From positions 32,794-96,793 of the forward strand of contig CBFGIY010000001.1 of NCBI GenBank assembly GCA_965648935.1: a stretch of 64,000 bases of DNA, in the 5' to 3' direction. This DNA is from a candidate division WOR-3 bacterium. GTDB taxonomy: Bacteria; Hydrothermota; Tepidihabitantia; Tepidihabitantales; Tepidihabitantaceae. Under the pieces are notes generated by a model, which was not told the origin of the DNA, searched no databases, and saw only the letters and a program-made list of their open reading frames with translations. This document shows positions 1 through 64,000 of this stretch, piece by piece. The translations under genes were made by a program, and so were the position numbers. Position 1 is the first letter of the stretch, and each line of letters begins with the position of its first letter.

Positions 1-2
1 CT

Positions 3-266
3 GCAGACCGCCCGGGCCTCGTTGTCATGCCCAACCCGTTTGCCCGCACCGCCCGGGTGCGCTTCACATCGCCGGTCCCCGGGCCGGTCCGGCTCGCTCT
101 CTACAACGCCGCAGGCCAACTGGTTCACAGCGAATCGCACGCGACCGGGAAGCCCGGGCCGGTTGAGTTCCTGCTGGACGGAACGCGGCTGAACAGCGGA
201 ATCTACATTGTGCGGGCCACTTCCCCGGCAGGCACGCTCAGCGCAAGGGTGGCGGTGCTCAGGTAG
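3..266 (+). CDS. 3' fragment of a secreted protein with C-terminal Ig-like (T9SS type A/FlgD-like) sorting domain; 5' end outside window
   Basis: Frame is open from the window edge: ...GLVVMPNPF...LYNAAGQLV...LNSGIYIVR...VAVLR, the PNP / Y-N-x-x-G / G-x-Y pattern of such domains. Confidence 0.75.
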   Translation, partial: ADRPGLVVMPNPFARTARVRFTSPVPGPVRLALYNAAGQLVHSESHATGKPGPVEFLLDGTRLNSGIYIVRATSPAGTLSARVAVLR

Positions 267-981
267 CGCTCCGCCCGGCTGACCAGGCCTCGGCCGCCGA
301 GCGCACCCGCGCGGCCGCGTCCGGCGGCAGGCCCTTCTCTGACTGCCACCGCTCCAGCCGCTCCATTGCCCGCGCCCGCCAGTACCGGCTCTTCTGCGTG
401 CGCCGCAGTGCGGCAACGGTCATCCGGCCGAATGTTACCAGCGGCAGGTACTGCGCCGAGGTCCGGCCGATGCCCAGCCGGTCCAGCTCGCGGCCGATCA
501 ACTCGCGCAGTTCGGCGTCCGCGCGCGCGGCCCGGCCGTGTCTTGCCGCCTGACCGGCCAGCCGCCGCAGACTTCTGCCCGATGGCAGCCCCTTCCCGCG
601 CGCCGCCGCGACTCCCGCAGCGTATCGCGCCGCCGCTTCGAGCGAACCCGGCTCAAGACCGCTGTCCGCCTCGACCACGGCCCGGCGCAGCACCTCGGCG
701 CGCGGGCCGGGTTGCGCGGTCCAGGCCGACAGCAACTCATCCAGTTCGCCGACCCCTGCCCCGCACACGCGCAGGTATTCAAGCACAGTGATGATGCTCG
801 GCGCGCCGCCCCGGCCACTCTCCAGCCGGCTCACTGCCTGCTGGGTAGCCCGGCCCCCGGCGAGCAGGCGGGCAAGCTCTGTTTGGGACAGCCCGGCCCG
901 CTCACGCGCCCGGGCCAGCCTTTGCCCGAGCAGCAGAAGAAACACCTCGCGCGCCAGCGCACTGCCGGTCGAATCTCGCAT
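259..981 (-). CDS. XRE-family HTH protein with a C-terminal helical domain resembling the 29490-29861 capsid-fold-like protein
   Basis: N-term LARARERAGLSQTELARLL...QQAVSRLESGR is a classic XRE HTH. Start placed at ATG 981, 6 nt after a -10-like hexamer. Confidence 0.8.
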   Translation of the reverse strand: MRDSTGSALAREVFLLLLGQRLARARERAGLSQTELARLLAGGRATQQAVSRLESGRGGAPSIITVLEYLRVCGAGVGELDELLSAWTAQPGPRAEVLRRAVVEADSGLEPGSLEAAARYAAGVAAARGKGLPSGRSLRRLAGQAARHGRAARADAELRELIGRELDRLGIGRTSAQYLPLVTFGRMTVAALRRTQKSRYWRARAMERLERWQSEKGLPPDAAARVRSAAEAWSAGRSAT

Positions 982-987
982 TTCGGC

Positions 988-1015
988 AAAATACAACATT
1001 TATGTTGTAAGTCAA
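988..1015 (-). promoter_or_regulatory. sigma70-like promoter of the HTH gene with a palindromic operator in the spacer
   Basis: Minus strand TTGACT (1015-1010), 16 nt, TATTTT (993-988). Perfect inverted repeat TACAACAT-TT-ATGTTGTA at 992-1009. Confidence 0.65.
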
Positions 1016-1033
1016 CATCTACGCTTTGATTCA

Positions 1034-1324
1034 TAACGCTTATAATCGCAAATACTTACACGATTCACCCGGTATTGACCGGGCAGTTCCCCGGGTCGTT
1101 TCCCGGCTGTTCTGCTGTTTCACAGCACGGACTGATGCGGGACACGGCCGCAGGGCGTCTCAGCCTGCCTCAAGGCTGTTCACGCCCGGAGTCTGCAACC
1201 GGTGCAGGCCGCTACCCAACAACACGGCCACGGCTGGGCGCAGCACGGTCGAGGATTCGGGGGCCAACCGAGAAGGCGCGGGCCTGTCCAGTGCCCGGTG
1301 CGGTTGCGCCCCCAACTGCCGCGA
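1034..1324. repeat. 25-nt AT-rich motif followed by a 12-bp-phased degenerate tract (tract 1)
   Basis: TAACGCTTATAATCGCAAATACTTA at 1034-1058. C at 18 of 24 positions 1037+12n, often as CA/CT. Near-repeats ATTGACCGGGCA, GTTCCCCGGGTC, GTTTCCCGGCTG at 1074-1109. Confidence 0.7.
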
Positions 1325-1330
1325 TAGTGT

Positions 1331-1359
1331 TTGACTCGGCCGACCCCTCATCATAGAAT
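1331..1359 (+). promoter_or_regulatory. sigma70-like promoter for the BNR-repeat gene
   Basis: TTGACT, 17 nt, TAGAAT. Confidence 0.65.
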
Positions 1360-1444
1360 CATCTGGCTGGGTTTCTCTCCCGGCCGTTTTCTTGATTGCA
1401 TCCGCGATTCGAGGCCCGCTTGCGGGCGAAAGGAGACCGAAGGC

Positions 1445-3661
1445 ATGAATAGGTCCGCAATAATCATCGGCGCCCTGCTCGCGCTGTTCGCGGTCGGCCT
1501 TGCCGACTGGGTCAGCGTCGGGCCGGCCGGCGGGCCGGTGTACGCAGGGGCGACCGGGGCGGGCAGCTCGCCGGCGCTGTATGTCGCCTCGACCAACACC
1601 AGCTACCCGCTGCTGCGCTCGACCGACGCAGGCGCGACCTGGGCGACGTTTGGCGCGGTTCTGTCCAACTACCCGCGCCAGCTCGTCGCCCACCCGACCG
1701 ACCCGAACCGGCTCTATCATATCGTCAGCTCGCTGTTCTACCGGACCACGGACGGCGGCGCGACCTGGACCCAGTCTTCGCTCGGGTCCAACAACAACGG
1801 CAACGACATCGCGCTCAATCCCCTCAACCCGCAAACGATTTACGTGCCGACCTACAAGTACGACGGAGCCGCGTGGAAGTTCGCCTGCACCAAGAGCACC
1901 GACGGCGGCGCGACCTGGACCGCGACCCAGCTCGACACCCTGACCGGCTCGACCATCTACTCGGCCATCGTCGACCCGGTCGACACCAGTGTCGTCTATG
2001 TCGGCGCGTACTGGAACAGCATCACCATCGTCTTCAAGTCCACCGACTGCGGCGCGACCTGGACCCGCTATGACTTCCCGGCCAACGCCTACTACATCTA
2101 CTCGTTCTACATCAACCCGGCCAGCCACAACACCGTGCTCGCCGGCACGCTCTACGGCGTGTACCGCTCGACCGATGCCGGCCAGACCTGGACCCGCCAG
2201 AGCACCAACAACTACAACTACCGCATCGTTGCCGCCCCGGACAACCCAAACATCCTCTACTCCGCGGCCTACACCGGCCTGTGGCGCTCGACCGACGGCG
2301 GCCTGACCTGGGCCAACTCCTCATCCGGCATTCAGGGTACCCAGATTCGCGTCGTGCTCACCGTGCCCGGCCAGAACGGGGTCGTGCTCTGCGGCTCGAC
2401 CGGCGGCATGTTCAAGTCGACCGACTACGGCGTAACCTGGACCCCGGCCAACTCGGGCGTAGTTATCGGCAAGATCCCGGCCGTGGCCCACGTGCCGAAC
2501 CAGACCGGCCACGCCTGGGCCGAGTTCACCGACTACGAGCTGTTCCGCACGACCGACAACGGCAACACCTGGTCGGTGGCATCGACGCCGCTGTCCTGCG
2601 GCAACCTCTGCAGCTTCGCGTTTGACCCGGCGGACCCGCAACGCGTCTGGATGCTCGAAGGCTCGGGCTGAGGCAACGCCGAGCTCTTCAAGAGCACCAG
2701 CGGCGGAGCCGCTTGGCAAACATTCACAACCTCACTCTCTGACGGCGGCTGGGTCGCCGTCTCGCCTCACAGCTCGAATGTCGTGTTCGCGGTCGGCAAC
2801 ACTTACAATGCGGCGTATTACATCGGCGTGATGCGCACGACCGACGATGGCGCGACCTGGCGCCAGGATACCCTCCTGCACGGCTCGCGCGCCTGGGCCG
2901 TGGCGTTCGACCCGGTCAACCCCAATCGCGTCTACATCGGCGGCGACTCGGCCTACTCCTACCCGGCGCTGCTCGTCACCACCGACCTCGGCGCGACCTG
3001 GACCCAGAGCCGCAGCGGGCTCACCGGCATCGTGAACGCGCTCGCGGTCGACCCGACCAACCCGAGCCGCATATACGCCGGCAACAGCACGGGCGTGTTC
3101 CGCTCGACCGACGGCGGCGCGACCTGGACCCTCTCGTCGCTCACCCGGAACACCAAGACCATCGTCATCGACGCAACCAACCCCGGCGTGCTCTATGCCG
3201 GGACCTACGGTTACGGCGTGCACAAGAGCACCGACGCAGGCCTGACCTGGACCGACTTCTCGACCGGGCTGACCAACAACAAGGTGCTCTCGCTCGCCCT
3301 GCGCTCAAGCGACGGCACCCTGCTCGCCGGCACCGAGGGCGGCTCGGTGTTCCGCACCGGCGTGCCGACCGCGCTGGCCGAGCCGGGCCTGAACGGCATC
3401 GCCCGCCGCGGCCTCCGCGTCTGGCCCAACCCCCTGACCGGCGAGGGCATCCTCGAGTTCGCGCCCGCGTTCCCGGGCCGGTTCGCTGCCGCGGTCTATG
3501 ACCACGCCGGCAGATGCGTGCTAGACCTAGGCGCGCGCGACCTGTCGGCCGCAGCCGGGTCGTGGCGCATCGACGCGCGCGGCCTTGCCGCCGGAACCTA
3601 CTTCGTGCGGCTTGCCGGCCCGGACGGCACGCGCACGGCCCGGTTCGTCAAGGCCGAGTAG
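1445..3661 (+). CDS. Secreted BNR/Asp-box beta-propeller protein with C-terminal sorting domain; one gene with in-frame TGA at 2669-2671 (codon 409), candidate selenoprotein
   Basis: AAGGAG RBS and signal peptide MNRSAIIIGALLALFAVGLA. Many S/T-T-D-G-G-x-T-W repeats. ORFs 1331-2671 and 2783-3661 are in one frame, and the gap translates GNAELFKSTSGGAAWQTF..., another Asp-box repeat. Confidence 0.85.
2697..2716 (+). promoter_or_regulatory. Candidate bacterial SECIS-like hairpin
   Basis: CCAGCGGC-GGA-GCCGCT(T)GG; the G-starting loop begins 33 nt after the TGA. Confidence 0.45.
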
Positions 3662-3678
3662 CGGCCTGTTCTGAACTC

Positions 3679-3706
3679 AGCCGGCCCGCCTTCTGGCGGG
3701 CCGGCT
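3679..3706. terminator. Hairpin terminator between convergent genes
   Basis: AGCCGGCCCGCC-TTCT-GGCGGGCCGGCT, a perfect 12-bp stem. Confidence 0.75.
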
Positions 3707-3730
3707 TCTCTGTGGAGTAAGTCGAATGGG

Positions 3731-5332
3731 CTATTGCGTCATCACCACCCGGACAGCACCGCCGCCCTCGAGCCGGCACAGGTACACGCCCGGCGCGACG
3801 CGCCGGCCCTGCCCATCGGTCCCGTTCCACTCTCCCGCACCGCGGTTGTCCAGATCCACGATTCGCACCAGCCGCCCGGCCGCATCGTGAATGACCACCG
3901 CGCCGGCGCGGTGCGCGCTCAGGCTGACCCTGCCCCGCGCCGGGCTGGGATACGCCCTGAGCGCGGCGCGCTGCGATGGAGCCGGCCGCTCGGCCAGCGC
4001 CACGGGCGGCCCCTCGTACCCGAAGAGCCCGGTGCGCCAGATGTCGTGCTGCAGGGTCGGCCAGTCCCGCCTGCCCGGCGTCACCGCGGCCGTGTCGGCC
4101 TCGAAGTGCCACCACTGGGACCAGCGATAGGTCGGCCCGATGGCGAACTCGACCCGGCCATCTGAGTCAAAGTCGCCGCAGGTCGCATCGGCCATCGTCG
4201 TACCGACCGTGTCATTCCACAATGGCTGCCCGGTGCAATCCAGCACCCACATCGGCCGCAGCGAGTCGTTCGGGTTGTTCTGCTTCACCTCGGCAAAGAC
4301 GACCTCAAGCCGGCCGTCGCCGTCAAAGTCGGCGACCCCGGGTGACGATACGATGTAGTAACCGTCAGCCACGCGGAACTGCCACTTGTCCCGGCCGGTG
4401 CGGGCGTTGAAGCACCGCATTGCCGGCCCGAGCGCGACCACGACGTCCAGCGTGTCATCGCCGTCCACGTCGGCAATCGCCGGGTAGGATGCGCCGTGCT
4501 CGGCGATGCGCCGGGTCCACTTCTCCTGCCCGGCATAATCGAGGCAGAACGCGCCCCAATAGTTCGCGACCCCGAAGACCTCAAGCCGGCCGTCGCCGTC
4601 GACATCGGCCACCGCGGCCGACGCGAGCTGCCAGCCGGCAATCCCTGAGCCGGAGGTGTTGTAACTCCAGAGCTTGTTGCCCGCGTTATCCAGGCAGTAG
4701 AGCTGGCCCCCGCCCGCCGTGAAGGAGACCTGCCCCAGCACTTCGGGCCGGCCGTCACCGTCCAGGTCGGCCACCGTCGGCGTGCCGACCGAGAAGCGCG
4801 CGCCGCTCGTCTCGGCATAGGTCCACAGCGTATCGCCGGCCAGCGGTTCGAGGCAGAGCAGGCGGTTGTTGTAGACCTCGTAGGCAAAGACCTCGAGCAG
4901 GCTGTCGCCGTTGACGTCGCCGAGTGCAACCGAGGCGATGCAGTTCTGCACCGCGCCCTGGCCTCCGAGGGTGCGCCGCCAGAGCGAATCGCCGCGCTCA
5001 GACAGCGCGTACACGGCCAGGGGTGTGGCCACCACGACCTCGACCGCGCCGTCATTGTCGATGTCGGCCGCGACCGGCGAACTCACCGCGGGAAAGTAGT
5101 TGCTCGCGGGCAGAAACTGCCAGCGGATGATGCCGTTGACGTCGTAGCAGTAGAGCCGGGCATTGCCCGGCACCAGCAGCTCGGGCACGCCGTCGCCGTC
5201 CAGGTCAAAGATGCCGGTCGCCGAAGAGCTGTGGTTGTCCAGTCCGATTGTCCGCACCAGGTCGAATGTCCAGCCTGATGCCGCGCCGGGCAGCAGCGCC
5301 AGCAGCGCGAAGAAGAACACGATTGGCTTCAT
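3731..5332 (-). CDS. Secreted FG-GAP/VCBS-repeat beta-propeller protein with FlgD-like C-terminal domain
   Basis: Signal peptide. Repeated D-x-D-G-D-G-x-x-E motifs. C-term WNGTDGQGRRVAPGVYL. Confidence 0.85.
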   Translation of the reverse strand: MKPIVFFFALLALLPGAASGWTFDLVRTIGLDNHSSSATGIFDLDGDGVPELLVPGNARLYCYDVNGIIRWQFLPASNYFPAVSSPVAADIDNDGAVEVVVATPLAVYALSERGDSLWRRTLGGQGAVQNCIASVALGDVNGDSLLEVFAYEVYNNRLLCLEPLAGDTLWTYAETSGARFSVGTPTVADLDGDGRPEVLGQVSFTAGGGQLYCLDNAGNKLWSYNTSGSGIAGWQLASAAVADVDGDGRLEVFGVANYWGAFCLDYAGQEKWTRRIAEHGASYPAIADVDGDDTLDVVVALGPAMRCFNARTGRDKWQFRVADGYYIVSSPGVADFDGDGRLEVVFAEVKQNNPNDSLRPMWVLDCTGQPLWNDTVGTTMADATCGDFDSDGRVEFAIGPTYRWSQWWHFEADTAAVTPGRRDWPTLQHDIWRTGLFGYEGPPVALAERPAPSQRAALRAYPSPARGRVSLSAHRAGAVVIHDAAGRLVRIVDLDNRGAGEWNGTDGQGRRVAPGVYLCRLEGGGAVRVVMTQ

Positions 5333-5377
5333 CTGTCTGCCTCCGTTCGCGCCAGTCTAGCCCGCGCCCCGGGCCGG

Positions 5378-6271
5378 TCAAGCCGCCAGTCGCGGGTCGC
5401 GCCGGGCGGAGCGGATTGCCGCAAGCGCGCTCTTCTCCTTGTCCTTTATCTCCAGCATCAGGTCGAAGTCGTGCGGCCGGGTCCGGCGCAGGAACTGCCG
5501 GAAGTCGTCAAGTGCGATGTGCTCGGCGTGCTTGCCCCGCCGCGCGCCCGGCTCCTGCGATGAATAATCGCACATCGGGATACCGTCCGGCCGGCGCCAG
5601 GTCCGCGCGCACGCCGCGAGGGCCTCCTCAAGACTCTCCCCCCGGTTGTTCACCGCGTGGTGGAAGCTGTCAAACAGCACCGGGATGCCGACCAGGCCGT
5701 GAACCCGCAGGCAGTCCGCGACCGGGTAGTTCACGTCGTCGTTTTCGATGACCAGGCGCCGCCGCACCGAATCGGGCAGCCGCCGGTAGCGCTCGGCGAA
5801 GCGCGCGATTGCCGCGTCCCGGTTTCCGTACACGCCGCCGACGTGAATCTGTATCTTCGCGCTCCGGCCCAGGCCCAGCAGGTCGAGCACCGCGGCGTGA
5901 TACTCCAGCTCGCGCACGCTGTTCTCGACGATGCGTTCATCGAGCGCGTTGATGAGCGTGAACTGGTCCGGGTGCATCGAGATGCGCACGCCGTGGCGGC
6001 GGATAGACCGCCCGATGCGCTCGAACTCGGACCGGAAATGAGCCTGCCACGGAAAGGTGCATACCGGGTGCGATGCGAATGGCACGAGGTCCGAGCTGAT
6101 GCGGAAGAACCCGATGCCCTGCCCGGCGTTCCAGCGCAGGACATGCGCGAGGCACCGCAGGTTGTTCTGGACCGTCTCGACCAGGCGCTCCGGGCTGTAC
6201 GAGCGCAGCCGGAACGTCCTGTCCCCGAGACATTCGACGGTCCGGTTGATGCAGGGATAGCCGATGCGCAC
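5378..6271 (-). CDS. uvsE: UV DNA damage repair endonuclease UvsE
   Basis: RIGYPCIN, FFRISSDLVPFASHP, SMHPDQF, IHVGGVYG, IENDD, MLEIKDKE. Confidence 0.93.
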   Translation of the reverse strand: MRIGYPCINRTVECLGDRTFRLRSYSPERLVETVQNNLRCLAHVLRWNAGQGIGFFRISSDLVPFASHPVCTFPWQAHFRSEFERIGRSIRRHGVRISMHPDQFTLINALDERIVENSVRELEYHAAVLDLLGLGRSAKIQIHVGGVYGNRDAAIARFAERYRRLPDSVRRRLVIENDDVNYPVADCLRVHGLVGIPVLFDSFHHAVNNRGESLEEALAACARTWRRPDGIPMCDYSSQEPGARRGKHAEHIALDDFRQFLRRTRPHDFDLMLEIKDKEKSALAAIRSARRDPRLAA

Positions 6272-6332
6272 GCGCGGTGGTCCCGGTCAGGTATGCGCTT
6301 CGCCGCTCGCCATTCGGCCTTCGGAGTTCTCC

Positions 6333-7295
6333 TCAGCGTCCCTTGCCCGAATCGTGAATCTCGACAAGCTCGACCGGGTAGGGCCGCAGAAAGCTCTGCT
6401 GGGCAAGGTAGCGCTCGTCGAACCGCGCGATCCAGGACCGCAGGATGCCGACCGGCACCGAGAGCGGCAGTTTGCCCCGCCGGAAAGTCTCCAGCGCATC
6501 GAGAAACTCGGCCTTCTCCGCCTTGTTCAAGCCGTCTTTGAAGTACCCGAGCCCGTGCATCAGCACGTTGATTGCCGCGGTGTACTTGACCGGGTGCGCC
6601 AGCGCCTGGGCCAGCCCGGCGGCGTAGAGTCGGAAGACCTCGGCCGCCGGCCGGCGCTCGGCATTGGCGACGACCCGGCCCAGCCGGTGCAGCTCGTCCT
6701 GATTGAAAGCCATCAGCAGCAGCTTGTGCCGTGCGTGGAAAGCCACCAGCCGGCCCAGTGCCGGTTCGGCCGCGATTGCGCGGAACTCGGCCAGTGTCCA
6801 GACCCGGGCAAGGAAGTGCTCGCGGATGGTGAAGTTCCTGAGCCGGCCCTCGTCCTCGACCGGCAGGTGCGAGAACCGCTCCATCACCGCGCCGCCGAAA
6901 AACCCCTGGCGCTTCGCGGAAGGCAGGAGGTTGCCGTCCTCGTTGTAGGTCTTCACGTCGCGCGTGCCGCACGACGGCGAGCGCGACTTGAGTACGAAGC
7001 CGTCAACCGGCCCAAGCCCGTCAAGAAACGTCGCGCAGAACCCGGTCATCGCATCGGTGCAGTCGCGCCCGGTCTTCGGCTGGACCAGCTTCTTCTCGCC
7101 CTCTGTCCGGATGATGCGTATCGGGTCGCGCGGCACGCCCAGCCCGATTGCCACCTCCGGGCAGACCGTCACCGCCTCGACGTGAGCTTGGAGCTTCTGA
7201 ACGAAGTCGTCGTTGATGACCTCGCCGTTGTAACGGCAGTGGTCGAACCCCAGGCACCGGCTGAACAGCAGCCGGGGCCGGACCGCTGCGTTCAC
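6333..7295 (-). CDS. DUF523/DUF1722 (YbgA-type) protein
   Basis: SRCLG..CRYNG, VCPEVAIGLGVPRDPIR, LKSRSPSCG, EDEGRL, FHARHKLLLMA. GTG start overlaps the upstream TGA. Confidence 0.9.
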   Translation of the reverse strand: MNAAVRPRLLFSRCLGFDHCRYNGEVINDDFVQKLQAHVEAVTVCPEVAIGLGVPRDPIRIIRTEGEKKLVQPKTGRDCTDAMTGFCATFLDGLGPVDGFVLKSRSPSCGTRDVKTYNEDGNLLPSAKRQGFFGGAVMERFSHLPVEDEGRLRNFTIREHFLARVWTLAEFRAIAAEPALGRLVAFHARHKLLLMAFNQDELHRLGRVVANAERRPAAEVFRLYAAGLAQALAHPVKYTAAINVLMHGLGYFKDGLNKAEKAEFLDALETFRRGKLPLSVPVGILRSWIARFDERYLAQQSFLRPYPVELVEIHDSGKGR

Positions 7296-8158
7296 CTCGC
7301 CTCCTCGGCCACCACCGCGAGCCCGGGCGGCAGTCCGGCGACGCCTTCGAGTTCGAGTATGACGATGACATACTCGGCGTCGAACCGCTCGCGCGTGTCC
7401 TCGCTGCGCACGGTCCGGCCGCCGACATAGGGCGAAACCGACAGGACCCGGCCCATGCCCAGCTCGCGACGCGACTCGGTCTCCACCAGCCGGTAGCGGC
7501 CGCCTGGCCGCACCCGGTCGCGCCAGAAAGACTCGACGAAAAGTCGCGCCTGCAGCTGCGGCGAGCCGAGCGTTATCTTCGAGTCGTCGCCTGCGGCCAG
7601 GGTCTGGCCCAGACGCACGTCCAGCTTGTATACAACCCCGTTCGCCGGCGCGCGCAGCGTGAGCTGTTCGAGTTGGGCGCGCGCCAGCTTCAGCTCGGCC
7701 TGCGCCGCCGCGGCTGTCGCCGAGTCCAGCTCGGCCTTGAGTCTGAGCTGGGTCAGGTCCTGGTCTGATACTCCCTGCGTCGCGTTCAGACCGGCCGCCC
7801 GCTCGTAACTGTCGCGGCTGATGGCCCTGGCCCGTTCCGCCGCGGCCAGCCGCGCCTCGGCCGCCGCGACCTGCGCCGCCTCCACCGAGTTCTCGCACAC
7901 CAGCAGGGCCTGGCCCGCCTCGACCGTGTCGCCCTCGGCCGCAAGGATGGCGCTGACAGGGCGCGGCACGCGCGCGGCCACGTGCACCGGTCCGCCCAGC
8001 GGCTCGACTGCCCCGTACATCCGCACCGGCGCCGCGGCCGCATCGGGCGGCTCGGGCGTCGACTTCCGCGGCGCGGACCGCAGCAGCGCGACCACCACGA
8101 ACATCAGCACGACCACGACCGCGACCGGCACCGTCGCCCGCCTGACAAATCTCTTCAT
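7292..8158 (-). CDS. Efflux periplasmic adaptor (HlyD/MFP family)
   Basis: N-term TM, lipoyl half motifs EGDTVEAGQALL and LRAPANGVV, coiled-coil hairpin. Confidence 0.85.
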   Translation of the reverse strand: MKRFVRRATVPVAVVVVLMFVVVALLRSAPRKSTPEPPDAAAAPVRMYGAVEPLGGPVHVAARVPRPVSAILAAEGDTVEAGQALLVCENSVEAAQVAAAEARLAAAERARAISRDSYERAAGLNATQGVSDQDLTQLRLKAELDSATAAAAQAELKLARAQLEQLTLRAPANGVVYKLDVRLGQTLAAGDDSKITLGSPQLQARLFVESFWRDRVRPGGRYRLVETESRRELGMGRVLSVSPYVGGRTVRSEDTRERFDAEYVIVILELEGVAGLPPGLAVVAEEAR

Positions 8159-8159
8159 C

Positions 8160-8879
8160 TCAACTGCCTCCAGTCCCGGCGCGCGAGTCGTAGACCACCG
8201 CGCCGTCTTCCATTCTCACCAGCCGGTCAGCATAGGGAAACACGCGCGGGTCGTGCGTCACCAGCACCACCCCGCGCCGCGGGTCGCGCGACAGCCGCTT
8301 GAGCGTGTCCAGCACCAGCCGGCTGGAATCGACATCCAGCGCCGAGGTCGGCTCATCGCAGAGGAGCACGGCCGGGTCGCTGACGAGTGCCCGGGCGATC
8401 CCGACACGCTGCTGCTGGCCGCCCGAGAGCTGGCTCGGCCGCGCGTCGAGGTAGTCGCCCATGCCCAGTTCCTCAAGTAGCTTCACCGCCGACTGCCGGG
8501 CGCTGTCGGTCAGCCGGCCGCCCTGCACCGCCAGCGCGATGAGCACGTTGTCCAGCGCCGACAGCGCCGGCACCAGCGCCGCCTGCTGGAACACGAATCC
8601 GTACTTCCGCAGCCTCAGTGTCGCGAGCTCGTCCTCGGACCGGCCGGTCACGTCCTCGCCATCAACCTCGATCCGGCCGTTGCTCGGGCTGAGGACCAGG
8701 CCCATCACGGTCAGCAGGGTGGTTTTACCCGAACCCGAGGGCCCGGCCAGCGCGGTCAGTTCCCCGGCGAAGACATCGAGCGTCGTTTCCTTCAGCACGC
8801 GCCGCACCACGCGGCCGTCCGAGAAGTCGCGCGCCACGCCGTCGAGGCGCAGCACCGCCCTGGCCGCGCTCGTCGCCAT
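8160..8879 (-). CDS. ABC transporter ATP-binding protein (LolD/MacB/DevA type)
   Basis: [29 protein letters not shown]. Confidence 0.93.
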
Positions 8880-10000
8880 CAGCGAAAAGCCGAAGCCGGC
8901 TCGATGGCGAGCGCCCGGCGCAGGGCGATCGCCGAACCGGCCAGGCACAGCAGGTAAGTCAGCAGCACGTGCGCCGGCGCCAGCCACAGCGGCAGGTTTG
9001 CGGGCAGGCGCGAACCCTTGACCCCGAACAGGAACCCGGCCAGCAGGAAGAACCCGACCAGCAGCCCGATCGAACCGATGGTCAAGGCCTGGTACAGGAT
9101 GATGGCGAACACGTCGCGCCGCCGCGCCCCGAGCGCGCGCAGCACCGCGAAGTCGCGCTGGCGGTTGAGCACGTTGGTGTACATCGTCAGGGTTATGATG
9201 ACCACGCCGACAATGATGCCGATGAGCGTCGAGAAGCCGAAGCTCGACCCGATGCCGGTGCTCGTCAGGTTGTAGACAATTGTGTTACGCGCCAGCTCGG
9301 CCGACGTGATTGCGTCGGCCGCGGGCAGCAGCGCGCGGATGCGCGCGAGCGCCTGCGCGCGGTCCGCGCCCGGCCTCAGCCGGATCAGGATGTTGCTGCA
9401 CCGGTCCGCGGGCAGGCCGGTCACCTCGCGCGCCTTGGTCGCATTGGTGAACACCAGCGGCGGCCCGAACGCGCGCGACCCCTGAGTGTAACCCGCAACC
9501 TCGACCCGGCGCGAGTTGATCTCCACGACCTGGCCGATTGAGGGCCGGCCGAGGTCGGCCAGGTCAAATGTGTCCACGGTCACGGCGTCGTGCGCGAGCA
9601 GAACGGCGTTGCTGCCCCGGGCGAACTGCCACGGTCCGCCGGCCAGGGCCGGCCGCACCACGCCCACGACCGTCACGCCCTGAAAAGTGCCGTCGCTCAG
9701 GCGAAGCTGACCTCCGCCATAGACGAGCGGCTGGGCCCACTCCACCTCTTCCAGCCCGACGATGCGGTCGACATAGCGACTGGGCAGGCTGCCCGCGGTG
9801 CCGAGCGTGCCCGCGTTGCGCGACAGCACCCAGATGTCGGCCCCGCTGTTGTCCACCACCGCGGTCATCAGCGTCAGCAGCCCGAAGAGCACGGCGAGCT
9901 GCTGCCCGACCAGAAAAACAATGGAAATCACGCCCAGTATCGCGCCGGCGGTGGTCGACCGGTCGTGCAGCAGCATCCGGACCGCGGCGTGCCTACGCAT
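8879..10000 (-). CDS. ABC transporter permease (FtsX/DevC type)
   Basis: TM, large periplasmic loop, then RDFAVLRALGA and three TMs. Confidence 0.88.
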   Translation of the reverse strand: MRRHAAVRMLLHDRSTTAGAILGVISIVFLVGQQLAVLFGLLTLMTAVVDNSGADIWVLSRNAGTLGTAGSLPSRYVDRIVGLEEVEWAQPLVYGGGQLRLSDGTFQGVTVVGVVRPALAGGPWQFARGSNAVLLAHDAVTVDTFDLADLGRPSIGQVVEINSRRVEVAGYTQGSRAFGPPLVFTNATKAREVTGLPADRCSNILIRLRPGADRAQALARIRALLPAADAITSAELARNTIVYNLTSTGIGSSFGFSTLIGIIVGVVIITLTMYTNVLNRQRDFAVLRALGARRRDVFAIILYQALTIGSIGLLVGFFLLAGFLFGVKGSRLPANLPLWLAPAHVLLTYLLCLAGSAIALRRALAIEPASAFR

Positions 10001-11036
10001 CGCCCAGCAGCTCCCTTGCCGCGCGGTCGGCCTCGTCGAACCGGCTCACCACGACCACGCCCGGCCGCGCCAGACGCTCTGCCGCAAGGTTGGCCGCATA
10101 GCCGCCGAGGACTACCTTGACTCCGGGCAACTCCCGGCGCAGCGTCTCGACCAGTCTCCTTGCCGCGGGCAGATTGGTGATATGCTGGACCGAGAGGAAC
10201 GCGGCCTCTGAAGCGGTCGAACGCAACCCGCGCACGAGATCCACTTCGGGCACGCCGCGGCCGGTGTAGCAAACGCTCCAGCCGCGCCGCTCCAGCTCGA
10301 CTCCGACCAGCCAGGCCCCGACTTCGTGGTCCTCGCCCGGTACGCAGCCGACCAGCCCGCTGCGGTCGGCTGGGCCCGGCTCGGCCAGATCGTCGTACAT
10401 CCGCACCAGCGCATACCGGCAGACCTCGGTTGCGGCGTGCTCCTCTACGACCGAAATCTCGTTGCGCTCCCAGCGCCGGCCGATTTCAGCGAGCGCCGAC
10501 TGCACGATGGCCGTGACGCGCGACTCCGGAGTCCGGTCCGAGCGCTCAAGCAGGAACACGGCCGCGGCCCGGCGATTGCGTTCCAGCAGGATGCCGGCAA
10601 ACGTCCGCGCTTCGGCAGACAGCCCCGGGGCCGGCTTCTCCGAAGCCGGTCTACCGGCGATTGGCTTGAGCTGATGCAGCGGCCCGGTCAGCACCGCGGC
10701 ATCGAGCCGGCCGAGCCTTGCGTCAAGCGCCAGTATCCAGGCATCAAGCAAGTGAGCGAAGAATCCTGGTTCGAACCCCCGCGCAATCAGAACTCGCTCA
10801 ATCCACTCCAGCTCGCCGCCCAGCAGTCCGACCAGCCCGACATCAAGCAGGGCGGCGTAGGTCCGTCCGAAGAGCAGGCTGTACTCCTCGACCAGCGCGG
10901 CGTTCTCGCAACCCGGGCCGAGGCACTCGAACCGCGCGTCGAGCGCGAGCTTCTCGCTCGCGGCCGCGGCAAGCGCCGGCAACTGCGCCTCCAGCGATGC
11001 GACTGCCCGTTCAGACGGCGACTGACTGGTGTTCAT
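9993..11036 (-). CDS. Cobalamin-binding protein with CarH/LitR-type photoreceptor motifs but no MerR HTH
   Basis: W-x9-EH (WERNEISVVEEH), E-x-H-x-x-G (PGEDHEVG), LSV...VVLGG Rossmann motifs. Confidence 0.8.
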   Translation of the reverse strand: MNTSQSPSERAVASLEAQLPALAAAASEKLALDARFECLGPGCENAALVEEYSLLFGRTYAALLDVGLVGLLGGELEWIERVLIARGFEPGFFAHLLDAWILALDARLGRLDAAVLTGPLHQLKPIAGRPASEKPAPGLSAEARTFAGILLERNRRAAAVFLLERSDRTPESRVTAIVQSALAEIGRRWERNEISVVEEHAATEVCRYALVRMYDDLAEPGPADRSGLVGCVPGEDHEVGAWLVGVELERRGWSVCYTGRGVPEVDLVRGLRSTASEAAFLSVQHITNLPAARRLVETLRRELPGVKVVLGGYAANLAAERLARPGVVVVSRFDEADRAARELLGDA

Positions 11037-11096
11037 CTGGCGAAAGCCTCGCGCGATTGTAGTGCCGACAACCGCGCGGGGCAAGGCCCGCCGGCA

Positions 11097-12248
11097 TCAG
11101 GCTCTCGGCCCGGGCAGGATGCGACCCTTCCACGATGCCCTGCCGCGCAGCGTGAGATACATCGACCGGGCACCGATTGCCGCGCCGCATGCGACCGCCG
11201 CCGGCCCGAGCAACCCAAGGCAGAGCGGGTAGCGCCAGCGCAGCGCGGTGACCAGCCAGAGCAGCGCGCCCAGTGCCCAGCCCAGCCCGGCCATCACCAG
11301 CGAGAAACCGGAGACATCCGCACCCAGCGCGGCCAGCGCCAGTACCGCGACCGGTTGCCAGTAAGCAACCAGCAACCAGAGCCAGGCGAAGATGAAAGCC
11401 GCAACCCCGCCCCCGAAAGCCGGAAACAGATTCTTACTGAAGCCCGCGAAAGCCTCGCGCCCGGACCGGTACATACGACAGCGCAGATAATCCATTCCAT
11501 CGACCAGCCGCCAGACCAGTCCCGCCCGCGCGACGCGCCGCACCAGCGCCAGGTCATCGACCGCACTGGTACGCACCGACTCGTGCCCGCCCGCGCGTTC
11601 GTATGCCGACCGCCGAAACAGCAAGTACTGGCCATTGGCCGCGGTGAAAGCAGGATTGCGCCAGCGCTCGACGACGCGCACCGCGAGAAAGCAGGTGATG
11701 CTCCAGAGCATTATCGGCACGGTCAGCGCCTCGCCCGGTGTTCCCACCTCCTCATATGGCACCAGCGACAGCAGGTCGGCGCGCTCGGCATGCAGCGCCG
11801 CGACTGCCCGGCCCAGGCAGTCGGGCGCGTGCCTCGTGTCGGCGTCGGTGAACAGCAGCAGCTCCCCGCCTGCCGCCTGCGCGAGCTGATGGCAGGCCCA
11901 CGACTTGCCGACCCAGCCCTCGGGCAGCATCGCCCCTTCAATCAGGCGCAGCCGAGGCTCCGACCGCGCGAGCCGCATTACTGCTTCTCTCGTACCATCG
12001 CTGGACTGGTCGTCAAGAACGAGCAGTTCGAAGTCGGGATACTCCTGCGCGAGCAGAGACCCCACGACAGCTTCGGCGTTGTGCACCTCGTCCCGCATCG
12101 GCAGGCAGATTGACACGCGCGGCTGAACTGCCCCGGGCCGGTATCTCCCGAGTCGGCGAAACGACAGCGCGTTGTAGAGCGCGATCAGCAGAATAACTGA
12201 CAGGAAGACGACGATGCCGGCCTGATGCTCGATCCAGAAGAGGTTCAA
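11097..12248 (-). CDS. Family 2 glycosyltransferase (CrtQ-like)
   Basis: LPMRDE, LDDQSSDGT, GWVGKSWACHQL, FTDAD, ANGQY, DDLAL, CRMY. TTG start overlaps the upstream stop. Confidence 0.85.
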   Translation of the reverse strand: MNLFWIEHQAGIVVFLSVILLIALYNALSFRRLGRYRPGAVQPRVSICLPMRDEVHNAEAVVGSLLAQEYPDFELLVLDDQSSDGTREAVMRLARSEPRLRLIEGAMLPEGWVGKSWACHQLAQAAGGELLLFTDADTRHAPDCLGRAVAALHAERADLLSLVPYEEVGTPGEALTVPIMLWSITCFLAVRVVERWRNPAFTAANGQYLLFRRSAYERAGGHESVRTSAVDDLALVRRVARAGLVWRLVDGMDYLRCRMYRSGREAFAGFSKNLFPAFGGGVAAFIFAWLWLLVAYWQPVAVLALAALGADVSGFSLVMAGLGWALGALLWLVTALRWRYPLCLGLLGPAAVACGAAIGARSMYLTLRGRASWKGRILPGPRA

Positions 12249-12847
12249 CGTCTGCTCCGACGCAGCAGCGGCCCCGGTCCGGGTCGATGCAGGTCGCGGC
12301 GGTGCTTCCACAGCAACAGCGCAAAGTCTGCCAACCAGAAAACATAAACCGCGGGCTCGGCCCCACGCACCAGCCAGTATGCCAGCAGCACGACCATACC
12401 CCCGAGAACTACCCAGCCGCTGCCTGCCGTCAGCAGTCCCAGCAGTGCGAACCCGCCTCCCAGCACTGTCGGCCCTTCCCAGAGAGTCAGGCCGCACCAG
12501 GCGCCGAATGACGCGGCAATCGCCTTGCCGCCCCTGAATCCGAGCAACGGGGAAAACGCGTGGCCGAACACCGGCGCGGCTGCGACCGGCACGAGCCACC
12601 AGCCGCTGGCCCCGAATACCCAGCGCGCCAGCCCGACCGGCACCGCGGCCTTCAGGAAGTCGAGCCAGAGCGCGGGCAGACCCACCCGCCACGACCCTGC
12701 CTTCCATGCATTGACCGCGCCCGGGTTGCCGTCGCCGACCTTTCGGATGTCCTTTCTGGAGAATGCGCGCGCGAGCCACGCCGAAAAAGGCAGGCTGCCT
12801 GATGCGAACCCGGCTCCGACCCACAGCAAAGCCAGACCGACCGTCAC
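12245..12847 (-). CDS. plsY: PlsY-family acyltransferase
   Basis: GSLPFS, DIRKVGDGNPGAVN, LDFLKA, GHAFSP..GFRGGKAIA, WKH; possibly a paralogue. Confidence 0.8.
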   Translation of the reverse strand: MTVGLALLWVGAGFASGSLPFSAWLARAFSRKDIRKVGDGNPGAVNAWKAGSWRVGLPALWLDFLKAAVPVGLARWVFGASGWWLVPVAAAPVFGHAFSPLLGFRGGKAIAASFGAWCGLTLWEGPTVLGGGFALLGLLTAGSGWVVLGGMVVLLAYWLVRGAEPAVYVFWLADFALLLWKHRRDLHRPGPGPLLRRSRR

Positions 12848-12872
12848 TGGGCCGACCCGGGCAGACGCGGTC

Positions 12873-14990
12873 TCAACGAACTACCGCGAAACGGGCGGTC
12901 GCGGTTCGGCCGCCCTGACGGGCGAGCGCGAAGTAGCTACCGACCGGCAGATGTGCCGTCGCCATCCTCGCGCCTGTGCCCGGTTCGAGGTCCAGCGTTG
13001 CGACAGCCTGTCCGAGGCAGTCCGCGACCGTAACCCGGACCAGTCCGTCCCAGACTGCGTTCACGGCGAAAGTCACCGAACCGCGGCCTGCGAGCGCGGT
13101 GAGCCCGGCTTCAGGCCGATCAGCCCGACCGGTCTCGGACACCCCGGTGTACAGCTTGCGGTATCCCTGCACGCCGTCCCAGTAGTCCGCGATGTAGACG
13201 TGATCGCCGACAACCGCGACACCGTGCGCTGATCCGGGTGTCGTGTAGTGGCCGGCGTTGCGCGGCGAGCTCGGTGCATCGACCCGCACGACCCTGAGCC
13301 CGGCGTCGTGGTCGGCGACACAGACGAAAGGGTAGGCTGTGGCCACGCCCCGCGCCAGGCCGGGTGTGTTGTACGAACCGACCTCGCGCGGACTGGCCGG
13401 GTTGGAAACATTGATGACCCTCAGACCTTGGTTGTCGTCCGCGACATACGCGTAGTTGCCGTAGAGCGCCACGCCGCAGGCCGTACCCGGCGTATCAACG
13501 AAGCCGACCTCGGTCGGGTTGCCCGGACCGGCGATGCTGACAATCCTCAGGCCGGCATTGCCGTCGGCAAGGAAGGCGTGGTCGGCGCGCACGGCGACCC
13601 CGGTCGTCCAGCCGGGTGAGTCGTATAACCCGGCTTCCCACGGCGTGGCCGGTTCGGCAAGTTCCACAACCCGCAACCCGTACTGCTCGGCCGCAACATA
13701 GGCTCGAGTGCCGGCCAAGGCCACGGCTGCGGCCGGCCCGGGCAACGGGCAACGTCCGACAGGCGCGGGCCGAGCCGGGTCGGCGACATCGACAACCACC
13801 AGGCCGGCGGTGTCGCAGGCGACCGCGGCCAGACCGGACCTCACTGCCACGCCGCGCGCCGACCCGGGCAGGGGACAATGCCCGACCTCGCGCAGGTCTC
13901 CGGCGTCAACCGAGAGAACTCGCAGTCCGTCCGGACCGCAGGCGACGAAGCCGTGCCCGGCATCAATGCACAATGCAGTCGCGGGTCCGGGGACCCCGAA
14001 TCGCGCCTCAAGCCGCGGGTTGAACGGGTCTCGCACATCGATGACATACAGCCCGGCGTCGTTGCCGGCACAGAAAGCATACCCGGCGAGCACCGCAACA
14101 TCGTAGACCTGTCCGGGAAGGTCGATCGCGCCGATCTCGAAAGGAGCCAGCGGATTTCCGATGTGAATGACGCGCAGGCCCGCATCAACATCGGCGACAT
14201 AGGCGTAATCGCCGGCCAGCGCCACCCGCCATGCCGTGCCCGGCGTGTCGTGGGAGCCGAGCATCACCGGTGCGGTCGGCACGCTGACGTCGAGTATGTG
14301 CAGTCCCGCGCTGCCGTCGGCCACGTAGGCGAAACTGCCGCGCACCACGATATCCCGTGCCTGTCCCGGCGTGTCGAGAAGTCCGCGCCGCCGGGGGTGG
14401 GTCGGGTCGGTCGCAAGCAGCACGACGACCCCCAGCGCGTCGTGGGCCACGAGGGCGTAGTCGCCCGCCAGCGCCACGCTCCATGCGAAACCGGTCGTGT
14501 CATAAGAGCCGACCTCGCTCCAGTCGCTCAGGCGGACGACACGCACTCCCCGGCCCTCGTCGGCAATCCACGCGTGCGTCGGGCTGACGGTGATGTTCTC
14601 GGCCAGGCCCGGCGTGTCACGGCCGCCGAGCCGGACCGGCGCGGCTGGGTCGGCGATGTTCCACGCCTCGACGCCTTCGGCGTAGTCGGCGATGTAGAGC
14701 CGCCGCGTGCCCGCGTCGTAATGCAGGCCGCGCGCCCAGCCTCGGCTGTGCACGGCTTCAGAGACCCTGGTCGGCGCGGCCGGGTTCGACACGTCGACCA
14801 CGTACACCCCGCCGCCGGACCCGACGAAGACCAGCCCACGTGCAGTATCCACAGCCACGCACCAGCTCGGGCCGAAAGGCCAGTTGCCGACAAAGGTAAC
14901 GTACTGCGAATCGGCAAGGGCCTGAGCACCTGCGCCGGGCAACGGCATCCCGGCGACCAGAGCTGATAGTACTGAACCGATGGCGCTCAT
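12873..14990 (-). CDS. Secreted LVIVD-repeat protein with C-terminal sorting-like domain
   Basis: Many TPG.A..V.V.G.YAYVAD...GLRV.DV..P..P repeats; C-term LPVGSYF. Confidence 0.88.
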   Translation of the reverse strand: MSAIGSVLSALVAGMPLPGAGAQALADSQYVTFVGNWPFGPSWCVAVDTARGLVFVGSGGGVYVVDVSNPAAPTRVSEAVHSRGWARGLHYDAGTRRLYIADYAEGVEAWNIADPAAPVRLGGRDTPGLAENITVSPTHAWIADEGRGVRVVRLSDWSEVGSYDTTGFAWSVALAGDYALVAHDALGVVVLLATDPTHPRRRGLLDTPGQARDIVVRGSFAYVADGSAGLHILDVSVPTAPVMLGSHDTPGTAWRVALAGDYAYVADVDAGLRVIHIGNPLAPFEIGAIDLPGQVYDVAVLAGYAFCAGNDAGLYVIDVRDPFNPRLEARFGVPGPATALCIDAGHGFVACGPDGLRVLSVDAGDLREVGHCPLPGSARGVAVRSGLAAVACDTAGLVVVDVADPARPAPVGRCPLPGPAAAVALAGTRAYVAAEQYGLRVVELAEPATPWEAGLYDSPGWTTGVAVRADHAFLADGNAGLRIVSIAGPGNPTEVGFVDTPGTACGVALYGNYAYVADDNQGLRVINVSNPASPREVGSYNTPGLARGVATAYPFVCVADHDAGLRVVRVDAPSSPRNAGHYTTPGSAHGVAVVGDHVYIADYWDGVQGYRKLYTGVSETGRADRPEAGLTALAGRGSVTFAVNAVWDGLVRVTVADCLGQAVATLDLEPGTGARMATAHLPVGSYFALARQGGRTATARFAVVR

Positions 14991-15078
14991 GGCACTGACG
15001 CAGTCTAGTCTTTGCCCCGGCGCGCGTCAACCGCGGCCGGCTTGACTTGGCCGCGTGTCTCGGCTAGATTCTGGGCAC

Positions 15079-15152
15079 GCGCCCGTAGCTCAGCTGGATA
15101 GAGCGGCAGACTCCGGATCTGCAGGCCACGCGTTCAACTCGCGTCGGGCGCT
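15079..15152 (+). tRNA. tRNA-Arg(CCG)
   Basis: Acceptor GCGCCCG/CGGGCGC. Anticodon arm GCAGA-CTCCGGA-TCTGC. T-loop GTTCAAC. Upstream TTGACT-17-TAGATT. Confidence 0.93.
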
Positions 15153-15184
15153 TTCTCTGTCCCTAGACCCACCTGGAGGTTCTG

Positions 15185-15703
15185 ATGGACTTCTACAAGG
15201 CAGTCCAGTCCCGCCTGAGCATCCGCGCCTACAAGCCTGACCCGGTACCGGAGGAAGCGCTGAACCGCATTCTCGAAGCGGCGCGGCTCGCTCCCTCAGC
15301 GAAGAATCTCCAGCCGTGGAAGTTCATCGTGGTCAAAGACCCCGCGGTCCGCGCCGCGCTCATTCCCGCCTGCCGGGGTCAGGCCTTCGTCGGCGAGGCT
15401 CCGCTGGTCATCTGCGCCTGCGCGGTCGAATCGGAAGCCTGGACCAATATGGGCGGGTACTGGAAATCGGACATCGTCGACGTCACGATTGCGTTCGAGC
15501 ATATCGTGCTTGCCGCCGCGGCCGAGGGTTTCGGCACCTGCTGGATCGGCGCGTTCCTGGAAGAGGAAGTCCGCAAGGTCCTGGCGATACCGGCCGGCGT
15601 CAAGCCCGTCGCCCTGACCCCGCTCGGCTACCCTGCGCGCGAGGCGAAACCGCGCCCGCGCAAAAGCCTGTCCGAGATTGTCTGCTGGGACCGCTACTGC
15701 TGA
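15185..15703 (+). CDS. Nitroreductase family protein
   Basis: RLSIRAY, APSAKNLQPW, GFGTCWIG, PLGYP; GGAGG RBS. Confidence 0.92.
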   Translation: MDFYKAVQSRLSIRAYKPDPVPEEALNRILEAARLAPSAKNLQPWKFIVVKDPAVRAALIPACRGQAFVGEAPLVICACAVESEAWTNMGGYWKSDIVDVTIAFEHIVLAAAAEGFGTCWIGAFLEEEVRKVLAIPAGVKPVALTPLGYPAREAKPRPRKSLSEIVCWDRYC

Positions 15704-16140
15704 GCCGGCTCGACCTCGCGCTCCATTATCAGCGCGTCCTCGCCGTTCTCGTAGTAGCCCTTGCGCGTGAACGTCGGCACGAAACCGTGCGTAGTGTAGA
15801 ATAGCCGGGCCGCCGCGTTGGAAACCCGCACCTCAAGGTAGGCTGACCTCGCGCCGGCCGCGGCGGCGAACCGCAGCACCTCGTCCATCAAGGCCCGGCC
15901 GACTCCGCGCCGCCGGCTCTCCGGCGCCACCGCGAAGTTGGCGATGTGCAGTTCGTCCGTGCCCCACGCCACCGCGTACCCGACAACCTGTCCGCCCTCC
16001 TCCGCCACTATGCAGAGTCCCTGCTGACGCCCGAGGTCAGACCGAAAGAACGAACGCCGCCACGGATTGGGAAAGATTGCCTGCTCGAGCTCCATCACCC
16101 GATCAAGGTCAGCATCGGTCATCCGGCGCACAAGCACCAC
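15694..16140 (-). CDS. rimI: Ribosomal-protein-alanine N-acetyltransferase RimI
   Basis: FPNPW, ELHIANFAV.P..RRRGVG, LEVRVSN..A, RKGYYENGEDALIM. Confidence 0.88.
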   Translation of the reverse strand: MVLVRRMTDADLDRVMELEQAIFPNPWRRSFFRSDLGRQQGLCIVAEEGGQVVGYAVAWGTDELHIANFAVAPESRRRGVGRALMDEVLRFAAAAGARSAYLEVRVSNAAARLFYTTHGFVPTFTRKGYYENGEDALIMEREVEPAQQ

Positions 16141-16169
16141 GGCGTACTATCGGCGGTGTCGGGCGCGTG

Positions 16170-17201
16170 TCAACCCGGACGGCCGCCCGGCCCCTTGCCG
16201 GGCCTGCGACCAAGCAATTCCAGCACCCGCAGGAGATCGCGGTGGAACGCCTCGGCCGTGTCGGGTGCCGTGGCCTTGCCCGGGTAGATTTCGTACAAAG
16301 CCCGGTACTGCGGCGGCGTCAGGTTCGGCATCCAGACGTTTGCCCCGCGCGCCAGTCCCAGCTCGCGCCCCTGCCCCGGATTCACCGTCGCCAGCGCCGT
16401 AGTTGTCGGAATGTTGGCGTCCGGGCACGCCAGCCGCACCAGAGCCATCGCCCTGGTCGTCATCTCGTCGGTCGCCGGAACCTGCTCTTGGTCAGGCAGC
16501 GCCAGCCTTGCCGCATCACGGCCGAGCGGCGTGTCCGGGTGCGCGAGGTATGGCCCGACCCCGACCATCTCCAGTTCGAGCTCGCGGAACAGCATTATGT
16601 CGTCGGCCAGCGACTCGAAGCTCTGGCCGGGAATACCGACCATCACCCCGGATCCGGTCTCGTACCCCATTGCCTTGATGCGCCTGAGCAGCTCGAGCCG
16701 GTGCATTTCCTCGTCGCCGCACCCGGGATGGACTGCCCGGAACAGCGCTTCGTCCGACGTCTCGTGCTTCAGCAGATAGCGGTCAGCGCCGGCCGCCCGC
16801 CACAGCTCGAGTTCGGCCACTCTCCGTTCGCCCAGGGACAGCGTTACCGCGAGCGGCGTTTCACCCTTGATGCGCCGCACGACGCGCTCGACCCAGTCCG
16901 CGGTCAGGCCCGGGTCCTCACCGGCCTGCAGCACGACCGTGCCGTAGCCGAGCCGCTGGGCCAGTCGAACGCAATCCATCACTTCGCTCTCGCTGAGCCG
17001 ATAGCGCTCAATCCGCCGGCCGGCACGGATTCCGCAGTAGTGGCACGCGCGGCGGCAGTAGTTCGAAACTTCTATCAATCCGCGCAGGTGCACCTCGTCG
17101 CCGACGTGCTCGCGCCTTACCCGGTCGGCATCGGCCCACAGCTCGTCGAGCCGCGAATGGTCGCCTTCCCGCAGCCAGCCGAGTATCTCTGCGCGTGTCA
17201 T
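16170..17201 (-). CDS. hydE: [FeFe]-hydrogenase maturase HydE (radical SAM)
   Basis: RGLIEVSNYCRRACHYCG, VLQAGED, RYLLKHET, GANVWMPN, YEIYPGK. Confidence 0.93.
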   Translation of the reverse strand: MTRAEILGWLREGDHSRLDELWADADRVRREHVGDEVHLRGLIEVSNYCRRACHYCGIRAGRRIERYRLSESEVMDCVRLAQRLGYGTVVLQAGEDPGLTADWVERVVRRIKGETPLAVTLSLGERRVAELELWRAAGADRYLLKHETSDEALFRAVHPGCGDEEMHRLELLRRIKAMGYETGSGVMVGIPGQSFESLADDIMLFRELELEMVGVGPYLAHPDTPLGRDAARLALPDQEQVPATDEMTTRAMALVRLACPDANIPTTTALATVNPGQGRELGLARGANVWMPNLTPPQYRALYEIYPGKATAPDTAEAFHRDLLRVLELLGRRPGKGPGGRPG

Positions 17202-18433
17202 TGTGCCTGCCGCGACTGCCGGTAAGCCTCAAGCGCAGCCGGGAAAGGCTCCAGCGCCCGTTCGAAGATGCCGAGCGACCAGGCTATGGCAAGTCCGTAG
17301 TTGGTGATTGGCACGCCCTGGGCCCGGCATTGCGCCACGCGGTTGAGCACTGCACGGCGGTTGGTCATGCACGCCCCGCAGTGGACCACGAGGCTGTACT
17401 GCGACACGTCGGCGGGAAAATCATGGCCTTGATGGGTGGTGAACTCGACCTTGCCGCCGACGTACTGGGTGATCCATCGCGGTATCTTCACTCGACCGAT
17501 GTCGTCGCCGATCGGGTGGTGTGTGCAGCTCTCGGCGACCAGCACGCGGTCCCCGGGCTTGAGCCGGTCGATCGCGACCGCGCCCCGAACCATCTCGACC
17601 AGGTCGCCCTTGAATCGGGCGAAGAGAATCGAGAAAGAGGTCATCTTCACCCCCGTCGGCGTGTCGGCCGAAACCTTGAGAAACGCTTGCGAGTCGGTCA
17701 CGACGATGTCCGGCGGCCGGTTGAGTCGCCCGAGCGCATCCGCGAGCTCGCGCTCCTTCACAACCGCGCAGTAGGCGTCGTTGTCCAGGACATCGCGGAT
17801 GGTCTGCACCTGCGGTTGAATCAGCCGGCCGCGCGGCGCTTCCTTGTCAATCGGCACCACGAGCACCGCCATCCCGCCCGGCGGAACGAGATCGCCGATT
17901 ATCGTCGGCGGGTTCACGAAGTCCTCAGGTGCCGCTTCTATCAGGGCCTGCCTGAGATCGAGCACGCCGGCGCCGTCACGCGCCGCCGTGCGCACGGTCC
18001 GCACGCCATCGGCCCGCAGCTTCGCCTCGACGCTGTCCGGCGGCGCGGCGATATCGCTCTTGTTGAACACCGCGACGACCGGCACGCCGCGCGCGCGCAG
18101 CTCGGCGGCCATCTTCTCCTCGAACGCGTTCCACCGGCCGGCGTCGGTCACGATGAGACCGATGTCGGTCCGCTCGATGATCCGCCGGGTCTTCTCAACC
18201 CGCATCGCGCCGAGCGCGCCCTCGTCGTCAATCCCGGCCGTGTCGATGAACAGCACCGGTCCCAGCGGCAGCAGCTCCATCGGCTTCTCGACCGGGTCGG
18301 TTGTCGTGCCCGCCACTTCCGAGACGATTGATACCTGCTGGCGGGTCAGAGCGTTCAGCAGCGACGACTTGCCCACGTTGCGTCGACCGAAGATGCCGAT
18401 GTGCAGACGCAGCGCCCTGGGCGCGGCCCTCAT
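17198..18433 (-). CDS. hydF: [FeFe]-hydrogenase maturation GTPase HydF
   Basis: GRRNVGKSS, DTAG, NKSD, ESCTHH, HCGACM, TNYG; GGAGGT RBS. Confidence 0.95.
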   Translation of the reverse strand: MRAAPRALRLHIGIFGRRNVGKSSLLNALTRQQVSIVSEVAGTTTDPVEKPMELLPLGPVLFIDTAGIDDEGALGAMRVEKTRRIIERTDIGLIVTDAGRWNAFEEKMAAELRARGVPVVAVFNKSDIAAPPDSVEAKLRADGVRTVRTAARDGAGVLDLRQALIEAAPEDFVNPPTIIGDLVPPGGMAVLVVPIDKEAPRGRLIQPQVQTIRDVLDNDAYCAVVKERELADALGRLNRPPDIVVTDSQAFLKVSADTPTGVKMTSFSILFARFKGDLVEMVRGAVAIDRLKPGDRVLVAESCTHHPIGDDIGRVKIPRWITQYVGGKVEFTTHQGHDFPADVSQYSLVVHCGACMTNRRAVLNRVAQCRAQGVPITNYGLAIAWSLGIFERALEPFPAALEAYRQSRQAQ

Positions 18434-18487
18434 CGGGACCTCCAACGCGCGCTCTGCATTCTGCACTCTGCCTTCTGCATTCCCCTG

Positions 18488-20134
18488 CTACTCCGGGCTT
18501 CCCAGCCGGTTGACCGCCTCGGGCGCGACCAGTTCGTCGAACCTCTCCGGCGCGAGGCCGTACAGCTCGCCGGCCAGCTCGCGCAGCGACCTGCCCGTGC
18601 GCGCCGCCTCCTTGACCAGCGTCTCGGATTTCTCGTAACCCAGCTCGCCGACCAGCGCGGTCACGGTCGCGGTCGTGTTCTCAACGAACCTGCGGCAGCG
18701 CGACTCGTTCGCCTTCAGCCCGGCGACGCAGTGCAGCCGCAGGATGCGGCAGGCATTGTGCAGCAAGTCCAGCTCGTCCAGCAGGCAGGCCGCGATGAGC
18801 GGCATGAACTGGTTCAGTTCGAGGTTCCCGCCGGCTGCGGCCTGCGCGATTACCGCATCGAGGCCCATCACCATCAGCGCCGCCTGGGCAACCGCCTCGG
18901 GAATCACCGGGTTGACCTTGCCCGGCATTATCGTCGAACCGGCCTGGCGTTCGGGCAGCACGAGCTCGCCCAGCCCGGCCTCCGGCCCGGACGACAGCAG
19001 GCGCAGGTCGTTGCTGACCTTGAAAAGGTTCACGGCGCAGGCCTTCATTATTCCCGACGCCTCAACGAAAGCGTCGCAGTTCTGCGTCGCATCGACGAGG
19101 TTCTCGGCCCGGGCCAGGCCCAGGCCCGTGATCTCGCGCAGGATATCGGTCACCCGGAAGATGTAGCGCCGGGGCGCGCCGATGCCCGTGCCGATGGCCG
19201 TGCCGCCGAGGTTCACGGTGCGCAGCCGCTCGCCGCTCTTGAATACCCGCCAGCGGTCGCGCGCGAACGCCTCGGCGTACGCACCCATCTCTCTTCCCAG
19301 AGTGGTCAGCACGGCATCCTGCATCTCGGTCCGGCCGACCTTCACGACCCGGGCAAACTCCCGCTCCCTGGCCTGGAACTCCTCCTGCAGCGCGACCAGT
19401 TCCTCTTCAAGCTCGGCCAGGGATTTGAGCGCCGCGACCTTCAGCGCGGTCGGGTAGGTGTCATTGGTCGACTGGTGTCGGTTCAGGTCGTCGTGGGGCG
19501 ACACGCGGCTGTAGTCGCCCTTGCGGCTGCCCAGTATTTCCAGCGCACGGTTCGCCAGCACCTCGTTGACGTTCATGTTGGTCGATGTGCCGGCCCCGCC
19601 CTGCAGCGCGTCGACCAGCACCTGGCTGTCGAGCCGCCCGGCCATCATCTCGGCGCAGGCCGCCTCGATCGCGTCGGCCTTGGCTTCATCCTCGCGCCAG
19701 GCCCCGAGCTCGCGGTTGGCCCGCGCGCAAGCCAGCTTCACGGCACCGTAGGCGCGCACGAGAAAAGAGTGAACCGGCCGGCCGGCAAGCGGGAAGTTCT
19801 CCAGTGCCCGCGCGGTGTGGATGCCGTAGAGCGCCTCGGCCGGCACGCTGCGCTCGCCCAGGAGGTCGGCCTCGGTGCGCATCTGGGCACCGGCCCGGAA
19901 CCGGCGAAACTCGCTGCTCACCAGCTCGGCCAGCCCGGGACCGACGTTCTCGCCGAGGACTGCATACTCGGTGTCGGCGACCACGGTCTCGGCCGGCTCG
20001 AGCCGTTCCTCGCCCACGCTCCAGAGGAAATCCCAGCGCGGCCCGGCGCGGCGGCACAGCCACAGCTTGGCCGGCTGGGAACGCACCAGCCTCTCCAGCG
20101 CGGTCCGAAACTCAGAAACAGACGTCTCGCTCAT
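18488..20134 (-). CDS. aspA: Aspartate ammonia-lyase family protein with ~80-aa N-terminal extension
   Basis: YGIHTARALENF, QGGAGTSTNMNVNEV, QSTNDTYPT, GRTEMQDA, GSTIMPGKVNPVIPE. Confidence 0.88.
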   Translation of the reverse strand: MSETSVSEFRTALERLVRSQPAKLWLCRRAGPRWDFLWSVGEERLEPAETVVADTEYAVLGENVGPGLAELVSSEFRRFRAGAQMRTEADLLGERSVPAEALYGIHTARALENFPLAGRPVHSFLVRAYGAVKLACARANRELGAWREDEAKADAIEAACAEMMAGRLDSQVLVDALQGGAGTSTNMNVNEVLANRALEILGSRKGDYSRVSPHDDLNRHQSTNDTYPTALKVAALKSLAELEEELVALQEEFQAREREFARVVKVGRTEMQDAVLTTLGREMGAYAEAFARDRWRVFKSGERLRTVNLGGTAIGTGIGAPRRYIFRVTDILREITGLGLARAENLVDATQNCDAFVEASGIMKACAVNLFKVSNDLRLLSSGPEAGLGELVLPERQAGSTIMPGKVNPVIPEAVAQAALMVMGLDAVIAQAAAGGNLELNQFMPLIAACLLDELDLLHNACRILRLHCVAGLKANESRCRRFVENTTATVTALVGELGYEKSETLVKEAARTGRSLRELAGELYGLAPERFDELVAPEAVNRLGSPE

Positions 20135-21530
20135 CGCTCGTCCTTATCTTCTCTATGCGGTCCCGCACCTGTTCGCGCCGCTTCTCGTCCGGGATGCCGG
20201 CCAGCTCGCGCTCGATCAGCGCGAAGCCGGCCGCGCGCGTTTCCGGGCCGGCGTAGTCGACGAGGTACTCGGCCAGCGTGGCCAGAGCGTTGGGCGTGCA
20301 GTAGCGCTTGATGAACCCGGGAATCGAAAACTCCATGAAGTGCTCGCCGGTGCGGCCCAGCCGGTAACAGGAAGTGCACCAGCTCGGGACGAACCCGTCG
20401 TCGATGAGCTCGCGCACGACCGCCTCGAGACCGCGCGTGTCCTGAATCTCGAACTGCTCGCGGTTCAGCTCCTGGCACTCGCCCTCGCGGCACTCCTGAT
20501 AGGCGCCCAGCTCGATGCGCGTGCCGGCGTCAATCTGCGACACACCGAGGCGCAGCGCCTGGCGCCGTAGCTCTGGCCGCTCGCGCGCGGTCAGGATCAG
20601 ACCGGTGTAGGGCACGGCCAGCCGGATCACCGCGATGAGCTTGAGGAAATCGGCGTCGCTGACAAAGTGACTGCGGTCCAGCGTGACATTCGATGCGACG
20701 TTCACGCGGGGAAAGCTGATGGTGTGCGGCCCGACCCCGAATCGCTGCTCAAGGTGAATCGTGTGATAGAGCAGGCCCATCACCTCGAACCGCCAGTCGG
20801 CCAGGCCGAAGAGCGCGCCGATGCCGACATCGTCCACCCCGGCCTGCATCGCCCGGTCGTGGGCCAGAAGCCGCCACAGGTAGTCGCCCTTGCGGGTGTT
20901 GCCCGGATGGACCCGGCGGTAGGTCTCGTGGTGGTAGGTTTCCTGGAAGACCTGGTAAGTGCCGATGCCGACCGCCTTCATCGTCCGGTAGCCCTCGACA
21001 TCGAGCGGCGCCGCGTTGATGTTCACCCGCCGTATCTCGCCCCGGCCGACCCTGGTCGAGTAGACGATGCGCACCACCCGCGCCATCTCCTCGGCCGAGT
21101 AGTCCGGATGCTCGCCCCAGACCAGTATCAGACGCTTGTGGCCCTGGCTCTCGAGCGCGGCCAGCTCTCTGTGCAGCTCGGTATCGGACAGCGTCTTGCG
21201 CACCACCTCGCGGTTGGTGCACTTGAAGCCGCAGTACGCGCAGTTATTGACGCACTTGTCGCCGATGTACAGCGGCGCGAACAGCACGATCCGGTTGCCG
21301 TAAACCGCTTCCTTGAGCTGTCGGGCGGCCTCGAACACCTCCTCCAGCAGCGCCGGCTCCTCCACGGCAAGCAGCGTCGCCACCTCTTCCGGTTCGAGCC
21401 GGTTCTTGGCCAGGCTGCGCGCGACAATCTCCCGCACCCGCGCCGGCTCGGGCCTGGCCCGCTCCAGCGTCTCCTGAATCCTGTCGTCGTCGATGAAGTC
21501 GACGGCCTCGGTCTTCCTTGCCGCGGTCAT
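20112..21530 (-). CDS. hydG: [FeFe]-hydrogenase maturase HydG
   Basis: FAPLY..KCVNNCAYCGF, GEIRRVNIN, FQETYH, PHTISFPR, PSWCTSCYR...CTPNA. Confidence 0.95.
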   Translation of the reverse strand: MTAARKTEAVDFIDDDRIQETLERARPEPARVREIVARSLAKNRLEPEEVATLLAVEEPALLEEVFEAARQLKEAVYGNRIVLFAPLYIGDKCVNNCAYCGFKCTNREVVRKTLSDTELHRELAALESQGHKRLILVWGEHPDYSAEEMARVVRIVYSTRVGRGEIRRVNINAAPLDVEGYRTMKAVGIGTYQVFQETYHHETYRRVHPGNTRKGDYLWRLLAHDRAMQAGVDDVGIGALFGLADWRFEVMGLLYHTIHLEQRFGVGPHTISFPRVNVASNVTLDRSHFVSDADFLKLIAVIRLAVPYTGLILTARERPELRRQALRLGVSQIDAGTRIELGAYQECREGECQELNREQFEIQDTRGLEAVVRELIDDGFVPSWCTSCYRLGRTGEHFMEFSIPGFIKRYCTPNALATLAEYLVDYAGPETRAAGFALIERELAGIPDEKRREQVRDRIEKIRTSDERDVCF

Positions 21531-21877
21531 CTTTCCATCCCCCTGTCATCGCCGCGGGGTTCGCCTTCCGGCATCTGGTCTCTGACTTCGACCTCGTGCC
21601 CTCTGCCGTTCTTCTTCCTCAATGCCGCCTTCACGCTCACGCCCGGTATCGAACCCAGCTTCCCGGTCAGGGCCCCGATTTCATCGTTCGTGCCGTCCAC
21701 GATGACGGCCACGACCGACAGGTCCCTTTCCCGGTACGGGATGCCCATCCGCCCGACGACTATCGCGGCGTGGTCGGACAGCACCGCGTTCACCCGCGGC
21801 GCCGCGGCCAGGCGGTTCTCGACAAACACCGCAACCACACCCAGCCGGTGCCCGGCTGCGATATGTGCTTCGCTCAC
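21527..21877 (-). CDS. TM1266-family iron-only hydrogenase system putative regulator
   Basis: VNAVLSDH..IVVGRMGIPY, EIGALTGKLGSIPGVSVK; first gene of the hyd operon. Confidence 0.88.
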   Translation of the reverse strand: MSEAHIAAGHRLGVVAVFVENRLAAAPRVNAVLSDHAAIVVGRMGIPYRERDLSVVAVIVDGTNDEIGALTGKLGSIPGVSVKAALRKKNGRGHEVEVRDQMPEGEPRGDDRGMER

Positions 21878-22166
21878 TGCTCTTGCCTTTCTTTCAAAGC
21901 GTTCTCTGGGAAGCGCTCGAGGCTGGAACGCCCCGCCGGACTCAGGCGCGGTCTTCCGCCGCCCTTATCCCGGGACCAGGCTTCCGAATTGGGTCCTCCG
22001 CGCCGGCCCGGCCGGCCCGTCAGACAGCTCATCATACCCGGCCGGCCGGGCCGGTCAAGCAAGGTGCAGGGCGCGCGCCGTCAGCCCGGCCCCGCCATTC
22101 CTTGCCTGCAATTGAGCCAACGCTATAATCGCGCAGGCGTCAGATACCCTGTAACCGGGAGGCACC

Positions 22167-23351
22167 GTGGACCTGTTCGATAAATGCCGTCAGTTCGACA
22201 TGATGCTCGGCTTCGTCCGCGCCCAGGGCCGGTTCTTCTACGGCCGCGACCTCGAGCCCGCGGCGTCGCCGGTCACGACCCGCGCCGGCCGCGAGCTCGT
22301 CAACCTCGGCTCCAACAACTACCTCGGCCTGACCGACGACCCGAAGGTGAAAGCCGCGGCCATCGCCGCAGTCGAGCGCTACGGCACCGGCTCGGCCGGC
22401 TCGCGCCTGCTCACCGGCACCACGCCCCTGCACCTCGAGATGGAGCGGCGCCTCGCCGAGTTCAAGCACGCCGACTCGGTCGTCTCGTTCTCGGCCGGGT
22501 TCATGGCGCTTTCGGCCACGGTTGCGACCCTCGCCGGCGAAAACGACCTCATCTTCTCCGACGAGCTCAACCACGCCTCGATAATCGACGGCTGCCGCCA
22601 CTCCCGCGCGAAGACTGTTGTCTACCGGCACAATGACCTCGCCGACCTCGAATCAAAGCTCAAGGCCGCGCCGCCCGACGCGGCCCGGCTCATCGTCACC
22701 GACGGCGTCTTCTCGATGGAGGGCGACATCTGCGAGCTTCCCGGCCTGCACAAGCTGTCCCAGGCCCACAACTGCCGGCTGATGGTCGATGACGCCCACG
22801 CGACCGGCGTGCTCGGCCCGACCGGCCGCGGCACGGCCGAGCACTTCGGGCTCGAGGGCAAAGTCGACATCACCTCGGGCACGCTCTCCAAGTCGATGGC
22901 CGCGGTCGGCGGGTTCACCGCCGCGCCGCGCACGGTGACCGACTACCTGCGATACAACGCCCGGATGTCCATCTTCTCGGCCAGCCTGCCGCCGTCCGTG
23001 CCCGCGACCGTGCTCGCCGCGCTCGAAGTGCTGTCGTCCGAACCCGGGCGCGTGGCGCGGCTCCACGCCAACTCGCGCTTCATCGCCGGGAGGCTCGTCG
23101 CCGACGGGTTCAAAACCGCCTACCGCGGCACGCCGATACTGCCCATATACATCGGCGACGACGACAAGGCTTACCAGATGGCCGGCCGGCTCGAGCAGGA
23201 GGGCGTCTTTGCCAACCCGGTCGTGTACCCGGCCGTGCCCCGCGGCTCAGCCATCATCCGCATCAGCCTGATGGCGACGCACACCGAGGAACAGCTCGGC
23301 CGCGCCGCCGACAAGTTCCGGCTCGTCGGCCGGGAACTGGGGGTCATCTAG
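22167..23351 (+). CDS. PLP-dependent alpha-oxoamine synthase, serine palmitoyltransferase-like
   Basis: GSNNYLGL, GSRLLTGT, SDELNHASIIDG, DGVFSMEGD, VDDAHA, GTLSKS. Confidence 0.85.
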   Translation: MDLFDKCRQFDMMLGFVRAQGRFFYGRDLEPAASPVTTRAGRELVNLGSNNYLGLTDDPKVKAAAIAAVERYGTGSAGSRLLTGTTPLHLEMERRLAEFKHADSVVSFSAGFMALSATVATLAGENDLIFSDELNHASIIDGCRHSRAKTVVYRHNDLADLESKLKAAPPDAARLIVTDGVFSMEGDICELPGLHKLSQAHNCRLMVDDAHATGVLGPTGRGTAEHFGLEGKVDITSGTLSKSMAAVGGFTAAPRTVTDYLRYNARMSIFSASLPPSVPATVLAALEVLSSEPGRVARLHANSRFIAGRLVADGFKTAYRGTPILPIYIGDDDKAYQMAGRLEQEGVFANPVVYPAVPRGSAIIRISLMATHTEEQLGRAADKFRLVGRELGVI

Positions 23352-25148
23352 ATGCCCGACACCATCTACCAGGCTTTCGCCGAGGTCGCCCGGCGCCACG
23401 CCGCGCGTCCCGCGCTGATGAACAAGGTCGAGGGGCGCTACGTGCCGGTCAGCTACGCCGACCTCGCGCGCACGGTGGACGAGGTCGCGGCCGGACTGGC
23501 CGCGCGCGGCGTCAGGGTCGGGGACCGCGTCGGCATATACTCCTACAACCGGCCCGAATGGGTCGTCACAGACCTCGCCGTGGCCAAGCTCGGCGCGGTG
23601 CTCATCCCGGTCTACCACACCCTGCCCGAGGACGCGGTGCGCTACATCCTCAACGACGCCAGGGTCAGCCACCTCGTGGTCGAATCGCCCGACCTGTTCG
23701 CCGTGGTCGCGCGGGTGATGGCCGCGGTGCCGGACCTGACCGATGTCATCACGCTGTTCGCGCACGACCAGACCAGCCATACGGGCAAGTCCCTGTTCTC
23801 GTTCGAGCTGCTCCGGGCCGAAGGTGCCCGGGCGCTCGCCGCCGACCCCGGCCTGGCCATGGCGCACGAGCCGGGCCCGGACGACCTGTTCACGGTCTGC
23901 TACACCTCGGGCACGACCGGCGAGCCCAAGGGCGCGATGCTCACCCACCGCAACATCCTCTCCAATGTCATCTCCGGCGCGGCGCGGTTCGACATCAACG
24001 AGCGCGACGTCTTCGTGTCCTTCCTGCCGCTCTGCCATATGTTCGAGCGCACCTGCGGCTACTACACCGTGCTGCTCGTCGGCGGCTGCATCGCCTACGC
24101 CGAATCGACCCAGACCGTCGCCCGCGACGTCCAGGCCGTGAGGCCGACCGTGCTCATCGTCGTGCCCCGCGTGCTCGAAAAGGTGTACAACGTCGTGCGC
24201 GAGCGCGTGCTCACCGGCCCGGCCTGGAAGCGCTGGCTGATGGTCGAGTCACTGCGCGTCTACGGCCGCCACCACCGCCTCAAGTCGCGCAACCAGCCGA
24301 TACCGTTCGGGCTCAGGCTCTCCCACTGGCTGCTCGGCCGGCTCGTCGTCAGAAAGCTCCACGCGCTGGCCGGCGGCCGGCTGCGCTACCTCGTGTCCGG
24401 CGGCGCGCCCCTGGACAAGCGGCTCGGCCGCATCCTGCGCAGCCTCGAGTTCAACATCTACGAGGGCTACGGCCTGACCGAGACCTCGCCCGTGGTCTGC
24501 TCGATGATGCCCGGCGACGAGCGCATCGGCACGGTCGGCAAGCCGATGGAGGACGTCGAGATACGCATCGGCCCCGACTCGGAAATCCTCGTCCGCGGCC
24601 CCAACGTGATGAAGGGCTACCTCAACAAGCCCGACGAGACCGCCAGGGTCATCGACGCCGACGGCTGGTTCCACACCGGCGACCAGGGCCGGTTTGACGA
24701 GCGCGGCAACCTCGTCATCACCGGCCGCATCAAGGAGCTCATCGTCAACTCCTACGGCAAGAACATCGCCCCGGTGCCGATCGAGCAGAAGCTCGCCTCG
24801 TCCGAGTACATCGAACAGGCGATGGTCTATGGCGACCGCAAGCCCTTTCTTTCCGCGCTCATCGTGCCATCGCGCATCGTGCTCGAGGAGTGGTGCCGCG
24901 GCCAGGGCATCGACTGCGCCGACTTCTCGCGCGCGCTCGACGAACCCCGCGTCGTCGCGCTCTACCGCGCCGAGGTGGAAAGCGCGCTCAAGGACTTCGC
25001 CCAGTACGAACAGGTCAAGGCTTTCCGGCTCATCCCCGAACCGTTCACGGTCGAAAACGGCCTCCTGACCCCGTCGTTCAAGCTGCGCCGGCCCCAGGTC
25101 TATGAAGCCTACAAGGAAGCGATCGAGAAGCTCTACGAAGGACATTGA
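23352..25148 (+). CDS. Long-chain fatty acid--CoA ligase
   Basis: YTSGTTGEPKG, FLPLCHMFER, EGYGLTET, GWFHTGD, TGRIKELI, LLTPSFKLRR. Confidence 0.92.
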   Translation: MPDTIYQAFAEVARRHAARPALMNKVEGRYVPVSYADLARTVDEVAAGLAARGVRVGDRVGIYSYNRPEWVVTDLAVAKLGAVLIPVYHTLPEDAVRYILNDARVSHLVVESPDLFAVVARVMAAVPDLTDVITLFAHDQTSHTGKSLFSFELLRAEGARALAADPGLAMAHEPGPDDLFTVCYTSGTTGEPKGAMLTHRNILSNVISGAARFDINERDVFVSFLPLCHMFERTCGYYTVLLVGGCIAYAESTQTVARDVQAVRPTVLIVVPRVLEKVYNVVRERVLTGPAWKRWLMVESLRVYGRHHRLKSRNQPIPFGLRLSHWLLGRLVVRKLHALAGGRLRYLVSGGAPLDKRLGRILRSLEFNIYEGYGLTETSPVVCSMMPGDERIGTVGKPMEDVEIRIGPDSEILVRGPNVMKGYLNKPDETARVIDADGWFHTGDQGRFDERGNLVITGRIKELIVNSYGKNIAPVPIEQKLASSEYIEQAMVYGDRKPFLSALIVPSRIVLEEWCRGQGIDCADFSRALDEPRVVALYRAEVESALKDFAQYEQVKAFRLIPEPFTVENGLLTPSFKLRRPQVYEAYKEAIEKLYEGH

Positions 25149-25151
25149 GCA

Positions 25152-25925
25152 GTGAAACCACTCACCGGGCAACCCGACCGTCTGACCGCCGTGTTGTTTC
25201 TCATCCTGCTCTGCGTTGTTTCACCCCTCGCCCTCGCCGCCGCGCCGCCGGCTGGCTCGCCGCTCGACCGGGCCGAGTTTTTGTTCTTCAACCGCCATCA
25301 GAGCCGCGCCTGGCTCGACTCCGCCTACCGCATCATCGCGGCCGAACGCCGCGCCGACCCGGCTGGCGAGCGCTGCCTCTATCTCTGGTCGCGCATTCAT
25401 ATCCAGAAGGGCGACGAGGCGAAGACCAGCGCCGAGAAGCTCGAGCTATACACCCGGGCCCGCGCCATCGCCGAAACTCTCATCACCCGCAACGAACGCA
25501 ACCCGCTCGGCCACACCTGGTGGGCGGTCGCGCACGGCCGCATCGGCCAGACCCGCGGCGTGTTGAACTCGCTCTTCATGGTCCCGGCCCTGCGCAAGGC
25601 GGTCAACCGCGCGGTCGAGCTCGACCCGAACCAGCCGACCGCACTCGACGTGCTCGGAGTGCTGCACTACGAGTTGCCCGGGTTTGCCGGCGGCGACCTG
25701 CACAAGTCCGAAGGATACCTCCTGCGCGGCATCGAGGCCGACCCGAACTACACCCTGCTCCGGCTCGACCTCGCCAAGGTCTACATCCGCCAGAAGCGCT
25801 GGGTCGGCGCGCGCGCCCAGCTCGCGCGCCTGCTGGCGACCCAGAACCCGACCTACCCGGCCGACTTCTATCTCGACGACAAGCCCGAGGCCGAAGCCCT
25901 GCTCGGGGAAATCGCCGGCAGGTAG
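25152..25925 (+). CDS. Exported TPR protein
   Basis: Signal peptide; TPR helices AVELDPN, GIEADPNY; LPGFAGGD motif. Confidence 0.75.
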   Translation: MKPLTGQPDRLTAVLFLILLCVVSPLALAAAPPAGSPLDRAEFLFFNRHQSRAWLDSAYRIIAAERRADPAGERCLYLWSRIHIQKGDEAKTSAEKLELYTRARAIAETLITRNERNPLGHTWWAVAHGRIGQTRGVLNSLFMVPALRKAVNRAVELDPNQPTALDVLGVLHYELPGFAGGDLHKSEGYLLRGIEADPNYTLLRLDLAKVYIRQKRWVGARAQLARLLATQNPTYPADFYLDDKPEAEALLGEIAGR

Positions 25926-25928
25926 CCC

Positions 25929-26648
25929 GTGCTCGCGGTCCTCTGCGCCGCGCTTGCCGCGCTCGGCCCGGCCGACTCGCTCGCCGCACAGGGCCGCTGG
26001 TACCTTGACCATCGCCACCTCGACCGGTCCTGGCTTGATTCGGCCGCCGCACTCGCGGCCCGGGCCCGCGCTCTGGACCGCTTCGCCGAGGCCGCGGTCG
26101 CGCTCGACTGCGATGTCCGGCTGAACCGCGGGCTGGACACATCCGGCAGACCTGAACGGCTCATCGTGTTCCGCGCGATGCAGGCGCTTGCCGACTCGAT
26201 GCGCTCGGCCCGGCCCGAAAGCCCGGTCGGCCACTTCCAGTGGGCCACGGCCACCGCCCAGATCGGCCTTGCCCAGCGCAACCTCGCCGCGCTCCAGGCC
26301 ATCCCGGCCGTGCGCCGCGCCTATGCCCGCGCGCTCGAACTCCAGCCCGCTCACGTCGGCGCGCTCTACGGTTTGGCCATGCTCTGGGCCGGCCCGCCGC
26401 GGATTGCCGGCGGCGCCCCAGAGCGAGCCGACAGCCTCCTCTCAGTAGCCATCGCGCTCGACCCGCGCCTGACAATGCTGCGCGTCGAGCGCGCCCGTCT
26501 GCTCATCGCGGCGAAACGCCGCGCCGAAGCGCGAGTCGAACTAGGAGCGGTGATGCGCGAAACCAGCCCGAGTGTTCCGTCGGCCTACTGGCTGAACGAC
26601 CGGCATACCGCAGAGAAGCTGCTGGAGGAATTGGAGCAGGCCCGGTGA
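25929..26648 (+). CDS. Exported TPR protein, paralogue of the preceding gene
   Basis: Shares WLDSA, ALELQP, P.IAGG, ALDP..T.LR and Y.L.D...AE.LL.E with 25152-25925. Confidence 0.7.
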   Translation: MLAVLCAALAALGPADSLAAQGRWYLDHRHLDRSWLDSAAALAARARALDRFAEAAVALDCDVRLNRGLDTSGRPERLIVFRAMQALADSMRSARPESPVGHFQWATATAQIGLAQRNLAALQAIPAVRRAYARALELQPAHVGALYGLAMLWAGPPRIAGGAPERADSLLSVAIALDPRLTMLRVERARLLIAAKRRAEARVELGAVMRETSPSVPSAYWLNDRHTAEKLLEELEQAR

Positions 26649-26732
26649 GCGCAGCTGGTGCTCTTTCGCGTGTCCGCCCCCTTCATTTCCGCATGCTTGA
26701 AACCCGGGACCCGCGTTCCCATAAGGAGAAAG

Positions 26733-27236
26733 ATGGCAAACACAACTGACAACCTGAAGGCGGCATTCGCTGGCGAGAGCCAGGCCAACCGCCGCTACCT
26801 TGCCTTCGCGAAGAAGGCAGACCAGCAGGGCCTGCCCGGCGTCGCGAAGCTCTTCCGCGCCGCGGCCGAGGCCGAAACCGTCCACGCCCACGCCCACCTG
26901 CGCGTGCTCGGCGGCGTCAAAGACACGGCTGACAACCTCAAAGAGGCCATCGCCGGCGAGCACCACGAGTTCGCCTCGATGTACCCCGAGTTCCTCGCCG
27001 TGGCCAGGGCCGAGAACAACGTCGCCGCCCAGAAGAGCTTCGAGTTCGCCCTCGCCGTCGAGAAGATCCACCACCAGCTCTACTCCGAAGCGCTGGCCGC
27101 GGTCCAGTCGGGCAAGGACCTGCCCGCCGGCGAAATCTGGGTCTGCAGCGTCTGCGGCAACACGGTCCACGGCGCGCCGCCCGACAAGTGCCCGATCTGC
27201 GGCGTGGCCCGCGACAGATTCACCCGCATCGACTGA
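26733..27236 (+). CDS. Rubrerythrin
   Basis: AFAGESQANRRY, AETVHA, GEHHE..MYP, EKIH, CSVCG...CPICG; AAGGAG RBS. Confidence 0.95.
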   Translation: MANTTDNLKAAFAGESQANRRYLAFAKKADQQGLPGVAKLFRAAAEAETVHAHAHLRVLGGVKDTADNLKEAIAGEHHEFASMYPEFLAVARAENNVAAQKSFEFALAVEKIHHQLYSEALAAVQSGKDLPAGEIWVCSVCGNTVHGAPPDKCPICGVARDRFTRID

Positions 27237-27253
27237 CCCGGTCGGTCAAAAAG

Positions 27254-27279
27254 AAGGCGGGCCCGCGCGGGCCCGCCTT
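27254..27279. terminator. Bidirectional hairpin terminator
   Basis: AAGGCGGGCCC-GCGC-GGGCCCGCCTT with a flanking A run, between convergent genes. Confidence 0.75.
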
Positions 27280-27296
27280 GCGTTCTGCGGTCAGCT

Positions 27297-27617
27297 TCAG
27301 TCGAAATCCAGCGCGGCCTCCGGCCCGTTCTCGGCCGGTTCGACGCGCACGCCCGCGGGCAGCCCGGCGACCGCCTCATCGCCCGGGGCCGAAAGCGCGG
27401 CCGCGTCGCGCCGCGAGCGCGCCGCCGCGATCCGCTCCAGCGCGTCGCTGATTATCCGCACCCGCGTGTCGGCCGCGGCGCGGCGGTTGATGATGATCAT
27501 CCAGCAGTCGCGCAGCCGGCACATCCCGCCCTCGCCCTGCACGTCGTCGTACACCAGCCTGATGCCCTGCTCGCGGCAGGCCTGCTCCAGCCCCAGAAGC
27601 CTCTTCTTCGGAGTCAT
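27297..27617 (-). CDS. Conserved-looking hypothetical protein
   Basis: GIRLVYDD..GEGGMCRL....IIINR; ATGA overlap with the upstream gene. Confidence 0.65.
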   Translation of the reverse strand: MTPKKRLLGLEQACREQGIRLVYDDVQGEGGMCRLRDCWMIIINRRAAADTRVRIISDALERIAAARSRRDAAALSAPGDEAVAGLPAGVRVEPAENGPEAALDFD

Positions 27618-28573
27618 TGCCACCCTTTCTCCTTGCACCACTCGAGAGTCTCGGCAAGCCCCCTCTCGAGCGTGTACTCCGGCTCAAACCCCAGCTCCGC
27701 GCGCGCCTTGTCCGGGCAGCACACCCAGCAGTCGTGCACCAGCTCGCGCGCCTTGTCCCGGTTGACATAGCTCCCGCCCGGGTGCAGCCACTCGGTCACG
27801 GTCGCGACCGCGAACACGAACCAGCCCGGCGCCCTGATGCGCCACACCCGGTGCCCGAGAGAGCGCGCGCCCAGCTCGGCGAACTGCGCCGCGGTGTGCT
27901 CTTCCCCGTCCGACACCAGGTACACCGACCCGCTCGGCACGTCGCGCTCTGCGGCCAGCAGGGCCGCGCGCGCCGCGTCCTTGACATACACAACAGAGAA
28001 AGAGCCCCACGGGTCGAGCAGTATGCCCCGGCGCAGCGCGTTCATTATTATCATCGTGTTCGCATCGTCCGGCCCGTACACCGCGGGCAGCCGCAGAATC
28101 ACCGAGCGCAGCCGCTCGCGCAGCCCGAGCACCGCGCGCTCGGCCGCCAGCTTTGACTCGCCGTACCGACTCACCGGCGCGGGCGCCTGCGCCTCGGTCG
28201 TCGGGCGGTCGCGCGCGGGCGCCGGCCCGCACGCCGCCGTGCTCGACACGAACACGAATCGCTTCACGCCCGCCTCCGCGCACGCCTCGGCAATCACCCG
28301 CGTGCCCTCGCGATTCACCTGCACCAGGTCGCGGCCTCTGCCCGGCGACACCTCGGCCGCGCAGTGGAAAACCCAGTCACAGCCCTGCACCGCCGCGCTC
28401 ACCGTTGCCGGCTCGCGCAGGTCCGCGTGGACAGCGACCGCGCCCGCCCCTGCCAGCCGGTCCAGCCTGCTCGTCCGGCGCACCATCGCCCGCACCTCGT
28501 GGCCGCGCTCGGCCAGCAACCGGCACAGGTGCGAACCGATGAAGCCGCTCGCCCCGGTCACCAATGCCCTCAT
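27614..28573 (-). CDS. NAD-dependent epimerase/dehydratase (extended SDR)
   Basis: VTGASGFIG, FHCAA, FVSS, YGESK, VYGP. Confidence 0.92.
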   Translation of the reverse strand: MRALVTGASGFIGSHLCRLLAERGHEVRAMVRRTSRLDRLAGAGAVAVHADLREPATVSAAVQGCDWVFHCAAEVSPGRGRDLVQVNREGTRVIAEACAEAGVKRFVFVSSTAACGPAPARDRPTTEAQAPAPVSRYGESKLAAERAVLGLRERLRSVILRLPAVYGPDDANTMIIMNALRRGILLDPWGSFSVVYVKDAARAALLAAERDVPSGSVYLVSDGEEHTAAQFAELGARSLGHRVWRIRAPGWFVFAVATVTEWLHPGGSYVNRDKARELVHDCWVCCPDKARAELGFEPEYTLERGLAETLEWCKEKGWQ

Positions 28574-29413
28574 CTACCGCAGGCGCGGCGCCAGGGCGCG
28601 CTCGAAGTAGTCGCGCGCCGCGAGCGCCGCCTCTTTCGGCCGCACCTCGAAGGTCAGCGTCGCCCTGGTCCGGGCAAGCATCGCCAGGAGCGGGACAAAG
28701 TCAATCCGGCCCTTGCCCGGGGCGAGGTGCTCGTCGCGCACCCCGTTGTTGTCGTGCACGTGGCAGTGGCACACGCGCGCGAGGTGCCGCCGAAAGAACT
28801 CCTGCTCGGCCGCGCGCTCGGCCGGCCTGAGGATGTTGGTATGCCCCAGGTCGTAGCACAGCCCGAGCCAGCCGCCCAGCATCCGGTCCAAGAGCCTCTG
28901 CACGAACGGGTAGCGGAACCCCCCGACATTCTCGATGCACAGCCGGGTCCGGCCCCGCGCATGGCCCTTCAGCTCGGCCAGGGCCGAACCGACCAGCTCG
29001 CGGTAGAAATCCGGGAAGTAATCGTGCGGGTACACGTACCCCGCGCCCTGCCCGTAATGCATCTCGAACCCGAGGTGCAGCACCGCCTTGGCGATGCCTG
29101 AGTCCCGGCACTGGTCCAGCAGCCGCTTCGTCTCGGCCACGCCCGCGGCCACGACCCGCCTGCTCGGCACGAAGAACGAGGGTCCCTCGATCGCGTGCAC
29201 CGCCAGCGTCAGCCCGAGCCGCACAGCCGCGGCCCGGATGCGCCTGCGCTCCCGCGCCCGTTCGAGCTGCTCCGCGAAATGCCGGTTCCCGAGGTTCAGC
29301 TCCAGCACGGGAAAGGCGTTCGCCGCGGCGAACTCGATCGCCGCGACGATGTCGTCGAAGTCGAAGAGAATCTGCAGGCCCAGGCGCGAGCGTATGGCGT
29401 CTGCCGCGTGCAC
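28574..29413 (-). CDS. Sugar-phosphate isomerase / AP-endonuclease-2 TIM-barrel protein (start uncertain)
   Basis: VHA, VLHLG, CIEN, CYDLGH, HVHDNNGVRDEHLAPGKGRID, TFEV. Confidence 0.85.
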   Translation of the reverse strand: MHAADAIRSRLGLQILFDFDDIVAAIEFAAANAFPVLELNLGNRHFAEQLERARERRRIRAAAVRLGLTLAVHAIEGPSFFVPSRRVVAAGVAETKRLLDQCRDSGIAKAVLHLGFEMHYGQGAGYVYPHDYFPDFYRELVGSALAELKGHARGRTRLCIENVGGFRYPFVQRLLDRMLGGWLGLCYDLGHTNILRPAERAAEQEFFRRHLARVCHCHVHDNNGVRDEHLAPGKGRIDFVPLLAMLARTRATLTFEVRPKEAALAARDYFERALAPRLR

Positions 29414-29489
29414 GCCCGATTCTATGGAAGTCCTCCCCGCCGTCAATTCGGTTTGGTTTTCTTTCGCGTCAAGTCCACGGATTGACAAG

Positions 29490-29861
29490 TCAGGGCGTCG
29501 GGTCGGGAATCGAAAGCACCTGCAGGCGCAGTGCGTCGAGCACGGTCTTCTTCAGCTCGCGCGCAATCCACTTGTTCTCGACCACCATCGCCTCGCGCCG
29601 CAGGGTCTCGCCCGTGAACCGCCGCTTCTTCTTCCACACCTCGCGGCAGAAATTCAGGTACCCGATGTAGGTGTGGGTCGGCACCCCGGCCTCGCCGAGT
29701 ACCTCCTTGGCCTTGTTCTCCAGTTCGGCCAGCTCCTCCTGCACCTCGGTTTGCTTCGCGACCATCCGCTCGCGCCGCGCATCCACGAGCTTCTTGATGG
29801 TCTCGGTATTGTACTTCAGATTGTAGTTGTAGACGCGGTCGACCCCGGACTTCACTCCCAC
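29490..29861 (-). CDS. 123-aa basic helical protein resembling the Adnaviria (SIRV2-fold) major capsid protein
   Basis: AGGAG RBS, own promoter, host-like codon use. Pattern R...Y..KY, long helix, E..AKEVL...GV......YLNF.R.V, W....L...VLD. The gene itself is solid; the fold call is by eye. Confidence 0.7.
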   Translation of the reverse strand: MGVKSGVDRVYNYNLKYNTETIKKLVDARRERMVAKQTEVQEELAELENKAKEVLGEAGVPTHTYIGYLNFCREVWKKKRRFTGETLRREAMVVENKWIARELKKTVLDALRLQVLSIPDPTP

Positions 29862-29953
29862 GAGTACGCTCCTTTCCCTGCACGCCGCAGCGGCAAGCCA
29901 GCCGCCGCCGCGCGCGCCTCAACCAGTCCTGAAAACGATGCCATAACGCCCCG

Positions 29954-29982
29954 ACTCTAGCGAAATCAGGCCGGCCTGTCAA
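29954..29982 (-). promoter_or_regulatory. sigma70-like promoter of the capsid-fold-like gene
   Basis: Minus strand TTGACA (29982-29977), 17 nt, TAGAGT (29959-29954). Confidence 0.7.
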
Positions 29983-30000
29983 CACCCGACAACCCGCTTA

Positions 30001-30276
30001 CCTCCCGCCGCCCAACCCCTCAACCAACTAACCAACCAGCCCAACTCTCATACCGACCACCCTTGCATCTAACCATATAACCATCAACTACTTATTCAAC
30101 CAAGTACTCATAGGTAGGGGCTAGCCCCCACACTAGCCCCCCGGCAGTACACTAGGCTGAATGACAGACTAAACTAATAGCGATACAGCTCGCCGATAGG
30201 GTAGCTATACGATGCGCTGATTACCGGCCTGCCATTAGGCCAACCCATCAGGCATTCCATCAGCCAGCCGGACCAA
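30001..30276. repeat. 12-bp-phased non-identical array (tract 2) containing the 25-nt motif at 30070-30094
   Basis: 23 of 23 consecutive 12-mers from 30001 begin with C, and 18 of 23 begin CA or CT. Lower GC, C/A-skewed; no ORF listed. Confidence 0.85.
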
Positions 30277-30610
30277 TACCTTACACAGAAGCACCAGTGG
30301 TTTGTATGCCTTGTGCTATGCTCATTCATTCGAATTACTTACGGCTCGGTCACTCGATTCAGACCGATGCTGCGGCGTCCGGCCGAGCCGTGGCGCCCAT
30401 CAACCTGCCGCTTGACGCGAGGCTTCCCAGCAAAACCACGCCGCCGGAGTCCGCTTCCCCGGCGACTCGTGCCAGTCCGTCAATCTGCCCGGCTTGCTGC
30501 CTTCGGCCAGCGACCGCAGTGTTGTCTGCTCCCCGCCGACCGACGTGCCGACCCACCACAGCGAGCGAGCCGGCGGCAGATGCGCCGCCGGCTCATAGAG
30601 ACCGCATTGC

Positions 30611-32425
30611 CTATCGGGTCTTCACCGCCTTCTTGACCCAGCTTTGTCCGCCAGACTCCAGACTGAACAGGTAGATTCCCTTGGGCACGACGTGACCTCT
30701 CTCATCTCGCCCGTCCCATAGCACCTGATGGACTCCGCCCACTGCAGTCCCCTTGCTCAGCTCTCGAACGGCCACTCCGGCAGCGTCCAAGACTCGCAGA
30801 CTGAAGACCGCATTTGCTGGAACGCTGCAAGTCAGCCGGATGCTCCTGCTGAAGTGGCTCGGCCTGACATCTACTAGCCCGACTGCGGCGCGACTCGTCC
30901 CTGGGGCGCCTGACTCGTCGACGGCAACTGTCTCCGTCCCGAAGCGGAAGACTGACGTAGAGCGCCTCGTACCCTCGCCATTTATGGCTAGAACGGACCA
31001 GAAGTACGTGGTGTTGTTCCTAAGCGGTACGACGCTGCCGTAATTGAACGACGTCCCAGTGGAACTACCCACTGTCACCTGCGGTGGATTCTGAGTGTCC
31101 AAGTTGATGTAGTACGACGTGGCACCAGCGGCGGCCTGCCAAGTCATTGTCCCTCGGGTCGCCACGCCTACGGCGTTGTTGACTGGCGTGAGCAATTCGA
31201 AGGGGCCAGGCCCGAGGGGAGCGGTCACGAAGTAGAACCTGCTATTGCACTCTCTCTGTCCTGCGCTATTTCTCGCAACAACGTACCAGTAGTATGTTCG
31301 ACCTGGAAGACAGGAGTAAGGGGTTGATGTCCCCGTGACATTGCGAAGGAATCCTGGAGGATTCGTAAGCCCGAGGTAGACATCATAGCTCGTGGCACCC
31401 GATGAAGACGCCCAACGCAACGTACCAGTGGCCGGTAACTCACGCGAACCGTTTGCTGGGGAGGTCAGGTCAAATGCGCCTGGAGCAGCAATGACCGTGC
31501 TAAAGCTGAACACAGCGTTGCACTGCCTGCTACCTGAGCTGTTTTCCGCAATCACACGCCAGTAGTATGTCTGACCATTATCGCCCGAGTATGTGGTGGA
31601 AGTCGTCGGAGCGGTCACGGTCCTGAGGTACGGAGGCGGATAGGCCGTGCCGAAGTACACCTTGTAGCGCTCTGCATTTGAGGATGTTCCCCACCGCAGC
31701 GTCCCCGAAGTTGGCTGGTTCGTGGCGCCGTCAGTAGGTGATGTGAGACTGAATGGCCCAGGTGCCGGCTGGATACGAACTGCCCCATTCACATACACTG
31801 CGATGCGATTAACCCCCATCGTATCACTACCGTTCCAGATGTTCACCTTAGCAACGTTGTTGCTGGTGTTCCAGTTTATGGAACTCGAAGGCTTGGTGAT
31901 GGACCAGAACCTCCAGGTCTCATCCAAGTAGGGCGTCGTACCAGAAGAGCTATTTATGCTGATCTGGGCGCTCGCGTTGCCTCCCTTTGCCGTTAGAAGC
32001 GCTACCACATCGACATCATCACAGCTCCCGTAGCCGGTCATGTTTAGGTTGTAGTACTCAACCGCGCCACCTGTGACCGGTATCCGCCAGCAATACGGGT
32101 TGCCGCTGATCCACGATATCCTCCCCACCGTGGTGTTGCCGGTACGCCTGAGTGATCCATTCCCGTTTGGATTAGTACCAGTGATTTCCAGAGCTCCTGT
32201 ACTCGTGTTGATGACTGCCTGCTGGCTGAAGTCATCGAACGAACCGTCAGGCAGGTTGCCCTGCCCGTCGACCGGCAACGCAGGCTGACGTGACTCCCCG
32301 ACAGGCAGGTCAAACCTGAGCGTAACCTTGCCGTTTCCTTCATCCGCCACGACCACCGGCTGAACGACTATGGCGTTCTCGATGCCGGCCGCTACGAGCA
32401 TGAGGGCAATCATGCCCACGATCAT
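30611..32425 (-). CDS. Secreted protein with three Fn3-like repeats and FlgD-like C-terminal domain; atypical composition
   Basis: GGAGGT RBS, signal peptide MIVGMIALMLVAAG. Three copies of PG.F.L..P..G......GTL.W.....A..Y...TYYW.V.A.N..G.R. C-term WDGRDERGHVVPKGIYL. Confidence 0.85.
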   Translation of the reverse strand: MIVGMIALMLVAAGIENAIVVQPVVVADEGNGKVTLRFDLPVGESRQPALPVDGQGNLPDGSFDDFSQQAVINTSTGALEITGTNPNGNGSLRRTGNTTVGRISWISGNPYCWRIPVTGGAVEYYNLNMTGYGSCDDVDVVALLTAKGGNASAQISINSSSGTTPYLDETWRFWSITKPSSSINWNTSNNVAKVNIWNGSDTMGVNRIAVYVNGAVRIQPAPGPFSLTSPTDGATNQPTSGTLRWGTSSNAERYKVYFGTAYPPPYLRTVTAPTTSTTYSGDNGQTYYWRVIAENSSGSRQCNAVFSFSTVIAAPGAFDLTSPANGSRELPATGTLRWASSSGATSYDVYLGLTNPPGFLRNVTGTSTPYSCLPGRTYYWYVVARNSAGQRECNSRFYFVTAPLGPGPFELLTPVNNAVGVATRGTMTWQAAAGATSYYINLDTQNPPQVTVGSSTGTSFNYGSVVPLRNNTTYFWSVLAINGEGTRRSTSVFRFGTETVAVDESGAPGTSRAAVGLVDVRPSHFSRSIRLTCSVPANAVFSLRVLDAAGVAVRELSKGTAVGGVHQVLWDGRDERGHVVPKGIYLFSLESGGQSWVKKAVKTR

Positions 32426-32565
32426 GCGTACCTCCCTAGTCTTGCGCCCACCGCACCAGCGTGCGCTTGCCTGCGTCTCGGCTCGGTGCCGCCGTGATGG
32501 ACTTCTTGGTATGTCGCATCGGGCAACAGAATGCACAGAGCGTGCCAAGCGGACACGAGGACGAA

Positions 32566-32600
32566 GTCAAAGGCCAAAAGCCAAAACTCAAATGCCAAAT
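32566..32600. repeat. Five tandem degenerate heptamers
   Basis: GTCAAAG GCCAAAA GCCAAAA CTCAAAT GCCAAAT. Confidence 0.75.
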
Positions 32601-32850
32601 CGACCGAGGAACGAGGTCATCCCGAGGGAATCGAGGGACCTTGCCCCGAGAGCCTGGCCCGCAACTGTCACCGAGGAGTGACGGGAGGTGTAACCGGGCG
32701 GTTACGGGCGGGGCGTTTGCGAAGCGGTGTGAATGAGGCTAACGGATGGGTGAGTGGGTGCTGGAATCGCGGGCTGGACAGGCCGAACTGAGTGCCGGCG
32801 GCTCTTGGCGTGGCCCAGACGCGCCCCTGCGGGGACGCAGTGCACTTCGT

Positions 32851-33174
32851 TCAGAGTGACATCGGGCGAGGCAGCAATGCCGCGACATACTGCTCCTCGG
32901 CCTCTGCCAGCACCTCGTCCCGGAAGTACGGACTGAGGAACTGCGGCGTGTTCAGGTCCACCTTCCGCCCGAGAATCGCCGACAACTCCTGTTCCATGTC
33001 GAAGTACGCCAACCCCGGCACGTGCCCGGGCTCGAACTCCACGAGCACGTCCACGTCGCTGTCCGGTTGGAAGTCCTCACGCAGTGCCGACCCGAAGAAG
33101 GACAGCCGGCGGATGTGGTGTCGCCGGCAGAACTCCGCAACGCGCTCGCGGTCGACATTGAGGCTGATACTCAC
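32851..33174 (-). CDS. Minimal nucleotidyltransferase (MNT, HEPN-MNT antitoxin type)
   Basis: FCRRHHIRRLSFFGSALREDF.PDSDVDVLVEF, LGRKVDL.T...LSPY.R. Confidence 0.92.
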   Translation of the reverse strand: MSISLNVDRERVAEFCRRHHIRRLSFFGSALREDFQPDSDVDVLVEFEPGHVPGLAYFDMEQELSAILGRKVDLNTPQFLSPYFRDEVLAEAEEQYVAALLPRPMSL

Positions 33175-33204
33175 GCCAGAGGATATGCCGACGGCGAGGC
33201 CGCG

Positions 33205-34560
33205 TCAAGACGCGTCGGCCGCGATGCCGAGGCGTTTGAGGATGCGGTGCAGGCTCGGGCGCTCGATGCCGAGCAGGCGCGCGGCGGCGGTGATGTTGCC
33301 GTGGGCCTCGGCCAGCGCCTTTTGGACCGCGTGGCGCTCGGCCTCGTCGACGACGGCCTTGAGCGTGCCGTCAGCCACCGGTGCCTCACTACCGTCGAGG
33401 AAGGTCTTGAGTTCAGCGACGTCGACCGTCTGCGCCTCGGCAAGCACGACGACGCGCTCCAGCAGGTTGCGCAGCTCCCTGACATTGCCCGGCCACTCGT
33501 GCGCCGCCAGCAGCGCCACGCCGTCTTGCGATATGCTGACACGCCGGTTGTGACGGAGGCTGTACCGGTCGAGAAAGAACTCAACCAGCGCAGGGATGTC
33601 ATCGCGCCGCTCGCGCAGCGGCGGCACGCGGATGGCCACGACGTTCAATCGGTGATACAGGTCTTCGCGGAAGCTCCCGGCCTTGACCGCGAAAGGCAGG
33701 TCCTTGTTGGTCGCGGCGACCACCCGCGCGTCCACGCTCAGGGCCTGGTTGCCGCCGACCCGCTGGACCTCGGCGTTCTCCAGGAACCGTAGCAGCTTGG
33801 CCTGCGCGGCCAAACTCATATCGCCAATCTCGTCGAGGAACAGCGTCCCGGTGTCGGCCTCCTGCAGGCGTCCCTTGCGCTGGGCCGACGCGCCGGTGAA
33901 CGAGCCCTTCTCGTGGCCGAACAGCTCGCTTTCGATGATGTCCCGGCTGATTGCGGCGCAGTTGAGCGCGACAAACGGCCCGTCTGACCGCAGGCTCTGC
34001 AGGTGCAGGGCGCGCGCCACCAACTCCTTGCCGACCCCGCTCTCGCCGGTCACGAGCACGCTGGCCGTAGTCGGCGCGGCCCGCGCGATGAGCTCACGCA
34101 CGCGCCGCATCGCCGCGCTCTCCCCAATCATCCGGAACCGGTCTTCCACCTCGGCCTTGAAGTGCGCCACCTGCCGCGCAAGCCTGCCCCGCTCGATGGC
34201 GTTGCTGACCGTCACGCGTATCCGGTTGGCGTCGGGCGGCTTCTCGAGGAAGTCGTATGCGCCGAGCCTCAGCGCCTCCACTGCTGCCTTGATGCTGCCC
34301 TGCCCGGACAACATCACCACCGGCAGGTTCGGCGCAATCTCCCGGACCCGCCGCAGGACCTCCAGCCCGTTGATGTCCGGCAGCATCAGGTCCAGCATCA
34401 GCGCATCGGGCACCCGCTCGGTCACCGCCTTCACGCCCGAGCCGCCGTCGGTGAACGCCTGTGCCTCCCAGCCGGCCTGCGTCAGTATCCGCCTGAGCGC
34501 ATCGGCCAGCCGCGGGTCATCGTCCACGACATAGACAAGCATTGGTCTCACTTCAGGCAT
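33205..34560 (-). CDS. NtrC/NtrX-family sigma54-type response regulator (REC-AAA+-Fis HTH)
   Basis: VVDDD, LDLMLP, GESGVGKE, ESELFGHEKGSFTGA, FLDEIGD, WPGNVREL. Confidence 0.93.
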   Translation of the reverse strand: MPEVRPMLVYVVDDDPRLADALRRILTQAGWEAQAFTDGGSGVKAVTERVPDALMLDLMLPDINGLEVLRRVREIAPNLPVVMLSGQGSIKAAVEALRLGAYDFLEKPPDANRIRVTVSNAIERGRLARQVAHFKAEVEDRFRMIGESAAMRRVRELIARAAPTTASVLVTGESGVGKELVARALHLQSLRSDGPFVALNCAAISRDIIESELFGHEKGSFTGASAQRKGRLQEADTGTLFLDEIGDMSLAAQAKLLRFLENAEVQRVGGNQALSVDARVVAATNKDLPFAVKAGSFREDLYHRLNVVAIRVPPLRERRDDIPALVEFFLDRYSLRHNRRVSISQDGVALLAAHEWPGNVRELRNLLERVVVLAEAQTVDVAELKTFLDGSEAPVADGTLKAVVDEAERHAVQKALAEAHGNITAAARLLGIERPSLHRILKRLGIAADAS

Positions 34561-34573
34561 AGCAGTGCAACCT

Positions 34574-37000
34574 CTATGCCACGACCTTCGATACGGGCAG
34601 GACGAACCGGAACGTCGCGCCCTTGCCCGGTTCGCTTTCGACTTCCACTCTGCCGCCGTGGTCCTCGGCCACCTTGCGCACGATGGTCAGACCCAACCCG
34701 GTGCCGCCGGCCTTGCGCGTGAAGAACGGCTGGAACAGCTTGGCCAGGTAATCGGGTGGAATCCCTGGGCCGGAATCCGTTACAGCTACCACGACTTCAG
34801 CCGCGGACTCAGCCCGCCGCGTCGCCACCGCCAGCCGACCCTTGCCCCCCATCGCGCCGACCGCGTTGTTGACCAAGTTGCCCAAGGCCCGGACCACCTG
34901 CTCTTCGTCCAGTTGAACTGCCGGCAGGCCTTCGGCCAAGTCCAACTTGAGTTCGATATCTCGCAGGCTGGCGACGCCCAACTCATCAAGTGCACGCCGC
35001 ACGACGGCGTTGATGTCCTTCGCCTCAAGTCGCGGCGGCTCGAAGTCAGCCAGCCTCATAAAGCCATCCGTCATCTTCGCCAGCCGGTCAACTTCCTCCT
35101 CAATCACCTTCGCCCCATCCGGGTCCACGCCTTCCATCGCCTGCGCGGTCAGCCGTATCGTACTCAAGGGCGTCTTGATGCCATGCGCCAGCCGCTGGGC
35201 AACCGGACCCCAAGCCCCAACCTTGCGAGCGTACTCGACCGCGGCAAGGTCCTCAAGACTCAACAGGTACCCGCCCAGCCGCAGGCGCGACAGCGCGGCC
35301 CGAAACGTCCGCTGTACCCCATCGACCTCCAGCACGACATCTGCGACCGCTCGCGGCAACCTGCCTTCCTTGACCTTAGGAAACTCCGCGCGCAGGGACG
35401 CGAATGACGGCTGCGTCAGCAGACCCTCAAGAACCCCGGTCCTCACACCCTTGGGCAGCACAAGCAACTCCGTTGCCCGTTTGTTGATGGATGTAACCCG
35501 CCCGCGACTACTGAACATCACGATGCCGGCCCGCTCGACCATCCCGCGTGTCACGTAACGCACGAACTCGCGATAAGAGGCGCGGGAGTACAGCAGAGCG
35601 GTCGCGGCCAGCAGAAGCAGTGCAGTGGCTGTGGAAGCAGCCCACGGCCACGGGAACGGCAGCGGTATCGCAACCAACTGGTAGAATTGCCAGCGTGGAA
35701 TCGGTGCAACTCCTGCGCGACCCGACGTAAGTTCAGTAACTCCGTCGTGTACCATGAACCCTCCGGGTCTGCCAGCGCTGCGCCGAACAGGAACCACGCG
35801 CCAGTCACTCTGGATCGCCCCACCTTCTGCGGCCGACGTTCTACGTCGAGTGGCCGGATCCCACACCAGCAGATGGCCATCCCGCGTGGACACGAGAATC
35901 TGCTCGGCAGCCCCGGGGATGATGTATCCGAGCCACCACAGGTGTTCAAGCTGAACGCCGGCCGGGGTCGAGGAAACCGTTCGCAGGTTCAGGTCTCGTA
36001 CCACGACCCTGTCTCTTTCGATGGTCACAATATCCGAGACGCCGTCACCTGTTGCGTCCAGCGTGACGAAACTGCTCGTGGAGTTGCGGACAGGAACACC
36101 CCGCAAGACCGTCCCTTTCTCCGGGTCGATTACCATCAGACGGTCGACGCTGTCTGATGCCCAATTGCTGCACGTATTCGCCACGAGCACCTGGCCGCCG
36201 TCGTCTGGCGACTCGGCCAAGGCAATCGAGACATTTGCTGCCGAGCTATCGTCCTCGGCAGGGATGCTCCATCGCAGACCACCTCGATCGTCGAAACTGA
36301 AGACGTACCCGATATGGTCTGCGAACCCATTCTCGACACAGCCGTTACACGGCGCACTGCCGCCAACGTATGTTTCCGGTCGCCCGTCCCCATCGACATC
36401 TCCGACAGCAAGTGCCCAAACCTGCGTGCCCATCCCGAACCGCCATAGCCTCTCACCGGTCACCAGATCAACTGCTGTTACGCTGCGCGGCTGCCACTGC
36501 CAGGCGAATCCCGAGACGACGCCCGCGACCATCTCCTTGACCCCGTCACTGTCCAGGTCTGCGAACGCGGCGTGCGGGATTCCACCGTCATACTGCCGTT
36601 CGCCCTTCTTGGGAGGCGCATCCACCACGAACCGGCGCAATCGCCTACCGTGGACATTCTCGACGAACACAAACAGCGACCCGGGGACGGCGGCAGTGAC
36701 CACGATGTCCGGGACCGAGTCATCACCCAGGTCAACAGCCCAGGCGGTAGAGGTGGACGAACCCCGCGGCAGGTAGCTGTCGTGTGACAACAGGAACCTC
36801 CCCTCCACATCACGGGCGCTGGCAATGTAGTTACAGACTCCATACCGCTCGTCCGACGAGTCTCCGTCGATGTCGACGGCTGCTACCGCATAGCTGATGA
36901 TGTTCGCGTCCGCAATCCGGACTACGTACCGCGGCTTGCGCTCGCACCGGACTGCGGCGACGATGAGCAGGACTGAAACAGGGAGTATCTTCCACCCCAT
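34574..37000 (-). CDS. Sensor histidine kinase with extracytoplasmic FG-GAP-repeat domain and PAS-like domain
   Basis: DIDGD/DLDSDG/DVDGDG repeats, a TM segment, LAHGIKTPL, NLVNNA, DSGPGI, FFTRK..GTGLGL. Confidence 0.88.
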   Translation of the reverse strand: MGWKILPVSVLLIVAAVRCERKPRYVVRIADANIISYAVAAVDIDGDSSDERYGVCNYIASARDVEGRFLLSHDSYLPRGSSTSTAWAVDLGDDSVPDIVVTAAVPGSLFVFVENVHGRRLRRFVVDAPPKKGERQYDGGIPHAAFADLDSDGVKEMVAGVVSGFAWQWQPRSVTAVDLVTGERLWRFGMGTQVWALAVGDVDGDGRPETYVGGSAPCNGCVENGFADHIGYVFSFDDRGGLRWSIPAEDDSSAANVSIALAESPDDGGQVLVANTCSNWASDSVDRLMVIDPEKGTVLRGVPVRNSTSSFVTLDATGDGVSDIVTIERDRVVVRDLNLRTVSSTPAGVQLEHLWWLGYIIPGAAEQILVSTRDGHLLVWDPATRRRTSAAEGGAIQSDWRVVPVRRSAGRPGGFMVHDGVTELTSGRAGVAPIPRWQFYQLVAIPLPFPWPWAASTATALLLLAATALLYSRASYREFVRYVTRGMVERAGIVMFSSRGRVTSINKRATELLVLPKGVRTGVLEGLLTQPSFASLRAEFPKVKEGRLPRAVADVVLEVDGVQRTFRAALSRLRLGGYLLSLEDLAAVEYARKVGAWGPVAQRLAHGIKTPLSTIRLTAQAMEGVDPDGAKVIEEEVDRLAKMTDGFMRLADFEPPRLEAKDINAVVRRALDELGVASLRDIELKLDLAEGLPAVQLDEEQVVRALGNLVNNAVGAMGGKGRLAVATRRAESAAEVVVAVTDSGPGIPPDYLAKLFQPFFTRKAGGTGLGLTIVRKVAEDHGGRVEVESEPGKGATFRFVLPVSKVVA

Positions 37001-37139
37001 GCCCGAATCATAGGCCCGGCCGGATTGGCGTCAAGCAGTAACCAGCCGACGGCTTGCGGCTGACGGCGGCTTTGACATCTGGCTCCCGGCCTTTGACTGC
37101 TGACTTGCCCCTTGCCCCTGCTCGGCTATAGTCTGCCCG

Positions 37140-39650
37140 ATGCGAAGAACACTGGCTACCGTCCTCTTGCTCTCGGCCGCGGCTGCGGCCCTGCCGCCCA
37201 TCTCCGACACCATCGACATCCGCGAGTGGATTGTCGGCGGGCCGTTTCCGGCCGCGCCGCGCGAAGGAATAGTCCCGGTCATCGACGACGCGGCGACGTT
37301 CCGGCCCGCGGTCGGCGACACGTACTACTCCGGCCTCGTGCAGGGCGGCGTCACGCTTGCCCGCAAGGTCACGGTCGACTCGCTTGGCTGGCTTGCGACC
37401 GACTGGCAGGGCGTGCGCTGGGACACGCTACAGGACTACTACGGCAACGTCGGGCTCTACTGCTCCGGCTTTGCCTATGCCGAGTTCGCCTCGCCGCGCG
37501 CCGGCCGCGCCGTCGCGGTCGCGACCGAACTGGGCGGGTTCACGCTCAATGGCCGCGGCTACACCGGCGACGCATACGGCGCGGGCTGGTTTGCCTGCCC
37601 GGTCGAGCTGGACTCGGGTCTCAACCGCGTGCTGTTGCGGCTGGCCAGCTTCGGCGACGACCGCGTGCGGTTTCGGCTCGTGCCGGTGCCGGCCGACGTG
37701 CGCACGGTCAGTGCCGATGCGACCCGCCCCGACCTCGTGGCCGACTCCGCGCTGGACGCCTGGCTCGGTCTGCCGGTCCAGAACCTGTCGTCATCATCGC
37801 TGAAAAGAGTCTCCGTACGCGTACTTTTCGCCGACAGCGCGGTCGGCCACACGACGGTTGACCTGCCCGCATATGGCGCGCGCAAGCTGCCCGTCCGAAT
37901 CCGGCTGCCGCGCCAGCCCTGGGACAGCGCGCACAAGTCCCTGCCGCTCGTGGTCGAGACGCGCCTCGGCGACTCGGTCGCGTCCAGCGAAACACTGCAG
38001 CTCGACATCCGCCGGCCCGACGAGGTCCGCCGTGTCACGTTCCTTTCCGCCATCGACTCCTCGGTGCAGTACTACGCGGTGCTCTACCCGAGGGATTTCG
38101 ACCCGGCGCGGCGCTACCCGGTGATTTACACCCTGCACGGCGCCGGGGTCGAGGCCGACGGCCAGGCCCGGGCGTACAAGCAGAAAGACTGGGCGTTCGT
38201 GGTCGCGCCGACCAACCGCCGCAAGTACGGCTTCGACTGGCAGGACTGGGGACGCCTCGACGCCATCGAGGTGCTCGACACGATTCTCGCCCGCCTGCCC
38301 ATCGACCCGGACCGCGTCCTGCTCGTGGGCGGCTCAATGGGCGGCCACGGCACCTGGCACGTCGGCCTGACTCACCCTGACCGGTTCGCGGTCGCCTCGC
38401 CCCAGGCCGGCTGGCCCACGCACCAGCTCTACGTGCCGTGGTTCCTCCAGCGCAGTGCCATCTTTGCCCAGCCAAGCGCGCTGGCGATCCGCGACCGGGT
38501 CCTGCGCTCGGACAACACCGCGGCGCTGCTTGAGAACGCGCTCAACCTGCCGTACTTCATCCTGCACGGCGGCGACGACGACAACGTGCCGCCCCTGCAC
38601 GCGCGCAACTTCAAGATGTGGGCCGACGAACTCGGACTCGACGTCACTCTGCGCGAGGTGCCGGGCCGCGGCCACTGGTATGTCTACGAGGACCTCGACC
38701 TCACCTGCGTCGACGACACCGCGCTGATGAACTTCATCCGCGACCGGCGCCGCGACCCCGGCCCGCGCCGCGTCCGGTTCCGCACCGCCGACCTCGGCAC
38801 CGCGCATGCATCCTACTGGGTCGCTATCGACCGCGTGGGCGTGGTCGGGCAGGACGCCGTGATTGACGCTTGGGCTGGTGACTCGCTGGTGCGGGTGACG
38901 ACGCAGAATGTTGACCAGTTCGCGCTGAAGCTCGACGGCGCGCCGTTCTTTGCCGGACCGGTCCGTGTCGAGATTGACGGTGCGCGCGTCGGCGGCAGAC
39001 TGGCACCGCCAGGCCGGTTCACGTTTCACCGCAAGGACGGCAGGTGGCGCTTCGGCCCGAACTGGCTCCGGGGCCTTGCCAAGACCCCGGCGCAGTACGG
39101 CCCGGCGCGTCAGGTACTGATGCGGCCGTTCGCGCTGGTCTTTGGCACGCGCGACACCGCGCTGGCCCGCGACCTTGCCCATGCCGCTACTCAGGAAGCC
39201 CTGCGCTGGTGGCTGATAGGCAACGGCGATGCGCCGGTACTGGCCGACACCGCGGTCACCGACAGCCTGCTCTCCCGGCGCAACGTCGTGCTCTTCGGCG
39301 GGCCCGCTCAGAACTCGGTCACCGCCCGCATCGCCGCGCAGTTGCCCTGCCGGCTGGAATCAGGCCGGCTTGATTTCGCCGGCCGCGACCTCGGCGACAG
39401 CGCGGCCGCGGTGTTTGTCCGACCCAGCCCGTTCAATCCCGAACGGCTGGTGCTCGTGCGGATGGGTACTGACGCGGCCGCGACCCGGCTGGCCGCGGCC
39501 TGGGGATTTGCCTACTCCGGCGCGGGCGCGCCTGACTTCGTCGTGTTTGACCGGCGCTGGCGCCGGCGCGGCTGGGCCGGGGTCCGCGCCGCCGGGTTCT
39601 TTGACTCCTACTGGCGCGTTGACCCGCGCTCGTCGTTCTTCGAACGCTAG
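37140..39650 (+). CDS. Secreted alpha/beta hydrolase (peptidase S9/esterase-like), multidomain
   Basis: Signal peptide; LHGAG, GGSMGG nucleophile elbow, LHGGDDDNVP, GRGHW. Confidence 0.85.
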   Translation: MRRTLATVLLLSAAAAALPPISDTIDIREWIVGGPFPAAPREGIVPVIDDAATFRPAVGDTYYSGLVQGGVTLARKVTVDSLGWLATDWQGVRWDTLQDYYGNVGLYCSGFAYAEFASPRAGRAVAVATELGGFTLNGRGYTGDAYGAGWFACPVELDSGLNRVLLRLASFGDDRVRFRLVPVPADVRTVSADATRPDLVADSALDAWLGLPVQNLSSSSLKRVSVRVLFADSAVGHTTVDLPAYGARKLPVRIRLPRQPWDSAHKSLPLVVETRLGDSVASSETLQLDIRRPDEVRRVTFLSAIDSSVQYYAVLYPRDFDPARRYPVIYTLHGAGVEADGQARAYKQKDWAFVVAPTNRRKYGFDWQDWGRLDAIEVLDTILARLPIDPDRVLLVGGSMGGHGTWHVGLTHPDRFAVASPQAGWPTHQLYVPWFLQRSAIFAQPSALAIRDRVLRSDNTAALLENALNLPYFILHGGDDDNVPPLHARNFKMWADELGLDVTLREVPGRGHWYVYEDLDLTCVDDTALMNFIRDRRRDPGPRRVRFRTADLGTAHASYWVAIDRVGVVGQDAVIDAWAGDSLVRVTTQNVDQFALKLDGAPFFAGPVRVEIDGARVGGRLAPPGRFTFHRKDGRWRFGPNWLRGLAKTPAQYGPARQVLMRPFALVFGTRDTALARDLAHAATQEALRWWLIGNGDAPVLADTAVTDSLLSRRNVVLFGGPAQNSVTARIAAQLPCRLESGRLDFAGRDLGDSAAAVFVRPSPFNPERLVLVRMGTDAAATRLAAAWGFAYSGAGAPDFVVFDRRWRRRGWAGVRAAGFFDSYWRVDPRSSFFER

Positions 39651-39656
39651 CCGCCC

Positions 39657-40514
39657 GTGCGCTCTGTCACGCTCCGCTCACCAGCCAAGATCAACCTCGG
39701 CCTTGCCGTCGGGCCGCGCCGGCCCGATGGCTATCACGACATCACGACAATCTTCGTTCCGCTGGACTTCGGCGACACGGTGCGCATCGAGCGCCGCGCC
39801 GCCGGCATCACCCTGCGCTGCAGCGACCCGACGCTGCCGACCAATGAAGGCAATTTGGCTTGGCGCGCGGCCAGGGCTTTTTTCCCGGCTTCGCGCCTCA
39901 TTACCGGCTGTGCCATCAGTATCACCAAGCGCATCCCGGTCGGGTCCGGCCTGGGCGGCGGCTCGTCCAATGCCGCGGCCACGCTCCTGGGCCTCAATAG
40001 GCTGCACGGCAACCCGCTAGCGCCGCGCGCCCTCCGCCGCATTGCCGCGCGACTGGGCAGCGACGTCGCCTGTTTCCTCTACCCCGGCCCGACCGTGGGC
40101 CGGGGACGCGGCGAGCGACTGCGCCCCATCGGCCTGCCCCGCCTGCACCTGCTGCTGCACTTCCCCGGCCATCCCGTGCCCACGGCCTGGGCCTATGCCG
40201 CGCTTGACCGCTCGCGCCGGCGCGGTTTGACTCGCAGCGTTTTTTCGCCTAAGATGCTCTCGTTGCGTCTAAGGCGCAACGAGCTGGACAAGGCGGCCGC
40301 GCTCATCCAGAACGACTTCGAACCTGTCGTTTTCCGCGCCCACCCGGGGCTTGCCCGTGCCAGGGCGAAGTTCCTCGAATCGGGCGCCTGGGCCGCGGCG
40401 CTGTCCGGCTCCGGCAGTACGGTCTATGGCCTGGTGACTGCACAGGGCTGGCACGACCCGATGGCCGCGATGTCGCGCTCTGGTTTCCCCTGCATTCACG
40501 CCTGTTCGCTGTAG
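39657..40514 (+). CDS. ispE: 4-(cytidine 5'-diphospho)-2-C-methyl-D-erythritol kinase
   Basis: PAKINLGL, DGYHDI, KRIPVGSGLGGGSSNAA, LGSDV, NDFE, LSGSGSTV. Confidence 0.95.
   Translation: MRSVTLRSPAKINLGLAVGPRRPDGYHDITTIFVPLDFGDTVRIERRAAGITLRCSDPTLPTNEGNLAWRAARAFFPASRLITGCAISITKRIPVGSGLGGGSSNAAATLLGLNRLHGNPLAPRALRRIAARLGSDVACFLYPGPTVGRGRGERLRPIGLPRLHLLLHFPGHPVPTAWAYAALDRSRRRGLTRSVFSPKMLSLRLRRNELDKAAALIQNDFEPVVFRAHPGLARARAKFLESGAWAAALSGSGSTVYGLVTAQGWHDPMAAMSRSGFPCIHACSL
40227..40255 (+). promoter_or_regulatory. Internal promoter inside ispE, probably driving tRNA-Gln-prs-rplY
   Basis: TTGACT, 17 nt, TAAGAT in a locally T-rich patch of the CDS. Confidence 0.55.
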
Positions 40515-40536
40515 GCCCTGCCCGAGAGGCTTCTCT

Positions 40537-40608
40537 TGGGGCGTCGTTCAACTGGCAGGACCCAGGACTTTGGATCCTGTTATGAAGGTTCAACTCCTTC
40601 CGCCCCAG
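40537..40608 (+). tRNA. tRNA-Gln(TTG)
   Basis: TGGGGCG/CGCCCCA acceptor; CAGGA-CTTTGGA-TCCTG; GGTTCAACTCC; usual position between ispE and prs. Confidence 0.95.
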
Positions 40609-40636
40609 GCTATGATGACCGGCAAAGCGAGGTGAA

Positions 40637-41572
40637 ATGACTGGCCAGTTGAAGGTGCTCTCCGGCCGCGCCAATCTGCCGCTCGCCCGGAAGATCGCCG
40701 CCCACCTTGACCTGCAGCTGGGCGCGACCGAGCTGCGCAACTTCGCGGACGGCGAGATACGGGTCAACATTAACGAGAGCGTCCGCGGCGACGATGTCTT
40801 TGTCATCCAGCCGACCCAGCCGCCGGCCGAGAACCTCTTCGAACTGCTGCTGATGCTTGACGCGCTCAAGCGCGCCTCGGCCGAACGCATAACCGCGGTG
40901 ATACCTTACTACGGCTACGCGCGCCAGGACCGCAAGGACCGGCCGCGCGTGCCGGTCTCGGCCAAGCTCGTGGCTAACCTCATCGAGCACGCCGGCGCCG
41001 ACCGGGTCCTGACAATGGAGCTGCACGCCGAACAGATCCAGGCCTTCTTCGACATCCCGGTTGACCATATGTACGCAACGCCCGTGCTTGTCGACCACTT
41101 CCGCAAGGACGCGACTGACGGGCTCATCGTCGTCGCGCCCGACACCGGCAGGGCAAACCGCGCGCGCGGCTTCGCCCAGCGCCTCGGCGACAACATCCCC
41201 ATCGCCATCATCGACAAGCGCCGGCCCGAACCGAACAGGGCCGAGGTCCACAACATCGTCGGCGACGTGGCCGGTTGCCGCGCGCTGATATTCGACGACA
41301 TGATCGACACCGGCGGCACGCTCGTCGGCGCGGCCCGGGCACTGCTCGCGGCCGGCGCGAAGAGCGTCACCGCGGTCGCCACCCACGGCGTGCTCTCCGG
41401 CCCGGCGCGCGAGCGCCTATGCGGCCCCGAGTTCGAGTCGGTCGTCGTCACCGACACCATCAACCAGCCCGAAACCGAAAGCAAGATCAAGGTGCTCTCC
41501 GTCTCCGCGCTCCTGGCCGAGGCCATCTTCCGCATCCATCGCGGCGAATCGGTGAGCTCACTGTTCATCTAG
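40637..41572 (+). CDS. prs: Ribose-phosphate pyrophosphokinase
   Basis: FADGEI, PYYGYARQDRK, VAPDTG, DDMIDTGGT, THGVLSG. Confidence 0.97.
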   Translation: MTGQLKVLSGRANLPLARKIAAHLDLQLGATELRNFADGEIRVNINESVRGDDVFVIQPTQPPAENLFELLLMLDALKRASAERITAVIPYYGYARQDRKDRPRVPVSAKLVANLIEHAGADRVLTMELHAEQIQAFFDIPVDHMYATPVLVDHFRKDATDGLIVVAPDTGRANRARGFAQRLGDNIPIAIIDKRRPEPNRAEVHNIVGDVAGCRALIFDDMIDTGGTLVGAARALLAAGAKSVTAVATHGVLSGPARERLCGPEFESVVVTDTINQPETESKIKVLSVSALLAEAIFRIHRGESVSSLFI

Positions 41573-41581
41573 AGGAGACCC

Positions 41582-42289
41582 ATGGCATACACCATCAAAG
41601 CGACCAGCCGCACCCAGACCGGCAAGGGCCCGGTCCGCCGAATGCGCTACAGCGGCACTGTCCCGGCCGTGCTCTACGGCCACGGCGACCCGTCGGTCAT
41701 GCTCGGACTGGGCGCGCACGACTTCGAGATGCTGCTCATCCAGCTCCGCGGCCACAGCCCGATCGTCGACCTTGAAATCGACGGCGCCCCGGCCCTGCGC
41801 TGCGTCATCAAAACGCTCCAGCGCAACCCGGTGTCGGGCAAGCTGCTCCACGTCGATTTCCAGAAAGTCCACGCCGGCGAGAAGATAACGCTCGATGTGC
41901 CGGTCGTGCTCCACGGCACGCCCGAAGGCATCAAGATGGGCGGCATCCTCGAATACATCCGCCGCGAGGTACCGGTCCGCGCCACCATCGACAAGATACC
42001 CGAGCACTTTGACGTCGATGTCACCCACCTCGGCGTCGGCCAGAGCGTCCACATCGCCGACCTCAACCGGCCCGATCTCGAGTTCGGCCTGCCGCCCGAC
42101 TCGGCCATCGTGACCGTGCTGGTGCCGCGCAAGATCGAGGTAGCGGCCGCGACGCCTGAAGCCGCGGCGGCCGCCGGCGAAGCCCCGGCCGAACCCGAGG
42201 TCATCAAAGAGAAGAAGCCGACCGAGGAGGAGGCCGCGGCCGAGGACAAGGGCAAGGGCAAGGCCGCCAAGGAAGAAAAGAAGAAGTAA
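41582..42289 (+). CDS. rplY: 50S ribosomal protein L25/Ctc
   Basis: GKGPVRRMR..G.VPAVLYG, QRNPV...LLHVDF, GIKMGGIL. Confidence 0.95.
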   Translation: MAYTIKATSRTQTGKGPVRRMRYSGTVPAVLYGHGDPSVMLGLGAHDFEMLLIQLRGHSPIVDLEIDGAPALRCVIKTLQRNPVSGKLLHVDFQKVHAGEKITLDVPVVLHGTPEGIKMGGILEYIRREVPVRATIDKIPEHFDVDVTHLGVGQSVHIADLNRPDLEFGLPPDSAIVTVLVPRKIEVAAATPEAAAAAGEAPAEPEVIKEKKPTEEEAAAEDKGKGKAAKEEKKK

Positions 42290-42293
42290 CGCG

Positions 42294-42872
42294 GTGACGG
42301 TCTTCGGCCTCGGCAACCCGGGCGAGGAGTACGCCCAGACCCGGCACAATGTCGGGTTCATGGTGCTGGACACTCTCGCCCGGCGTCTGCACGGCCGATT
42401 CCGCAGCGCCGGCGGCCGGATGGTCTGCCGCCGCGAGTTCGCGGGCCGGCCGCTCGTGCTCGTCAAGCCGATGCTCTGGATGAACGAGTCCGGCGTGGCG
42501 GTGCGCGAGCACCTCGAGCGCGAGCCCGACAGCTTCCTCGTGGTCTACGACGACATCGCCCTGCCCTTCGGCCGTCTGCGCATCCGGCCGCGCGGTTCGG
42601 ACGGCGGCCACAAGGGCATCGGCTCGATCATCTACCGGCTCGGCACCGACAGCTTCCCGCGCCTGCGCGTCGGGGTCGATGCCCCGCCGCCGGGCGAGGA
42701 CGCGGTCGGCTGGGTGCTCGGCCGGTTCTCCGCCGACGAGCAGGCCGCCCTGCCAGAACTCCTCGACCGGGCGGCCGACGCCTGCATCACGGTCGTCACA
42801 CAGGGCATCGCCGCGGCGATGAACCGCTACAACCCGGCGCCGGCCGCGCCCGGCGCAGCGGAGGCCGAATGA
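42294..42872 (+). CDS. pth: Peptidyl-tRNA hydrolase
   Basis: GLGNPGEEY..TRHNVGF, KP..WMNESG, YDDI, GGHKG, RLRVGV. Confidence 0.96.
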   Translation: MTVFGLGNPGEEYAQTRHNVGFMVLDTLARRLHGRFRSAGGRMVCRREFAGRPLVLVKPMLWMNESGVAVREHLEREPDSFLVVYDDIALPFGRLRIRPRGSDGGHKGIGSIIYRLGTDSFPRLRVGVDAPPPGEDAVGWVLGRFSADEQAALPELLDRAADACITVVTQGIAAAMNRYNPAPAAPGAAEAE

Positions 42873-43921
42873 AGGTCGGGCTTGTCGGCCTGCCCAACGC
42901 GGGCAAGTCCTCGCTCTTCAACCTGCTCACCGCGGGCAACGCCCGGGTCGACCTCTACCCCTTCACGACCGTCGAGAAGAACGTCGGCGTCACGCTTGTG
43001 CCCGACGAGCGGCTCGAGGCCATCGGCCGCGTCCTGCGACCCGAGCGGCTCACCCCGGCGCACGTCGAGTTCGTCGACATCGCCGGGCTGGTCAAGGGCG
43101 CGAGCCGGGGCGAGGGTCTGGGCAACAAGTTCCTCGGCCACATCCGCGAAGCCGACCTCGTCCTCCACGTCGTGCGCAACTTCGCCTCGGGCGACATCCC
43201 GCACGTCCTCGACACCGTGGACCCGGACCGCGACGCCGCGATAGTCGAGGCCGAGCTGGCAATCGCCGACCTCGCGATAGTCGAGCGCCGGCTCGAACAC
43301 GTCCGCAAGGAACCCAGGACCCCGGACAACGCGCCCCTGCTCGCCGCGCTTGAGAAGCTCCACGCCGCGCTCGCGGCAGGCGCGCCTGCGCCGGAGCTGC
43401 ACCTCGACGAGAAGACCGCGGTGCGCGACCTCGGCCTGATCACCACGCGGCCGGTCGTCTACGCGGTCAACTGCTCGGACACCGAGCCGGCCGACCCGGC
43501 CCGTTTTCCCCGCCTCGCCGCGCTGACCAACCTGCTCTTCTCGGCGGCGCTCGAGGCGGGACTCGCCGAGTTCAGCCCGGCCGAGCGCGTCGAGCTGAGA
43601 ACCGGCCTCGGGCTTCACCCCGACGGCCCGGCCGGCATTGTCGAGACCTGCTTCCGTGCCCTCGACCTCATCCGCTTCTACACGGTGAAGGGGAACGAAT
43701 CGCGCGCCTGGGCCGCGCCCCGCGGCATCACCGCGCACGAGGCCGCCAGCCTCATTCACACCGACATCGGCGCCGGCTTCATACGCGCCGAGGTCGTCAA
43801 CCACGCCGACCTCGTGGCCGCGGGCGACTTCGCGCGCGCGCGCGACGCAGGCCACGTCAAGGTCGAAGGCAAGGGCTACACGGTGCAGGACGGAGATGTC
43901 CTGCTGGTGAAGTTCCGATGA
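42869..43921 (+). CDS. ychF: Ribosome-binding ATPase YchF
   Basis: GLPNAGKSSLFN, YPFTT, VDIAGLVKGAS.GEGLGNKFL, IHTD...GFIRAEV. Confidence 0.95.
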   Translation: MKVGLVGLPNAGKSSLFNLLTAGNARVDLYPFTTVEKNVGVTLVPDERLEAIGRVLRPERLTPAHVEFVDIAGLVKGASRGEGLGNKFLGHIREADLVLHVVRNFASGDIPHVLDTVDPDRDAAIVEAELAIADLAIVERRLEHVRKEPRTPDNAPLLAALEKLHAALAAGAPAPELHLDEKTAVRDLGLITTRPVVYAVNCSDTEPADPARFPRLAALTNLLFSAALEAGLAEFSPAERVELRTGLGLHPDGPAGIVETCFRALDLIRFYTVKGNESRAWAAPRGITAHEAASLIHTDIGAGFIRAEVVNHADLVAAGDFARARDAGHVKVEGKGYTVQDGDVLLVKFR

Positions 43922-43982
43922 ACAACAGAACGAAGGCAAACCGAATGACAAGCCCGGTGTCGGACCGGGCTCAGGAGGCAGT

Positions 43983-44369
43983 TTGAATCACTACGAAATC
44001 GCTCTGGTCATAAACCCCGACGTGCCCGAGAAGGAAGTCGAGAAGATCGCGCAGGAGACGCGCGACCTGCTCGCCGGGATGCAGGCCGCGGTAGCCAGCA
44101 CCAAGGTAGAGCGCCGCTCGCTCGCCTACCCCATCAAGCGCTGGACCGAGGCCTACTACGTCTTCATCGAGTGCGACGCGCCCGGCTCGATGCCCCAGGC
44201 CATCCGCCACGAGCTCAGGCACCGCGAGGGCCTCATCCGGATGGGCTTCGTCAACAAGCCGCTCCAGCCCGAGATGCCCGCTCCCGAGCCGCCCGCAGTC
44301 GAGCCCGCCCCGGCGCCCGAAGCCGAGCAGTTTGAGCCTGAACCAGTGCCCGAGGCCGACAATGCCTGA
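43983..44369 (+). CDS. rpsF: 30S ribosomal protein S6 with Pro/Glu-rich tail
   Basis: NHYE..LVINP, RSLAYPIK....AYY; AGGAGG RBS before TTG; directly upstream of ssb. Confidence 0.88.
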   Translation: MNHYEIALVINPDVPEKEVEKIAQETRDLLAGMQAAVASTKVERRSLAYPIKRWTEAYYVFIECDAPGSMPQAIRHELRHREGLIRMGFVNKPLQPEMPAPEPPAVEPAPAPEAEQFEPEPVPEADNA

Positions 44370-44796
44370 ACTGCGCCTCGGCAGCCTCAACTACGTCGTC
44401 CTACTCGGCCGGGTGACGATGGACCCGGACCTGCGCTACGTGCCCAGCGGCACGGCCGTGCTCGGCTTCCGCATCGCGGTCAACCGCCGCTACAAGGACA
44501 AGTCCGGTGAGTGGAAGGACGACACGTCGTACTTCACGGTCAATATCTGGGGCCAGGCCGCCGAACGGTTGAGCGAGCAGATGAAGCGCGGCTCGGCCGT
44601 GCTCGTTGAGGGTCAGTTGCGCAGCCGCGACTGGGAGACAAAGTCCGGTGAGAAGCGCACCTCGGTCGAAATCTGGTCGACGCGCACCCAGGTGCTCGAC
44701 AAGACCGGTCCGTCTTCAGAAGGCGCCCGGCCGGCGAAAGCCGAAGAGGAAGAACCGGACATACCCCGCGACCAGCTCGACGACATACCGTTCTAG
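44362..44796 (+). CDS. ssb: Single-stranded DNA-binding protein
   Basis: LNYVVLLGR...PDLRY.PSG, VEGQLRSR.WE, C-term DDIPF. Confidence 0.96.
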   Translation: MPELRLGSLNYVVLLGRVTMDPDLRYVPSGTAVLGFRIAVNRRYKDKSGEWKDDTSYFTVNIWGQAAERLSEQMKRGSAVLVEGQLRSRDWETKSGEKRTSVEIWSTRTQVLDKTGPSSEGARPAKAEEEEPDIPRDQLDDIPF

Positions 44797-44902
44797 AAAG
44801 AAGAGGAGCAAGCTCAGGGAATCCGGGCGCAACGGACACGGTCAGGCGACCAGCGCCGTGTTTGACCCTGAGTGCAGGCTTCTGACCGAACTGCCGGCGG
44901 CC

Positions 44903-45223
44903 CTACTGGCCGCAGACCGGACACTTGACCTCGAGCGATGCCGGCGGCTTGGGATGCTCATTGCGGCCCAGCCCCAGCGTACCCGAGTGCTTGTGATAAG
45001 CCTCGCAATGACAGACGAAGGTCTCGCGCGGTGACAGCCCCACGTCGTACCAGTAGTACTGGTACTCGTGGACGTGGCTCTTGATCGCGTCGCGCAAACC
45101 CTTCTCGGCCCGGTCAACGTACTCGACCTGTTCCGGGTTGTGCGCCAGGCAATAGACCCCGCCGACATTGCTCGGTATGGTCATGTCGACCCGGATCATC
45201 TCCAGACGATAAGGCCCTCTCAT
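44903..45223 (-). CDS. Small degenerate GIY-YIG-like protein with C-terminal CxxC
   Basis: GGVYCL......VEYVDRA...LR..I..H, C..YH, NEHP..P....CPVCG; GGGAG RBS. Confidence 0.6.
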   Translation of the reverse strand: MRGPYRLEMIRVDMTIPSNVGGVYCLAHNPEQVEYVDRAEKGLRDAIKSHVHEYQYYWYDVGLSPRETFVCHCEAYHKHSGTLGLGRNEHPKPPASLEVKCPVCGQ

Positions 45224-45344
45224 CAGTACTCCCGCGAAAGCAAAGCGACGCACCCCCTGCAGGAGGGCCGCCGTCGATTCGAACACCGCCTCTCGAGCGC
45301 CATGATGCAACCTGGTCCAAGTCTAACCCTCCCCCCTTTGCCTG

Positions 45345-46652
45345 TCAATCAGCCGCAGGTAAGTGGACGGTGAAGACCGAGCCCTCGCCCAAGACGCTCT
45401 GCACGGTCACTTCCCCGCCGTGCAGCGCGGTGATGTGCTTGACGATGGCCAGCCCCAGCCCGGTGCCGCCGGCGCGGCGCGAGCGCGACTTGTCCGCAAC
45501 GTAGAAGCGTTCGAAGACGCGGTCAAGGTGCCGCCGCTCGATGCCGATACCGGTATCGGCGACATCGACTGCCAGACGGTCGCCTTCGCGCCGCAGCCGC
45601 ACCGTGACCGATCCCTTCTCAGTGTAATTGACCGCGTTGTCGACAAGATTGACAAAGACCTGCTCAAGCTTGAACCGGTCGGCCTGCACGCGGCTCGCGC
45701 TCGGCTCGATCTCCAACCTGAGTTCCAGACCCTTCTCCCGCGCCCGGGGCTCGAACAGGGCGACGACATCGCCGAGCAGCGCGTCGAGCGCGACCGGCTC
45801 GAACTCCGGCGCGCGGACGCTGTCGTCCTCGACCTCAGCCAGCAGGGCGAGGTCCTTGACCATCTGGACCAGCCGGTCAGTGTGCCGCTGGACAATCGCC
45901 AGCGGTCGGCGATTCGCATCGCTGACGTGCTCCTCCATCGTCTCGACGAAACCCTTGATTGCGGTCAGCGGCGTGCGCAATTCGTGCGCCACGTTGCGCA
46001 CGAAGTCACGCTTCATCCGTATGACCCGTTCCATCTCGGTGACGTCGTGGAATGTGACAAGCACGCTGTCCGGGCGGTCAAGCCGGGCCGCGGCGCACAG
46101 CCAGGTCCGGCCGTCCAGTTCGATCGGACGCGGCTGCGACTGCGCGAGCGTGCCGGCCGAACGAACCGCCTCGGCCAGGGCCGGGTCGCGGATTGCCTCC
46201 CAGTGAAACAGCCCGACAACCGATTCCCGTCCGCACAGCCGCAGAAATGCCTGGTTGGCCAGGGTGATCCGGCCGAAGCGGTCGGCCACGAGCACTCCGT
46301 CGCGCATCGCGGCTATGGTCGCGTCGAATGTCTCGCGCTCGGCCTCGAGCTGGCGCACCAGCTCGCCGGTGCGGAACGCCGACTCGTTGAACGCGCGCGC
46401 CAGCTCACGCAGCACCGGGTGGCTGCCCGGCTCGAGCCGGGCAGTGAAATCGCCCTTCCCGAACCGCTCGAATGCCCGGGTGCAGTCCCTGAGCTGGTGC
46501 TCGGTCGACCGGTAGAGAAAGAAAAGCAGCAGCCCGCCCAGCACGAACCAGCCGAGAACTATCACCGCCGCGACGCGTCCCGGTGTGAAAACCAGCAGCG
46601 CGCCGGCCGCGAACCACGCGCCGGCCAGCGCCAGAACCAGTCGGCGGTTCAC
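45345..46652 (-). CDS. phoR: Phosphate regulon sensor kinase PhoR
   Basis: 2 TM, HAMP/PAS, DFVRNVAHELRTPLTAIKGF.ET, FERFY.ADKSRSR..GGTGLGL. Confidence 0.9.
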   Translation of the reverse strand: MNRRLVLALAGAWFAAGALLVFTPGRVAAVIVLGWFVLGGLLLFFLYRSTEHQLRDCTRAFERFGKGDFTARLEPGSHPVLRELARAFNESAFRTGELVRQLEAERETFDATIAAMRDGVLVADRFGRITLANQAFLRLCGRESVVGLFHWEAIRDPALAEAVRSAGTLAQSQPRPIELDGRTWLCAAARLDRPDSVLVTFHDVTEMERVIRMKRDFVRNVAHELRTPLTAIKGFVETMEEHVSDANRRPLAIVQRHTDRLVQMVKDLALLAEVEDDSVRAPEFEPVALDALLGDVVALFEPRAREKGLELRLEIEPSASRVQADRFKLEQVFVNLVDNAVNYTEKGSVTVRLRREGDRLAVDVADTGIGIERRHLDRVFERFYVADKSRSRRAGGTGLGLAIVKHITALHGGEVTVQSVLGEGSVFTVHLPAAD

Positions 46653-47347
46653 TCGCGGTCGAGCTTGTACCCGACGCCGCGCACGTTCTTCAGCAACGCG
46701 CCGGCCCGGCCCAGCTTGCGCCGGAGATTGGTGATGTGGACATCGACCGTCCGGTCGATGACCGACTTGTCGTGCCCCCAGAGCCGGTTGAGGATTTCGT
46801 CACGCGAGTGCACCCAGCCCGGGTGTTCGGCGAGAATGCCGAGGATGCGGAACTCGGTGGTGGTCAGGCTAACCGGCCGGCCGTCGACGGTTGCCTCGAA
46901 CCGCTTGTCGTCAATCGCCAGGCCCGGGGCGACCTCACGCGGCGCGCCCGGCCGGGGTGCCTCGCGCCGGCGCAGTACCGCCTTCACCCGGGCCTCGAGC
47001 TCGCGCGGCGAGAACGGCTTGGTGATGTAGTCGTCGGCGCCGAGTTCAAGCCCCAGCACCTTGTCTGTCTCCCCTGCCCGGGCCGTAAGCATCACCACCG
47101 GCACATCGGCGGTACGCGGCTCGGCGCGCAGCCGGCGGCATATCTCCATCCCGTCGGCGTCGGGCAACATCAGGTCCAGAAGCAGCAGGTCGGGCAGGTT
47201 GTCGTCAAGCCAGCGGTAGAACGGCTCGGCCTCGGCGAACTCGACCGTGCGGAACCCGGCGCGCTCTAGCGTGCCCGACACAAGTTCGAGCAGGTCGGGC
47301 TCGTCGTCGACTATGGCGACGAGGCGGCTAGCTGTCTTGCTGGTCAA
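46649..47347 (-). CDS. phoB: OmpR/PhoB-family response regulator (start uncertain)
   Basis: IVDDE, LDLMLP, GADDYITKPFS, RTVDVHI..LRRKL, VRGVGY; located in the pho/pst cluster. Confidence 0.88.
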   Translation of the reverse strand: MTSKTASRLVAIVDDEPDLLELVSGTLERAGFRTVEFAEAEPFYRWLDDNLPDLLLLDLMLPDADGMEICRRLRAEPRTADVPVVMLTARAGETDKVLGLELGADDYITKPFSPRELEARVKAVLRRREAPRPGAPREVAPGLAIDDKRFEATVDGRPVSLTTTEFRILGILAEHPGWVHSRDEILNRLWGHDKSVIDRTVDVHITNLRRKLGRAGALLKNVRGVGYKLDRE

Positions 47348-47996
47348 AGTGGTGCTTGATGACCTCGCCGGTTGACATGTAGATGACATCCTCGGCGAGG
47401 TTGGTCGCGAGGTCGGCGATACGCTCGAGGTTGAGCGATACCATCATCAGCTTGAGCGCGCGGTCGATGGCCTTCGCGTCCGAGGTCATGTACGTCACCA
47501 GCTCGCGTTTGATCTGATCGTTGAGCGCGTCGACTATGGAGTCGCGCGCGCAGACATCGCGCGCCAGCCGCGCGTCGGCCCGCGTGAACGCGTCGAGCGC
47601 GTCCTTGAGCATCGCCACCGCCTGCTCCGCCATGCGCGGAATGTCGACCAGTGGCTTGAGCTGGGGCACGCCGATCAGGTAGGTCGCGGCCTCGGCCACG
47701 TTCACGGCGTGGTCGCCGATGCGCTCGAGGTCGTTGTTGATCTTGATGCAGGCGGCGAGCGTGCGCAGGTTGCCCGCCTCGGGCTGGTGCAGCGCCATCA
47801 GGTTGATGATGAGGTCCTCGTTCTCGACCTCCTGCCGGTTAACGACGCTCTCCTGGACTTCGATGATGTGACGCGCGGCTTCGGCATCCCGCTCGACCAG
47901 TGCCCGGATGCTGCCCGAGACCATGTCCTCGACCGTGCCGGCCATCGCCAGCAGGCGTTCCTTCAGCTCGGCTATCTTGCCTTCGAGTACGGTCAA
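47328..47996 (-). CDS. phoU: Phosphate signalling protein PhoU
   Basis: DLERIGDHAVNVAE and NLERIADLATNLAE repeats. Confidence 0.95.
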   Translation of the reverse strand: MTVLEGKIAELKERLLAMAGTVEDMVSGSIRALVERDAEAARHIIEVQESVVNRQEVENEDLIINLMALHQPEAGNLRTLAACIKINNDLERIGDHAVNVAEAATYLIGVPQLKPLVDIPRMAEQAVAMLKDALDAFTRADARLARDVCARDSIVDALNDQIKRELVTYMTSDAKAIDRALKLMMVSLNLERIADLATNLAEDVIYMSTGEVIKHHFDQQDS

Positions 47997-48066
47997 CTTT
48001 GACTCCTATTCTCGGTCGCGGTCTGTCAGATTATGGCCCTTCCCGCGCGGAACGCAAGCCCCTGCG

Positions 48067-48825
48067 TCATCCGAACTTGCCCGTCAGGAAGTCCTCGGTG
48101 CGGCGATCCTTGGGCTTGGTGAAGACACCCGCGGTCGGACCGGTCTCCACCATCTCGCCCAGCATCAGAAAGGCGCAGAAGTCCGAAACGCGCGCCGCCT
48201 GCTGCATGTTGTGGGTCACGATGACGATGGTGTAGTCGCGCTTGAGCTGGATGACCAGCTCCTCGAGCTTGGCGGTCGAGTGCGGGTCCAGGGCCGAGGC
48301 CGGCTCGTCGAGCAGGATGATCTCGGGCCGCACCGCTATCGCCCGGGCGAGGCAGAGCCGCTGCTGCTGCCCGCCCGACAGGCTGAAGGCGCTGTCGTGC
48401 AGCCGGTCCTTGACCTCGTCCCAGAGGTTGGCCGCGCGCAGCGACTCCTCGACGCGCGCCCCGATCTCGTTGCGGTTGCCTTCATGATGAATCCGCAGGC
48501 CGAAAGCCACGTTCTCGAATATCGACTTGGGAAACGGGTTGGGTTTCTGGAACACCATACCGACGCGCTTGCGCAGCTCTATCACATCGACATCGGCGAA
48601 GATGTTCTTGCCGTCGATGACGATGCGGCCCTCGATACGCACGCCGGCCACAAGGTCGTTCATCCGGTTGATGGTGCGCAGCAGCGTCGACTTGCCGCAG
48701 CCGGACGGACCCATAATCGCGGTCACGGCATTCGGCGGTATGTCCAGACTGCAGCCCTTCAGAACGTGGTTCGTGCCGAACCACAGTGAGAGGTCCTGTA
48801 CCGAAATTCTGGTCTGGTCTGGCAT
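48067..48825 (-). CDS. pstB: Phosphate ABC transporter ATPase
   Basis: [45 protein letters not shown]. Confidence 0.97.
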
Positions 48826-48840
48826 TTCTCTCCTGTTCTC

Positions 48841-49749
48841 CTACACCTGCCAGCTGTTGGTCCGGGCGATGCGCATCCGTATCGCGAAGGCGATCGCGTC
48901 AAAGAAGAGCACCGCGACGAGCAGGACGATGGCGGTGCCGAAAGCCAGGGGCCGGACCTGCATGATCTTGTCATGCTGGGTCGCCAGAGTGAAAAGGTGA
49001 TAGGGCAGGGCCATGAACTTGCTCGAAAGCGACGTCGGCAACTGCCGCGTGTAGTAGGTCACGCCGGTGAACAGTATCGGCGCGGTCTCGCCGATGGTGC
49101 GGGCCAGCGCGAGCAGCGCGCCGGTCAGTATTCCCGGGAACGCATAGGGCAACACGTTCTTGCGTATCGCCTCCCAGCGGGTCGCGCCCAGGGCCAGCGC
49201 GCCCTCACGGAACGACGAAGGTATCGCAGTGATCGCCTCTTCCGCGGTCGTGATGATCCAGGGCAGGTTCATCAAACCGAGCGTCAGGCCCGACGCGATG
49301 ATCGACATCCCCAGGCGCAGGCTCGACACGAACAGCGCGACACCGAAAAGGCCGTACACGATGGAAGGTATCCCGGCGAGGCTGCGGATCGCCGAGCGCA
49401 AGAGCCGCGTGAACAGGTTGGCCGGCGCGTACTCGGAAAGGTATATTCCCGAGCAGACACCGACCGGTATCGAAAACGCGAGCGAAATGAACGTCACGAA
49501 AGCCGTGCCGACCACGCAGGGCAGGATGCCGCCCGCAGTCATTCCTTCCAGCGGCGGCTTGCTCAGGAACTCCCACGACAGCACCCCGGCGCCGTTGCGG
49601 AAGAGATAGAAAAACATGAAGGCGATGAACGCGATGAACAGGAACAGCGGCACCGCGAGCACGATGAACAGCGCGCTCGACGCGAACCGGGCGCGGCGCA
49701 GCCGGGCCTGACCCTCCGGGCTGCGGGCAGCAGGACTCGAATCGCTCAT
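48841..49749 (-). CDS. pstA: Phosphate ABC transporter permease PstA
   Basis: LAGIPSIVYGLFG, REGALALGATRW, IGETAPILFTG. Confidence 0.95.
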   Translation of the reverse strand: MSDSSPAARSPEGQARLRRARFASSALFIVLAVPLFLFIAFIAFMFFYLFRNGAGVLSWEFLSKPPLEGMTAGGILPCVVGTAFVTFISLAFSIPVGVCSGIYLSEYAPANLFTRLLRSAIRSLAGIPSIVYGLFGVALFVSSLRLGMSIIASGLTLGLMNLPWIITTAEEAITAIPSSFREGALALGATRWEAIRKNVLPYAFPGILTGALLALARTIGETAPILFTGVTYYTRQLPTSLSSKFMALPYHLFTLATQHDKIMQVRPLAFGTAIVLLVAVLFFDAIAFAIRMRIARTNSWQV

Positions 49750-50633
49750 AGCATGAAGCTCCGTTTCTCGCGCCGGATGAGCGCTTCGGCCAGCAGGTTG
49801 GTGCCCAGGGTAATGGCGAAAAGCACCAGACCGAGCGCGAACAGCGCGTAGTAGTGCGTCGTGAAGAACGGAGTCTCGCCCAGCTCGATGGCGATGGTCG
49901 TCGTTATGGTGCGCGTCGCGTCGAACAGCGACCTGGGCATGTGCGGCGCATTGCCCGCCACCATCAGCACCGCCATCGTCTCGCCCACGGCCCGGCCAAA
50001 CCCGAGCATGCACCCGGCAAGGATGCCCGACTTGGCCGCGGGCAGCACCACACGCGTTGCCGTGGTCCAGGGCGTTGCGCCCAGCGCCGCGGCCGCCTCG
50101 CGGTAGGAGTGGGGCACGACGCGCAACGCGTCGTCCGAAACCGATATGATGGTCGGCAGCGCCATCAAGGCAAGTAGCACCCCGGCATTGAGAATGTTCA
50201 ATCCGGACGGCACGTTGAACAGCCGAGCGATGAGCGGCGCGACCACGACCAGACCGAAGAATCCGAGGACCACCGACGGAAACCCCGCGAAGAGCTCGAC
50301 CATCGTCTTGACCATCACCCGCACCCAGCCGCGTAGCCGCTCCGAGATGAACACCGCGCTGGCGATCCCCAGCGGCACCGCAATCACAAGGGCCAGTGCC
50401 GTGGTCACCAGGCTGCCGACCAGCAGCGGCAGCAGGCCGTAGCTCGGCTCGCCGTAGGCATCCGGGTTCCAGACCGTGCCGAACAGGAACCTGGCGACGC
50501 TCGTTTCGCGAAACGTCCGCACTCCGTAAAGCGCGAGGAACGCAAGAATGCCGAGCAGCGTCGCCGACCCGATCAGTGCGTTGACGAAGAACACCGAACG
50601 GGCGGTGCGGTCGGCAAGACGGCGGGTGTTCAT
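49746..50633 (-). CDS. pstC: Phosphate ABC transporter permease PstC
   Basis: ELFAGFPSVVLGFFG, GRAVGETMAVLMVAGN. Confidence 0.95.
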   Translation of the reverse strand: MNTRRLADRTARSVFFVNALIGSATLLGILAFLALYGVRTFRETSVARFLFGTVWNPDAYGEPSYGLLPLLVGSLVTTALALVIAVPLGIASAVFISERLRGWVRVMVKTMVELFAGFPSVVLGFFGLVVVAPLIARLFNVPSGLNILNAGVLLALMALPTIISVSDDALRVVPHSYREAAAALGATPWTTATRVVLPAAKSGILAGCMLGFGRAVGETMAVLMVAGNAPHMPRSLFDATRTITTTIAIELGETPFFTTHYYALFALGLVLFAITLGTNLLAEALIRREKRSFML

Positions 50634-50672
50634 TTGATTAGCGGCGCGGCGCCTCCCGCCGCGCCCGGTTTG

Positions 50673-51530
50673 TCACTTCAGCTTCGCGTTGTTCTTCTCG
50701 ACCCAGTCCCTCGTGACCGGCAGGAAGCCCTCTTCCTCGACTATCCTCTGCCCGGCCGGGCTGAGCTCGAACTCGATGAACGCCTTGACCGCGCCCTTGG
50801 GCTTGCCGTTGGTGTACTGGAACAGCGCCCGGGTCAGCGGGTAGTTGCCCGACTTCACGAGATTGTCGTCCAGCGGCGACACGTAGGTCTTGCCGTCGCG
50901 CGACAGGCTCACCGGCTTGACTCCGGTCATTTCTTTGAGGTAGCCCAGGCCGACGTAACCGACGCCGCCGAGGTCGGCCTTCACGCCCTCGATTATCTGG
51001 GCGTTGCCGTTCATCTGGCGCATCGCCGCCGAATACTCCGCCTTCACGACCTCGTCGCGGAAGAACACGAAAGTGCCCGAGGAAGGCTGGCGCCCGTAGA
51101 GCGTTATCTTGCGGTCCGGCCCGCCGACTTCCTTCCAGTTCTTGATCGTGCCGCGGTAGATCTTGGCAAGCTGGTCCATCGTCAGCTTCTCGACGGTGTT
51201 CGAGGAATTGACGATCACCGACAGCCCGTCGATGGCGATCGCAAACTCGGTGATGTTGACGCCGTTGGCCCGCGCCGTGCCGATTTCCTTCGACTTGATC
51301 GGGCGCGACGCGTTGGCGATGTCGGCCTCGCGGTTGGATATCGCGTTGATGCCCACGCCCGAGCCGCCGCCGGTGATGGACACCGTGGCGTCGGCCCTGG
51401 TCGCGCTGAACGCCTCGGCCAGCCGCTGGGTCAGGTTGAGCATCGTGTCTGAACCCTTGACCAGTATCTCACCGGCCAGGGCGGTGCCGGCCAGGGCGGC
51501 CAGGGCGAGCAGTGTGCCGAATCTCTTCAT
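50673..51530 (-). CDS. pstS: Phosphate-binding protein PstS
   Basis: Signal peptide; KGSDTM, GGGSGVG, ANASR, SSGT..FF, YPLTR.L. Confidence 0.93.
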   Translation of the reverse strand: MKRFGTLLALAALAGTALAGEILVKGSDTMLNLTQRLAEAFSATRADATVSITGGGSGVGINAISNREADIANASRPIKSKEIGTARANGVNITEFAIAIDGLSVIVNSSNTVEKLTMDQLAKIYRGTIKNWKEVGGPDRKITLYGRQPSSGTFVFFRDEVVKAEYSAAMRQMNGNAQIIEGVKADLGGVGYVGLGYLKEMTGVKPVSLSRDGKTYVSPLDDNLVKSGNYPLTRALFQYTNGKPKGAVKAFIEFELSPAGQRIVEEEGFLPVTRDWVEKNNAKLK

Positions 51531-51552
51531 TTCGTCTCCTTGGTTCGGTTGC

Positions 51553-52740
51553 CTAAATCTCGGGCGGCGGCACGTGCGCGACCCACTCGAACCGGAACTG
51601 GGCCATGAACGTGTCCTTCGGGTCCACGCCTTCCTTGCGCGACATCTCGCGCGACCAGGCAAGCTGGAGCGCGGCCCCGGGCCGCCCGCCGGCGCGGCGG
51701 TAGAAGTGCCAGTTGGCCCCGGCCCCGATGCGCGAGAAGCTCGCGCCGAGATTGACCGGCATCGAATCTCCGGACTGCTCCTTGCGCTCCCAGGTCGAGA
51801 ACCGGCCCCACGCTTCGAGCCTGCGCCCGAGCAGCGTCACGACCGGCATCACGTCGAACCCGCCCATCGCATAGTCCTTGGTCTTGGTCTCAAGTGTCGA
51901 GTCGATGAGGACGTTGGCCGTATCGTAGACGAGCTTGTACTGGCTGAAGGAACGGGTGTAATTGTAGCCGACATAGCTGCCCAGCACATAGACCGGGCCG
52001 ACCGCAACGCGGACCATCGGGCTGAACGCGAGACGCTTGGTGTTGGCGGTGTCGGGCATCAGCCTGAGCTTGTTGTCGCTCGAGCGCTTGCCCCCGGCGA
52101 CATCGTTCTTGTACAGCGATATGTCGCGCTCGTGGGTGAAGACCGAGCCGCCGAACTGCAGACCCGGGAACGGGGTCAGGCGCAGGTTGGCCAGCAGCTC
52201 GGGGGCCGTGCCGACGAACTTGCCCGCCATCTTGTAGCCCTCGCCGTTGTACACGCCGAGCTGAAGCTCGCCCAGACCCGAGGGCAGGAAACCGTTGACC
52301 GTGATACCGTAGTCGGCGCTCGAACACACGCCGCGGTCGTCAATCAGGTCCTTGTCCGGGTTCAGGTAGTCCCACGAATAGATGAGCCCGAAGTAGTGCT
52401 TCTGCAGGCCCGCGGTCAGCAGGAAGTCGGGCAGGAAGGGAATGGCGAAGTCCATGTAGCCTTCCTTCAGCCGCACGGTCGAGCCCTCGGTGTACTTGTC
52501 GGACGAGAACATGTCGACCGTGAACTTGGAGTACAGCGCCGGGGTCCAGCGGTGCGCCAGCCGGATGTAGCCGCGCTCCAGCGCGAACCGGCTGACACTC
52601 GGGTCGGTGATACTGAAGTTCGTGGACTGGTTCGTGTAGCGGAACCAGCCGTTCATCTCCAACTGAGTATGGCCCGGATCCTGGGCCAGTGCGCCTGCTG
52701 CCGCGATAGCGAGCAGCACGATTACAGCGGTCGTTTTCAC
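51553..52740 (-). CDS. Outer-membrane porin-like protein, probably phosphate-selective
   Basis: Signal peptide, alternating beta-strand pattern (FALERGYIRL, GVYNGEGY, AQFRFEW); heads the pst operon. Confidence 0.7.
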   Translation of the reverse strand: MKTTAVIVLLAIAAAGALAQDPGHTQLEMNGWFRYTNQSTNFSITDPSVSRFALERGYIRLAHRWTPALYSKFTVDMFSSDKYTEGSTVRLKEGYMDFAIPFLPDFLLTAGLQKHYFGLIYSWDYLNPDKDLIDDRGVCSSADYGITVNGFLPSGLGELQLGVYNGEGYKMAGKFVGTAPELLANLRLTPFPGLQFGGSVFTHERDISLYKNDVAGGKRSSDNKLRLMPDTANTKRLAFSPMVRVAVGPVYVLGSYVGYNYTRSFSQYKLVYDTANVLIDSTLETKTKDYAMGGFDVMPVVTLLGRRLEAWGRFSTWERKEQSGDSMPVNLGASFSRIGAGANWHFYRRAGGRPGAALQLAWSREMSRKEGVDPKDTFMAQFRFEWVAHVPPPEI

Positions 52741-52777
52741 TCAGAGCCTCCTTTTGTGAGTTTCGAGCGCAGGGCTA

Positions 52778-52830
52778 TGCTAAGACCGCCTGTTATTGCC
52801 GGATAAGCCGAATGCTAAGACTTTCTTAAC
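52778..52830 (-). promoter_or_regulatory. Candidate Pho box array
   Basis: Minus strand GTTAAGA, CTTAGCA, CTTATCC, AATAACA, CTTAGCA spaced 10-13 nt apart, upstream of the porin-pst operon. Confidence 0.45.
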
Positions 52831-52902
52831 ACTGCACCGAGCGAATCGAGGCTGTCCGGGATGCGCGATTGACAGCAGTTAGCGCGGTCAATATGATTGG
52901 CC

Positions 52903-53619
52903 GTGCCTCGCGCCTTGGTCTGCATCCCGACCTACAACGAGGCCGAAAACATCGGCCGCATCATCCCGGTCGCGCTCGCGCAGTCGCCGGAGATAGACGT
53001 GCTGGTCATTGACGACGGCTCGCCGGACGGCACCGGCGACATCGTGGCCCGGCTCGCGGCCGAGAACCCGCGCGTCCACCTGCTGAGGCGACAGGGCAAG
53101 CAAGGCTTGGGCACCGCCTATGTCGCCGGCTTCAAGTGGGGCCTTGAGCGCGACTATGACCGGTTCTTCGAGATGGACGCGGACTTCTCCCACCCGGTCG
53201 ACCAGTTGCCCGTGATGCTCGAACTGCTCAAGACTCACGACCTCGTCATCGGCTCGCGCTATTGCGACGGCATCTCGATAGTGCGCTGGCCGATGAAACG
53301 GCTGCTGCTGTCCTATGGCGCGTCCATCTATGCGCGGCTGGGTACCGGCATCCCGGTGCGCGACCTCACTGCCGGGTTCAAGGGCTACACCCGCAAGGCG
53401 CTGGAATCCATCGACCTCGACCGCCTGCGCGTCGACGGCTACGGCTTCCAGATTGAGATAGTTTTCGCGATAGTGCGCAAGGGGCTGAAGTTCGTCGAAA
53501 CGCCGATCGTGTTCACCGAGCGCACCGCCGGCGTCTCCAAGATGTCGCGGCGCATCATCTGGCAGGCCTTCGGGCTGGTCATCCGCCTGCGCCTGCGCCG
53601 CATCTTCGGGCGCGGCTAG
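52903..53619 (+). CDS. Polyprenol-phosphate mannose synthase (GT2, DPM1-like)
   Basis: IPTYNEAENI, DDGSPDGT, GLGTAY, MDADFSH, DLTAGFK, GYGFQIE. TTGACA-17-TATGAT ends at 52897, favouring GTG 52903. Confidence 0.92.
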   Translation: MPRALVCIPTYNEAENIGRIIPVALAQSPEIDVLVIDDGSPDGTGDIVARLAAENPRVHLLRRQGKQGLGTAYVAGFKWGLERDYDRFFEMDADFSHPVDQLPVMLELLKTHDLVIGSRYCDGISIVRWPMKRLLLSYGASIYARLGTGIPVRDLTAGFKGYTRKALESIDLDRLRVDGYGFQIEIVFAIVRKGLKFVETPIVFTERTAGVSKMSRRIIWQAFGLVIRLRLRRIFGRG

Positions 53620-53929
53620 TCCGCACGCGAATACCGCACCCAACCCGGCCCGGATGATGGCTGCAGGCCGGACAGACATCCATCTTCGCACTAATTGAAC
53701 TTCGCGAGCGTTGTGTCAGTGACGACACGGCCGTCCTGAACTGCGACCCCGGCGTCAGACGGCGTATCAGCTTGAATGGTCTGTACTTAGTCCTGGTCTC
53801 GACCGAACTGCGGGGCCGCTGGGGGAACGGTTCCCCCACCCCTTTCCTGGCCTAACACGAATACCACGCTGTGTCAGATCGGCCGCGCCGGTGACCGTGG
53901 CGGTCACCCTGCCGCATTCCCTGCCGACT
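53618..53929 (-). ncRNA. OLE-RNA-like structured ncRNA, compact (~310 nt)
   Basis: The ends pair: AGTCGGCAGGGAATGCGGCA with TGCGGTATTCGCGTGCGGACT. Ordered blocks GTGGTATT.GTGTTAGGCCAG, GGTCGAGACCAGGACTAAGTACAGACCATTC, CCGGGGTCGCAGTTCAGGACGGCCGTGTCG, CAACGCTCGCGAAGTT...AGTGCGA and GCCTGCAGCCATCATC match my recollection of the OLE consensus. Confidence 0.7.
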
Positions 53930-53965
53930 CCTCCCCTGCGGAACGACAGCTTCTCTGTGGGGCGC

Positions 53966-53994
53966 TTGGGCCGGCCCTCAGGTCGCGTTATACT
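53966..53994 (+). promoter_or_regulatory. rnpB promoter
   Basis: TTGGGC, 17 nt, TATACT, ending ~7 nt before P1. Confidence 0.6.
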
Positions 53995-54001
53995 GCGCTG
54001 A

Positions 54002-54352
54002 AGGCGGGTCGGACGGTCGCCCGGCAACGGGAGGAAAGTCCGAGCACCATAGGGCAAGGCACTCGTTAAGAGCGAGGCTGCGGGTCGGAGACGGCCCGTG
54101 GACGGAAAGTGCCACAGAAAACATACCGCCCGCAAGGGTAAGGGTGAAATAGTGCGGTAAGAGCGCACTGTCCCCGACGGCGACGCCGGGGACCGGCAAA
54201 CCCTGCCGGTGCAAGACGAATATGGGAACAGGACCGGCCCGGTCCGTTACGATTCCCGGGTATGTCGCTTGAGACCGGCGGGCAACCGCCGGCCCAGATA
54301 AATGACCGTCACCGGCGCAAGCCGGTACAGAACTCGGCTTACAGACCCGCCT
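54002..54352 (+). ncRNA. rnpB: RNase P RNA, type A
   Basis: GAGGAAAGTCC, AGTGCCACAGAAA, GGTGAAA..GTGCGGTAAGAGC, ACAGAACTCGGCTTA; P1 AGGCGGGTC/GACCCGCCT. Confidence 0.97.
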
Positions 54353-54419
54353 CCACTCTCGCCGCCCTGCGGGCTTGCCCGGCCGTTGACAACGGGCAAC
54401 CCGTCCCTAAGCTGGCGCG

Positions 54420-56162
54420 ATGCTGATTCAGGGCACCAATCTCCACAAGTCCATCGGCGCACAGGCCGTGCTTGCCGGTGTCTCGTTTGTCGTCAACCGC
54501 GGCGACAAGGTCGGCGTCGTCGGCCCGAACGGCTCGGGCAAGACCACGCTGCTGCGCATCGTGAAGCGCGAGATCGAACCGGACGATGGCGAGCTGGTGT
54601 TTGCCGGCCGGCCAGAAATCGGCTACTTCCGGCAGGACGTACTCGCCGACAGCGGGACGACGGTGTATTCGGCCGTGCTCGGCGAGATGGAGAACGTCCA
54701 GAAGCGCATCGACTCGGTGCGGCGCGAGCTGGAAGAGGACCCCGAGGATGAGGCCGCGCTGGTCAAGCTCGAGGCTTTCGAAGAGGAGATGGACGCGCGG
54801 TTCGGCCCGGACTTCCGCAGCCGCGCCGAGAAAGCCCTGGCCGGGCTGGGTTTCGGCAGGGAACGGTACGGGGACGCGGTCGCGGCGATCTCGCCGGGCG
54901 AGCGGGCCCGGCTGGAGATGGCACGCATTCTCATCGGCCAGCCCGAGCTGCTGCTGCTGGATGAGCCGACCAACTACCTCGACGTCGGCCAGCGCGAGTG
55001 GCTCGAACATTACCTGGAGGACTACAAGGGCACGGTACTGGTCGTGTCGCACGACCGCGTGTTCCTCAACGAGGTCGCCAACCGGATTTTCGAGCTGCGG
55101 CGCGGCAGGCTGAAGACCTGCGAGGGCGGGTACGACGACTATATCTTCGAGCGCGAGCAGGAACAGCAGCGCGCCGTGCGCGAGCACGACGAGCACAGGA
55201 AGGAAATCGCCAAGCTTGACCGGATTGCCCGGCGCCAGGACGCGTGGTCGGCGCGCAAGGAGAAGACCAAGACAGCGGCCGCTGATTCAGGCTTCGTCTC
55301 GGCCGCGGCCGCGCGGCTGGCCCGGCGCGGTAAGCAGGCCAGGCGGCGCATCGAAGCGGCCATCGAGGAGCACGAGGGCAAGACCCCGTTTGTCGAGAAG
55401 AAGCCCGCGCCGGTCATCTACAGCGCGGTCGAGCCCGGGCGCCGGGCAGTCCTGGTCAAGGGCCTGACCAAGAGCTTCGGCCGGCGCTGCGTGGTGAAGG
55501 ACGCCGGGTTCGAGATTCGCACCGGCGAGCGCGTGGCTCTGGTCGGGCCGAACGGCTGCGGCAAGACCGTGCTGGTGCGGATGCTCGTCGGCGAACTGAA
55601 GCCGGACAAGGGCACGGTGACCCCGGGCGCGGCCGCGAAGGTCGGCTACTTCCCGCAGGACCTCGGCACGCTCGACCTCGACTGCACCGCGGTCGAGGAG
55701 GTGATGAAGTCCGGGGTGACGCAGGAGACCGCGCGCACCGTGCTCGGCACGCTGTTGCTGCCCAAGGACTTTGCCGAGCGCCGGCTCCGCGACCTGTCGG
55801 CCGGGGAACGTTCGAAGGTGCTGCTCGCGCGGGTTCTGGCGGGCGGCGCCGACTTCCTCGTGCTCGACGAGCCTACCAACCATCTCGACATCGACGCGCT
55901 GCTCGCGCTGGAGTCGCTGCTCGTTTCGTTCCTGGGCGCGATTCTCTTCACCTCGCACGACCGGGCTCTGCTCGACAAGCTCGCGGGCCGCGTGCTTGAA
56001 CTGCGCGATGGCCGGCTCACCGACTTTCCGGGCGGCTGGCAGGCGTTTCAGGCGCAAAGCTCCCGACAGCAAGCCCCGGTTTCCAGACCCCAGACGCCGA
56101 TTCCCGGGTCGAAGGCACGCGGGCCCAAGACCCGGACTCCACAGAACAAAGCGCGCAGGTAG
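54420..56162 (+). CDS. ABC-F family ATPase
   Basis: Two NBDs (GPNGSGKTT, GPNGCGKT; LDEPTN twice; SHDR twice), no TM, long helical linker. Confidence 0.93.
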   Translation: MLIQGTNLHKSIGAQAVLAGVSFVVNRGDKVGVVGPNGSGKTTLLRIVKREIEPDDGELVFAGRPEIGYFRQDVLADSGTTVYSAVLGEMENVQKRIDSVRRELEEDPEDEAALVKLEAFEEEMDARFGPDFRSRAEKALAGLGFGRERYGDAVAAISPGERARLEMARILIGQPELLLLDEPTNYLDVGQREWLEHYLEDYKGTVLVVSHDRVFLNEVANRIFELRRGRLKTCEGGYDDYIFEREQEQQRAVREHDEHRKEIAKLDRIARRQDAWSARKEKTKTAAADSGFVSAAAARLARRGKQARRRIEAAIEEHEGKTPFVEKKPAPVIYSAVEPGRRAVLVKGLTKSFGRRCVVKDAGFEIRTGERVALVGPNGCGKTVLVRMLVGELKPDKGTVTPGAAAKVGYFPQDLGTLDLDCTAVEEVMKSGVTQETARTVLGTLLLPKDFAERRLRDLSAGERSKVLLARVLAGGADFLVLDEPTNHLDIDALLALESLLVSFLGAILFTSHDRALLDKLAGRVLELRDGRLTDFPGGWQAFQAQSSRQQAPVSRPQTPIPGSKARGPKTRTPQNKARR

Positions 56163-56219
56163 CGGCAATCGGCTGAGCAGAAGCCGGGCCGCGCGGTCTT
56201 ATGTCAGATGGACAGGATC

Positions 56220-56376
56220 GATGAGGTATGCCGAGGGGGTGGAGGTGCACTGCGGCGGGCAGGACCCGCCGCAGCCAAATCCCCACTGATGAGGCATGCT
56301 GATGGGGTGGAGGTGCACTGCGGCGGGCAGAACCCGCCGCAGCCAAATCCCCACTGATGATGTATGCCGAGGGGGG
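56220..56376. repeat. 68-bp tandem repeat (2 full copies plus a partial copy overlapping the tRNA-Leu 3' end), each full copy with a 10-bp hairpin
   Basis: Units start at 56220, 56288 and 56356; hairpin CTGCGGCGGG-CAG(G/A)A-CCCGCCGCAG. Confidence 0.92.
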
Positions 56377-56448
56377 GATTTGAACCCCCATGGAGGTGAG
56401 TCCACTAACTCCTGAGGCTAGCGCGTCTGCCATTTCCGCCACCTCGGC
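56365..56448 (-). tRNA. tRNA-Leu(CAG)
   Basis: GCCGAGG acceptor, GGCGGAAATGGCAGACGCG D arm, CTAGC-CTCAGGA-GTTAG, long variable arm, GGTTCAAATCC. Confidence 0.95.
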
Positions 56449-56520
56449 AGTCACGGATTGTCGGGCGCGGTAAGGATAGCCGGCCGGGTCGGTCAGTCAA
56501 GCATACCCGACGAGAACGCC

Positions 56521-56548
56521 GCGGCGGGCAGGTTGCCCTGCCCGCCGC
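56521..56548. terminator. Hairpin downstream of tldE
   Basis: GCGGCGGGCAGG-TTGC-CCTGCCCGCCGC. Confidence 0.65.
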
Positions 56549-56562
56549 GCAGAGATTGCGGT

Positions 56563-57939
56563 CTAGAAGCTGTCGGCCACGTCGTTGATGCGAACCTCGT
56601 CGCAGAGCAGGTACTCGGGCACGCTGATTGCGTTGGGCGAGCGCCGGTCATAGGTGCCGGAAACGTTGACGGGCACGGTTTTCGAACTGACCGCGACGAC
56701 GTGGTTGAGCACGCTCGGTATCTCGTCGGTCACGCGGGTCGAGAACAGGGGCGCGGTCAGCGTTCCCTTCTCGACGCGCATCGCGTTGAACCGCGATGAG
56801 CCGGTGAACATCCCTTTTGTCGGGTCGGGCAGGTGGATGTAGTGCAGGTGCGGGATGAACAGCGCGTCACCCGCGAGCTTGAGCCCGGCCTCGATGCCGG
56901 CCGGCGCGGAACCGGGCAGCATCGCCGCGTCGACCTGGCCGTCGTGGCCGGTGGGCTTGCGGCCGTACTTGGCCGCGGTGACGCTGTCGTACATCACGTT
57001 GCGGAAGATTCCGTTCTCGACGAGCACGAAGCGCGACCGGCGCATGCCGTTGAAGTCGAAGGGCATCCCGAAGCAGTCCGGGTTGGCCGGGTCGTCGACG
57101 ATGGAGATGGCCTCGCCGAAGAGCTTGTCGCCGAACTTGAGATTCGCGGTGAAAGCGCGCTTCTCCTCGAAGCTGCGGCCGAAGAAGCCGCCCCAGACCG
57201 ACAGCATGACCAGTTCGGCCACGGCCTGGCCCGCGAACAGCACGCGCTGGCGGCCGATGGCCGTCTTGTACCCGGGGTTCTTCTCGTAGACCGGCAACCG
57301 GGCGCTGAGTTCTTCGATGATGTCGGCCGCGCTGAAACTGCCGGCCGCTTTCTGGGTGCGCTCGGCCGAGAGCTCCCACTTCCTGTCCTGCTCCTTGAGC
57401 ACGATGACGAGCTTGCCGTCGGTCAGCCGCCGGTACGCTTCGTTGTCGTTGGCGGTGCTGATCACGTACATCTCGGTCGCGCCGGTGGACCAGGACCCGG
57501 AGAAGTCGTACTTGCCGCGCGGCTTGAGTTCCTTGATGACCTCGGCGCAGAGCGCGGTCTTGGCCTCGGGCGAGAGCGCCTCGAGCGCCGGGTCGTAGCC
57601 GGTCGAGTCGTCGACCGTCTCCTGCACGGTGCAGAATATCGGGTCGTAGTCCTTGGGCACCGCCGCGGCGCAGGCGGCCCGCGCCCGCTCGATCGCGTCG
57701 TCGAGCACGGTGCGCGAGGAGATGTCCGCGGTCAGCGAGTAGGAACCGGTGCGGCGGCCGTCGGTCACGCCGACATCGAGCCGGGTGAGCTGTTCGCCGG
57801 TCGAGAGCGCGACCGACGAGTTGCCCAGTCGGATGAGCGAGGACTTCTCGCGGTGGAAGTTGAACTCGGCCTGCACTCCCGCCTTGCGGCAGCGGTCGCG
57901 GGCCTCGAGCAGCAGTTCGCGGATGCGATTGTCGAGCAT
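56563..57939 (-). CDS. TldE/PmbA-family protein
   Basis: ISIVDDP.....PFDFNG......LVENG; no HExxH; follows tldD. Confidence 0.82.
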   Translation of the reverse strand: MLDNRIRELLLEARDRCRKAGVQAEFNFHREKSSLIRLGNSSVALSTGEQLTRLDVGVTDGRRTGSYSLTADISSRTVLDDAIERARAACAAAVPKDYDPIFCTVQETVDDSTGYDPALEALSPEAKTALCAEVIKELKPRGKYDFSGSWSTGATEMYVISTANDNEAYRRLTDGKLVIVLKEQDRKWELSAERTQKAAGSFSAADIIEELSARLPVYEKNPGYKTAIGRQRVLFAGQAVAELVMLSVWGGFFGRSFEEKRAFTANLKFGDKLFGEAISIVDDPANPDCFGMPFDFNGMRRSRFVLVENGIFRNVMYDSVTAAKYGRKPTGHDGQVDAAMLPGSAPAGIEAGLKLAGDALFIPHLHYIHLPDPTKGMFTGSSRFNAMRVEKGTLTAPLFSTRVTDEIPSVLNHVVAVSSKTVPVNVSGTYDRRSPNAISVPEYLLCDEVRINDVADSF

Positions 57940-57942
57940 GGC

Positions 57943-59421
57943 TTACTCCTTCTCCCCGGTTTCGACATTGCGGAAGCGCATCACCGGTATGCCGTGGCCG
58001 AGTTCCATTATCTGGTTGGGCTCGCCCTTGCCGCAGTTGGGCACTTGCTGGAGGCGCCAGGTCGGCTTCGACCCGACCATGTCGAGCGAGTTCCAGAACT
58101 CCAGGGTGTGGCCGTGGTAGGTCGGGTTCTTCCAGACCCCGACGCGCCTGCCGTCTTTCACCTGCCAGGCAATCTCGCAGCCGAAGTGGAAGTGCTCCCG
58201 GTTCGACCCGATGGACCAGGATACCGGTACGTCGACGATGACGCCGTCCCCGGTCGCAGCGGTGATGTCATCGAGCGAGCCCGAGTCGCCGTAGTCGATG
58301 TTAATGTTGGTCATCCGGTCGATGGGCGTGCGGTAGAATGCGCAGGCCCGGGCCGCGGCGCCCGATTCGGTCACGACCGTCCTGCCGGCCTTGGCGTTGG
58401 CCTCGGCGAGGTCGGCGCGCGAGGAGAGCACATTGACGAGGATGCCTTCCTTGATGAGGAAGTACTCGTGCTGGGGCGTGCCCTCGTCGTCGTAGCCGAA
58501 TGTGCCGGGCGAGTTGGGCGTGACCCCGGCGCGGCAGTTGAGCAGCTTCGAGCCGTAGCGCAGCGTGCCGATCATCTCCGGCCGCACGTGCGAGCCGCCC
58601 GCGAACGACAGCTCGTAGCCGAGGATGCGGTCGAGTTCGAGCGCGTGGCCGATGGTCTCGTGCACCTGCAGGAAACCCTGACCGGGCAGGATGATCAGGT
58701 CGCGCCGCGCCGGGGGCATCGGCTCGGCCGCGACAATCTGGCCGAGTTCGAGCTTGATGCGGTCGGCGTTGCCCGCGAAGCAACAGGAGTCGGCCATCCA
58801 CTCCCAGCCGCGCGTGCCGGTGCCGTCGCAGGAAAGGTCGGCACTGCGCCGCTGCATCCGGCCCTGCTTGTCCGGTGCCATCACCATCATCGTGCCGAAG
58901 GTGTTGAGCGCGCGGCGGTCGACCTCGGTGCCCTCGGTGTTGAAGTAGAAGATGTGGCGGCGCTGGAAGTGCGCCTGCACCATTCGGTGTGCGACCGTCG
59001 CGTCCTTGAGCGCGGCGTCGATGCCCATCAGCAGTTCGAGCTTCTCGGCGAGCGGTACTTCGAACGGGTCGCGCTCGACCGGCGGCCGGTACTCGCCTTT
59101 GACCGGTCTGGCTTCGCCCATGGTCTTGGGAAAGCCGGGGAGCCGGGCCGCGGCGCGGGCGTTGGCCAGCGCGCGGTCAAACACGGCCGGAATGGCCTCG
59201 AGCTCGGCCGCAGCGGCGAAGCCCCACGCGCCGTCAAACAGCACGCGCACGCCGATTCCCCGTTCCAGGCCGCCGCTGTTGCCCTCCAGGTTGCCGTCGC
59301 GGATGAAGAGCGACTCGCTGCGGTCCTCGTCGTAGAAGCGGGCATCGGCGAAGCTGCACCCGGCAGCGCTCATCCGCGCCAGCTCCGTACGGATTGCGGA
59401 AGCTGTCTCTTTCTGGGTCAC
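57943..59421 (-). CDS. tldD: TldD-family metallopeptidase
   Basis: GIGVRVL..GAWGFA, VHETIGHALELDR, GYDDEG, PIDRMTN, CGKGEP; AGGAGA RBS before GTG 59421. Confidence 0.9.
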   Translation of the reverse strand: MTQKETASAIRTELARMSAAGCSFADARFYDEDRSESLFIRDGNLEGNSGGLERGIGVRVLFDGAWGFAAAAELEAIPAVFDRALANARAAARLPGFPKTMGEARPVKGEYRPPVERDPFEVPLAEKLELLMGIDAALKDATVAHRMVQAHFQRRHIFYFNTEGTEVDRRALNTFGTMMVMAPDKQGRMQRRSADLSCDGTGTRGWEWMADSCCFAGNADRIKLELGQIVAAEPMPPARRDLIILPGQGFLQVHETIGHALELDRILGYELSFAGGSHVRPEMIGTLRYGSKLLNCRAGVTPNSPGTFGYDDEGTPQHEYFLIKEGILVNVLSSRADLAEANAKAGRTVVTESGAAARACAFYRTPIDRMTNINIDYGDSGSLDDITAATGDGVIVDVPVSWSIGSNREHFHFGCEIAWQVKDGRRVGVWKNPTYHGHTLEFWNSLDMVGSKPTWRLQQVPNCGKGEPNQIMELGHGIPVMRFRNVETGEKE

Positions 59422-59592
59422 GATATCTCCTAAGTAAGTATTGTTGCCTTCTGCGGTGCGGGCGACTCCATTATGCCGGGCCGGGCCGGGAATGCAAGCG
59501 GATGCCGCGGCGGCACGGCCCGGACTCGGACAGGTGTCCGGGCCGGCTTGACATCGGGCCGCGCCCGTGCGTAAGATAGAGCAGAGTTCAGC

Positions 59593-61491
59593 TTGATAAG
59601 CCCCCCGCGCATCGCCGCCCGCATCCTGTTGCCCGCGCTGCTGCTGGCAACCGGGTGCGCCTACTTCAACACCTTCTACAACGCTGAGAAGAACTTCAAG
59701 GAAGGGCTGCGCCTGAAGGACCAGAACCAGCAGGTTCAGTCCAAGGCCAAGTTCGACAAGTCGATCGAGCGGTCGGCCCGGGTCATCCAGCGCTGGCCCC
59801 GCTCGCGCTGGGTCGACGACGCGCTTTTCCTGATCGGCCGCAGCTACTACGAAACCGGCCAGTACGGCAAGGCGATGCGCAGCTTTGACCAGCTGACTCT
59901 GGCCTTTCCCCGTTCCCCGCTCGCGGGCGAGGCGGCGCTGTTCCGGGCCCGCGCCCTGATCGCCGACAAGCGCCAGGCCGAGGGCCTGCTTGCGCTCCAG
60001 GCCGTGCGGGTCGAGTACCCGCGCCTGGCCGACGATGCCACGTTCGCCATCGCCAGGTCGTTCGTCGAGCGCGACGACACCGGCGAGGGTACCGACTCGC
60101 TTGCCGCTTTTCTGGCGCGCTACCCGCGCTCGCCGCACCGCGACGAGGCGCTCAGGCTGCTGGCCGACGCCAGCTTCAAGTCCGGCCGCTATGATGAGGC
60201 GGAGAACTACTATGTCCGCTACGCCCGGGTCGCGCCCGACCCGCGGCGCCGGGCCGAGACCCAGATACAGGTCGCGGCGGCGATGGTCGAGCAGGAGAAA
60301 TGGGAACCCGCGTTGCGTATCCTGCGCGATGTCATCGGCCGCTACCCCCAGCTTGACGATCGCGCCAACCTTCTGCTCGGTCGTGCCCTGGAGGGCGCGG
60401 ACCGCAAGGAGGAAGCGGTCGCGGCCTGGCAGAAGGTCAGAGCCCAGAACGACCTTGGCGCCGAGGCGATGTACCGCATCGGCCGCCACCACGAGCAGAC
60501 CGGGGACATCGCCGCGGCCAAGGCCTGTTTCGACACCGCCCGCACCCGCCGTCCCGAGTCGCGCTACGGCCTGCTCGCGGCGCGGCGCGGCGCGCTGGTT
60601 GAGGCGATTGACGCGTTGCGCACCGGGTCAAAGCCGGCCGATGAAGCGCTGTTCATGCTTGCCGAAGCCCACAACGTCAGCCTCGGCGAGTACGACCGGG
60701 CATTGGAGCTATATGCCCAGGTTGATGATTCGTTTCCGCAGAGCCGGTTTGCGCCCAAGGCCCGGCTGGCCCGCGCCTGGATACTGCGCACGCCCCGGGC
60801 CGATACCGCCGCGGCCGAGCCGCTTCTGCGCAGCCTCATCGCGGAATACCCTGAGACCGACTACGCCGACGAGGCGCGGCGCTGGCTCGGTTTGAGCGTG
60901 CCCAGGCGCGCAAGACCGGCTTCCGCTGAAACGACCGCAGCGCCGGCCGGCACCGGCGCGACAACGCCGCCTGAACCGGAATTCGAACCGACGCCCGAAC
61001 CCCTGCCTCCGGAAGGCGTCACCGGCCGAACCCGGCCTGACGACCGTCGACTGCGCGAGCTGGCTGGCGAGCGCGAACCCGAGCCGGAACCGACGCCGCT
61101 GGCCGAAGCCGAGCCGGTCGCCAAAGACCAGTTGCCGGCGCGGCCCGACTCAGCCGTTCAAGACAGGCTCGAACTGGCCACCGTCTACTTCGACACCGAC
61201 AGCTCGGCGATTCGGCCTGATGCCGCCGAGATACTGCGCCGCAACGCCGCGCAGCTCAAGGACGCCACCGGAGTCCGCATCACGCTTGTCGGCCATTGCG
61301 ACCCGCGCGCCGATGACTCATACAACGACGCGCTCGGTCTGCGCCGCGCCCGTGCGGTGCGCGATTTTCTCGTCGCCGAGGGAGTGGAGCGCGGCCGCAT
61401 CGCGGTGCGCAGCGAGGGCCGGCGCCGCACCGTCTCGTCCGGGCCGGATGAGTACTGGCTTGACCGGAGGGTGGTATTCGAACTGCGCTAG
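59593..61491 (+). CDS. TPR lipoprotein with Pro/Glu linker and C-terminal OmpA/Pal peptidoglycan-binding domain
   Basis: Lipobox LATGC, AYFNTFYNA, TPRs, VYFDTDSS.IR, GHCD.RA...YN..LG.RRA..V. Confidence 0.88.
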   Translation: MISPPRIAARILLPALLLATGCAYFNTFYNAEKNFKEGLRLKDQNQQVQSKAKFDKSIERSARVIQRWPRSRWVDDALFLIGRSYYETGQYGKAMRSFDQLTLAFPRSPLAGEAALFRARALIADKRQAEGLLALQAVRVEYPRLADDATFAIARSFVERDDTGEGTDSLAAFLARYPRSPHRDEALRLLADASFKSGRYDEAENYYVRYARVAPDPRRRAETQIQVAAAMVEQEKWEPALRILRDVIGRYPQLDDRANLLLGRALEGADRKEEAVAAWQKVRAQNDLGAEAMYRIGRHHEQTGDIAAAKACFDTARTRRPESRYGLLAARRGALVEAIDALRTGSKPADEALFMLAEAHNVSLGEYDRALELYAQVDDSFPQSRFAPKARLARAWILRTPRADTAAAEPLLRSLIAEYPETDYADEARRWLGLSVPRRARPASAETTAAPAGTGATTPPEPEFEPTPEPLPPEGVTGRTRPDDRRLRELAGEREPEPEPTPLAEAEPVAKDQLPARPDSAVQDRLELATVYFDTDSSAIRPDAAEILRRNAAQLKDATGVRITLVGHCDPRADDSYNDALGLRRARAVRDFLVAEGVERGRIAVRSEGRRRTVSSGPDEYWLDRRVVFELR

Positions 61492-61508
61492 GCCCGCACC
61501 TCTGCCCG

Positions 61509-62243
61509 GTGGTTGCCCGGCGCGAGTCAGGACCGGGCATCGTTTCGCTCTGGCTCGACGCGCCACGCCTCGCGACGCGCATCCAGCCCGGCCAGTTCGT
61601 CAACGCGCGCGCGGGCGCAGGCCCTGACCCGCTGCTGCGCCGGCCGATTTCGGTCGCCGACGTCACCGGCGAGCGGTTGCTTCTGGTGTTCCGGGTTGCC
61701 GGCCGGGGCACGGCATTGCTCGCGCAGGCGCGGCGCGGCGACAGGCTTGACCTGCTCGGACCGCTGGGCCGGCCCGCGCCCCGGTTCCGCGATCGCGATG
61801 TGATCGTCTGCGGCGGCGGTATCGGCATACCGCCGCTGCTGCATTTCGCGCGGCGCAACCGCGACGCCAACCGCCTGCAGGTGCTGCTCGGGGCTCGGCG
61901 CGCGGCCGAGCTGGTCCTTCTGTCCGAGTTCCGGAAGCTGGGCGTGCCGGTCGCGGTCGCAACCGACGACGGCAGCCGCGGCCGCAAGGGCCCGGTGACC
62001 ACGCTCGCTGAGCAGGCGGCCCGCGCCGCCCGCAGCCCGGTCGTCGTGGCCTGCGGGCCACGGGCGATGCTCGCCGACCTGGTCCGACGCCTCGACCCGA
62101 TCCCGGTATGGGGTTTCATTGAAGAACGGATGGGCTGCGGCACTGGCCTGTGCGCCTGCTGTGCACTGCCCCGGCGCGAGGGCGGTTACGTGCGTTTCTG
62201 CCAGGACGGCCCGGTAGTGCTGCTCAACGAGGTAAGGCTGTGA
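61509..62243 (+). CDS. pyrK: Dihydroorotate dehydrogenase electron transfer subunit
   Basis: PGQFV, LLRRPISV, GGGIGIPP, ATDDGS, EERMGCGTGLCACC, CQDGPV. Confidence 0.92.
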   Translation: MVARRESGPGIVSLWLDAPRLATRIQPGQFVNARAGAGPDPLLRRPISVADVTGERLLLVFRVAGRGTALLAQARRGDRLDLLGPLGRPAPRFRDRDVIVCGGGIGIPPLLHFARRNRDANRLQVLLGARRAAELVLLSEFRKLGVPVAVATDDGSRGRKGPVTTLAEQAARAARSPVVVACGPRAMLADLVRRLDPIPVWGFIEERMGCGTGLCACCALPRREGGYVRFCQDGPVVLLNEVRL

Positions 62244-63145
62244 ATCTCACGGTGCGCGTTGCGGGCCTGGAGTTCGCCAACCCGGTGCTTGCCGCATCGG
62301 GGACTTTCGGATTCGGGCAGGCTTTTCCGGCCGTGGCAGCGCGCGTCGGCGGCATCGTCACCAAGGCGGTCACGCTCGAACCCCGCATCGGCAACCCGCC
62401 GCCGCGCATCTGGGAGTTCCCGGGCGGGGTCATCAATTCGGTCGGGCTGGAGAACCCCGGACTTGAGGCATTTTGCCGCGACATCCTGCCCGGTCTGGGC
62501 GCGCGCCGCAGCCGGCTCCTGGTCAATGTCGCCGGGTCGGCGATCGATGAGTACGCCGAGATAGTGGCCCGGCTTGACCCCGAGCCGGTCGACGGATTCG
62601 AGATCAATGTTTCTTGCCCCAACGTGCGCGAGGGCGGCGCCGCCTTCGGCCAGTCTCCGGCCGCGGTCGAGCGCATCACCCGTGCCTGCCGGGAGCGGAC
62701 CGCGAAGCTGCTGTCGGTGAAGCTCACCGCCAACTTCGTTGACCCGGCCGAGACCGCGCGCGCCGCGGCCAGCGCCGGCGCCGACGCGGTTACTCTCATC
62801 AACACCCTTTTCGGTCTTGCGCTCGGGCCCGACGGCCGGCCGTTTCTCGGCGGCCGCACCGGCGGCATCTCCGGCCCGGCGCTCAAGCACTTCGCGCTCT
62901 ATTGCGTTGACCGTGTCGCGCGCGCGGTGAAGGTGCCGATAATCGGCTCGGGCGGCGTGATGTCCGGGGCGGACGCGGCCGAGTTTCTCTCGGCCGGCGC
63001 GTCGCTGGTCGAAGTCGGCACGGCCAGCCTGGCTGACCCGGCCGCACCGGCCAACGTTGCCGAGGAACTGGCGCAGTGGTGCCGCGCGAACAGAGTGGAG
63101 GATGTCTCGACGATTGTCGGCCGAACACGGGAGACAGAACGATGA
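62240..63145 (+). CDS. pyrD: Dihydroorotate dehydrogenase family 1B catalytic subunit
   Basis: ASGTFG, GNPPPRI, NSVGLENPG, INVSCPN, VKLT, INT, GGISGPALK. Confidence 0.95.
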   Translation: MNLTVRVAGLEFANPVLAASGTFGFGQAFPAVAARVGGIVTKAVTLEPRIGNPPPRIWEFPGGVINSVGLENPGLEAFCRDILPGLGARRSRLLVNVAGSAIDEYAEIVARLDPEPVDGFEINVSCPNVREGGAAFGQSPAAVERITRACRERTAKLLSVKLTANFVDPAETARAAASAGADAVTLINTLFGLALGPDGRPFLGGRTGGISGPALKHFALYCVDRVARAVKVPIIGSGGVMSGADAAEFLSAGASLVEVGTASLADPAAPANVAEELAQWCRANRVEDVSTIVGRTRETER

Positions 63146-63846
63146 CAAAGATAGTCCTGGCACTTAATACCGACACGAGCGCCGAGGCGCTTGGGTTCCT
63201 TGAGCGCGTCGGCGCGGGCGCGGATGTCTACAAGCTTGGGATGGACCTTTTCACGCGCACCGGGCCGGGACTGGTGCGTGAGTTTGCCGGCCGCGGCGCG
63301 TCCGTGTTCCTCGACCTCAAGTTCTCGGACATTCCGTCGGTCGTGGCCAAGGCGGTGAGCGCGGCGGCCGAGCTCGGCGTCGCGATGCTCACTGTGCACA
63401 CGATGGGCGGGCCAAAGATGCTTGAGGCCGCGGCTCAGGCCGCAGAGAAGTCGCAGGCCCGGCCCCTGGTCCTGGGCGTGACGGTGCTGACCAGCCTTGA
63501 CGAGGCCGCGCTGGAGCGGGTCACGGGCCGGCGCCAGCCCGTGCCCGAGCGGGTCGAGGCGCTGGCCCGGATGGCGCGGGACTGCGGTTGCGGCGGGGTC
63601 GTGTCGTCGCCCAACGAGATTGCCGTGATTCGCGCGGCCTGCGGCAGCGCCTTCAAGATTGTCACGCCGGGCATCAGGATGAGCACGGACGCCGCAGATG
63701 ACCAGGCCCGGACAATGACCCCGGCCGAGGCGGCGCGGGCCGGGGCCGACTATGTTGTGGTGGGCCGGCCGGTGTATGCCGCGTCCGACCCGCTGGCCGC
63801 GCTGGAGCGAATCCGCGAGGAGCTCAGACAGGGAGGCGCGCAGTGA
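63142..63846 (+). CDS. pyrF: Orotidine-5'-phosphate decarboxylase
   Basis: KLG, FLDLKFSDIP, VTVLTS, VTPGIR, DDQAR, VVGRP. Confidence 0.95.
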   Translation: MTKIVLALNTDTSAEALGFLERVGAGADVYKLGMDLFTRTGPGLVREFAGRGASVFLDLKFSDIPSVVAKAVSAAAELGVAMLTVHTMGGPKMLEAAAQAAEKSQARPLVLGVTVLTSLDEAALERVTGRRQPVPERVEALARMARDCGCGGVVSSPNEIAVIRAACGSAFKIVTPGIRMSTDAADDQARTMTPAEAARAGADYVVVGRPVYAASDPLAALERIREELRQGGAQ

Positions 63847-64000
63847 ATTCTGACCTTGGCGCGATGATGAAGCGGCACGGTGTGCTGCGCGAGGGCCACT
63901 TCCTCTTGACCTCGGGCCGGCACTCGGACCGCTACTTCGAGAAGTTCCGTATCCTCGAACAGCCGCCTGTGTGCGAGGCTTTTGCCCGGGCGGTCGCCGA
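63843..64000 (+). CDS. pyrE: Orotate phosphoribosyltransferase, 5' part (runs off window)
   Basis: VLREGHFLLTSGRHSDRYFEK directly after pyrF, GTGA overlap. Confidence 0.9.
   Translation, partial: MNSDLGAMMKRHGVLREGHFLLTSGRHSDRYFEKFRILEQPPVCEAFARAVA

Follow-up and report, generated by a model that had tools for sequence, protein, structure and literature searches.

The fusion gene and its surroundings

The window, i.e., the entire 64,000-nucleotide stretch of DNA from a candidate division WOR-3 bacterium that was analyzed here, carries on its minus strand, at positions 259 to 981, a gene for a 240-amino-acid protein that joins two domains. The XRE-type helix-turn-helix (HTH) domain (residues 24 to 89; positions 733 to 930, minus strand) was assigned by Pfam and by structural matches, and the C-terminal domain (residues 117 to 240; positions 280 to 651, minus strand), which is predicted to have the SIRV2 fold of adnaviral major capsid proteins, was assigned by structure alignment and HHalign. 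The open reading frame (ORF) ends with a stop codon at 259 to 261 and is open up to an ATG at 999, which would yield 246 residues and from which the residue numbers used here are counted. The second ATG, at 981, is probably the true start of the gene, because it corresponds to the start of close homologs and lies 6 nt downstream of the end of a -35/-10 pair.

The first-pass annotation had assigned an XRE-type HTH to this ORF, and HTH_31 indeed matches residues 24 to 89 above the Pfam cutoff (E = 1.3e-10; HTH_3, E = 8e-7), with nothing found by Pfam in the rest of the chain. XRE proteins are also the top structural matches for residues 10 to 99 of the model (Z of up to 11.3), so that the protein has the HTH domain typical of XRE (HTH_3/HTH_31) regulators. 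It is not a short, HTH-only protein encoded beside restriction-modification genes, as the controller (C) proteins of such systems are: it has 240 residues and a second domain, and its neighbors code for secreted repeat proteins. The 120-kb contig is chromosomal, with housekeeping and secretion-cargo genes, and is not a linear double-stranded DNA genome of an archaeal virus. The fusion gene genuinely belongs to the XRE regulators and is genuinely related to the SIRV2-fold proteins, and it is not a viral capsid gene.

Elsewhere in the window, the divergent gene for a BNR-repeat secreted protein (positions 1445 to 3661) is split by an in-frame TGA codon at 2669 to 2671, beyond which the same frame goes on; judging from the sequence, this codon could be read through, could encode selenocysteine, or could mark a broken gene. 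An ORF at 5378 to 6271 (minus strand) resembles, by eye, a UV damage endonuclease (UvsE), and a 68-bp tandem repeat (2.3 copies, 90% matches) is located at positions 56220 to 56375.

Homology to a family of stand-alone proteins

The gene at positions 29490 to 29861 (minus strand), one of seven such stand-alone genes in the genome, encodes a 123-amino-acid protein with a predicted SIRV2 fold, which the first-pass annotation had aligned by eye with the C terminus of the fusion protein. The stretches it quoted are present in both proteins and the register of that alignment agrees (AEL/AEL, LGI/AGV, FGR/FCR, and W/W), but the pairwise similarity is at chance level (local score of 27 versus 26.8 for 1,000 shuffles; p = 0.45), and therefore the match by eye would not, by itself, be evidence. 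BLASTP pairs the 123-residue protein with the wrong half of the fusion.

Relatives of both proteins were gathered from genomes of the same phylum, giving alignments of 34 rows for the C-terminal domain (three short or atypical rows having been removed) and of 37 rows for the 123-residue family. HHalign matched the two at 94.9% (E = 4.5e-8) over 112 columns; the values were 85.7% (E = 5.5e-6) with the alignments made by the tool itself and 92.8% with deep alignments. The controls scored 0.1% (HTH half) and 0.5% (reversed alignments), and the best results were 3.3% among 100 column shuffles and 29% among 100 shuffles of seven-residue blocks; a profile built from the five closest sequences of the clade alone gave 4%. 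The profile comparison that had been proposed as a check is thus significant, at 86 to 95% over approximately 112 columns, against no more than 29% for the shuffles.

Searches with profile HMMs gave the same picture. Among the 2,046 called genes of this genome, the deep fused-domain HMM ranks four fusions first, followed by the stand-alone gene on contig C112 (E = 2.7e-9), and finds the stand-alone gene of the window at an E value of 0.0028. The fusion-domain profile finds, as a reciprocal match, a stand-alone gene of another genome (G030), and the natural second domain of a long fusion (see below) matches the stand-alone HMM at an E value of 4.8e-7 among 150 proteins. The match starts at the N-terminal R-x-x-K-[WY]-D-x-K motif of the 123-residue protein, nearly all of which it spans, some 45 residues earlier than had been suggested by eye; the first-pass annotation was right about the C-terminal region and too narrow in its extent. 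Profile comparisons therefore confirm that the fused domain and the 29490 protein are homologous; the latter, judging by sequence, is a relative of the fusion and only a candidate partner for it. A complex prediction for the fused domain and this protein, which is one of seven possible stand-alone partners and the only one tried, scored 0.00 against a mark of 0.32, with the controls not folded, and speaks neither for nor against pairing. Contigs from RNA runs of two studies, approximately 90 to 95% alike, cover the stand-alone gene and give neither strand nor level of expression. A weak phmmer match of 29490 to 29861 to an anti-CRISPR protein (23aa_A; E = 0.12) is absent with the family profile.

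Link to the capsid proteins of Adnaviria

The best match of the 123-residue protein in the PDB is AFV1 ORF140 (E = 0.012), and with the profile of the stand-alone family adnaviral capsid chains take the top 6 of 13 rows (E values from 0.0013 to 0.24). No capsid protein was found by a direct sequence search with the fused-domain profile, so the sequence homology of the fused domain with capsid proteins is transitive only, through the stand-alone family.

The AlphaFold model of the fusion protein (31 rows; pLDDT of 93) was aligned to 48,161 chains, and on its C-terminal part adnaviral capsid proteins hold the five highest ranks: AFV1 ORF140 (Z = 10.4), AFV1 ORF132 (5w7g_B; Z = 10.3, root mean square deviation of 3.0, with 122 of 126 residues aligned to model residues 117 to 240), SSRV1 (6wq0; Z = 9.9, root mean square deviation of 1.8), SIRV (Z = 8.3), and 3FBL (Z = 8.1). 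They are followed by the unrelated Cas12m2 (Z = 8.0) and then by SIFV (Z = 7.9). The superposition proposed in the first-pass annotation has thus returned capsid proteins in all five leading places. The tool warns that, for helical bundles, Z scores below approximately 13 may reflect a common arrangement, and the values here, 8 to 11, are moderate; what carries the case for the capsid fold is ranking and coverage together with its consistency with the profile comparison. A Foldseek search of the PDB with the full fusion model gave HTH matches only, none at an E value of 0.001. What had been described as a four-helix bundle of a capsid protein appears in the model as the whole fold, with the DNA-binding N-terminal arm and the four-helix bundle, over residues 117 to 240; the assignment to the adnaviral capsid fold held, and its restriction to the bundle did not. 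The arrangement that defines the SIRV2-fold superfamily is accordingly present in the modeled fused domain. No named family was found for either capsid-fold domain in Pfam and PHROGs, and the ESM Atlas gave no usable match for two stand-alone proteins. The fused domains keep basic and aromatic positions and have a median net charge of +11.

A natural two-domain fragment from a long member of the family was modeled from 80 rows, with a pLDDT of 97. Capsid proteins fill the first six places among its matches and 8 of the first 10, and four of the six lie wholly on the second domain. In the viral library, the named high-probability rows for this fragment are proteins of rod-shaped (rudiviruses) or filamentous archaeal viruses, none of them at an E value of 0.001.

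The adnaviral capsid chains considered here are those of AFV1 (ORF132 and ORF140; 5W7G, 3FBZ, and 3FBL), SSRV1 (6WQ0), SIRV (3J9X and 3F2E), SFV1 (6D5F), SIFV (6WQ2), and PFV2 (6V7B). As described in the available text of two structural reports, each capsid dimer covers 12 bp of A-form DNA in SFV1, AFV1, and SIRV, and the dimer axis of SIRV2 sits on the DNA dyad (PMC6105669, PMC5517147).

Domain architectures and phyletic distribution

The fused-domain profile matched 179 clusters among 1.84 billion representatives. Among the 150 clusters listed, 115 have an HTH domain, the remaining 35 begin within 60 residues of the capsid-fold domain and are probably fragments, and no other N-terminal domain was found. 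A further tail follows the fused domain in 76 of the 115 HTH-bearing clusters listed; because this tail models as a second capsid fold, the long fusions are, according to the models, combinations of an HTH with two capsid folds. Tandem pairs of fusion genes were seen at five loci (L038, L084, L086, L088, and L089), three of which consist of a one-domain and a two-domain gene.

The genome of the window encodes 5 fusions and 7 stand-alone proteins. In a taxon-by-name survey, which covered genomes of the phylum (a sample of 201), the stand-alone family is found in all 35 genomes of the order, with 3 to 22 matches in each, and in 1 of 166 genomes outside the order, at an E value of 0.006. The fused domain is found in 19 genomes of the same sample, all of them within the order and 17 in the same family as the genome of the window; a tally of 51 of 61 includes HTH-only matches and was left out of the fusion count. 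The source names of the stand-alone homologs are mostly candidate division WOR-3.

The genes of both families are surrounded by variable housekeeping and secretion-cargo genes. They have no conserved neighbors, and one ortholog occupies a different place in one congener. None of the 127 neighbors scanned is viral, and no relative was found in viral contigs and phage records by scans that are sensitive to close relatives only; a single match in viral collections falls in another frame of an unrelated gene. Both families are thus confined to one WOR-3 order, multicopy, chromosomal, and without viral neighbors. Such confinement would fit one capture of the capsid fold, in the ancestor of the order.

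Promoters and candidate operators

The promoter of the fusion gene in the window (TTGACT, 16 nt, TATTTT; positions 988 to 1015, minus strand) was recognized by eye by its likeness to the sigma-70 consensus, and a similar layout is seen in most homologs; the transcript is probably leaderless. A perfect 8-2-8 inverted repeat at positions 992 to 1009 fills the spacer between the -35 and -10 boxes. It outscores 30 of 30 shuffles and has related half-sites in both same-genus orthologs, and we consider it a candidate autoregulatory operator, to which the fusion protein would bind. Between the 12-bp box described below and the -35 element, at positions 1026 to 1059, lies an AT-rich stretch similar to the integration host factor (IHF) site consensus, with a counterpart at the same position in many homologs.

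Strong promoter-overlapping palindromes are present in 9 of 32 fusion genes, each with a sequence of its own, and absent from the other 23; the turn and the recognition helix of the HTH also vary between paralogs. Under a relaxed pattern, just two further matches to the operator of the window occur in the genome, one of them inside a gene. The operators of two other paralogs (on contigs C14 and C25) fit one pattern, of which the genome contains 14 exact copies (versus 0 in a Markov simulation) and 20 sites when one mismatch is allowed (versus 1); the 16 of these 20 sites whose context was examined all lie between called genes. Exact copies also occur in both congeners (5 and 7). A G-rich box lies 55 to 115 bp from 13 of the 20 sites, compared with 3% of random sites, an enrichment that is partly circular because the box was picked by eye from the same sites. 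Orphan operators of this type (e.g., G000 C21:20154, C3:37124, C30:12853, and C41:1055) are often accompanied by the box and an array; the C21 site, which is flanked by convergent genes, still carries the decayed start of a gene. A genome from another family (G106) has its own variant of a dispersed operator-like palindrome, with 7 sites.

Arrays with a 12-bp period upstream of the fusion genes

Lag autocorrelation of the DNA upstream of 30 fusion genes gave mean z scores of 5.0, 5.3, and 4.6 at lags of 12, 24, and 36, respectively, and z scores of at most 0.1 at every other lag from 2 to 35. The result was replicated on newly fetched loci (5.7, 5.6, and 5.6, with 21 of 24 scorable), for which the downstream control gave 0.1. 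A combined z score of at least 4 was obtained for 33 of 46 first-position fusion genes (23 of 29 one-domain and 10 of 17 two-domain forms) and for none of the 5 second genes of tandem pairs. The 25 strongest arrays consist of 13 to 62 units and end approximately 60 to 190 bp before a reference point near the gene start, with the promoter of the fusion gene itself between the array and the start. The strongest arrays derive for the most part from a single genus, so that the loci are not independent, although no fewer than seven genera and two families are represented.

What these arrays share is period and symmetry. Their unit sequences differ between loci, and the mean phased profile of 33 arrays is two-fold symmetric (r = 0.85, compared with at most 0.27 at other shifts). 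In one orthologous array, the period is kept (z scores of 5.9 and 11.2) despite turnover of the sequence, and the flanks on either side are 93% and 88% identical; another is 89% identical without indels. Simple patterns of G tracts and C tracts separate upstream from downstream DNA only weakly (16 versus 6 of 35 and 15 versus 9 of 28). Open frames across the arrays are slightly more frequent than expected (2.1 versus 1.7); as a whole the arrays look noncoding, with neither a frame nor a peptide common to 25 of them and with one in which all six frames are closed, although single loci may still be coding. Within the window, the arrays are missed by Tandem Repeats Finder.

In the genome of the window, a period of 12 was detected in 25 of 358 intergenic regions, whereas each of the remaining periods in the range of 7 to 18 was detected in 0 to 3. 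The 12-bp box that anchors the arrays has 37 of its 40 matches in intergenic DNA, which makes up 12% of the genome, and an extended box was found in 14 of 18 other genomes of the same family, 1 of 16 other genomes of the order, and 9 of 166 outside it. Of 61,381 genome windows, the two that rank highest for period 12 lie upstream of stand-alone genes. Most stand-alone genes are nevertheless without arrays, which precede only a subset of them: the z score at lag 12 was 1.8 in the first set and, in the replication, 1.2 upstream versus 0.8 downstream. Array strength does not follow similarity to the stand-alone family (rho = 0.01).

The period and symmetry of the arrays match the 12 bp per dimer of the adnaviral capsomer, and neither was used to find the homology.

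The eroded copy in the window

The fusion gene of the window is not typical of its family. Its array has a combined z score of only 2.7, near background, and is represented by approximately three 12-bp units with a G-tract/C-tract box at positions 1073 to 1108, a weak and vestigial form of the family array (phased-profile score of 9.3, p of approximately 0.05 against 200 shuffles, and rank 41 of 462 intergenic regions). One ortholog is without an array (z = -0.4) and the other has a weak one (z = 3.6). The protein has also lost the family-conserved residues D127, K129, K193, W/F195, and R202. Given the few array units and lost residues, with the operator kept, this copy is probably a decayed member of the family and may now act mainly as a dimeric autorepressor.

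The stand-alone gene at 29490 is preceded by a 12-bp box, GGGGGCTAGCCC on the minus strand, at positions 30118 to 30129, within a degenerate region of 12-bp period (positions 29962 to 30329). This region has a z score of 4.9 at lag 12, which is also obtained beyond the box, and of 3.5 at lag 8; it ranks 20th among 362 intergenic regions, and its match to the fusion-derived profile is not significant (p = 0.19).

NrdR-box-like sites beside orphan arrays

Palindromes of 14 bp that resemble the NrdR-box consensus were found at 39 sites of the genome, 34 of them intergenic. There are 10 tandem pairs, all spaced exactly 32 bp; the available text of one study describes tandem NrdR boxes that are 31 to 32 bp apart (PMC2892513). 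Of 24 intergenic clusters of such sites, 13 lie beside a 12-bp array (examples of clusters are G000 C3:10975, C12:39641, C26:12953, C61:4296, C68:9996, and C70:8682). The sites are far more numerous than in a normal nrd regulon and often do not precede a promoter. NrdR, which senses nucleotide pools, is encoded in 52 of 61 genomes of the order, including both congeners, and no gene for it was found in the 96%-complete assembly of the window's genome. Because many orphan arrays adjoin these palindromes, the fusions are not the sole candidate partners of the arrays.

A model for the fusion family

In the model that we lean toward, a palindromic operator would be bound by the HTH, and the capsid fold would act as the seed for dimers on the array. 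The family would consist of self-regulated DNA-binding proteins with an XRE head and one or two adnaviral capsid folds, and the latter would dimerize as in virions, either alone, or within one chain in the two-domain forms, or with the stand-alone paralogs. The HTH heads would bind the palindrome over their own promoter and its dispersed copies, and capsid-fold dimers would then load side by side on the adjoining array, each covering 12 bp. The result would be a local nucleocapsid-like segment of 10 to 30 dimers, possibly on A-form DNA, that might cooperatively control the promoter or organize the chromosome locally. The support is computational throughout; from the sequences and the models, we infer DNA binding, the polymer, and, possibly, A-form DNA, and for the wrapping of 12 bp in A-form by each dimer the dyad-symmetric 12-bp arrays are indirect support by analogy with the virion.

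The likeness to capsid proteins of Adnaviria extends to the fold, including the N-terminal arm, to the basic surface, and to homology through the stand-alone family, and the period and dyad of the arrays correspond to the 12 bp per dimer given for the virions in the parts of the structural reports cited above. The capsomer made of two paralogs has a one-chain parallel in the two-domain fusions. Unlike those capsid proteins, the proteins described here are encoded in multiple copies on a bacterial chromosome without viral neighbors. None of the matched capsid chains has a sequence-specific head, whereas the fusion has one, and the virions coat a whole genome, whereas dedicated phased tracks are found here.

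In a broader version of this model, which we offer tentatively, one order would have turned the capsid protein of an archaeal filamentous virus into programmable chromatin, with the products of the 3 to 22 stand-alone genes as subunits, HTH fusions and, at other sites, NrdR as site-specific nucleators or barriers, and approximately 25 dispersed arrays per genome as the tracks on which A-form nucleocapsid segments would assemble.

Alternative explanations

The fusion protein could instead be a conventional XRE repressor whose capsid fold was recruited for dimerization only and makes no contact with DNA, and the arrays could be read by stand-alone proteins or be a mutational trace. This is the best fit for the copy in the window, with its intact operator, near-absent array, and eroded motif residues, and the palindromic operators are as expected for dimeric XRE proteins, with a turn and recognition helix that vary between paralogs. 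For the family as a whole we consider it unlikely, since the arrays track fusion genes more than stand-alone genes, the N-terminal arm is still present in the fused domain, whose charge is strongly basic, and dimerization alone would not need the second capsid copy of the two-domain forms. The likeness to XRE repressors (C.BclI, 2B5A; C.AhdI, 1Y7Y; HipB/ClgR) consists of the HTH and the palindrome over the gene's own promoter, and the capsid fold and the upstream periodic arrays set the fusions apart; no restriction-modification or toxin gene adjoins the fusion of the window.

It is improbable, in our view, that the arrays are transcribed as noncoding RNAs paired with the regulator, as in the Brt/Trp modules of Bartonella, or as double-stranded RNA, naturally A-form, that is bound by the capsid fold. 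Those modules, as described in the available text (PMC5387305), likewise have a repeated intergenic element, highly transcribed in their case, before an XRE gene and are lineage specific and multicopy, but Brt RNAs are highly homologous and share sequence and structure, whereas the arrays share only period and symmetry and are not conserved in sequence between loci. While 16 of 48 array strands fold better than their dinucleotide shuffles (z of -2 or below), there is no gain over shuffles of the 12-bp units (mean z of -0.3, with 6 of 48 at -2 or below), and neither strand is preferred; this argues against a specific RNA structure, although not against transcription. The arrays thus display neither the conserved upstream sequence nor the specific RNA structure of a Brt/Trp module, and the fusion gene's own promoter stands between array and start.

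We see a similarly small chance that the gene makes up, with its operator, box, and array, a mobile cassette or the packaging signal of a virus-derived element (of the satellite or gene transfer agent type), with the orphan arrays as relics or packaging starts. Mobility would agree with the 3 to 22 stand-alone matches per genome, the variable neighborhoods, the relocated ortholog in one congener, the orphan cassette with a decayed gene start, and the matching sites of genome G081, at which no cassettes were found. However, orphan cassettes are kept at orthologous sites in genome G218, an HMM search found no gene remnant near 32 orphan sites, stand-alone genes are present in 35 of 35 genomes of the order, none of the 127 neighbors scanned is viral, and searches of viral contigs and phage records, sensitive to close relatives only, gave no relative.

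That the C-terminal domain is an unrelated helical bundle, similar to capsid proteins by convergence, is hardly credible: the chance-level pairwise score, the 4% of the five-sequence clade profile, the moderate Z scores, and the lack of a direct sequence match to capsids would fit it, but the full-length profile match with shared motifs is far above all controls, capsid proteins of several virus families top two independent structure searches, the natural second domain matches the stand-alone HMM among 150 proteins, and the 12-bp period played no part in finding the homology.

Comparison with other systems and implications

In the preferred model, the fusions would load at a site and then spread. 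ParB loads at parS in a site-specific manner and then spreads, and the small acid-soluble proteins of the alpha/beta type, or SASPs, have small, scattered, multicopy genes and could protect DNA in the A-form. The proposed loading and spreading and the scattered multicopy genes are similar here, whereas the fold is different, with no match to either family by Pfam in the fusion. Encapsulins and gene transfer agents, according to the available text of PMC8987985, are likewise cases of a virion fold produced from stand-alone cellular genes, but they have the HK97 fold and form shells or particles, whereas the present families have the SIRV2 fold, DNA-binding heads, and arrays in cis.

According to the ICTV profile, the capsid fold of the adnaviral realm is exclusive to it, all hosts being archaea (PMC12282232), and the available text of a 2024 review states that adnavirians appear unconnected to viruses of bacteria (PMC10848233). 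In literature searches, mainly of open-access papers and at the level of titles and abstracts, no report came up of SIRV2-fold proteins in bacteria, of fusions like these, or of arrays with a 12-bp period. A bacterial fusion family together with arrays of the capsomer's footprint is the first concrete, testable sign that this fold binds DNA in the capsid manner inside cells, and it suggests that selected parts of a bacterium's chromosome are wrapped by a domesticated virus coat. Such a system bears on the origin of the fold and on whether A-form nucleoprotein serves cells as chromatin, and it offers a likely sequence code for positioning capsomers. If the broader version of the model is true, the 12-bp arrays would be a positioning code analogous to the nucleosome positioning signal of approximately 10 bp. 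Expression in a laboratory host is feasible for all of the parts, each of which is small.

Regulatory features of the stand-alone genes

A 14-nt motif precedes three of the seven stand-alone capsid-fold genes of this genome (G000 C4:31793, C25:10675, and C145:1291), its only three occurrences there, and looks, by sequence, like a promoter for an alternative sigma factor. A promoter shared by the stand-alone genes across the order was considered and rejected, the motif not being seen at the loci of other genomes. Frames similar, by eye, to ECF sigma factors lie directly upstream of some stand-alone genes (L024:730-1398, L026 at approximately 900 to 1400, and L066 at approximately 3300 to 3600); the frame at L024 has no Pfam match, and the genome of the window retains a remnant of region 4.

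Follow-up and report, generated by a model that had tools for sequence, protein, structure and literature searches.

Adnavirus capsid proteins are known from archaeal viruses, where they form coats that keep the DNA in A-form. H-NS and ParB-parS load at a high-affinity site, polymerise over hundreds of base pairs and occlude promoters, and we know of no strict 12-bp sequence lattice described for either. Nucleosome positioning is a further case in which a DNA-wrapping protein leaves a weak periodic signal in sequence, there at ~10.5 bp. The adnavirus capsid covers 12 bp per dimer, which is a symmetric homodimer with its two-fold axis through the DNA in SIRV2 and a polar heterodimer in AFV1 (PMC5517147). 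A second account describes adnaviruses as having no apparent connection to viruses of bacteria (PMC10848233). The literature that we searched, mostly outside subscription journals, contained no description of the capsid-like family in bacteria or of phased tracts such as the one reported here.

The locus lies in a stretch of 64,000 nucleotides from a candidate division WOR-3 bacterium (GCA_965648935.1, contig CBFGIY010000001.1, positions 32,794 to 96,793), hereafter the window, in whose coordinates all positions are given (Table 1). A sequence-only reading of the window had pointed out a strict 12-bp phase next to a capsid-like gene, and our recount was identical: cut from 30001, 23 of 23 12-mers begin with C, 11 of them with CA, 7 with CT, 4 with CC and one with CG (CA or CT in 18 of 23). 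Among 2000 dinucleotide shuffles of 29901-30400, scanned at periods 6 to 20, the longest same-base run was 14 and none reached 23. The tract is also poorer in GC than its immediate flanks (0.536 against 0.647 and 0.641) and contains no listed ORF, both as first described; a 180-bp part has three to seven stops per frame, and all six frames are closed. Repeat finders were expected to overlook it, and TRF indeed returned just a 19-bp repeat.

Table 1. Features of the locus, in window coordinates.
Feature	Position	Strand	Basis or remark
12-bp-phased non-coding tract, putative lattice for capsid-like dimers	30001..30276	.	23 units
Palindromic core GGGGCTAGCCCC, putative nucleation site	30117..30128	.	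seen in sequence
Partial second core copy, one 12-bp step on	30129..30140	.	seen in sequence
Terminator-like hairpin between upstream gene and tract	30440..30466	-	consensus match only
Predicted sigma-70 promoter (TTGACA, 17 bp, TAGAGT), in register with the lattice	29954..29982	-	10/12 consensus matches
Ribosome-binding site AAGGAG	29869..29874	-	seen in sequence
123-aa protein with the adnavirus (SIRV2/AFV1-type) major capsid protein fold	29490..29861	-	profile, AlphaFold, structural matches

The phasing therefore stands, but the claim that it comes without any sequence repetition does not: the tract holds a perfect, spacer-less 12-bp palindrome with a partial copy one step on, and a unit shares more positions with its neighbours (4.18 of 11) than with units farther away (2.7-3.9). 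Unit identity is 0.35, under the 70% expected of a tandem minisatellite. Like CRISPR, TIGR and VIPR arrays, the tracts alternate conserved and variable positions beside a nucleic-acid-coating protein. They differ from these in diverging by point changes and in having the promoter downstream of the array, and searches with TRF, Rfam (nothing significant) and the bacterium's own genome (no match above 16 bp) revealed no repeat-spacer structure with targets. On the far side of the tract, the non-coding-looking segment 30277-30610 contains the terminator-like hairpin and a doubtful ORF at 30313-30636; it is 7-11% diverged from the related genome G081 and better kept than the tract. Public sequencing runs contained at most 8% of the words. 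The contigs of one RNA run covered the gene and not the tract, which says nothing about transcription here because they belong to related strains.

The product of the adjacent gene has, as judged by modelling and profile comparison, the adnavirus (SIRV2/AFV1) capsid fold. Pfam and NCBIfam gave no match above cut-off for the 123-aa protein and the ESM Atlas no usable match, whereas a profile of 105 relatives matches the capsid proteins of SSRV1 (E=2.6e-7) and SIRV2 (E=2.8e-6), as well as those of SFV1 and AFV1, and tblastn gave weak matches to rudivirus capsid genes. The AlphaFold model (pLDDT 95) contains the long N-terminal helices and the C-terminal four-helix bundle of the solved adnavirus capsid proteins, and in a structural search of 48,161 chains adnavirus capsid proteins took every one of ranks 1-7 (best Z 14.1, with an rmsd of 4.1 across 122 aligned residues). 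The likeness to the Adnaviria proteins (SIRV2, SSRV1, AFV1; Pfam PF12193) thus extends along the full length of the protein and is detectable by profile. The host genome is bacterial and carries seven paralogues. All 58 genomes sampled from the order gave family members, at 2 to 17+ matches per genome, and none of the 193 genomes sampled from the rest of the phylum did; short contigs whose titles name other taxa hold a few distant matches.

Several features of individual family members deserve mention. Tandem pairs of divergent capsid-like genes occur at five loci (L017, L032, L057, L333, L334), an arrangement reminiscent of the capsid gene pairs in enveloped adnaviruses. Some longer homologues (P0058, P0063, P0066, P0074, P0127, P0145) are extended at the C-terminus, in one case with a LamG-type domain, and have the look of virion proteins from unsampled viruses. 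P0039 has a 150-residue four-periodic extension ahead of the capsid-like domain, which may be a gene call read through an upstream tract or a real fusion. In the source genome, an upstream motif is common to three paralogues; an IS481-like transposase gene follows the C22 paralogue (G000:C22:29289-30383), and a similar reading frame follows the C145 paralogue (G000:C145).

Equivalent tracts, which the sequence-only reading had suggested seeking beside homologues, do occur there, and its own alternative of a tract with no counterpart beside homologous genes fails. At seven distinct orthologue loci (56-93% identity) with enough upstream DNA (an eighth has just 191 bp), the same core lies ~240-300 bp upstream in all seven, in 2-3 tandem copies, and the neighbouring genes differ; the period-12 score is at least 7.8 in six of them and 4.5 in one. 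Pooling 13 tracts on the core gave a sharp period of 12.0 (G 334, compared with 61 at 11.75, 114 at 12.25 and 60 at 10.5), which spans units -8 to about +10 and fades past about 8 units gene-ward and 10 on the far side. Between genera, the identity between arms of orthologous tracts is 0.30-0.32 in register, no better than the 0.30-0.31 after a shift of one or two units (12 or 24 bp), so the phase has been kept and the sequence has not.

The closest comparison is with G081, whose tract is colinear with the one in the window and 20% diverged from it by point substitution rather than block replacement in the arms, without a net indel over its 276 bp. In two neighbouring genes, four-fold sites differ by 10% and 42%, a range that includes the 20% of the tract, and we rejected the idea of a hypervariable or diversity-generating tract. 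Such free divergence could also be read as decay, with the tracts being old 12-bp minisatellites, functionless or phased by mutational bias only, that stand beside genes through shared history. Young arrays of near-perfect units do exist in the family, as the units of L330 and L325 are 0.73-0.75 identical, above the 70% criterion for tandem copies, against 0.35 in the source tract. These arrays suggest birth by amplification followed by divergence, and tracts probably start in this way as tandem 12-mer arrays: tandem amplification of a 12-mer would create a tract, and divergence would follow. As a complete explanation, decay strikes us as quite improbable, since phase, core and promoter register outlast arms that have fallen to background identity, 276 bp show no net indel at 20% divergence, and period 12 alone is in excess in the genome.

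This excess leads beyond the first description, as the tract is one member of a genome-wide family with clade-specific cores. In a period scan of the source genome, the 99.9th percentile is 7.57 at period 12 and 3.4-4.15 at periods 9, 10, 11, 13 and 15. There are 37 period-12 peaks scoring at least 6.5, and 17 of the 20 strongest lie between predicted genes, in all orientations, the other three overlapping weakly scoring ORFs. We considered a genome-wide 12-bp signal and rejected it, as it is absent once the tracts are masked. Six further genomes of the order, sampled over ~1.15 Mb in total, yielded 25 period-12 peaks (9, 2, 7, 6, 1 and 0 in 400, 400, 100, 100, 100 and 48 kb, respectively), compared with one weak peak in ~0.70 Mb from five genomes of other orders, controls whose GC is lower (0.39-0.52). 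The tracts resemble a nucleosome-positioning signal in that their periodicity may be tied to DNA wrapping, but the period is 12.0, the signal is confined to local tracts, and the cores are clade-specific.

A period of 12 would also arise from genes for proteins of four-residue repeats, and the tracts might be remnants of such genes; a related view is that another protein binds them and the capsid link is incidental. One frame is open in 28 of 67 tracts, and some tracts of G229 translate as tetrapeptide repeats with similar starts. However, all six frames carry stops in the other 39, the source tract included, only four of the 37 source-genome peaks score as coding (33 are not coding-like), and the excess of third-position changes expected of codons is absent. 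Against an unrelated binding protein, the core type tracks the clade of the capsid-like protein. We regard both variants as very improbable.

The link to the protein family appears at several levels. A tract lies within 800 bp upstream of 49 of 146 distinct family genes, and the corresponding count at period 11 or 13 is zero. Among 20 paralogues selected from three genomes, 12 possess a tract of their own, 430-580 bp upstream. All 12 genes of the source protein's clade are preceded by a GCTAGC-type core, and other clades have GT-S-AC, GAAC-S-GTTC or GGAC-S-GTCC cores. Mapped on the protein tree (FastTree), core labels need 22 changes against 49.7 when shuffled, and 0 of 200 shuffles were as low, a clustering that partly reflects shared ancestry. 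Of the 57 genes in the largest clade, one has a tract within 800 bp; genes of this mostly tract-less clade are often preceded by an ECF sigma gene together with a small unknown gene (L009, L016, L019, L021, L028, L053, L056 and others). Some tracts of families f4 and f5 are placed on the downstream side of the gene and not upstream (L047, L055, L062, L209, L228).

Not every attempt to formalise the pairing succeeded. At the level of whole genomes, the match between type A paralogues and the number of type A cores (0-21 per genome) is not clean, G129 having 21 cores and no paralogue match at 1e-30. A single symmetric matrix pooled over the source-genome tracts failed (best dyad correlation 0.25) because the tract types differ, and a core list that scores 22 of the 37 peaks against a 4% background was derived from those same tracts and is circular. 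Of 45 tracts, 13 have significant dyad symmetry (p<0.05) and 32 do not; in 12 of the 13 the centre of symmetry is a base pair. Many tracts are strand-polar, which heterodimers could explain.

The tracts are intergenic, multi-copy, palindromic and variable between strains, as are REP/BIME elements, MITEs and iteron arrays. They differ from these in that 39 of 67 have no alignable partner and share period and core only, and in that the linked gene encodes a protein of capsid fold and not a transposase or initiator. A MITE/REP check showed no empty sites, because the flanks are rearranged in the relatives.

With the promoter placed as in Table 1, a gap of 18 bp separates the -35 box from the start of the tract, the distance stated in the sequence-only reading. 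All promoters discussed here are consensus predictions. The distance from the core to the predicted -35 box is 140 bp at this locus, or 8 modulo 12, as in most orthologues; across 16 loci it is 93-165 bp and 7-9 modulo 12 in 14, the two deviating loci belonging to other clades. The ten distinct distances are concentrated in phase at period 12 (R=0.75, p=0.0016) and hardly at 10.5 (R=0.17). Of the type A clade's 12 strong predicted promoters, 11 sit 84 or 96 bp from the core, a result that amounts to two distances, mostly in one genus. Weaker predicted promoters (those of 7 of 19 type A genes and of the type B and D clades) mostly have no common phase.

A period equal to the dimer step, spacer-less palindromic cores, the pairing of core type with protein clade and the fixed promoter phase are best explained by nucleating, polymerising dimers. 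We put the probability at roughly 0.6 that the core is where capsid-like dimers start to assemble and that they then extend in register as far as their own promoter; such binding is a proposal drawn from these patterns. The tract would then be a double-stranded DNA loading site for the protein encoded alongside: a dimer would recognise the palindromic core, further dimers would join in 12-bp steps as in adnavirus virions, and about 20 of them would coat ~280 bp. The 12.0-bp period of the linked DNA is consistent with a dimer coating double-stranded DNA at 12 bp per repeat, and the original suggestion that the phase fits a SIRV2-type capsid dimer is now supported by the fold, the dimer repeat, the orthologous tracts and the promoter register. 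If three to five bases are constrained per step, as we propose, the arms would drift and the phase would stay. That the lattice stops just before the promoter and in a fixed phase points to autoregulation, in its simplest form repression while the filament grows. Such nucleation and spreading would resemble H-NS and ParB-parS, although the capsid-like protein lacks their fold.

The same mechanism may extend to the rest of the family. Other paralogues would act likewise on their own cores, and each genome's dozens of gene-less tracts would serve as additional targets. In sum, the data suggest that a virus coat protein has been reused as a sequence-targeted DNA-wrapping regulator, and a virus-derived wrapping system would have been kept by a whole bacterial order. 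We lean slightly towards the fullest version, an order-wide family of sequence-programmed filaments with a core for each paralogue, 12-bp steps and an A-form, capsid-like chromatin that would control its own promoter and dozens of sites, possibly still with packaging into particles.

A-form helices are also natural to RNA duplexes, and the tract could act as RNA, a guide-like or scaffold array with the capsid-like protein bound every 12 nt. Both strands fold somewhat better than their shuffles (z -2.56 and -2.02), and the strand polarity of many tracts would suit a transcript. Several observations make this reading very improbable: the core palindromes have 0-1 base between their arms, which permits no hairpin loop as written, the promoter is downstream of the tract and the terminator-like hairpin upstream, and a fixed phase to the -35 box is a property of DNA. 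The substitution pattern of the arms and the lack of own-genome matches above 16 bp, both given above, also argue against guides. Neutral decay, an RNA function and coding remnants are all less likely than the readings in which capsid-like dimers bind the tract as DNA.

The main rival, which we consider unlikely, keeps the same binding and changes its purpose: gene and tract would form a minimal selfish or satellite module, and the tract would be the packaging signal at which encapsidation starts, a filamentous particle then coating the flanking DNA (a helper-dependent element or a gene-transfer-agent-like particle). The gene-plus-tract units of the 12 paralogues in three genomes lie in unrelated contexts, with DNA homology almost restricted to the gene, and the numbers of genes and type A cores per genome are volatile. 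For 4 of 4 gene-less tracts, a count without a background rate of breaks, the flanking genes are not adjacent in either G081 or G233, and G233 has 69-77% identical relatives of these tracts at other places. The virion-like appearance of the longer homologues and the tandem paralogues also fit a packaging role.

Against packaging, the occurrence of the family in all 58 genomes sampled from the order suggests that it serves the host. No viral neighbour gene recurs within 1.5 kb of the surveyed family loci or within ~6 kb of 20 loci, nor does any integrase, replication or packaging gene recur near family genes. The surveyed loci share no multi-gene cassette around the paralogues, and the capsid-like gene does not lie inside a viral gene cluster as in a provirus. 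A viral contig collection gave no match to five protein queries and one DNA pattern in a search of low sensitivity that needed short exact peptide patterns, and one genome-collection scan gave none. Three rudivirus genomes contain no period-12 tract scoring at least 6, so the sequence phasing is not seen in those viral relatives. In contrast to the Adnaviria, the bacterial family consists of scattered chromosomal paralogues paired with phased tracts.

If the wrapping reading is true, it would link the realm Adnaviria to bacteria, provide a case of exchange between capsid and cellular protein, and reveal a natural recognition code for a DNA-coating polymer. An order-wide chromosomal family with 12-bp tracts and cores that follow protein clades would count as a bacterial system of a new type, for organising DNA or for regulation, and its paralogue-core pairs are a ready set for studying how a coat protein reads sequence and where assembly begins. 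The idea can be tested on one small protein and a 300-bp fragment.

Two further observations concern DNA-binding systems in these genomes. Replacement of HU/IHF by the capsid-like family can be rejected, since 109 of 111 class genomes still encode HU/IHF; in family f1, many genomes have one HU/IHF match, and most others of the class have two. Genome G000 contains 15 pairs of 16-bp palindromes exactly 32 bp apart (on C3, C12, C16, C26, C35, C61, C68, C70, C98, C107 and others), with at most two pairs at any other spacing. By their consensus, we take these to resemble NrdR boxes. NrdR boxes are described with a spacing of 31-32 bp (PMC2892513). A search for two ribonucleotide reductase families in the 96% complete source genome found neither. 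Ten of 17 palindrome pairs spaced 31-32 bp apart adjoin a tract.
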